A stretch of DNA of 46,611 nucleotides from Hyphochytrium catenoides (GCA_900088475.1 FLMG01002768.1:1-46611); one strand, 5' to 3'; counted from the first letter of the stretch, positions 1-46,611 are shown. Numbers and translations are program-made. The notes: generated from the letters alone by a model not told the origin.

Positions 1-45
1 CTTGCCAGCTTGTAGTCCACATAGCTGTGCCCTCAGACTCCAACA
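1..45 (-). repeat. Partial solo LTR, family 2 (short form), cut by the window edge
   Basis: Identical to the end of the 6859-7178 copy (cttgccagcttgtagtccacatagctgtgccctcagactccaaca); lacks the ~54-bp extension of the long form. Confidence 0.85.
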
Positions 46-149
46 AAGCTCCTTGCTGATTGAGAGGAGATCTTTGGTGAATCCAGGAGCATGTAGGACG
101 TTTTGAAGGGTTACAGTGGCCTGTCCGGTTGGTCGGTGATGTGGGAGAG
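46..149 (-). mobile_element. Ty1/copia pol fragment (region just after the protease)
   Basis: Minus strand reads GQATVTLQNVLHAPGFTKDLLSISKEL, matching the copia VLY(V/A)PG...LLSI motif also seen near 1740 and 6150. Confidence 0.7.
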
Positions 150-417
150 TATTGGATGTAGGGTCCGGTAGTATGGACGGCAGTCCTTATACTGTCCAAA
201 TCTCAGCTTCTAACTCTTTCTAGTTGCTGCGATATCGCCATTACAAGATCGCATAATAGTCAGCTGCTAGGATTATCTATGGCAATTAGACCACCATCTA
301 AACGGGTGGCTGTGAGGCATCCGAGTCCTCGGATGCGGATAAGGCCGCATCTTCTGGTCCGGCCGCCACTTCATTCTAATCTCACTTTCCATTTCCCAAG
401 TACCTCACAAGTCAACA
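150..417 (+). repeat. 5' LTR of the copia element (TATTG...CAACA)
   Basis: Direct repeat of 5315-5579; by eye about 9 substitutions and 3 small indels over ~268 bp. Confidence 0.95.
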
Positions 418-424
418 TCTAAGT

Positions 425-438
425 GGTTATCGGGCTCC
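425..438 (+). promoter_or_regulatory. Putative primer-binding site, half-tRNA-iMet type
   Basis: GGTTATCGGGCTCC, 7 nt after the LTR, resembles the GGTTATGGGCCC PBS of Drosophila copia-type elements. Confidence 0.55.
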
Positions 439-2545
439 ACACAACGCAAGCAAGGCCAACCTGCCAACCTGCCAATCTGCCAACCTTCTTGGACTTGCGA
501 ATCGAATCGAATCGAGTTCGAACTGGAAAGTCAACCCATCATATCAACGACTTGGCTAAAATTGGCCAATAATATCAACGACTTGACCAAAAGTGTCCAA
601 AATTTTAGCTTTTTGGCAGCTACCATGGACCCAACAACCGGAATCCGTCAAGTTCAATCACTAATCAAGGTCAATCAAGGGCAAGGACAACTACCCAGCT
701 TGGAGCACCAAGATGGAAGCGCTCCTAGACAAACTTGATCTCTTCGACGACCATATTGAAGGAAATGAGGGTTCTTCCAAGGATCTAAAAAAGGATGTAG
801 CGCTAGAGAATGGCTGAAGGCCGATCGCAGAGCCAAGACTGAGATCATTCTCGCTCTATCAAATGACATCGTCCACATTGTTCCGCGCAAAGCCACTGCA
901 AGAGAGGCATGGATTCTGCTCCAAGAGGAGTACGAGAGCCGCAACTTAAATAACACGGTATCCTCGCTGGTTTCTTTTCTGTCGTCAAATTTCATCGAGG
1001 GAGATGACATGCGAAGACATCTCAACAGCATCACGCGCCATCGTACCGTGATTAAGGACATGATGCAGCAAGACGATTTGTTCGAGAAGCTGCACATCGC
1101 AGCGAACCTGAAGAGCCTCCCGACATCCTTCGAGTCCACAGTCAAGGCGATTCACACGTTCGCGGCCCGGGGAAAGATGAAGGCTGAGGATATCAACGAC
1201 ATCCTCATCCAAGAAATGCAGCGTAGGGATGCCATGGGCGAGGCGAAACCTGGTGCGCCCTCAGCGGCATACACCGTACAGTAGCACGACAAGGCACCAC
1301 GCACTCCGTGCCAACATTGCAGACGCAAGACTCATAGGTCAGAAGACTGCTGGGAGTTGGAGGCGAATGCACGTCATCGCCGTCCCAGCAAATGGTGATC
1401 CGTCAAAGAGAAACGAGACTTAAAGAAGTTTACCTCCTCTATCATTGCCCTTGTGCACTCTTGATGCTGATGACAGGGCTAAACTAATTAGTACACTCCA
1501 GGATTCCAACTATGGAACTGTCTCACCGTCCAATCCTATTCTCAACTGCTCACGAACGCAACAATGGACTATCGATAGTGGCGCGTCTGATCACGTCACT
1601 GGTGTAAAGAGCTGGTTTCGCAAGTATCAAGATATCGCAGCACCAGTCACGCTCTATACTGCAGACAAACGGCCTTTGTGTGCTGTCGGTAAAGGCCGGA
1701 TCGATCTCCGGCTACAAAGTGGGAACGTCTTAGCACTTACTGACGTCCTTTATGTTCTCGACTTCCCTAAACATTTGCTCTCTCAAGAACTCAAGAAGGG
1801 TGGTCATATCCTTTTTCAAGACGAAGGGAAATTCTACTATTATCTTGCTCCGGAGGACCAACAGGATTGTGGAAGTACTCCAGCGGCCCCCGCCTTTTAC
1901 ACAAATCGGTACACAGATTGGCAACCTCTTCTATTCCACTGGCACTACCATATAGCCTGTGCACCAGAAAGACGACAATTCCTTATGCACCACTTCCACC
2001 GATCAACCCACAAAGGGAGTCTCCCAGGAGTTTATGACTCTGTGGCACCAACGCTTAGGACATCTTAACGTATCGGATGTCCGTCTACCGGCTAAGTCCG
2101 CCAAGGGCATCCGACTCTCAAGCAACTCTCAAATCGACTTCTGTCAAGACTGTGCGATCGGAAAACTTACCAGACAGCGGTTTCCGAAGAAGGCCAGTGG
2201 ACAAACTACTCAACCACTGGAGCTTGTACATTCTGACGTTGGGGTTGTCAACCTGCCCAGCTTGGAAGGTTATCGTTACTATGTTGTGTTTGTCGATGAC
2301 TACTCTCGCAGAGTCTTCTTGTACTGTTTGAAGACGAAATGTGAAGTTATGGCAGCGCTGCGAACGTTCGTCAAGATGGCTGAAACACAGACTGGTCTAG
2401 GCCTAGAGCGACTTCAAACTGGTTTACGACTGAAGAAACTTCGGAGTGACAGAGGCGGCGAGTACTGCTCCGCGGAGATGAAGACTTTATGTGAGGAGAG
2501 GGGAGTCATTCATGAGCTTTCAGCCCCATACTCTCCGTCACAAAA

Positions 2546-2661
2546 NNNNNNNNNNNNNNNNNNNNNNNNNNNNNNNNNNNNNNNNNNNNNNNNNNNNNNN
2601 NNNNNNNNNNNNNNNNNNNNNNNNNNNNNNNNNNNNNNNNNNNNNNNNNNNNNNNNNNNNN
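2546..2661. other. Assembly gap (116 N) inside the integrase
   Basis: N run; flanks are collinear integrase sequence (PYSPSQ ... DIGYLRVLGC). Confidence 1.
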
Positions 2662-3066
2662 TAGCCCGCCAGATATTGGATATCTTCGCGTTCTCGGCTG
2701 TGTCTCGTTTGGTCTTGTCCCAAAGGGGGCCGCCGCAAGCTGGATCCGAAGGCCAAGACGCTCTCGTGGGTTATGGTCCTCACTAAACGCATATCGACTA
2801 TACGATTTTGGGACTCAGACTGTCACCGAGCGTCGAGATGTTGTCTTTGATGAAGCAACCGCAGCGAGTGGGACGGATCACGCTGGGTCTACTGAGAGCG
2901 CTCAGTGCTGTATGATATTTTTGAGGAGCTTGGGGAGAACTCCTCTGACAACCCCGACCCAAATGACATCCCAGGAAGACCGTGGGGAATCAATCCCAGG
3001 AAGAAGATCCCTAAATTCATTCTTTCTTAGGAACGCACCAAGCAAGTGATCAAGTCCAAGACTCCG

Positions 3067-3164
3067 AAGACTCGGATGACCAATCCTCGGAAGTATCGGA
3101 GGCATCAGCCCCTGCAAGACTCGGATGACCAATCCTCGGAAGTATCGGAGGCATCAGCCCCTGC
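3067..3164 (+). repeat. Perfect 49-bp tandem duplication in the IN-RT linker
   Basis: aagactcggatgaccaatcctcggaagtatcggaggcatcagcccctgc x2. Confidence 0.95.
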
Positions 3165-3462
3165 AACCGCAGCAGACTCAGATACAAGCTTGGAAGTCGA
3201 CCAGTATGAGGACTGTCGTGAAACAGCTGATCTCAGCTCTGTACCCCCCACTCATCCTTGTTACAGAGGTACTCCAAGCAGGACTCGCTCTCGATGCGAC
3301 CGGGAAGTCTCAATCTGTTGGATGTTCAGGAACCAGCGACCTTAGAGGACCATTTGGCCTCTCCTCAGGCAGTGGAGTGGCAAGAGGCAATCTCTAGCGA
3401 GCTACACTCCATGGAGCAGCACGGGGATAGGAACTGGTCCCCCCCTCCTGGAGCTAACATCG

Positions 3463-3833
3463 TGTTGACGGTTCAGCTTCGACCCTTCACAATAGGGAGT
3501 TCGAGCTGCGGGGAGGTGTTGGAGTCTGAGGCACAGCTATGTGGACTACAAGCTGGCAAGGTTAACTACCCAAGTTTCAGCTCCAAACTCCCAGTAGAAG
3601 CCGAGATATGAAGCAAACGAAATGTCACTGTTTATATCTATGCCTTATGGTCAGTATCCAGGAATACCTTTCAGGACTGACTGTTCTAGACAAGGTTATC
3701 TCTATGATATCTTAGGGTTTATCAGGAATAGTTGGGATAGTCAGAATAGCTCTAGATTATGGGACCCCAGTTGGCTTATAAGTAGAGCACTCTCATCTAA
3801 CGACATTGTCCAATCATCCCGTATAATCCAACA
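3463..3833 (+). repeat. Solo LTR, family 2 long form, inserted in the copia RT
   Basis: TGTTG...CAACA ends; TSD CATCG/CATCA; removing it restores PPGANI-IGSRWVFKVK; homologous to 6459-6832. Confidence 0.92.
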
Positions 3834-5314
3834 CATCATAGGATCCCGGTGGGTCTTTAAGGTCAAGACCCACGCTGATGGGACCGTAGAAAGGTACAAG
3901 GCAAGATTAGTGACACAAGCTTTCCGGCAGAAGGAGGGAATCGATTATCAAGAAGTTTTCGCTCCGACCATCGGACATGAGTCCATTCGGTGCATCTTGT
4001 CCTTGGCCATCTTTCGACATGGAGATTCATCATATGGATATCAAGACTGCTTTCTTGCGCGGGGAGCTGGAAGAAACGGTACGATGTATATGAAGCAGCC
4101 TCTGGGATTGTCCCGTCGTGCTAGTTCTTAAGATCATATCTGCAAGCTGAAGAGGAGCATCTACGGCCTGAAGTAGAGGCCACGACAGTGGAACAAGGTG
4201 ATTGACGGTATCTGAAGAAGCATGGATTCCATCCCAGCATATGTGAGCCTTGCGTGTACATCCGAAACCGCACAGAGACAGACTCCAAGCTGCCCGAGAT
4301 CATCACTCTATCTGTAGACGACTTGCTTTTGATCGGAGAGTCAACGGATCTAGTGAAAGGCGTGAAGAAAATGCTCTCGGATAGGTTCGAGGTCACGGAC
4401 CTTGGAGAGCTCAACTATTTCCTCGGGATTAAGGTACGTCGGGACAGGACAGCAAGGACCATCACACTGTCGCAGCCAAAGTACATCAACAGCGTCCTAG
4501 AGAGGTTCAACATGGCTGACTGTCATCCAAGTCCGCTGCCAGTAGCCCCAAAGTCATACCTATCAAGGGGACGAGCATTCCACTTACGCCACAGACTCAA
4601 GAGCTCCTGAGCCAGATACCATATCGGGAAGCTGTAGGGTGCCTTATGGTCACCACCAGGCCCGACATTGGTTTTGCAGTACAATCCGTGAGCCAGCACA
4701 CATCAACGCCAAGAGTTGTGCACTGGGAGACTGTTAAGCGCATCTTTAGGTACTTGAAGGGTACAGTGGACCTAGGCTTGACTCTTGGTGGTATAAGTGC
4801 GCCATCCCTAAAGGCGTTTGCGGATGCAGACTGGGCCAATGACCGTCAGACCGGAAGTACATCTCAGGATACTACTTCACTTAGGGGAGGGAGCGTTTGT
4901 TTGGACATCGCTGAAACAGCAGCTCACTGCCTCATCCTCGACGGAGGCGGAATGTATCTCTCTTTGGGCGGCCACCAAGCACGTGGATCATATTCTGCGT
5001 CTTCTTGGTGGGGAGCTAGGATGTCCTCAGAAGGGACCGATCGAGATCTTCCAGGATAACAAGAAGAGCACGATCACGGTTTGCGAGATGGCTCGAACCA
5101 AGTCCAAGCACATCGATGTGAAGCACTGTGTTGTCCGAGAAAAGATAACATCCGGGAGTATCAAGCTGACATTTACGAAATCGTGTGATATGACGGCTGA
5201 TGTTCTGACCAAGGATCTTCCTTGGCCTCGTTTCGTAAGTTTCGTGTCGCATTGGGCGTTCGTGGTGATTCTAAGAACTCCAGTACTCGCTACATTGTTC
5301 GTACTGCGGGGGAG

Positions 5315-5579
5315 TATTGGGTGTAGGGTCCGGTAGTATGGACGGCAGTCCTTATACTGTTCAAATCTCAGCTTCTAACTCTTTCTAGTTGCTGCGATAT
5401 TGCCATTACGAGATAGCATAGTTAGCTGCTAGGATTATCTATGGCAATTAGACCACCATCTAAATGGGTGGCTGTGAGCATCCGAGTCCTCGGATGCGGA
5501 TAAGGCCGCATCTTCTGGTCCGGCCGCCACTTCATTCTAATCTCACTTTCCAATTTCCCAAGTATCCCACAAGTCAACA
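5315..5579 (+). repeat. 3' LTR of the copia element, preceded by PPT GCGGGGGAG
   Basis: Direct repeat of 150-417; polypurine tract at 5306-5314. Confidence 0.95.
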
Positions 5580-6858
5580 TTAAGAATAAGCTCCTCCAGC
5601 TTACTTTCTGCCTCTACTTTGCGTCTAAGAATTTTGTACAAAGCACCTTTGCGAGTGATCACTACAACGAATAGGAAGTACACATAGCCTTGGTAGCTAC
5701 GAGTATGGACAATGCCCACGTCGGCGCGCAGAAGTTCCAGCAGTCTTGTTGTCTTACGAGGCTGAGCGTGGTAAGGCTTCTTACGTGTTAGCTTGGCTAG
5801 GATGCAAGTCTCAGAGAGGCACGGCAGCTGACAAGCTCTATCAAGAGCTATACCTGAAGCCTGTACGGCTAGTCTTCGAGTATCTGTATGATTACGATGA
5901 TTTAGCCGTTTTGTGCTCAGGGTGATAGGCTCTTGCTTGCTCGTAGCTGCGGCTAGTCTTGGAGGAGAAGAGTCACTTTGTCCCGTACATCAGCAGTGTC
6001 CGAGGAGTAATAAACGGTTCCATTGGTCAAACCAATACGTCTCACTTGTTCTTGTGAGGTTAACTTTTCAATGTCCTTGACCACTGAAGGACTGAGAGTG
6101 TAAGCTCCATTATCTGAGGTAAACAACACTGCTTCAACAGAGGAGTCTTGGATAAATGGTCCAATAGAGAGAAGATGCTTCGGAAAGCCTGGCGCATAGA
6201 GCACATTCGGTAGGTAGAGAGGAGTGCTAGCTCCATTGGCAGCAGGGATAAGTATGCCTCTCTTTCCCACGGCAAAGACTGGTCTGTTGTCCGCGGTAAT
6301 AAAGAGAGGAAGAGGGTCAATAGGAGTAAAAGAGAGAAAGAGTGATCGATCTCCAGTAATGTGGCTGGAGCATCCGCTGTCTAGCAGCCATTTGTGGCTG
6401 CTCTGGACTTCTCTCCCCTTCGCTGCTGCTTGCTGGATAGAAGCTAGGGTAAGGATTCTGTTGGATTGTATGGGATGATTGGACAATGTCATTAGATGAG
6501 AGTGCTCTACTTATAAGCCCAACTGGGGTCCCATAATCTAGAGCTATTCTGATTATCCCAACTATTCCTAATAAACCCTAAGATATTCAGTCGTAGAGAA
6601 ATCCTTGTCCAGACAAGTTAATTCTGAAGGTATTCCGTGGTACTGACCATAAGCCATAGATATAAGCAGGGACATTTCGTTTGCTTCATATCTCGGCTTC
6701 TACTGGGAGTTTAGAGCTGAAACTTGGGTAGTTAAGCTTGGCAGGATGGAGTCCACATAGCTGTGCCTCAGACTCCAACACCTCCCCCCAGCTCAAACTC
6801 CCTTTTGTGAAGGGTCGCTTGAACATTCAACAGATTCACCGAAGTTGACAGAGGACTT
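5580..6858 (-). mobile_element. Second copia element fragment (PR, GAG-pre-IN, start of IN), interrupted by a solo LTR
   Basis: WLLDSGCSSHITGD, NVLYAPGFPKHLLSI, then CILAKLTR...LELLRADVG...GYVYFLFVV on the minus strand. Confidence 0.9.
6459..6832 (-). repeat. Solo LTR, family 2 long form
   Basis: Reverse complement of 3463-3833; perfect 5-bp TSD GATTC at 6454-6458 and 6833-6837. Confidence 0.93.
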
Positions 6859-7178
6859 TGTTAGATTATATGGGTTGATTGGACAATGTCATTAGATGAG
6901 AGTGCTCTACTTATAAGCCCAACTGGGGTCCCATAATCTAGAGCTATTCTGATTATGCCAACTATTCCTAATAAACCCTAAGACATTCAGTCGTAGAAAA
7001 TCCTGTTCAGAACAGTTAATCCTGAAGGTATTCCGGGGTACTGACCATAAGCCATAGATATAAACAGGGACATTTCGTTTGCTTCATATCTCGGCTTCTA
7101 CTGGGAGTTTAGAGCCAAACTTGGGTAGTTAAGCTTGCCAGCTTGTAGTCCACATAGCTGTGCCCTCAGACTCCAACA
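6859..7178 (-). repeat. Solo LTR, family 2 short form, no 5-bp TSD
   Basis: Direct repeat of 6459-6780; flanks GACTT and CTTCT belong to non-collinear copia fragments. Confidence 0.92.
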
Positions 7179-7657
7179 CTTCTTCGCTTCAGGTTGCTCG
7201 ACGCCACCCAGGAGGCTGACGCACATATTGTCTCTTCCAGAAGAACGCCATGGAAAAATGCTGTTTTGTTGTCAACGTGATGGATCTCGAGACCAATGTG
7301 GCTGCCAATGAGAGAAGACATCGCACTGACTCATAACTGACGAAAGGTGCTGCAAAAACGCTATTGTTGTAATCGACTCCAAACTTCTGGTCGTATCCTT
7401 GGGCTACCAGACGAGCTTTTGTAGCGGTCGAGACTGCCATCACTGTTTTTATACTTGGTGCGGAGAACCCATTTACACCCGATCACATCGGTGGTCGTTC
7501 AACAAGCTCCCAGATCATGTTGTTCCATCGAGGCCAACTAGTTAGCTATAGCAGCGCTCTATTCTTCGGCGAGAGGGCCACGTACGCGTCTTTGATGGTT
7601 CGCGGGTCAAATGTTGCCTCAGTGGTGTTAACCGCGCGGGAGATGGAATCTTCCTGT
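7179..7657 (-). mobile_element. Copia reverse-transcriptase N-terminal fragment
   Basis: DPRTIKDA...GCKWVLRTK...KARLVAQGYDQKFGVDY...YVRQPPG, frameshifted. Confidence 0.88.
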
Positions 7658-7814
7658 TGTTGAGTGATACAATGCTCGTTGTCAGTAATCACTCTCTATA
7701 CACACCTAGCTCTCAGAGGCATAGCTGCTACCGGTATGAATTGTGTTATAGGTGGCGAGAGATGTGAGGAGATTTCCCTGGCCCCCATCGCCTCTATTCT
7801 AAAGGAGGTCAACA
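7658..7814. repeat. Short 157-bp solo-LTR-like element, family 3
   Basis: TGTTGA...TCAACA inverted termini; an inverted homologue lies at ~8157-8280; sits at the copia/gypsy junction with no TSD. Confidence 0.7.
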
Positions 7815-8156
7815 AAGAATTGGACACTCACAAATGATTGTGCAACAGGATAGGGACTGCCCCCTTACTTTTGTGGGATTTGTCAGGAAGAGGACCAACG
7901 GAACTTATCTGTTCTACTGTTCTCTCTCATGCGGAGAGACAAAAGATTCAAATGCAGTTGCAGGAGATGCTAAAATTGAGCATCATAAGCCTGCTGGTCA
8001 GTCAACATGGGCTGCATCATTGCTGTTAGTGCGAAACCTACAAGCGGGATAGAGTTGTCAGTGACTTCAGACGGTTGAACAAAGTTATAGCCAAGTATGG
8101 CTATCCACTTCCGCGAGATGACGACATCCTGGTGGACAGTATGTCAGGGGCTGAGT

Positions 8157-8280
8157 TCTTCTCACATCCCTCTTTCCCATAACACAGGTGTACCCGTAAC
8201 GTCTATGTCCCTGAGAGCTAGGTGTGTATAGAGAGTGAGTACTGTACTACTACTAACAACGAACATTGTAGCACTCAACA
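8157..8280. repeat. Truncated inverted copy of the family 3 element inside the gypsy RT
   Basis: Reverse complement matches 7658-7770 (shared ctctctatacacacctagctctcag); interrupts ...DSMSGA / EVFSVMDL. Confidence 0.7.
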
Positions 8281-11134
8281 TGAAGTATTCTCGGTGATGG
8301 ATTTACTAGTACAGGGTTTCCATCAAGTGCCAATCACAGAAAATGCAAGTGACATTTTTACTTTTGTCACTATGGATGGCATGTTGTATTCTTACATGAG
8401 ATTGGCCCAAGGAGCTAAGATTAGCCCTAATATCTTCCAACAAGTGGTCGACCTCACTTTCAGAGGGCTGAAGTATCGGTTTGTTGTTGCCTACATTGAT
8501 GCCGTGTTAGTCTGGTCATGCAAGATACAAAAGGAACATTTGGAAGACTGGAAGAGGTCCTCAAGCGCCTTAGTAGGAGGGGTGCTAATTTGAAACTCAA
8601 AAAGAGGAAATGCCGTTTTCTCATGTCTGAAGTGCCATTTTTTGGCCATAGACTGTCAGCAAAAGGAGTGGCAAGTGGCGCCTATGAAGGAAAAAGTGCA
8701 AGCTATGGATCGGTTTATTACCGCGCCAAAGACTCTGAAGAAAGTGAGATCCTTCTTGGGATAGTGCAATTACTACCGCCGCTTTATCCCAAAAGTTTGC
8801 ATCAACAGGTGCTCCACTCTATGAATTATTGAAGAAAGGAGTGAGGTGGCGCTGGGGACAGCCTCAGAACACAGTTATGGCTATTTTTTCAAGCAGAGTT
8901 AAAGAGTGAGCCAGTGGTAGTAGCTCCTGATTACAGTCTGCCATTCATCGTGAGCACAGATGCAGCCCATAAGTTTGCGTTATTAGGAGCTGTCTTGGCT
9001 CAAGTCCATAAAGACGGGAAAAAGGTAATTGCTTACGCTTCACGCTCCCTGCCGCCAGCTGAACAGAACATCGCAGATACGCACGAGGTTGAGTGCTAAG
9101 CCGTTGTATGGGCTGCCAAAAGTTTCCGATGGTATCTGGCAGGAGAGAAGGAGTTCGCAATTTACACCGATCACCAAGCATTTATGGGTCTCCTATAGAC
9201 TTCAAAAAACCTTACTGGCAAGAAGGCAAGATGGGTCGCGCCACCCTTCCCCCTCCAAACTCTTCACCCAAGGGAGTTGACAATGCCAATGCTGATGCTT
9301 TATCACAAGCCCAGCTTGGTCAGTCCTCTGGGGACAAGAAAAGGGCTCCTCACAGTAAGACCGCCCATTCTTGCTAGAGTTTCTCAAGTTGATGCTGATA
9401 AAAGCTAGCTTGACGCAGATGAGCTTGTTAGACAACAGCGTGCTAATGACCAATTGGGACCAATGGTGAGATACCTGGATAGTAGAGAGCTACCACAAGA
9501 TGGAGATGTAGCTTCTCGAATGCGACGCCTTTGTGATTTTTATGTCCTGGTGAAGGGCGTGAAAACTTCTCAGAAAGTGCTCTACCCACCGCAAGGTGCT
9601 GAAAAGGAAGAGCACTAGGATTATTTTGCGTCACAACGAGTCTGAGAAGGCGGAGCACAGAATTGCTATTCACTGGTGGGATGGGTACTTCGTAAGTTCC
9701 ATGACAGTCCCATTGAGGGCTCTCATCTGGGTATTCAGAACACTATAATTAGATTGCGGTTCCATTAGGATGGCATGTACGCCGCAGTGGTACGTCACAT
9801 TACCGTCTGTAAGACGTGTCAAGCATACTCAAGACATGGCCGTGTTCATCAGGCTCTTATGCGTCGCATAGTGGCTTCATGCATAGCCTATGCAGATACT
9901 ACAAATTGATGTCCTTTCCTAGGTCCAAAAGAGGGAATGTATATGTCAATGTTGTCATTTGCGTCTTCACGAAATGGATTGACGCTTTTGCCTCACCTAC
10001 GGCTGATGGTCCTGCTATCTCAGATAGAGCGACAAAAGTGTTACTGGACAGTGGTTTCCCCGCGCTCCTAGTGACGGCGCGAAGGCCATGATTTGAAAAA
10101 TTGTCTCTGGTTTGTGAGTTCTATTGCACATAGACCATCACGTTGGGAGCCCTTATCAACATGGTGCTACTGGTCAAGCTGATAGAGTAAATCGTACTCT
10201 AGAAGCCATGCTTCAATAGCATGATGTATCTGAGGAGGACAAAACAGATTGGGATGCCATACTAGGCTTCCATGTGTGTGCCTATTGGGATAGTGTCCAC
10301 GGAAGCACTCAGTTCCCCATTCTTTATGATGCATGGGAGAGAAAATGAACTTACCTGCCGATGTTAAGTTGTCTAGTCCTGTGCGAGAGAAACGTGCTCG
10401 AAATTCTCATTAGTATGGACGAAGATTGCTCCGCAATCTTGCAAAGACTTATCGCCTAGCCAAGGACAACCTGAATAAGGGTTTTGAGATACAGGCAAAG
10501 GAGCTTAATTCCAAGGTTAGACGAGAAGAGTAGTCAGTCGGAGACTTGGTCTACCGTTACATACCTGTTAAAAAGGTTGGCTTTGCTGAAAAACTCCTGC
10601 GCAAGTGCTATGGTCCTTATTATGAGGTCATTGGACAGCCTGGTCCCGTTTCCTTTGAGCTGAAAGAAGTGAGAAGGAATAAGCGGGGAAGATGATGACT
10701 AAGCGCGTCACGGTGCACGTGTCCCATCTAAAACGATACCATGCAGATGTTGATGAAGAAGGACAAGTACTGGTGGTTGAAGGTGCAACAGAGCCCCTTC
10801 TGTCTAATGATGGTTAGCATTGGCTCAGAGGTGTTTATGCCCATGATGGGTTTTCCCCTGCTGAAGTGATCTCAAACAGCTAAGTGCGCAGTAGCTTGGT
10901 TTTTTTCCACTTCTTTTCTCCTTGTCGTAGGTTTTTGGGTGGACTGGACTGATCACAGTGGCGTCCGTGGCGTGCGCTCGATTGGTGGAATACTGCTTGG
11001 ACATTGGTTGAGAAAGGAAGCTTTATTTATCATCTGCCTGCTCTTTTTTAAACTCTGCAGTTCTATTCCTCCACTTTCTTACTTTGGTTAGTTTATGAAG
11101 CCCTTGTGCTCTTCCAATGAGTGTGGGAGTCTAA

Positions 11135-11439
11135 TGTAGCTGATTATGTTGAGTCTTAGAATTTACAGATACATTGGTTTTTCTTACAGTTCAAGGTACA
11201 CATGCAACTCTAGGTAGTAACGGACGAGGACAGAACATGCGCAGAGACGGTGGCGGTTGCTTGTCTGGAGCTGAAGAATCGGCGAGAGCTTTGCAGAGAG
11301 TCTCAGTGTGTCTTCAGTTCTCGTTTAACTGAGATTCAATAAAGCTTGCTCAATCCGCTGAGATCCGCGTCGTTATTATTGTTCAATCTTTACTCAGAGT
11401 AGTGGATCCTTAGGTGTCAAGAAGGGCCATTATTCTATA
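11135..11439 (+). repeat. Putative gypsy 3' LTR
   Basis: Starts TGTAG after purine-rich GGGAG, contains AATAAA at 11338, ends CTATA (likely mutated CTACA). No second copy in the window to confirm the ends. Confidence 0.55.
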
Positions 11440-12262
11440 ATGTTTATTTTTATGGTGATGTGATCATGGCGGACTTGGAGAGGGGAGCTCTTCTTGTTCT
11501 TATATTCCTTTCCAGTCCGTTATTCATTTCTTTCCTGTGAGCAATGCTTTCGATAGGATCCTCTCAGCGCAGCTACTAGGTTAAGCACCTCTTCCTTCTT
11601 GCCTTTACGAGCTCATCCTGTCATCATCACGATCATAGTGGCCCGAACGCATGAAGTTCCATTATTCAACCATCATACATGACGATAGTAAGCGGAGTTG
11701 ACAATATTCTCCGTTATTACTTGATAATTTCCTCGGTTATGCCTTACTGTCGTCGCCATCAGCCCACCAGGCCCCGCCATTGATTCTCCATCATTCTGAA
11801 ATAGAAAGGCCATCTAAACAATGAGTACCAATCGGTGCTTGTCAATAAGGCGGAAACTATGATCCCGGCGTCTGTGCCCTACTCTCATGATATTTCTGCT
11901 CCGCTTCTCCCCGCTGAACGAATAACATCTGTGCAAACGAGGATGCTGCACCGGGCCTCTTGAAATGCCATACAAAACGTTTCCGGCAGCCGCCATAGTA
12001 GTAGTTTACAATCAATACAGTCAGCTATCCTCTCCTAAGTAGGACAGGCTATTTCTATAGTACATTGACGGGGGTTTCTCTTCACAGAGAAGGATGCTCG
12101 ACCTCAACTGCATGCCGGGAATCACACTGAGCAGATTAGCACTACCAAGGAACACAGTTCAGCGGTAGGCAGAGAGCTGCTGTCACCTGCTCAGGAGCCA
12201 GCTACAGAGATTTAATGCCGTTGCGCAGCTCACAACTACTCTTCACTACCGGCAACTGTATA

Positions 12263-15138
<2,876 letters not shown>

Positions 15139-16721
15139 TTCCTATAACAAAAGCTTTTCTTCATCGCGGTCTCTCCATCGCCGCCATATCTGTCCAACAT
15201 CCAGCTTTGCCAAAGCCCGCTCCATCGTAGATAGGGAGGAATGAAGCAACTATTTAAGGCATGTTCGTGCTTTAAGTCAGCCAACTTGCTCAGGCCGATC
15301 TGTCTGTGTCTCTCGCACTGTCAATCTCCCTTTGCAGGGACACAAGTCAGAGCCGATAGAGAGGTCTTTTGGAGGAAAGGAGACCGTGGCGGTGAAAGTT
15401 CTCTTTCTTCGCTGTACGTGAGAAGGAGTGATGATGATGGATGCGGTCAAGCAGAGGAGAAGCCGCACCTGAAAGACGAACAGAAAGCGGGTCAGAAAGC
15501 TGAGAACACACCAAGCAAGGAGAAGCACTACGGTTGGGCGCTGGACAGAGGTGAAGCTGCCTTGGAAGTCTCGCTCCGGCTGTTGATGAGACAGAGATAG
15601 GGAGGCTCAAGCGTCAGGAGGAGGCAGCAGAGAGAGGCAGGCAGCGGGAGGAGGGTCGCCGCCGGCGCAGGTTTGACAGGAGGAAGGCGTCAGAATCTCC
15701 ACCTCGCGCTGACGCTATTTTCAAATTTCCATCTCTTCTGGTCAAAGGAAAACGAATGCTGGCAGAAGAGACATGACAGCAAGGACAAAGAGGAGATGAA
15801 ACACCTAGTAATATAAAGCGGGACTGTTGGGAGAGGTAGCAAGGCAGGGAGACAGAGGTGCGAACTGTGATAACTGACTCCAAAGACTACGAGGGGCCGC
15901 CTGAATCTGGGCGGCACTCCGCCCCTCTGACAACTCCTCCACAAAGGCCCACAATGGGTGGGAGTAAACTCGTTCCCTATACTAAGGGGAGAGGATGGAT
16001 GGGCATTCACTGGCCCCTGCTCACATGGTTTCTCCGTTTGCAATTAATTGGCGATTAGATTTTTGCATGTTACCCCAGCAGTTATTCCCTTCCGTCTTGG
16101 CTCCCCAGTCCACTCCTACATTATATTAGACTTGGGCTCCAGGTTCTGGGAAAGTTCTCCATGTTAGGTGGACGCCAAAATCCCTCTACTGCTTATAAAA
16201 GCCCTCGCTCATTGGAATGTCATCTACTCGTACGACGAGGGAGGAAGAGATGAAAGGGCGCGGTACTGGTAGAACTACTCTTCTCACCCGACCAGGACGG
16301 CAGGACAGTAGTTCGACCAGGGCTCATGCATCCTGATGACCTGACGAGAGCCATCTCTAGAGGATCATCCCTCACTCGCTCCACCCACTGCTCCGCGCTC
16401 AGCGGCGCCGGTGGAGAGGGTTACGAGACGAAGATGACATGTCTGATAGGAGGGAGGCAACGTGCCTCACCTTGACCTGGCCATCGAGCTTCATGGAGTG
16501 GTAGCTCCGTGATACATCAGGCAAAGTCTTTCAAGGCCAAACTGAGGATCTCCATTCCTTTCCGTTGACTTTCCTTTCGATAGAGTCTTCGGTCCTCTTC
16601 GTGCGGTATTTCATTGTCTAGAGGTGTCATACTCTCGACTACCTCGTCCGCATAGCGGTACCCCACACAAATTTATTGTGAACAGAGAGGACAAGCCTTC
16701 CGCTCATCGCCGGCGGACAGG

Positions 16722-18052
16722 ATGAGTGGTGAAGCTGTGGATGTGTTCTACCATCTTTTCCGTAGGCTTGCGACCGGCGAAACATCTGCGCGACGCTATT
16801 TGAGCACTTCCTCCCTATCCCTGAAGGTTTCAGAGGAAGAGTCACCCGTCGTACCGTGTCAATGGTTGCACTGTGAGGAAATTACCGAGCCTGAGAACCT
16901 TCCTTTGGGCTCCGCATCCTTCTCCTCGTAAGCGTTTATATATCGCGATTTCTCCCTAGTGAGCAGTCAGCTAACTCCGTTCTTTATTTCAGGACTGAGT
17001 TGAATGTGATATCCGACCAGCCCCTCACCTTGGCTCCTGATAGCTCAGTGGAGCCTTGCCGTCCCCGGTTCCGTCAAGCTAATAAACGGGAGCTCCTGAA
17101 AGAGCTAATGAATGGTATCCAGGCAGTTCAGGCAAAGACGGAGGCGGCCCGGCGGCGGCAGGAGGAAGAATCAGAGGTAGATGGGCTCAATTTATAAAAG
17201 TGGTTACTTCTTAGTGACTGCGGCAAGACCAAAATCTTTAATTCCACCATCTCCAATCTGTATGCAGATGGTGAAGACTTTTGAAGCTGCGGTACGAGTT
17301 GTCAGACGAGTGCGTCAAGCAAAGAACAAAGAGCGTCTACAGGTTGCCGAGAGGTTGCTAGAAGATATTACAACGGAGATGACTCAATTCAGGTCCTCGT
17401 AAGAATGCATCTAGGCTCCAACTCCGCCTATAGCGCTTGTGGTCACTACCTTTTTTGTGGGTTTGTACCGTGATGATGATGCTCTAACTTCCTGCAGCTC
17501 GACTCTACCTACTCCTGCTTGTTGACTGTCTTCATCTTTCTAGCTGGTGCTACCTCTCGGTCCCTATATCCTGCGTCCGGTTCTAATCTCTATCAAACTT
17601 ACACCACAGGGAGTCTCTGAGCGCGCTTGAAGAATTGACTGGTGCGAAAGACCATCCCACAGTCTCGATGTCGGCCGCCGCCAGTCGTTCGGATGATTTC
17701 TCCTACAACGTACGGGTTTGCAGGTATCACAAGAAAAGACAGCACATGGTGGCGGTCTGCGGTACCGAGATGTGACGAAGGAAGAAGGAGCGAGAGAAGA
17801 AGAAAGGGTAACTGATAGAGCATGTGCAAAGAGGACGACATGAGTTGTGCCTGTAAATGCAGACATACTAGGCATGAGAGAGAGAGACATCGGGAACCGA
17901 GAGAGGCTAGGTGACCTTACTCAGTTCTGACATATTACAGTTCAATCATCCAGCACCTGGAGGAACTGCTTGGCCTCAACGGTGGAAAGGAAGGAGTCCA
18001 CAGCAGGATCAAAGGACGTCCCAGACTGAACAGACCAAAGCCCTCTCTGTGA
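16722..18052 (+). CDS. Hypothetical ~210-aa protein with a helical/coiled-coil core
   Basis: Exons 16722-16927, 16993-17176, 17268-17398 and 17941-18052 join in frame through GT-AG introns. No family recognised; start and last exon uncertain. Confidence 0.5.
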
Positions 18053-18144
18053 CTCAACAAGCGCGTATGGCAAGACACTAAAGTGGAGCCCCCGAATATA
18101 AATCAGAGAGAGAAAGTTCCAAGATTCATGGTTTAGTTCTACTA

Positions 18145-21100
18145 CTATAGGCGCACAGGCAGTCCGGATTGCTGCAGATGCTCCTTCACTTCCTGAATCT
18201 TGACTTCCTGCCTATGAAAGATACCTGCCGCCAACGCCGCATCGCAATGAGTTTCTCTGAAAGCAAGAAGTGAAGCAATCAGCTCGAGTTACACATTGGG
18301 ATAAGAATCTCAATCTCTCTCTCCAACTTTATTGCATCGGTCCTACTCCACAACCGCCCCAACCCCGAGCAAGACAGTTCTTGCTACCAAGAATCGTCCA
18401 GACACACCACCGGCCGCATCCGTCCCGAATCGCGGGCCCTTTCCATGGTTACCTACGATGCTGCACCTCTGCTGCTCCATGCATGCTCCCACACATTGCC
18501 AGCTCCTAACATATCCTTCCTCCCTCCACTCACTGCTGTCAAATATATACGAGAGCAGCAAAGTGCAAGAGCAGAAAAAGTCTTGTCCCTATCCCGTCCT
18601 GCTCCACTCTCTCTCACCAAAAGAACGCACCTAAAGACGTCTACAAAGTGCTGTGGACAACCCGCCCCACTGGAGGCGATCACTGGGATGCTGACTGCCG
18701 CCTTCACAGCCGCGAGCAGAGAGAGGTCATATCCGGCATTCTGGCCGTCCATGTCCACACAGTTCACTAGCAGCTCACCGGCACCGAGCTCCTCCACTGC
18801 TTTAGCCAAGTCGATGGCGTCAATGTCTCTTCCCTCTCTTCCTCCCTTCACTGTACATTGGTACCAGTAGTACTTTTTGCCCTCAGAGTTGGGTGAATCC
18901 GTGTGGAAGACAGTGTGACGGCCTTCCACTTCATCAGGTGAGGAGATGTAGACTCTCTTTGGGTCAATAGAGACCACCACCGCCTGTCGTCCGTAGCGCT
19001 GAGAGATCTGTTCTATGGAGGAGCTCCCGTCTGGCGAGCCTGATTGAAGAAGGTGCTCTGCTGCATAGACCGCATCGCTACCTGTAGTATTTAAGGGGAA
19101 AAGGGAGGACGACACAGCTTGAGCGTTCCAGCGATTGCTTAGGTTGGAGACTAAAGCAGCACCTAGAGGGGTGAAAGGGGTTTCTATAGCGCTTTCCGAG
19201 TTGAGAAGCTCTTTTCCCCACTATCAAGCACATTCTTTTTTACAGTCGGCTTCCTACTGTCACAGAACAATCAATCAGCTAATGGAAACTGCACGGCGAA
19301 CCCATCCCGTGCTTGTTGCTGCCCACATGATAGAGGACTGGCTTTTTTTCCTTACCGAGGGAGACCTTGTCCGCACCGGCCCTGAAGTATTGAGAGGCGA
19401 CCTCTAGGGCGCTCCAATTGTTGCCTTCTTTGTCGGTGTACGCTCGGATGCCGCCTCCTACCGTCAAAGGAACGAAAACGTTCTCTGAGGTTGCCTCTAG
19501 CACCCTCAGCATTGGAGTGTCTCCAAGAATCTCCTCTCTGAAGCTTGTGATATTAAGGAAAACAATCTCATCTGCTCCCTGAGTTTACGCCATATACAGG
19601 GGGAGAAACAGGAAGGCAGGAGTACGAGGCTATAAGAGGAGGATGGCGGGGAGCACATGCACAAGCTACGTCACTCCGTCATGCCCACTCACTCTCAATG
19701 GCCATCAGTTTCTAACAGTATCGCTCAACTACCCTTTCTCCGCTTCAACCTCCATCATACTTGCCATTGATCAATAAAATCATCAGCCTTTCCTCACCGT
19801 ACTCATTCATCGCGATCCCATTCACTTACATCTTCATAGTAACGTCGTGCCAGTTCAACAGGTTTCCCCATATTTCGCACTTGGCCCGCTCCCTCATGAC
19901 TCGTCTCTCTGACGTCGTACTGGTCCCCTTTTGTGACCACCAGATCCCCCGCATCATTCGTGCGCACATCCAAACACCTGGTACAACAAGAGATACGCAG
20001 AACCAAATAAATAAGACCAATAAAGCCGATGGAGAGGTAAAACGACTATAACGTCTAGTGAGGACGCAAGATCAGTTCCGCTTAAGTCTGGCGGAAGAAG
20101 GATAAGGGCAAAAGGTCGGGCAGCTTACGCTATGACTCTCTTGGATAAGCACGCTTGAGGAAGGATAGCGGCTGGGTTGGCAGTGGGCTTGTCTTCGGTA
20201 GACGATGAGAGGAAGCTCTGAATAATGCTGATCCCTAAGTGTCCGCTCTTCTCTGGGTGAAACTGTGTAGCCATCACATTTCCCTTCTTTACAGCACTGT
20301 GAGGAAGAAATGGCAGTGAATCATCAGGGTTAGCTTGAAAGGATACTAGGACGAAGGGGACGGATTGGACACCCGACTTCTTCTCTCTCCACCTCGGGGA
20401 GCTGCTAAGTAACCAGCCTCATCTCCGCTTCTTGATTCCCACCCCTCACAGCCCACCATCCCCAGCTTGCTTGGAAGGCCATGCTCCCTCGCACCCTGAA
20501 CATTTACCTCACAAACTCTTGCCCGTAGTTTGTGGTGGCCAAGATCCAGTCCCGGTTCTCATCAGAGGGTAGCACGCAGTAGGAGTGCACAAAGTAGACC
20601 CGGAGTTCCCCCTTCCCTTGCTCCAGTAATGGATCGAAAATGGTCGAACCCTTGTGGAGGCGGAGGCCATTCCAACCAATGTGGGGGATGGCTAGCCCAC
20701 CTGCTGGGAAGCGCTTTACAGATCCCTTTATGACACCCAAGCCCTAGACGACGAGGCCGAGTGAGATAAAGAGGTAGCAGCCGAGAATGGTGACCACCAG
20801 GTCTAGAGAACAGCACAACCACAAGACCACCAGTATACGGGAAGTGTCACAAAGAGTGGCACACAGTGAACTACTATGATGCTCCTCACCTTGACGCCAG
20901 GCGACTCCTCGCTGTCCTCAAATAATGTCTGAAGGCCCAGACATATTCCCAAGAACGGTTTATCTGCTTGGAGAAACCTGAGGGCCAGACTTAGCGTCGT
21001 TATTGCAATCCGCCTCTGAGAGACCACGGTTACCTCTTCAGCGGCTCGGCGTATCCCTTCTCTTCAAGAAAGGCCATCGTGGCGCCAAAGCTGCCAACTC

Positions 21101-21315
21101 CCGGGAAGATGAGCTTATCGGCCTTCTCGATGTCCTCTGGTGACGTGACATCGCGTACCTGAAATCCTGCTTTCTGTATGGCATTTCTATGCCAGCGAAT
21201 GCAAATAAGACAAAGTGGACTCTAGCTCTCAGATAGCAGCGACTAACCTGACGCTCCTGACGTTACCAGCGCCGTAGTCCAACAGCCATACGTGGGGTAT
21301 CTCTTCTTTCGCCAT
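18145..21315 (-). CDS. HIS7: Bifunctional imidazole glycerol phosphate synthase HisH-HisF (9 exons)
   Basis: [31 protein letters not shown] (glutaminase triad), then [41 protein letters not shown]. Confidence 0.97.
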
Positions 21316-21956
21316 GAGCCGGACAGCAAACGCACTGGTCTTGAGGCAGGCGTTATTCAGAAGGTCCGTTTCGACACAGTGGCAGTGTGACTTCTGACAC
21401 ACGTTCTTCCCGCCCCTGGAAGGTCTACCGCAGTCGTTACACTAAGAAAGCAGCTTCTTGCGCCCTCTCTGTCTGGGGCTCCGCAGCGCCCTCACTTCGT
21501 GCATCAATGATGTGAGCTAACAATAACATAGGCAGCAGTGGGGCTTGCGACAAAAGTTGAGGTTCGTGCGAAGGCGAGAGGGAGGAGACAGAGTGACAGA
21601 GGCCACCACCAAGAGAACAAAGAAGAATCTCCTGGCTCTTCTGATGCTGTCCTCTCAAGCTCTGGAGCTGCCCTCTCACTCCTTACTCGCTCTCAGAACA
21701 CAAGAACCAAGGACCCCAACACTGCGGTTAACTGAACAGTGATTCCTTATCGATTACTGATGCATTGTATACATCTAGCCCCAATCCGACAAACAGCTCT
21801 CCTACAACGCGGTACGAACGCTTCCACCTCCCCGCTCCCCGATCACAGCAGCCCCGCCGTTTGAGACGCCTTCTCTCTCTCTCAATGAAAGTGGTGCTGG
21901 CAATTCCTTCTCTGTGTTCCCCTCAGTCCTTGCGCACTCCACGCACTAAAACGCTG

Positions 21957-22076
21957 GAAGCCTTGAAGCTCTGAATCTCTGAGGCTTTGAAGCCTTGAAG
22001 ATTTGAAGTTCTCAACCTTTGAAGCCTTGAAGGTGTGAAGCGCTGATGCGCTGAACTTCCAAAGAACTGAAGAGCT
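21957..22076 (+). repeat. Degenerate 8-bp tandem array (consensus GAAGCYTT, 15 units)
   Basis: gaagcctt gaagctct gaatctct gaggcttt gaagcctt gaagattt ... in exact 8-nt register. Confidence 0.85.
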
Positions 22077-22390
22077 AGACAGCTGCAGTCAAGGCGTCAA
22101 TCCCTAGACAGGACTTTATTTTGGTGGCTTTGAGAAAGATAGAAAGGGCAAAGGGCTAGGTGATAGCCTCCTTTCGTGACCGGTGGCCAACGGTTAGACT
22201 GCCCTCTTCATGTCCCTCCCCCTGCCATTGGCAAAGACCTTAACTCGGACGATAGAATGAGCCTTCCTTGAGGGAAGGACTGCCGGGTCACTGGGAGCTA
22301 GCCTGATAGTACTGCTGGATAAGGCATGGTTGGGATGCTACTTATGTGCTAGTCGCCGCCTAGGAGTTGCTTGAATACTTCTTGAAGACA

Positions 22391-25300
22391 ATGGACAAAG
22401 TCCAGATAAAGATAGCCCCAGATGGTATCCTGTCCAGCGCCGAAATTAGCAATGGGCTGGAACACGCCCGCCGCTCAGCCTCGGGCGCAGCCTCTGCAAT
22501 GTCAGTGGAGGATCTAATCGGGAACCTTTCCTCAAGCATGACGCACGGACTCTCCTCAGCGGAGGCCAGCAGACGGCAGTTGGCGAACGGCCATAATGAG
22601 TTCACCGTGTCAGAGGAGGTGGGTCGGCTACTTTTAAGGTTCTAGCCCGTCTACACTACTAGACTGTCTTCCAGTGCCTCATCAGTCGTTATCACTTCGC
22701 ACCCTTCCTTTCGTCCTGCCTGCATCGCCTAAGCTTTCATCGGAGCCGCTCTCGTGCTGGCTCTTCCAACAGAGCCCTGCAGAGAACACACTCATCACTT
22801 GATGTCTCCGGGTTTCTCTCGGAGTTCGCCCTCTACCTCAGTCTTGCCTTCTACTACCTCACTCGTCTCTGTCGCCTCTTTGTAGGAGCACATCGTCGTA
22901 AAGTTCCTCGAGCAGTTTAAGAACCCTCTGATTATGCTGCTGATGGGTTCCGTCTTCGTCAGCGTTCTCATGGGACATTTGGACGACGCAGTCAGCATCA
23001 CTATGGCCATTGTGATCGTGGTGACAGTCGCGTTTGTGCAGGAATATCGTTCGGAGAAGTCGATAGAAGAGCTCAGTAAGCTCGTTCCGCCCCGTTGTCA
23101 TTGTATAAGAGACGGAAGCGTGATGGACCTCTTAGCCAGAGAGCTGGTGACTGGAGATGTGATTACTTTGGCAGTGGGAGACAGGGTGCCCGCGGACTGC
23201 AGACTATTCGAGGTCTCGGAACTGCATATTGACGAGTCTTCGCTTACAGGCGAAACGGATCCCGTAGAGAAGTATGTCACCATCTTGCCCAACGGTCCTG
23301 CTCTGCCAGTGGCAGAACGGAAAAATGTCGTGTATATGGGCACCCTAGTCGTGAAGGGTAGGGCGAAGGCATTGGTGGTGGGGACAGGAGAGGCTTCAGA
23401 GTTTGGCGCTGTGTTCCACATGATGCAGGAAGTAGGAGACAGGAAGACGCCCCTACAGGAGAAGATGGATGACCTAGGAAAGCACCTCTCCATGTTCTCC
23501 TTCGGCGTGATTGCCTTCATTGGCCTAGTGGGACTTATACGAGGTCAGCCGTTGATGAAGATGTTTACAATCGGCGTGTCTTTAGCTGTTGCCGCCATTC
23601 CGGAGGGCCTTCCAATTTGTGTGACAGTCACCCTGGCTCTTGGTGTGATTCGTATGGCGAAGAAGAGTGCCATCATTAAGAAGCTCCCAGCTGTTGAGGC
23701 TCTGGGGTGCACCAACGTGGTCTGTGTGGACAAGACCGGTACTCTCACACAGAATGAAATGACTGTGACCGAAATCTATCTTCCCACGGAGGGACAGCTT
23801 GTTGAAGTGGCGGGTGGCGGCTATTTTGAAGATGGCGTGCTGCGTCTAGGCCCCGCTAGGGTGGATGCAAAGACCCACCAGGGGCTTAACCGGTTGATGC
23901 AAGTTGGAGTGCTTTGCAATCACGCCCGCTTGACGGTCAAGGAGAGAAAGCTCTTTGGACAGCCCACAGAAGGCGCCCTCTTGGCGTGCGCACGCAAAGC
24001 TGGGTTGGGTGAGCAGTTTAGAGAAGGCTTCGAGGTGACTCAAGAGATTCCTTTCAACTCCGACAGAAAGTGGATGGCCGTTCAAGCGCGACCGGCTAAT
24101 GATGCCACTCAGGCCAAGGTCTGGTACATGAAGGGTATGTTCGAGGCCATTCTTCCTCGATGCTCAACAATAGAGCTCCGTAGCGGAAGTTTGGGTCAGT
24201 TTTCGAAGCAGGACGTGGCTAAGGCAGAGGCTGAGGCCAGCCATATGGCTCAACGAGGACTGAGAGTGTTGGCATTGGCGTACGGCTCCAGCGTAGAGGA
24301 AAAGCTGACCTTTGCTGGGTTGGTGGGCATCATTGACCCTCCACGAATGGGGGTAGCGGATGCTGTGAGTGCTATGGCTTCCAGTGGAGTTCGCACTGTG
24401 ATGATTACTGGAGACTCTAGGGATACTGCCATAGCAGTGGCTCAGAAGCTGGGCATCTTTTCTCCAGGAGTCAACCTTGCACTGTCGGGGGAGGAAGTTG
24501 AACGCCTTTCTCTCGCTGACTTTGAAGAGAAAGTGTCGTTAACGACTGTCTTTTATAGGACAACGCCCAGACAGAAGTTGAAGATTGTTCAGGCTATTCA
24601 AGGAGTAGGGGAGGTAGTTGCAATGACGGGAGATGGTGTGAATGATGCCCCGGCTCTGAAGGCTTCAGACATCGGCATTGCAATGGGCCGATCTGGAACT
24701 GACGTGTCGAAAGAAGCTGCGCACATGATCCTGGTTGACGATAACTTTTCTACCATCATGGGGGCCATGGAGGAGGGGAAGTCTATCTACTATAACATCA
24801 AGAACTTCCTCCGTTTCCAGCTCTCGACTTCGGTCGCGGCGCTCACCCTTGTAACTCTCAGCACTGTCTTTGGCATGCCCACCCCGCTGAACGCTATGCA
24901 GATTTTGTGGATCAACATTATCATGGATGGACCTCCTGCACAAAGCTTAGGCGTGGAACCGGTGGACCACGATGTAATGAGAAGACCTCCACGGCGAAAA
25001 GATGACTCCATGATCACTCCTCAGCTCGTAGAAAGAGTGTTAACCTCTGCGTTCATGATTGTCTGCGGCACTTTGTACATCTTCCTCACCGAACTGGAGG
25101 ATGGGGCACTAACGCGGAGAGATACGACCATGACGTTCACAACTTTTGTCCTATTTGACATGTTCAACGCGATGAGCTGCCGCTCAGAAGGAAAGTCGAT
25201 ATTCAAGATTGGGCTCTTTTCTAACAAGCACTTCTGCTGTGCCGTAGGAGCTTCGCTGGTGAGTCTAACTTTGAGATTGTCGGGCAGTATGGGGAGGCAG

Positions 25301-25766
25301 ATTCGCCTCAGCACTCCACGGGCTATAACTTCAGCTGCTGCGCTTCTTCCGCTCTTATCATCTTTGTTGCGCTTCTTCATCAGTCACCGGTAGTATGAAG
25401 GGTTAATAGTTTTCTCCTTTTCTCTGGCTCGTCTCCACGTAAGTCGTTTCTGCTGTTCTGTTCAGCCCTTTTCGCCCTGCCTTTCCATCTTCTCTTTCCT
25501 CTAGGGAGCATCTTTCTCTCCTTACGTTCTGCCTTCATACTAACCGTTGCGACCAGGTGGGCCAGCTGCTGGTGATCTACTTCCCTCCCCTTCAGCGTGT
25601 GTTCCAGACAGAAGCGCTCACTCTCTTCGATCTCGTAAAAATTGCTGTGCTTGCCTCTTCGGTTCTTGTGGTTGATGAGTTAAGGAAGTTGAAAAAGAGC
25701 GGGAGGACCATCTCGGCAGGCTTTTACCGCCGGTTAAGACCCCGCGACCAGTCCAGTATAGTGTAG
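22391..25766 (+). CDS. PMR1: Secretory-pathway Ca2+/Mn2+ P2A ATPase (SPCA/ATP2C type); exons 22391-22618, 22886-25258, 25557-25766
   Basis: SSLTGET, AIPEGL, DKTGTLT, MITGD, GDGVNDAP and the SPCA-diagnostic WINIIMDGPPAQSLGVEP. Confidence 0.97.
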
Positions 25767-26554
25767 AGCGGTTACCACTAGCGCCAGGCCACTTCATCAA
25801 AAGCAGAAGCGCATACAAAGTGCCTGAGGCTCGGACATCGTGAGGTCTTAGTGGAGTCAAACGAGCTCTGAGTTATAAGCAGGCAGAGACAGACGACCCC
25901 AGGTCAAGATAGGATGGTGAGATGAGAAAGATGTTCTATGGGCCGGAGCTCTAATATTATGTTAGCAACAACAAAGAAAGAACCCAGGTGCTATGATACT
26001 TCAAGGCCACAATAAAGTCAGCTAAGCTCATGGCAATTCCCTACTGGGACATATCGGCCAGATCATCTGTTGAGCCTCTGAGTCCTTGTCAGCAGTCTCC
26101 TTCAAACCCCTTCCTTTTTCCCTGCTCAGCTTGAGCTGCCGCTCTGCTTGTGCCGCATAGGGATGACTGCCAACTAAACACTGCAGCCGATCTCAGCTGC
26201 CCACCAAACTCCTGCTTACTATACACTGTCTTAACCACATCTGTGATATACCCCTAGACCCATGCAATTTGGTCTGAGTTCTGCTCAGACCGTTAAGGGA
26301 AGCTCTAACATCCTAATATACAGAGCAAGACTAGGATCCATAGCACACTTCAAGCAGGGAAATGATGGACCTGAGCTGAGGCCCTACACCTGCACTTTCT
26401 GCCGGGGTCAAGTCCAGGCATGTCTTAGAGCTCTTCTTAGGGGCCAGATTTGATAGGTCATTGAATTTGATAGTGGGAAGTCAGCGAAGGCTTAGGCTCC
26501 ATGAGATGATATCTTGGCAGAATAGGGAAGGCTTAGGCTTGAGCCTTAGCACTG

Positions 26555-27484
26555 TCACCGTTGGGCCTCTTGAGTTACTGGCGGTAGGAGCCTCTTAAAG
26601 ATAAGCCGCATATGATGGTGTCTCGCCCCGCGCAAGAGCCGTAAAGTCTGTTCGTACCCCAAGTCGGCAGCTAGCCGTCCATCCACCTCGAGCAGCACAT
26701 CGCCCACTCGAATTCTGTGCTGCCTTCGCGAGCACCGAAGAGGCCGATTGATAACCCTGACCAGCGGGAGACCACGCCACTCCTTGAACTCCATGCTTGA
26801 GAAGGGTGAAGTGATAGTGTGCTCGATAAGATGACGGGAGAGGAACTGCATCCGAAGAGGAGTCTTCTCTTCTTCTCCTTTACTGTTACTCCTTATCAGC
26901 TCGGCGAGTTGCTTTGCACTGACGCCGTGCACCTGCTTCCCATTCACTGAAAGGAGCTTGTCCCCCACCGACGCTTTCAACAAGGCCGCTGGAGGGATGC
27001 CATCTGCCTTCAGCCTCGTTCTAAGGCTCCTTATATAGAAACATCCATCTGTCGAGCTTCTCTGAAGTGCCAGCCCTAGTTTCTGCTTGGGCTGCCTTAC
27101 GAAGACATAAGGTACGCCCGGTGATACTGAACTCAGTGGATCACTGAAGGAGCGGGGCCTCGGATTTATCACACTCGGTCGTGGGATGAGGGGGCGAGTG
27201 CTTTTTGGAATGGCTTGGCTTGTGCCCAAGACAAGCGACGAGGTAGTGGTCTGGAAGGGTAGTGGTGGAAGCGTAGTTAGACGGTTGTCTCTCGCAACAT
27301 CTTCTGTAGGCTCCTCGTCGGCAATGGGCTGGAGGGCCTTTTCAGGCCCTACCCGCTCCTTTAAGGGAGAGAAGTACTGGGTGTAACCTATGGCTAAAGG
27401 CTCAAGCTTCAGAGCTTCCCAACGCAAACCTCTCAGCTGCTCCTCCTGTTCTTGCTGCTGATTGTCTATTCCTGCCGCCGCCAT
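26555..27484 (-). CDS. Tandem PDZ-domain protein
   Basis: KLGLAL...VGDKLLSVNGKQV...LAELIR and IRVGDVLLEVDG...TLRLLR are PDZ signatures; Pro/Ser-rich N-terminus. Extra 3' exons near 26030-26450 are possible. Confidence 0.75.
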   Translation of the reverse strand: MAAAGIDNQQQEQEEQLRGLRWEALKLEPLAIGYTQYFSPLKERVGPEKALQPIADEEPTEDVARDNRLTTLPPLPFQTTTSSLVLGTSQAIPKSTRPLIPRPSVINPRPRSFSDPLSSVSPGVPYVFVRQPKQKLGLALQRSSTDGCFYIRSLRTRLKADGIPPAALLKASVGDKLLSVNGKQVHGVSAKQLAELIRSNSKGEEEKTPLRMQFLSRHLIEHTITSPFSSMEFKEWRGLPLVRVINRPLRCSRRQHRIRVGDVLLEVDGRLAADLGYEQTLRLLRGARHHHMRLIFKRLLPPVTQEAQR

Positions 27485-28195
27485 TGTGTCACAATCTAAA
27501 GTCAACTTTGCTCTGTCGTCTCCTTCTTTCGAGACCGATAGTCTTCATGGCACTTCTGAGAGACACTTCCTATCCTCTCAAGTGGCCCCCGCCTGAGCAC
27601 TGGCGCTATCTTCCATCCATGAAGATGTGAAATAGCGGATGCAGCCTGGCTGACAGCTGTTCCCTCCGCTGCTGAGTACATAGATTATGTCCCAGCTCCA
27701 TCGGTCGGCCAAAGGCTGCGGAACAGAGCCTCTCAGCTCTCGATGAGCTCTAACGCTTCAACGCACCGGTTCCCTACCTCGCCCTTTATTATTATCCAGT
27801 GCGCCAGCCGCCAGCGCCATCATAAAAACGGATCAGACGCACCCGAAACGCCACCATGTTAATTTCGGGAAAGATGGTAAAGCGTTAAGAACCAAAAGAA
27901 AATGATCCGCCTGAGATAATCAGGAATCAGTTATCTAGAGACAAAGCTTCAGATAGGGTTTATCGAGGGAGTGACCAGGAACTGCTGACAATGGATTCCT
28001 AGAGCTCAATCTCCTCGCTGAGGTACGCCTCCATGCAGATCTTTGCAGGTCCAAGATACGCAGATCGAGCCTACTTCTTCAGACTTAGATTGTACTATGC
28101 GCGCGCGGGAACCATGACTTAGGGCCTTGGAGCTCTGACATCAATCTACTTCTAGTTCTCACAGTGCAGAACGAATTATAAGACGCCATTGTCTG

Positions 28196-30560
28196 ATGGA
28201 TCCGGAACTGGAAGCAGATGAGGAAGAGTCACAGATGCTCGAGGCTCCAGCGAAGGTGGGGAAGGAGCAGGGCAAAGTTCTAATCACCTCAAAGCGACTC
28301 ATGTGGCAACCCTCCATTGCCACCGAATCTGCCGTGGCAAGCGTTGACTGTCCGTGGACCGCAGTGAAGAGTAAGTCGAAACTGAGCTTCTGCAGTCCAA
28401 CGTGAAAGGACCAATTAACCTCCCGTTGACTTTAGGCCATCAAGTTAGCGCGAACAGCACTGCTCGCGCGATGATGAAGCTCAACATGAAGGATCCAAAA
28501 GGCAAGCATGACACTCTTTGCCGCTCCACTTACTTCTTTAAGTATGCTCCGCTATTCGAGCAGTTTCCTCTCTCCTTCGCTTCGCCGGTTCTTCTGTCTC
28601 GATCTCTTTGCACTACTTTCGCATCGCTGCTGTGCTTTGTCTCATAAATTTGTCTTGTCTTTCCCTGCCTTCATCGTTGTCTGTGGTCTCATGCAAGGCT
28701 CTAACGTCTTTGCGACTCCCTCGCAGCCTCTTCAGTCGTCATTGAGTTCCTAGGCAACACTCCGGACGAGGCGAGAGCGAGCCGGAACCAGGCGAAAGAC
28801 CTGATCTCCATGCTTCTCGCGGGACTAAAGAAGCTCGAATCTGACGGAAACAAGAATAACGATGCCTCAGCTGGTGGCTCTTCCTCCTCTTCTTCCCCTT
28901 CTAGGCCCTCAGCAGGCGCTACGAAGCCCTTGTTGGCTAAGCGGCCGTCTCTCGTAGAGAGTAGGATACCCATGGACATTCAGACACGTGAAGCTCTTCT
29001 TGCCTCTGACCCCGTGCTAAAGCAACAACACGACGAGATGGTGGGCAGCGGGTTAGTGAACGTTGAGGAGTTCTGGGCCACAAGACAGGGTCTCCTACTG
29101 AATGAGATTGGCAAGCGGCAGAAGACAGGTCCAGCCAATGCCTTTCTCTCTGATATTCGTCCCGAGGAAGAGCCGAACTCCAACAGAGTGAAGTACAAGC
29201 TAAATGTCCACACGGTGCAGCAAATCTTCGCCCAGTATCCGGCAGTCCACCTGGCCTACAAGGACCTCGTGCCAGACAAGATGACAGAGAAGGACTTCTG
29301 GTACAAATACTTCCAGTCAAAGTATTTTCATAGAGACAGAGGCAAGGCCACCGGCAAGGCAGATGCCGCCTCGCTTGACATCAGTGATGACCTCTTCGCC
29401 AAGTATGATGGCAAAGCAGAAAAAGATAAAGAGGGAAAGGCTGCGGATGTGAGAGGAAAAGTGGACCGGCTGATGGATCTCATCATCACAGAAGACGGCA
29501 GGCTTAGAAAGAGCACCCTGCAGGTCAATGAAGAGACTGTCCCGGAGACTCAGGCAGCTGCTAGTGAAGCTGCGACGATGGTCTTGGCGAAGTTTAATCG
29601 TCATGCACAAATTGTGCTGGATCCGTTATTGCACGAGGGTGATCAACCGCGAAAGGGTCCTAATTCTGCTTCAGCTGCGGCTTCTATCAGGGCCGCCGTG
29701 GAGCTCGAAGATTTGGAGAAGAAGTCTGAAGAAGAGTTCGCCCCACTCAAGATTCAGGATGAGAGGATGTACTTCGATGTGAGAAGCGAGGCGCTTCCTC
29801 ACAAAGAGACTGTCAGTCATCCAGCGACGTCAGGTTAGAGCCCATTTTGCCAAGCAAGAAGACTCTTGGTCGACCTCCTCTCTCTTTCCCTTCTCCTGTT
29901 TTAGCTGTGCGCCACCTAATGATGACCGCCTGTTGCTCCTAGCCTCTGTATTGCCTCGCCCGCCAACTCTAGTCTCTCCACTGTCTTGACGTCCATCTCT
30001 AGACTGCGTCACCCTAACGGCTTCGTTTTGTCCCTTGTCATCCACCAGCTGACGTTCAGAAGGCAATGACGCTAGACCTGAAGCTCAGTGCGGCGTTTCC
30101 TAATCCGCGTAGCTCGGATAAGGTCTTTGCAGACATCATGAGTAAGGCAGCGCCGGCGGGAGCGGAGAGCGGACTTGGGTTGGGAGGAGGTGGAGGTGAT
30201 TCTCTCTCAAGTATCCCGCCTGAATTCAAGACCAAGATTTTCTCATATTTCCACTCCACGGGAGAGCTTCTCAGGCATTTTTGGGCCTTCTGCTCTCTCC
30301 CTCCGTCCGCCGAGACAGAGTCAAAGCTTGACCGCATTGTGGCGCGGATAAGCTCCAAATATGAGGAGATAGAGACGTTGAGAAGGAATCTTCCTGCTCA
30401 GCAGAAGAGTCGTTTGGGGCCGGTACTGAAACCTCTCCTAGACCAGCTTAACAACGCCATTGTGGAGAAGGCAGGGAGACAGAAGAGGAGGGAAGAGAGG
30501 AGAAGAGCCTTGCAGATGAAAGGACTTAAAGGGACCCTCAAGGTTGCATCAGGGCGGTGA
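28196..30560 (+). CDS. GTF2H1: TFIIH subunit p62/Tfb1; exons ~28196-28370, 28436-28501, 28727-29833, 30049-30560
   Basis: N-terminal PH-like region, two BSD domains (EEFWATR; IFAQYPAV...MTEKDFWYKYFQSKYFH), C-terminal ELLRHFW. Confidence 0.92.
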
Positions 30561-30969
30561 GGCGGGGGAGGCAAGGAGATCTTGAAAGTTTGTCAGTCGG
30601 TACAGGATCCATCGAGGGGACACTGACTGTGAAGAAGTCTTCTGTTACCTCCACAGCGAAGGTAGCGTTAGAAAGAGCAACCATTTTATTTATGCAGAGG
30701 ATAGATGCCTGACTTTGAAAGGAGCAACGGGATATGCTTGAGTGTACTGAGGCATAAGCCGCTACACTCGCAGCTTTAGCTTCATGCCCCGAAGAAGAGG
30801 TTCGTTGAGACGAAGCAGCGATGTGAAGGCTGACGGACATTGAAAGGGGCGAGGTCAGCCGAGGCAGCAGAGCAGGCACTCTTAGTTGCTTATTAAACGA
30901 AGAGATGTGCCTGTATTGAACGTATACTGATTATATTGTCCCTTTGCGCAGTGTGACGCGTGTCATCCG

Positions 30970-31383
30970 CTACGCCCTCAGGGAAAGCCGGAGTGGGTAT
31001 GCGCAAATGTACGAACCACTGCTCCAGTCACATGTCAGCCTGTCCTTGTTAAATAGAAAGCACTTCCTGCCAAAATGCCTGTGGCACCACTGGTCACACT
31101 GCTCTCTTCTTGAGAAACAATAACCCAAACGCTTCTGCTGCTGTCTCGCTGAGAGCTTCCGCACTTCCTGATCTTCTGGTCCAACTGATGGGTCAGCTCG
31201 GGTGACTGCACGGAGATGAGACGAATGGTCGGAAAACAGCTGTGGAGTTTGTCTTCCTCCCTCTATCCGCTGCTGCTCCGTAGCTGTTGTTGCAGTCGGG
31301 TCTGCTGCGCGTCCTCCCTCCGAGGCAAGCCAAAGAGCGACCAGTGCCACGGAGAGTAATAACGTCCGAAGAAGGGAGTGCAT
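30970..31383 (-). CDS. Secreted 137-aa prepro-protein with a C-terminal 6-cysteine domain
   Basis: Intronless ORF from M at 31383: hydrophobic signal peptide, polar pro-region, KR site, then C-x6-C-x3-C-x7-C-x9-C-x8-C. Confidence 0.7.
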   Translation of the reverse strand: MHSLLRTLLLSVALVALWLASEGGRAADPTATTATEQQRIEGGRQTPQLFSDHSSHLRAVTRADPSVGPEDQEVRKLSARQQQKRLGYCFSRREQCDQWCHRHFGRKCFLFNKDRLTCDWSSGSYICAYPLRLSLRA

Positions 31384-33679
31384 GTTAGAAGAAGGTTGTG
31401 ACTCTTTCTCTTTTTCTGATGGGCTTCCTGCTCTTGTCCTTATCCTCCGTAGCGGTAGGTTGTGATTCACAGCTAGCGGTACCTTGCTCTGGAGGTTCAG
31501 GGCCGGTGGCTGGAATGAGAAGAGAGAGAGGGAGAGGATTCCTCCGAGCTGTAGGCTTCTGTCTTATCTTGAGCAGTTTGGAAATGAAGGTGACGGTGTA
31601 TAGCGGAGGACTATCGTCTTCTCTCTTCTCTGTCCTGCTGGTCCATATACTATGAAAAGGAACAGGTAAGATTACTCTTGTCAATCGGCTCCTGCTCCCT
31701 CTCTCTCCTGTGACGGATTCTGAGGAGGCTAGTGTTCCTCTGGTCGGCTTCTCTCATCTTCATTAATGTTCTCTCTGTCCTTTCTCTCAGTCTTCCTCTC
31801 TCTCTCACTCACACACAATCTCTCTCTCGCACACTCTGTCTCTTGGATCTTCTCCAAGAACCCCACGATGGCGGCGCTTGCTCTGTCAAGATACCTCTCA
31901 TGGTCAGTCGCCGATGGCCGTGCTAGACACGCCAGTCGAGCGATGGCTCGTGCTGCAAAAAAAAAAGCCGACTCTATCTAGGAGGAGGCCTGCGCAGCTC
32001 CAGTGCATGATATGTGTGTCCTTGAAGAAGACAGTCGCTTGCAGTTCCTGCCACCACGTGAGCATACGTCATCAGAAACAGCAGCTGCCGCGTCTCAGGA
32101 AATGCTTCGCTTCTCTGTCTCTCTTCTTCTTCCCCCTCTCTCTTTCTCTTCTCACTCTGACATTTTATCGGCGCACCTCTCTCTTCCTCTCTGATTTGTG
32201 CTCTCTTCTCTTGCTTTTCCCACATTTTTTTTTCGTTTTCTCCCTTCCTTCCTCCTGCGCCTCTTCTCCCCTTTCCTAGCACTATGTCTCCTTCTCTTCG
32301 TTTTCCCTTCGAGTGCCAACTTTCTCTTCGGCTGTCTCCGACAGCAAGCAAGACACCAGCGGTAAAGAAGAAGATCCCGAACAGAAGGAGCATTTATAAC
32401 ACTAGCAACTCTAATCACTAGGGGCGAGACAGTACAGCGTGATCAAGAACGACCTGGGCAGACACCATCACCCCAACCCCCAAAACAGCCCAGTAGATCT
32501 GTGGATTGCTTGCAGCAACCCAAAGGAGCAGCCTCCGCTCCTGTGCACAGTGAGACAGGCGGCTCGGGGTGTGCTCAGTATTAGATCACTCAGTATACAG
32601 GCAAAGACCTTCTAGAATAGGCCTTTCCCGGACTGTGCTCTGACTCTGAGCGTCTCGCAAGCATGAACGGCTACACCTCCTTTGAAGGCCCAAACCAATG
32701 GTCAGCGACTTCTCGTCTCCAGAATACTTTAGGGCGTGTGACGTCCTCCATCAGGGCCGCGCCGTCAGCCAGAACTCTTGCTAAATGCAGCTGCCCCTGC
32801 TAGCTACCTAGGAGTAGGAACCGCTATCTGAGCGTCAAGCTGCAAATAAACGACTATGAAGCTCCTCGTTATGAACTGTCGGGCGACAGTTTGACCCGTT
32901 AGATTTTGTCATCGTTTTCTTTATCTCTTACTTCCAAGGTCTTCATGGCAGGAGGAAAGACAGCTATCCATCAGCCCCCTCCCCTTCCCCCCATTTTCTC
33001 CTTCAGTGCTCTATCTCTCGCTCCGATCTTTCATCTTTCTCTCCCTCTCTAACCACCAACTGCTGCTCGTTGTTGCTGCCGAGTAAATAGAGGGAGAAAA
33101 GGGTAAAGCTAGTGCCACGCTAGGCTAACCCTAAGCTAGGCGAGGGATGAGGTATCTATGCACTTTAGAGCGGTAGTAAGGAGCCCAGAGCACAGGACAA
33201 AAGGAGAAAAGATGCTTGGAACTACAGAGAAATGAGGCGGTGACGAACCAGAACAGCTTACGTGGGAGAGAGAGTGTGCGTCGTTGCTCATGAGACCAAG
33301 GAGCAGTGCTAGCGGAAGGCAAGGGAAGCGATATAAACGCGTCCTGCGCTTCGACGGTGCCATGGGACGAGCTCGTGGAAAAGGTGAGCGCAGGACGGCC
33401 AGGAGAAAGACTGAAATATGAAGTTGGTTAGAAGTCATGCAGACTGCACTCTAGGCCAGCAGTCCTTAGATATAAATAGAATAATAATAGCGCCAGCTTG
33501 AGCAGGATGTGGCAAGAAAGTAAGACCACTATATCCAGCACACTGCTAGGGAGAGAGTTGAGTACCCACAAAGATAAACAAGAGGCCCAAAGGAAAGGCC
33601 ATTGAGGAGAATGGATCCTTCGTCAGGTAATGGCAGCTGCAGAAACAAGGAGCATCAGCTTTTCTCATGTCGCTTCTTT

Positions 33680-35537
33680 CTATTTCCTCTCCGCCTTGTT
33701 GATTTCTTCGAGCACGATTCTATCGGCAATAAAATCAGCCAGAATGTCCGCACCATGATCGCTTGAGCCTACAGCACAGCACAAAGTATGAGACAGGATG
33801 CTTAGCAACAGAACCAACAGAGCAAATATGCCAAAAGGCAGCAGCATAGAGAGAATGGGGAAGCGAGCCCGAGAGCGAGGAAGAGAAAGGGACGACGTGC
33901 AGGAGGGACCCCGCGGGAAGGACAAGAGTGAACTGTGACAACAACCCAAAACGCGGCACGAGAGAAATCGTGGTAAAGGTCGGAAGAGGGATGATGAAAG
34001 AGGAATATTCAGCAGAAGAGCAATGGTAGAAGAGGGTACAAAATTGTGAAATGCCCCTGTGTATGACAGAGAGACAGGGGAGAGAAATAGTGAGATGGAA
34101 GAGTAACACTTCTGAGAGGAAACTAGGGCACGAGTATCGGCAGACTGAAGCAGACGTGGAGTTAAAGAGCTAAGAGAGTCAGATAAAAAGGTTGCGTTTC
34201 AGCAGACCTTTCTGTCCCTTCTGGTTAAGGGACAGCTCAGCAAAGACCAACTTGGCGGCTCGGGAGTTGGCCTCTTCGCTAAGATCTAGGGGCAAAGACA
34301 GCATTGGTGGCAAGCAGACCGTTGAGTGGACAGCTCCGGAGTAACGCAAAAAACTCCGGAGTAACGCAAAAATACTCAACGGAAGAAGGAGGTTAAGCAA
34401 GTTTCGACCAAGTTGGTGAAGAGTTCCCGGACAAAGAAGGCCCTCTGATCCCTGTTGTGCCTCTGTCTCTTCTCTCACCAGGAGGCAGTGCCATATTCTG
34501 TGGTCGGGGAGCTTGAGGAGAGACCGAAGGCTGCGCGCGAGGCGTCGGCGCTGGCGCCCCGTTCCGTCGATTATCATATTTTCCACTGGTAGCTGAGGTA
34601 GACGAAAGAGGAATCGAAAGAACGCTCGGGTGAGTCATAGCAAGACCAAGATAGAAGGACAAGGCCTTGAGGAGGACAGAGTGATAGTAGCGCAGGGCTA
34701 GCCATACAAAGAGAGAAGCAATCGGGTTATCAATAAGGTACTCTTGAGAGTCAAGCAGTAGAAGGGAAGCCATTAAATGGATTGGAGAGAGTTAAAGTGA
34801 GATAGAGGCAAGAAAGACGATCGGACAGTGACAAAGGAAAAACTCCCCCCACCATTGAGAACCGCCGATGTTGGTCCTGGAGCTCCTGTCATGACTGAGG
34901 TCGACTGCAGCTCATACTTAATCATGTTCAGTTCTTCCACACCGCGGCGGAGCTCCTGCTGAAGCTGTAGGAGACAGAACCAAAGCCATAGGAGGTCAAT
35001 TGCCAACCAAAGCCATAGGAGTCAATTGCCAACCAAAGCCATAGGAGGTCAATTGCCAGGAAGAGTCAATGCATATAATGCGGACCAGTCTAAGGGCGGG
35101 AGACGTGGATAGAAGGAGCTTTGGAGAGAGGGAGAGACAAGTGTCTTGCTCGACCTGATAGAACTCGCTGTCCTGGTTCATTATGTGAAGCTTGGCTCTG
35201 CTGCGCTGTATGAAACCGAGGCTCTTTCCCAGCACCCATCCCAGGCCCTGCGCTACCTTTGGCACTTCTCGACGGCCTACCACCAACAACAGTGAAGAGT
35301 TGCCGTTAACAGAAGCGACCTTGGAAACACAGAAATGCAGGGGGCGGTAGCGAAGAGGTTTATGGGATGCGGACGGATAAAACAGCGAAAGGCGGCAAGG
35401 TAGGAGCGATGCAGCATAAAGAAGAACAACACTGGTTAAGTCGTTGACATTTGCCCTCTCTGACTTAAAGGTCGCGGCTCACCCATCAAGATGCCAGCAC
35501 CGCCAGCCACAAGCAGCAGCTTGATGATTGACGTCAT
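33680..35537 (-). CDS. Nucleus-encoded mitochondrial TatB-like protein, 189 aa, 6 exons
   Basis: Exons 35537-35483, 35276-35155, 34964-34853, 34592-34479, 34285-34208 and 33768-33680 total 570 nt in frame, all GT-AG. N-terminal short TM, G hinge, amphipathic helix (GRREVPKVAQGLGWVLGKSLGFI), ELRRGVEELNMIKYEL, C-terminal GADIL. Confidence 0.75.
34978..35058. repeat. 27-bp minisatellite x3 in intron 2 of the TatB-like gene
   Basis: aaccaaagccataggaggtcaattgcc x3 (middle copy 1 nt shorter). Confidence 0.9.
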
Positions 35538-36390
35538 GGCGCTATCTTCCGTCCCTCGCTTTGTCAAGCTCTGCTGGGGTCCTCAGGTGTCAGAGAGCAT
35601 GTAGCTCGCTATGATCTTCTTCTTCTCCTCCTACGAGCATCGCCAGCACCTGACCTTCGGTGCGTTGGCCCTCCACCTTCACCTTCCACGACGGTGAGAG
35701 TATCTGTGTGCCCGTTCTCTCCGCCCTCCTACCTCTGCAGCCGATGAAGATCAATAATCTCTGCTTGGTCTCTGCTCCGGGAGTCTGCTACAAGCTCCAA
35801 ACTCCAGTATGTCCCAGGCCCTTCTTTCCAATAACCTCCCCAGACCTACCCCGGGAGTAAGAATCAGCCATATGATCAAGCTTCGTCCAGTGCCAGAGGA
35901 GAGGAGAGGAGGAGGAGCTGCAGTGATATAGATAGTGGGCCAGGCACTCTAACTCTGAGTGCTAAGAAGAGGTCGGTCATTGGGTCTCCATGGTCTACAA
36001 GCTGAGGTGAAGACCTAAAGAGACTGCCTACAGGTAAGAAGCTCAAGAGAGAGAAGCCAACACAAGGGACAGTCAGTGCGGGTTGCTATCGAGAGGAGGA
36101 GACAGCATGAGATGCAAGGCTAAGCGTTCAGCTGAAAGCCTGAAGACCATCGGCGTCCTGACCCAGTCAGATGCAAAGACTGCCCACTAACGCGTCGCTT
36201 GTGGAACCATTTAAAAATACAATCCCCTGGTTTATTGTACGGAGTTATCTACCAGGAGAGGACGGCAGGAGGAGACCGTATCAAAGGCTCCCGATGGATG
36301 AAACAGTGACGGACACTTAGAGAAAAGAGAACTGATGCTAGAGAGTGAGGAAGGGAAAGATGATACAACAAAGAGAAGACACACTCATGG

Positions 36391-39300
36391 TCAGGCTACG
36401 ATGGCTGCCGGCGCCTGCTCTGCCAGTCCAGCTGTAATGCGCTTGTTGATGTAAATTGTGAGGAGCTTCATCTGAGGCGTTGTGAGATCGGAGAGGAAGG
36501 CCATAAGCCCATCTCCCATTAGCAGATATAATTCCACCAAAGAGAACACGGCAGCCTTCCGCACGCTGGCACTCGAATGGTTAAAAGCCTGGGAACCCGG
36601 ACAAGATATAAGTAAGGAAGTCCCAGCTATGGTTCTCTCAGGGGAAAGGCCACGCCGTAAACAAGTGTGTCAACAAAGGAAAAGTACTATGAGCGCAATT
36701 ACAAGAGGCACATCAAAGACAGGCTTGGAAGAGAGCAGCGGCGATCACCCTGGCCACCGAAGCGTAAGCAGGACGGAAATAAAAACAAGAATATAGATCA
36801 TTCCTTTGAAGCGGCGGACGATGTGGCGTAGACAATAGACACAAGTACAGAGCCGAATCTTACCCTCTTCAGCAAGGATAAGATAGAGTTAGAGCTAGAC
36901 AGAGCGCTGAATAGGCTGTCTAGCGAGAGTCTCTTAAGAGCTGCAGTGCACGAACTGAGAGCGACTTGTAGAACCGTAGGATCCTCGTCAAATGACGTCT
37001 GCAGAATAAGCTAATAGATGGACATATGGATGTCGTGGGAAGAGTATCAAACATAGATGGACATGCAACAGCGCAGTGGAGAGTTAGATTCCATAGCATA
37101 AGACGAATTGAAAAATGAAAGAGATGAGAGTATGAAAGGCGGAAGGCTCACCTCAATACTCCTCTCTGGGTCAACGACAGCCACTACTCTTTCCACCGTG
37201 CGCTGTGCGGCGTGGCTCTCCTATCGTTATACGCACGTAAGAAAAGAAAAAGAAGGGGGGCGGAGGTCCAGAGGCAGTATTTAAAAGGACCATGGAATAG
37301 GCTAAAGAGTCTGGGTAATTTTGCTCCATTCAGCGACGGAAAGCGGTGATACGACCGAGAAAAGAAGATTGACAAAGTAACAATAGAGCAGAATTTACCA
37401 GGTCGGGTCCAGTGCGAATGACTTCAACCAGTCTAGAGAGAGTTGGCTCTAGAAATCCATTGAATAGCTCGCCCTGCCTTTCTGTCATCACTTCGATGGT
37501 TTTGAGCGCAGACATAACCATGGAGGACTACAGATTGGAGAAAGCCATGAACAAGTGTGGATAAACGGCCAGAGAATAGAAATATATTAGCTCACGAAGA
37601 AGAATCAGCATCAAGACAAAAAGCTGACCTCTGACAGTGTGGCTAGCAGGACAAGCAGATTCTGTTCGAAGTTAGCGTTCCAATATTGGTGGTCCGCCTC
37701 TAAGGACATCCTGAGAATCTGATCAACAGATAGGGAGGAGTAGAAAGGTAAGTCTTCAAGAACTCTGGTCACAATAAGATCCACGCACAGGTGGAACCAT
37801 TACCTGTTGGATATCATCCTCTGTTTTCGCATGGGACGACATTTCCCTTGTCAAAAGGGAGACGCCGTCGGTAAGAGTGTCGTGAACGGTGGACTCCCAG
37901 TGACCGTCTCGCTTCTTCTCGTTGGCCAGAGCAGCTTCGTCTGATACCTCTGCTGCTCTTGCTTCTTCAACTCGAGTGTCCTCTACGTGCATCTTGACAC
38001 CACCCTCTACCTTCCCAGCACCTTCGTTTTGCACTAAACCCTCATCCCGTCTTTCTCTTGTAGCAGGAAGGGACGATTGGCCGATAGTACTAAGAGCACG
38101 CAGAAGGGACTCTCCAACATGCGGAGGCAGCTGACATAGAATCGTTGTTAAGTCAGGAATAGTTCGCACAAGACTGGCTAGCACTGTCTGCGACACCCTG
38201 CGTAGCTGCAGCTGCTGGCTCTCTAAGCACGGGGAGAGCTTGAGAAGGATATGACGTGCGAGAGAGGATGGAAAGGAGACGGGGTTGGACAGAGAGGGAA
38301 GAAGATGGAGGAGATACTCCAGAGCCGCCACCTTTTGCTTTACGGGTTGTGCGGGCTCAAAGCATTTGCTTGCGAGAATGGTAATCAATGATATCGGTGG
38401 TGTGGTCACTTTCATAGCGTTCAAGACGCTGTTAGCGAGAGTACGGAACGATTCCTTCCCGTCCACCAACTTTGTGAAGAGCTGTTCAACAGAAAGAGAA
38501 TAGGGAGCATTCACGTAAGCGACACAAGATAACCATTAGGCGGAAAACTGAGGCATAAGAGACGTACCTTTGGTAGGAGAGAACTAAGTTTGGCCTCTAT
38601 ATGGCGCACGAGGAGATTTGTCGAAGCAGACATTGAGAGGCCGAGAAGAGCTTGGTAGGACACCTTGGAGTTAGGATCCAGAATGTGCTCGTCAAAACAT
38701 CCAACAAGCTTTTCCGCAAAGCCACGAATCTCCTGTTCTGCTTGAGGCTCGCCAAGGAGTCTATTAATCCCTTCGAAAGCCTGTAGTCGCGTAGCCCAGA
38801 GATCACTCTGAGCCTGAAGAAGGAGACTTTGTAGCGTCGGGAGGACGGAATTAGGGAGAGAAGAGCTATGAGAAGAGCTCTCGGTCGACTGCTCTAAGCC
38901 CAGATGTGGGATATTCTCTTTTTGCAAAGAAATATCCGCTTCCTTTATGACTGGGTGGATGACAACCCTCTTAGCCCCACTGTTGGCGCGGACTGTCGTA
39001 TGGCAGCTTTCGAATCCTCTTCCAGCGTGAGAGTTGCTACCGGACATAGATTGAAGAGGCTCATTAGGGGCATGATTTTCTAGTCCTGTCCGCACTACCC
39101 TCTGAGGACCCGAGAGGTGAAGATGGCTGTCTGAAGGGTGATGGTTGGTCGTTTTGTGTGAAGGGTCGAGGCTTAATGTGATTCTCATTGGCCCATTTCT
39201 TGATTTCCGAAGAGCGACAGGAGCTTCTCGACCGTCAGGATCTTCCACTTTCGGGCCAACTTCCTGACGTCGAATGGTCGACGGTTGGATGACGTCGTTT

Positions 39301-41006
39301 GGCTGCTTTGCAGGATGACCTATACTCTCCACAACCGGCCGTAAAGGATGCGACTCAGGACCAAACGCGGCTCGCACCGGTTGCGGTGCAACAGGCTTTG
39401 GCATTCGCGGCGCCGATTGACATGAAGGAGGAAGAGAAGGCTGGGCAGAGGTCTCTTCCTGCACGCATTGCAAGTTCTTCCTTTCTTCTTGGAGGTAGCG
39501 TTGTGTGGTCGCATCCAACCGCCCCAACAAAGCCGCGCCTTGAGTCGGAAATCTCTCCATGAAAGTCCAGAACCATTGCCTCCCGGCAGTCCTGACATCC
39601 GCCATTGCGTCAGCTATACTCAACTCTATTACGTGCACGAGCTGATCCACGTAGCGCTCAAGCAATGGCTTAGACCAGCGCTTGCATATTAGATTCAAGA
39701 AGCCTACTGCATTTCGTCTGAGAATCTGATTACGGCTCTTTGCTCCTTCTATTAGCTTGGACGCAATGCGAGGATATCCACCAGGCGTCGCACAAATAAC
39801 CCTTTTTACAGCCGCCAGAGCTGACGAGGAAACCACCTGGATAGTCACCACTGAAGCCTTCAAAAGTGCCGGAAAAAATAGATCAGCGACAGAGTCGAAA
39901 GACTCTCCCAGGCTCTCGGCTAGGACTGCAATGCATTGGCACCCCTCTTTGACGATAGAAGAGCGGAGATCAGTGATCTGTTCTACCAGAAGGTCCTGCA
40001 TTCTCCGGAGACTGGGGAGAAAGGACTCAAAACGAGGACTATTTCCCCGCGCTATACGCTGAAGACGCTTCATCGCCTCGATTCTCTTCACCCAATCTAC
40101 AGACACTGGGAGCTGTTTCTTAATCTCTTCGATCTCCTTCTGAAGCTCCTTCTCCGTCGCCACGAAGACAGGGAGAATGTCAGGAGAAGTCGGCTCAGGA
40201 GAAGGTGTAGGGGAGACTTCTGTAGTGCCCTGGCGCTGAGTGTTACCCCGCTGCTTAGGTCGTGGTCTCGTCTCTTCCATGCCCCTCCATTCCTCTCTAC
40301 GGGATGTTGCCCGGAGTAGCTCGGGACTTGAGGGACTTTCTACCGTGGTTGGCCCAGGGCTCCCGGTCTCGCCCTCCATAATAGCTCGAAGATGCCCTGG
40401 CCGAATAGATTTAGCCCTTAGCTTATCTACGAAAGCCGGCCCCATGTACTGGTAGATGTTCCGTAACGTGTCAGTAGCTACCGCTCTGACCTGCGGTTGC
40501 GAATCATCAAGCAGCTTAATGAGCAATTCCACATATTCATTGCCCACGAACTGCACCGAGTGGAATTTCCCTATGGCTGTAGAGACGCAGTTGGCTGCTT
40601 GCTCGCGCACTCTCCAATTTTTGTGCGCGAATGAGGGCCGAAGTTTTTCCAACACGGGCGTAGGGGATAGTGCAGTCATTAGCTCTAAGACGACGCTATT
40701 CGCCTTCTCTCTGACTGGAAGCTTGGCATCGCCAAACTTCTCAATGAGGGCAGGCAATAGAGCGCTGACATAGTAACGAATGCTTTCTTTGGTGCTTGAG
40801 ACTGTGGTCGCAAGAGCTTCTAGGCAAAGGAGGCATACTTTAACATTGTTGTCCCGCAAGCCCTGGACCAGGCAGTCAACAACTTCTCCCAAATCGTATT
40901 CCAGCAGGTCCTTAGCATTATCCTCTAAGGCGGTTTTGAGCGCTGCATAGCCTTGAAGTCGTCTTTTGCTGTCCTTTGACTGTGCCTCGCGGAGGGCACT
41001 CTCCAT
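36391..41006 (-). CDS. CLASP: CLIP-associating protein (TOG/HEAT microtubule regulator), multi-exon
   Basis: TOG1 (HKNWRVRE), TOG2/CLASP_N (DWVKRIEAM, DLRSSIVKEGC, DAMADVR), further HEAT repeats, C-terminal SVRKAAVFSLVELY...QMKLLTIYINK. Confidence 0.93.
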
Positions 41007-42254
41007 GCCCTTGTTTCGCTAGTGGACCTTTACTCTAATTAGGTGGCCGTTCTTTCAGAGGTAAATGATTACAAGCCAAAAGCGCTAAACTCCTCGCTGA
41101 AGCAGGGCTTAGAGCAAATATTTGTTATAGGCAAAAGTGAAGCAAAGCGAGCCTTCACCTGCGCTGTGCGATGAAGCTTCAAAATCCAATGGCGAAGCTC
41201 CAGAAATGAGTCTGGTGGTCTCTCATTTATTCCTGCTTCGCATTCTCCAACCCAACAGAAACACAAGTTCGTTTTCGAAAATGCGTTTTCGGGGTTCTTT
41301 TTCGTACTGAAGTGGTCATTCAAAACGGTCACGCAGGGTCGGACGTATCTTGAATTCTTTCCACCCTAATTGATGCAATTCTCCATGCTGTACAGAGTAC
41401 AGCGTACAGCATACATAAACCTTTACAGTAGTACAACAGTAGGTTTGACTGGAAGAGTTGGGCATCATGCAGTGCTGTGCCACGCGATTCTGAACCTGAC
41501 CAGAACTTCGTGTTCCAGACATATCGGCATATCGGACGACACCTTGGTGGTTGGGAATTCCCTTGGTTCAAACGATGGGAATTGAGGATACGAGTGGGAT
41601 CGAGTCTCCTGTCTGTTTCTTCCATAACTTTTCAGCTCATTCAGCTTCTCATTGGTTCTTGGCCTTGACTGATGATGAGGATACAGGAAAGGAACAGTTC
41701 TGCAAGAATCAGACTCAGATCAGAAACTTCAACTGGATTTGATTACCGCTCTAGCTGAAGCTTCATCTTTCTTTCCATTTTGCTGGTGCAATCTTCGTCC
41801 AAGCGTTCTGGTTCCTTTCTGCCAGGAACTAGCGAGGAGCTTGGAGCATCTGTCCTCATGACAATGGATGATGACGCCTGTGCCAGGTCCTACTTTAAAT
41901 GGCGGCGCCAAAAGTTGCCGATAAGCGTACTTCCTGCAACTGGATGGATAGACTGTCAGCAAGAGCTGATCTGCTTCTAGGTGACAAGGCAGGCAGAAGA
42001 GTGGCTACGTTGCTCGTGCGTATGTAGTAGCAGCAAGATCTTGCATAGACTGAGGAAGGTGCGTTAGAGGGCCCAAGTCAACTGGCGAGAAGCTCGATAG
42101 AGTATATCAACCCTTGACGAGGTCCACTTCCTTTAGTAGGAGCCCCATCAAGCACGATTCACTTTATTGCTGGCTTCTTTCCACCAGACAGCTCATTGGC
42201 GTAGATCAGCTGTCGCTGGATAAGTTAGTAATCGGCGTCATCTAGGCAGAAGTC

Positions 42255-43770
42255 ATGGCACAGCATCAGCCATCGGAGGAGGAGCTCCTCGCAGAACTAG
42301 ACCGCATCCAGCAGGATCATCCAGACTTCGGAGTGAAGCGAGTGCTCACAGCTATCAAAGAAAGGAACCCCAATTGGATTGTGTCCGAGAAGCGAGGTAG
42401 AGCAAAGCAGACTGATAGTTGCCACCACAACTCTATAAAGTACTGACCTCCGCTCGCCTTGCCTCTTAGTGGGGAAACAGATGAAGAAGCTAGGACTAAC
42501 GAGTGCTGAAAAAGGCAAGACTTCACCTACTGGGGGATCTAACAAAGAGAGAAGACCTAGCTCTGGAGAAAAGAGTCAGACAGCTGATTCCAAACCTCCT
42601 TCACCCGCTGGAGAAGCAACCACTAGTGAAAAAGAGTCATCCGCTGCTGAAACGAACAAGAAAGTCACGCAGGTTGTGGAAAACGCGCCTCCTGCTGTTC
42701 AGTCTGAGGTGAGCAAGCCGGCAAAAAGGGATGAGACAGTGAGGGCGATGGGCCTGGGCATGGATGTGATGAGACGTCTGACAATTGACAAGGTGGAATT
42801 TGAGTAGCACCATGAACCACGCGCCAAATGAATCAATCATGAGATCGAAATCTTAGCTCATCGTCTTGTTATTTCTAGATTTCTCAGGAGTCGGTTCAAG
42901 AGAAGGAAGCACCTTCAGGGGAGAAGAAAGCAAAGGAATCAGAAAAGCAGGAGCGGCAAGTACCAGCCACGAGCCACCCAACGTCGTCGCACGGTCCTAC
43001 GGAGGCAGTCCCGACGGTTATGGCAATAGGGACGCAGAAGAGCGACGACGAAAGTGTCCCGGACTCGAGGTTGGCCGCTAACGCGAAGGTTGAAAGTAAA
43101 ATTGAGGCTGTTCCAGTGGAGCAACCGCCTTCCCCTACTGAGAAGATTAAGCAAAATCCAGTAACAGCAGTCCAGCCAAGTGGGAAGCCCGAAACTTCTG
43201 AGGTAAGCCTTTCATGCGCACCTCCTTTGCGTAGCTCGCCCTTTTAGTAAGTCCTCTGCTTCTAGACCCAGCAGGCGCAGAACAGCGCTTCAAAAGCTCT
43301 GCCATCCCCTACCAAAAGCGCGACAGCCAAAGCCAAACCTGAAAAGCCCCAAACTGCACAGGTCAGCCCTTGAAGGCGCTTCACCTCCATTCTCCTTTAT
43401 TCCCCAGTAGAGTAACAACATCGCATTCCCGCCGCTCATGACTCTTTCCTTCGTTCCTGGTCTTGTAATTGTTCCTGCTGCTCGGCCTCTGGCATAGGCC
43501 AAGGTGGCAGTGAAGGAAGACAGGTTTAAGGCAGCAGATGGCCTAACGTCTGTAGAAGATGTAGTTCAAGCTGCTGCTCCAGTGTCTCCACCACATGTCC
43601 TCTCTCCTGCGATTCGCACTGTTTTCACTGACAAAAGTTCTCACGAGAGACAGAAAGAGGAGAGGAGAGAAGCTTCTTCCAGCAGTGGAGACACTGGAAG
43701 AAAAGGTGTTGGAGGGAAGTTGGAGGAGGAGAAGTCCGGCGCATGCTGTGGCGGCTGTTTAATATTATAA
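42255..43770 (+). CDS. Protein with an N-terminal helix-turn-helix-like domain, long disordered linker and C-terminal CaaX
   Basis: Exons 42255-42396, 42469-42708, 42879-43202, a small exon at ~43270-43362, and 43498-43770; ends CCGGCLIL-stop. Exon 4 acceptor ambiguous. Confidence 0.72.
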
Positions 43771-44192
43771 AAAGTCTGGGACGAGAGGGAAAGAGAGACA
43801 AGAGTACGTCTCCCTCTCTCCCCTATTAACCTTTCATTCTCGCTTGCAATGCTTTCCGCGCCTTCTTGTCTCCGTTTTGCACACTATACAACTAGTTCCG
43901 CCTGGCCATCTGGACGCTCGAGGAGCGTACCTACTACGCCTTTGCCTCGTCCTGCTGCTCCTGCTCTTCATTCTTGCCTCTACAAAGAGTGCTCTACTTT
44001 CTATAAATTTCTCTTTATCCCTTTATAATCTATAAGAAACCAAGAAGATGAGAGTAGTGTAGCTTGGAATGCTGGACGCTTAGCCGGCTGTCGATTCAGA
44101 CGCAGGCGAGGAGAAGACATACTCTAATGAGAGAGAAAGACAGACGAGAAAGGGGAGAGAGAAGAAAGAGAGAGAGAGGACTCAGCAGAGCA

Positions 44193-44768
44193 TCAAGCAG
44201 CCTGGAAAGCCTTGGCTACACAGAGACAAAGATCATGAAGAAAGCAGAATAAGAACCTCATCAAGGTCTTCGCTCTGACAAAAAGGGGGAGCCCCCTCTA
44301 TTCCCCTAGGACAGCACTCACCAGCTGGAGGTATGATACAGGGGAGTACCCCCGTCCTCCCGCCCTTAAACTCGCTTGGCGCTGGGTCTCGTTTGAATCT
44401 GGGTGTAGTGGTGCTCGTGGGGCGGGAGACAGAGTGAGAAAGAGTCTTGGCATTACAGTAATAATACGGTGGCAAAAGACCAAAATCAAAAGACAGAGCG
44501 AGGTGAGGGATACAGAGAGCTAAAGCACAGAGAGGGAAGAGAAAAAAAGAAAAAAGAACGGGGAGAGAGAGAAAAGAGAGAGAGAGAGAGAGAGGAAGAG
44601 AGAGAGAGAGAGAGCAAGAGGAAGAGAGATAGAGATAGGTAGATAGATAGATAGATAGAGATAGAGAGAGAGGAGAGGGGGAGAGAGAGAGAGAAAGAGA
44701 GAAGCCCCATCCAAAAGTTAGCAGAGGCACTACCTTCCTCTAAAGAGCTTCCTAGTTAGGCGCGCCAT
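44193..44768 (-). CDS. Candidate 44-aa basic microprotein (3 exons)
   Basis: 44768-44734, 44398-44322 and 44215-44193 splice in frame to MARLTRKLFRGRFKRDPAPSEFKGGRTGVLPCIIPPAAKAFQAA; good start context and donor sites; no homology recognised. Confidence 0.3.
44540..44705. repeat. Compound (AG)n/(ATAG)n microsatellite
   Basis: Directly visible; similar tracts at 45500-45610 and 45925-45968. Confidence 0.95.
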
Positions 44769-45280
44769 CCCGCGCTGTAGTTTGCTCTATCTTGCCTTTA
44801 TCGTCTTTCTTCTTCCTTTTCAGCGTCTGCAGAGAGAGTTTTCAGTGCCTAGAGAAGTGAAGACGTTGACCTTTCAGCGCCGATTTTAGTGAAGATTGCA
44901 GGAGACTTGCTAAGGTAAGCGCTCGAGGCGACGAAGGGGAGAGAGAACACTCTCAAGCAAAAAGGAAGGAGCAAGCCCCAGCGGAGAGACGTAAGAGAGA
45001 GAAAGAACGGAGTCTGAAAGCACAGAAAGCGTTGGATTCAGGGAAGCCAAGAAAGGAGCTGTTAAGAGGTTCAGAAAAAGAAGAGAGAGAGAGAGATAGG
45101 AGACACAGCGATAAAACTTTGGTCCAACACCCAGGTTCTTCACGACCACCATCCACTAAGCCGCATATGCCTCTCTGTTTCTTTCTTTGTCTCTCTCTCT
45201 CCTTCCAAATTGTCCTTCCCTTGTCCTTTCTCTCTCTTTCTCTGGACAGCGTCTCCCCTCTTCTGATCCCTTGCTCAAAG

Positions 45281-45502
45281 ATGGCCAAGCGGTTAACTTT
45301 GGGCTCCTACTTGACGGATTCCCAGTCCTGGGCAGACTGCGATGAAGAAGTGCCTGATCATGTGCCAGAGACTCAGCCCTCAGCCAGGGCCTCCGGCAGA
45401 AAGAGGTCAGAAACAGACGAGAGATAGAAAAGGAGCAAGAGCGAGAAGGATTCACATATGTAGCCCAGAGACTGAGCGCAACTGAGAGGGGGAGCGTGTG
45501 CA

Positions 45503-45535
<33 letters not shown>

Positions 45536-46108
45536 GACAAAGAAATAGAGAGAGAAAGAGAGAGAGGAAGAAATAGAGAGAGAAAGAAATAGAGAGAGAA
45601 GGAGAGAGATGCAGCAGCTCCTACGCGTACGAGAACATTTGGCCGTCATAATCACCTTCCTCTCTGCCTTGCCTCTCTCTTGTTGCTCCCTCTGTGCCTG
45701 GGCAATCGGCCTTCCTCCCTTGCACCCCGATCATCATCCAATCCTCTGTCTTCGTAGCTCTGATAGCGGCCCGCCTCCGAGAGAGAGAGGCTATTCTCCC
45801 CGCCGCGGAGACAGGGATGGTAAGCAACCTAGGATCTAAAGAAGATGAAGATGCGCTGAAACAGAGAGAAATTTGACATGCAGCATGCGATCGGTGGCTT
45901 CCGTGTCTCTCTGCCTCCCTGCAGAGAGAACGAAGAGAGATAAAGGGAGAGAGAGAGAGAGAGAGAAGGACACTCAGAAGTCTTTAATGGGAAAATAGAA
46001 AGGGTGACGTCGCCTCTTCTCTCATTAACAGACTACGGTTCCCGGCCGGTGAGCAGCGATTACCAGCCTCACCCGCAGCAGGATATCCCGGACAGACCGC
46101 CTTTCACG
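45281..46108 (+). CDS. EIF4B: Translation initiation factor eIF4B-like, 5' part (gene continues beyond the window)
   Basis: Exons 45281-45405, 45758-45819 and 46032-46108 give MAKRLTLGSYLTDSQSWADCDEE...RGDRDDY...IPDRPPFT, i.e. the eIF4B N-terminal L..FL...SWAD motif and the PP(F/Y)T lead-in to the RRM. Confidence 0.8.
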
Positions 46109-46611
46109 GTGGGAAGTTACCTTTTCTTTTTGCCTCGCTTTTGAGGCAGCGTGAGCGTGAGAAGGAGCTTGTTTCGACTGTCTTTTGTTTGCTGAGGGCA
46201 GCAAGCTTCTGAAGCTTTTTGCTAGCGTCAAGGAGCTCTCTCTTACTCGTTTCTCTCTCCCTCTTTGGAAGTGTTTGTTTGGGCCTGGAACGACGGATTC
46301 TCTTCTTTCCTTTGAGCCGTGCTCTTTCTTTTCCTCTTTCCTTCACCTATTTTGTGATCATCTCGCTTCAACGCTTTCACCATATTAGTCAACTCAACAT
46401 AACCTTGGCTGTCGTCCACTCCCTCTGCGCCGGATATGTGTCTTCCCTCTTTTCTTGCTATCTCTGTCCTGTCTCTCTCTCTCTGTCCTTTCTCACACTT
46501 TACATTCCTCAACTCTTGTTCCTCCATTTCCGTATTCGTGTCTTTCTCGCTCTCTCTGTTGCCTATCAGTGCTTCATTGGCAATCTCTCCTATCAACTCG
46601 AAGAGGAAGAC

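Follow-up and report, generated by a model that had tools for sequence, protein, structure and literature searches.

Mitochondrial TatB and related systems

Where mitochondria have a Tat system, it is a relic of their bacterial ancestor; such systems have been lost repeatedly. Insertion of the Rieske protein into complex III depends on TatBC in plants and on Bcs1 in yeast, the latter being a protein whose N-terminal anchor is followed by a basic internal targeting helix. The plastid proteins Hcf106 (TatB) and Tha4 (TatA) carry N-terminal transit peptides and function in the thylakoid.

In Arabidopsis, mTatB (232 aa) and mTatC have been reported to act jointly on the complex III Rieske subunit (PMC13456617). 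A TatA/B protein of 170 aa was noted in Ectocarpus in 2011 (PMC3097184), and in 2018 nuclear-encoded mitochondrial TatB was described in oomycetes, diatoms, Ectocarpus and the cryptophyte Guillardia (Petru et al. 2018, PMC6251230). The eukaryotic TatB set of the latter study, which was found with a plant TatB query, clusters apart from bacterial TatB. Mitochondrial TatB was present in every oomycete examined and in ochrophytes, a transmembrane Glu and a TatB-specific Pro were marked as conserved, and all TatB-positive species also had mitochondrial tatC (PMC6251230). In yeast, and probably in other opisthokonts, the folded Rieske domain is moved by the AAA-ATPase Bcs1, which for the Rieske protein is the functional analogue of mitochondrial TatBC (PMC6251230). 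Taking into account the stramenopile TatB published in 2018 (PMC6251230) and the Ectocarpus protein of 2011 (PMC3097184), a preliminary description of the locus analysed here, which had called mitochondrial TatB-containing translocases poorly characterised outside plants, was overstated in this respect.

The locus occupies positions 33680-35537 on the minus strand of a 46,611-nucleotide stretch of Hyphochytrium catenoides DNA (GCA_900088475.1 FLMG01002768.1:1-46611; referred to below as the window). Most probably a real, spliced nuclear gene lies here, encoding a single-pass membrane protein of 189 residues, or of 151 residues without exon 4. Like nuclear-encoded mitochondrial TatB (At5g43680 and others), the predicted product is a small nuclear-encoded protein in which an N-terminal helix of TatA/B type leads through a hinge into a long helical tail. 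A possible likeness to At5g43680 in the second helix and the C-terminal motif had been put forward in the preliminary description. Its 189 aa fall between the 170 aa of the Ectocarpus protein and the 232 aa of the Arabidopsis protein, and its host lineage is stramenopile, as it is for the stramenopile members of the group. It differs from eukaryotic TatB as described (PMC6251230) by having Lys and Arg at the columns of the Glu and the hinge Pro of bacterial TatB, and, unlike the TatB-positive species of that study, in which tatC is in the mitochondrial DNA, H. catenoides has a mitochondrial DNA annotated without TatC. From bacterial TatB and TatA (PF02416) it is set apart by five introns and by the lack of an exon-level match at the Pfam and NCBIfam thresholds. 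Nuclear encoding and TatA/B type are shared with Hcf106 and Tha4, but, in contrast to these plastid proteins, the model has no presequence; no relic plastid genome was found in H. catenoides (PMC5795050). The N-terminal anchor and the basic helix after the anchor resemble Bcs1, whereas the AAA domain of Bcs1 is absent from the model protein and there is no sequence relation between the two.

The predicted six-exon gene

The predicted model consists of six minus-strand exons with a total length of 570 nt, corresponding to 189 codons and a TAG stop, with no internal stops. The in-frame splicing of six exons to 189 aa had been proposed in the preliminary description, and its coordinates and the peptide pieces quoted there were confirmed in the sequence. 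In the direction of transcription the features are:

35483..35537, minus strand, exon 1, 55 nt: ATG, 18 codons and base 1 of the hinge Gly codon
35277..35482, minus strand, intron 1, 206 nt: phase 1, GT..AG, 62% pyrimidine
35155..35276, minus strand, exon 2, 122 nt: hinge Gly, post-hinge RREVP, basic helix
34965..35154, minus strand, intron 2, 190 nt: GT..AG, donor GTCGAG
34853..34964, minus strand, exon 3, 112 nt: charged helical stretch leading into a Gly/Pro/Ser/Thr linker
34593..34852, minus strand, intron 3, 260 nt: GT..AG, 69% pyrimidine, donor GTGGGG
34479..34592, minus strand, exon 4, 114 nt: low-complexity, rich in Pro/Ala/Ser; the weakest-supported exon
34286..34478, minus strand, intron 4, 193 nt: GT..AG
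34208..34285, minus strand, exon 5, 78 nt: short helical segment
33769..34207, minus strand, intron 5, 439 nt: GT..AG, 71% pyrimidine, donor GTCTGC
33680..33768, minus strand, exon 6, 89 nt including TAG at 33680-33682: acidic C-terminal helix

Introns 1-5 (206, 190, 260, 193 and 439 nt) all have GT..AG ends and pyrimidine-rich 3' ends. Their range of 190-439 nt and median of 206 nt agree with the published mean intron length of 208 nt in Hyphochytrium catenoides (PMC5795050). The donor of exon 1 is GTGAGC, that of exon 4 is GTGAGA, and the acceptor of exon 4 is CCTCAG. Donors 2, 3 and 5 (GTCGAG, GTGGGG and GTCTGC) are unlike the GTGAG (GTRAG type) shared by donors 1 and 4. The hinge Gly codon is split G|GC by intron 1, and reading through this intron leads to a stop 14 codons on; if intron 5 is retained, the frame stops 9 codons later. 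Because its length is 114 nt, exon 4 could be skipped with the frame kept. Intron 2 contains 3.0 near-perfect copies of a 27-nt tandem repeat (34978-35058), and 2.1 near-perfect copies of a 20-nt tandem repeat are located within intron 4 (34334-34377).

An in-frame TGA (35585-35583) lies upstream of the ATG with no intervening ATG, and exon 1 therefore adds no presequence. This agrees with the earlier claim that the protein has no N-terminal presequence, with the reservation that a further upstream exon is possible since AG sites exist between the TGA and the ATG. An alternative first exon was considered in the 67-codon open frame upstream of exon 2, but this frame contains no Met, and its hydrophobic run is no longer than 6 residues.

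Upstream of the locus, in the same orientation, is a CLASP/TOG gene (36391-41006, minus strand) of at least four exons, two of which (831 and 252 aa) gave matches to CLASP_N and XMAP215_CLASP_TOG. About 850 bp separate the end of its last exon from the TatB-like ATG. We take the open reading frame 36391-36564 to resemble a typical CLASP C-terminal end, and because the last recognisable exon of CLASP ends near 36391, the TatB-like gene is regarded as separate from it. The possibility that the six exons are 3' exons of the CLASP gene was rejected, exon 1 having its own ATG after an in-frame stop. A profile scan of six-frame peptides revealed no other Tat-like peptide between the TatB-like gene and CLASP.

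The coding signal was assessed with codon usage trained on the long exons of the window, the training frames including open frames with His_biosynth, PDZ and BSD domains. The best codon score was that of the model frame in five of the six exons, exon 4 being neutral. Relative to random stop-free segments of the window, the following p values were obtained for exons 1 to 6: 0.037, 0.148, 0.092, 0.749, 0.019 and 0.066, which combine to a Fisher p of 0.004. The score of exon 4 was -0.6 bits (p = 0.75), hence this exon has no coding signal.

TatA/TatB likeness of the N-terminal exons

All homology searches were performed on single exons or on open frames around them. Neither Pfam nor NCBIfam gave a match for any exon or surrounding open frame, and Rfam gave none over the locus. 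When exon 2 was used as query, phmmer against the PDB returned ribosomal protein eL33 as the sole match (E = 1.2), no match was obtained by BLASTP against E. coli TatA and TatB, and metagenome scans with exon 2 peptides were blank. An exhaustive protein search with the 41 residues of exon 2 gave one match, a tandem-repeat junk protein that was discarded, and word searches with exon 2 (candidates of 53-170 aa) and exon 5 (74-236 aa) yielded no candidates. With E. coli TatB as query, a word search retrieved enterobacterial TatB and nothing else. By our estimate E = 0.001 among 1.8 billion proteins corresponds, for a 41-residue query, to roughly 45 bits; a query of this length has little power, and therefore the blank searches rule out close relatives only.

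In the ESM Atlas, the top three clusters and all ten best family-bearing matches of exon 2 alone were PF02416 (TatA_B_E), with a score of 0.83 that is under the 0.9 line and makes this result a lead only. Exon 3, used as a control, gave generic coiled-coil clusters only, unrelated to TatA_B_E. No Tat-like or other recognisable family feature was detected in exons 3-6 (Pfam for exons 3-6, the Atlas for exon 3). A resemblance of exon 5 to an ATP synthase b-like stalk was considered and discarded on the grounds that there is no Pfam match and that the Pro-rich exon 4 is unsuited to a rigid stalk. A Rossmann GxGxxG motif was also rejected, as the Gly spacing misfits and the protein is too short.

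For profile comparison, the tat operons of E. coli and of plasmids belonging to six genera were collected, together with 80 alphaproteobacterial tatB loci. The resulting TatA/B profile comprised 27 proteobacterial N-termini (16 non-redundant TatB and 11 TatA). On this profile the open frame of exon 2 ranked second among 2127 six-frame peptides with 3.3 bits, a score that derives partly from four intron-encoded residues. The exact exon peptides reached 2.6 and 0.9 bits in unanchored HMMER searches; with hhalign, P was 0.07 for exon 2 and 0.2 for the open frame containing exon 1. The free HMMER and hhalign alignments, which were run on open frames around the exons including a few intron-encoded residues, share one register and meet at column 21, each being weak alone.

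In an anchored test the exon 1/2 junction was fixed on the hinge Gly column, and each exon was scored on its own, ungapped. Exon 1 scored 7.3 bits (p = 1.4e-4 relative to six-frame fragments and 0.007 relative to shuffled versions of itself); of 802 window 18-mers with the same hydrophobicity, only 2 reach this value. Residues 1-14 of exon 2 scored 10.8 bits, and 7.0 bits when the Gly was left out (p = 7e-4). With the register shifted, exon 2 reached no more than -4.2 bits (-5 to +5) and exon 1 no more than 0.4 bits (-2 to +5). For a register suggested by the sequence itself, and for a finding picked for its Tat-like look, the composition-controlled p values of the two exons combine to about 4e-5 to 6e-5 (Fisher), and to 1e-3 with a TatB-only profile. 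Exon 1 alone was closer to the TatA profile (6.6 bits) than to the TatB profile (2.9 bits), whereas the post-hinge helix, scored over 35 residues, gave +5.3 bits with TatB and -7.2 bits with TatA. The TatA/B identity proposed in the preliminary description is partly supported, by the anchored fit of exons 1 and 2 in the junction register only, and finds no counterpart in the exon-by-exon Pfam and NCBIfam searches.

The predicted product of exon 1 is an N-terminal transmembrane segment in which 12 hydrophobic or small residues lead from Lys6 to Gly19, just as many as lie between Glu8 and Gly21 in the aligned bacterial TatB. Gly19 falls on profile column 21, where the probability of Gly is 0.94, and represents the hinge Gly. 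In the post-hinge stretch G-R-R-E-V-P the second Pro is kept (+2.4 to +4.0 bits). The GPxxLP of the TatB subfamily is not present in full, its hinge Pro being replaced by Arg20, which scores -2.2 bits on the TatB profile. The overall spacing (a polar residue, 12 hydrophobic residues, Gly, three residues, Val-Pro, Lys, and Leu-Gly 12 residues past the hinge) agrees with that of E. coli and alphaproteobacterial TatB, where a polar residue and 12 hydrophobic residues precede Gly, three residues, Leu or Val with Pro, and a Gly at +12.

The column of position 8 holds Lys6, a residue that is polar but basic and is absent from all 27 profile sequences. The position is occupied by Gln or His in the TatA sequences fetched and by Glu in TatB; in the bacterial TatB aligned here Glu8 and Pro22 are invariant, and Lys6 and Arg20 stand in their places. 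It was shown before that the position-8 side chain touches the polar cluster of TatC and that the TatB substitution E8A destabilises TatB-TatC binding (PMC5577447). The first 31 residues encoded by exon 2 contain 7 Lys and Arg against 1 Asp and Glu. For the post-hinge helix, with a net charge of +6, the best 18-residue hydrophobic moment was 0.51 (p = 0.2 against shuffles). Of the family traits named in the preliminary description (a short N-terminal transmembrane segment, a Gly hinge and an amphipathic helix), the first two are seen here, and the amphipathicity of the post-hinge helix is not significant.

Interpretation, the TatC partner and the neighbourhood

These observations make it fairly probable that the locus encodes, in a real spliced gene, a diverged TatA/B-family protein of TatB type in the mitochondrial inner membrane. 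On sequence grounds, the first ~32 residues appear to be homologous to the TatA/TatB family, and both the length of the protein and the Pro five residues past the hinge Gly suggest a TatB type. A mitochondrial location is suggested by the absence of a plastid and by the positive charge after the anchor.

The N-terminus could also belong to an unrelated N-anchored membrane protein, such as a small assembly factor or a protein with an ER or outer-membrane signal anchor, that is encoded by a real gene and shows the Gly-x4-Pro likeness by chance. We consider this unlikely, though it has the largest share among the alternatives. It would account for the absence of significant matches in the curated profile libraries and the PDB, exon by exon, for the marginal unanchored TatA/B scores (2.6 and 0.9 bits), for the missing canonical Glu and hinge Pro, for exons 3-6 having no recognisable Tat-like feature, and for H. 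catenoides having no annotated TatC partner. What it leaves to coincidence is that exons 1 and 2, scored separately, fit TatA/B only in the abutting register (Fisher p about 4e-5), and that the Atlas neighbours of exon 2 are all TatA_B_E and those of the control exon 3 are not; moreover, no alternative family surfaced.

Still less likely is that the model itself is wrong, either because the exons are chance open frames or because only the first two (or three) exons are real, with a 3' part that is spliced otherwise or ends early. Free choice of GT and AG often allows some in-frame model, three donors are unlike the GTGAG seen at donors 1 and 4, a coding signal is missing from exon 4, the p values of single exons are modest, and the searches with exons 2 and 5 found no relative. 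Against a wrong model stand the combined codon bias (p = 0.004, with the model frame best in five of six exons), the typical intron sizes and pyrimidine tracts, and the observation that removal of intron 1 restores a TatA/B-like hinge right at the split Gly codon. In addition, if the model were wrong, the 2.7 kb that follow the end of CLASP near 36391 would be left without an explanation.

If the locus encodes a TatB-type protein, then, by analogy with bacterial, plant and stramenopile TatB, the short N-terminal helix would lie in the mitochondrial inner membrane with the N-terminus toward the intermembrane space, and the basic helix that follows the hinge would be on the matrix face. In the canonical system TatC is the binding partner of this helix, and the two together pass the folded Rieske iron-sulfur domain across the membrane; the topology, the TatC partner and the Rieske substrate of the H. 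catenoides protein are proposed by this analogy.

The mitochondrial DNA of H. catenoides (LT578416) was described as being without rps7 and TatC (PMC5795050 supplement, Fig. S2 text). The same assembly has six unassigned ORFs and could not be circularised (PMC5795050 supplement); as it is not closed, gene absences in it are provisional. No TatC partner was found in the window. With TatC missing from the published annotation, the earlier conclusion that this organism retains a TatB-containing mitochondrial translocase is not established as far as a working TatBC pair is concerned. Given Lys in place of Glu, Arg in place of Pro and no annotated tatC, the TatB-like protein may work with a diverged or undetected TatC, or its Tat role may have been lost or changed. 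A more specific and rather doubtful proposal is that a TatB-family protein has outlived the loss of mitochondrial tatC ('TatB-only'), either with a new Tat-independent role or with a diverged TatC among the six unassigned ORFs. Such a 'TatB-only' state is absent from the three arrangements distinguished by Petru et al. 2018 (PMC6251230).

As stramenopile nuclear TatB is already on record, one further copy would be a modest addition. It is the combination of a diverged TatB-like gene, with Lys instead of Glu and Arg instead of Pro, and a published mitochondrial DNA without tatC that deserves attention: if both are true, H. catenoides catches the translocase while it is being dismantled or reused, and if tatC is merely missing from an assembly that was not closed, the gene gives a reason to search for it.

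Elsewhere in the window, an open exon of 819 codons (22934-25393, plus strand) with E1-E2_ATPase and Cation_ATPase_C matches belongs to a P-type cation ATPase. Open frames at 18453-19115 (minus strand), 26555-27505 (minus strand) and 28810-29838 (plus strand), with His_biosynth, PDZ and BSD domains, look like ordinary neighbour genes. Remains of a Copia-type retroelement are located at 1445-2786 (plus strand), where a Pol beta-barrel, a gag-pre-integrase and an integrase core are found in two overlapping frames, and they adjoin an LTR family at 3463-7178.
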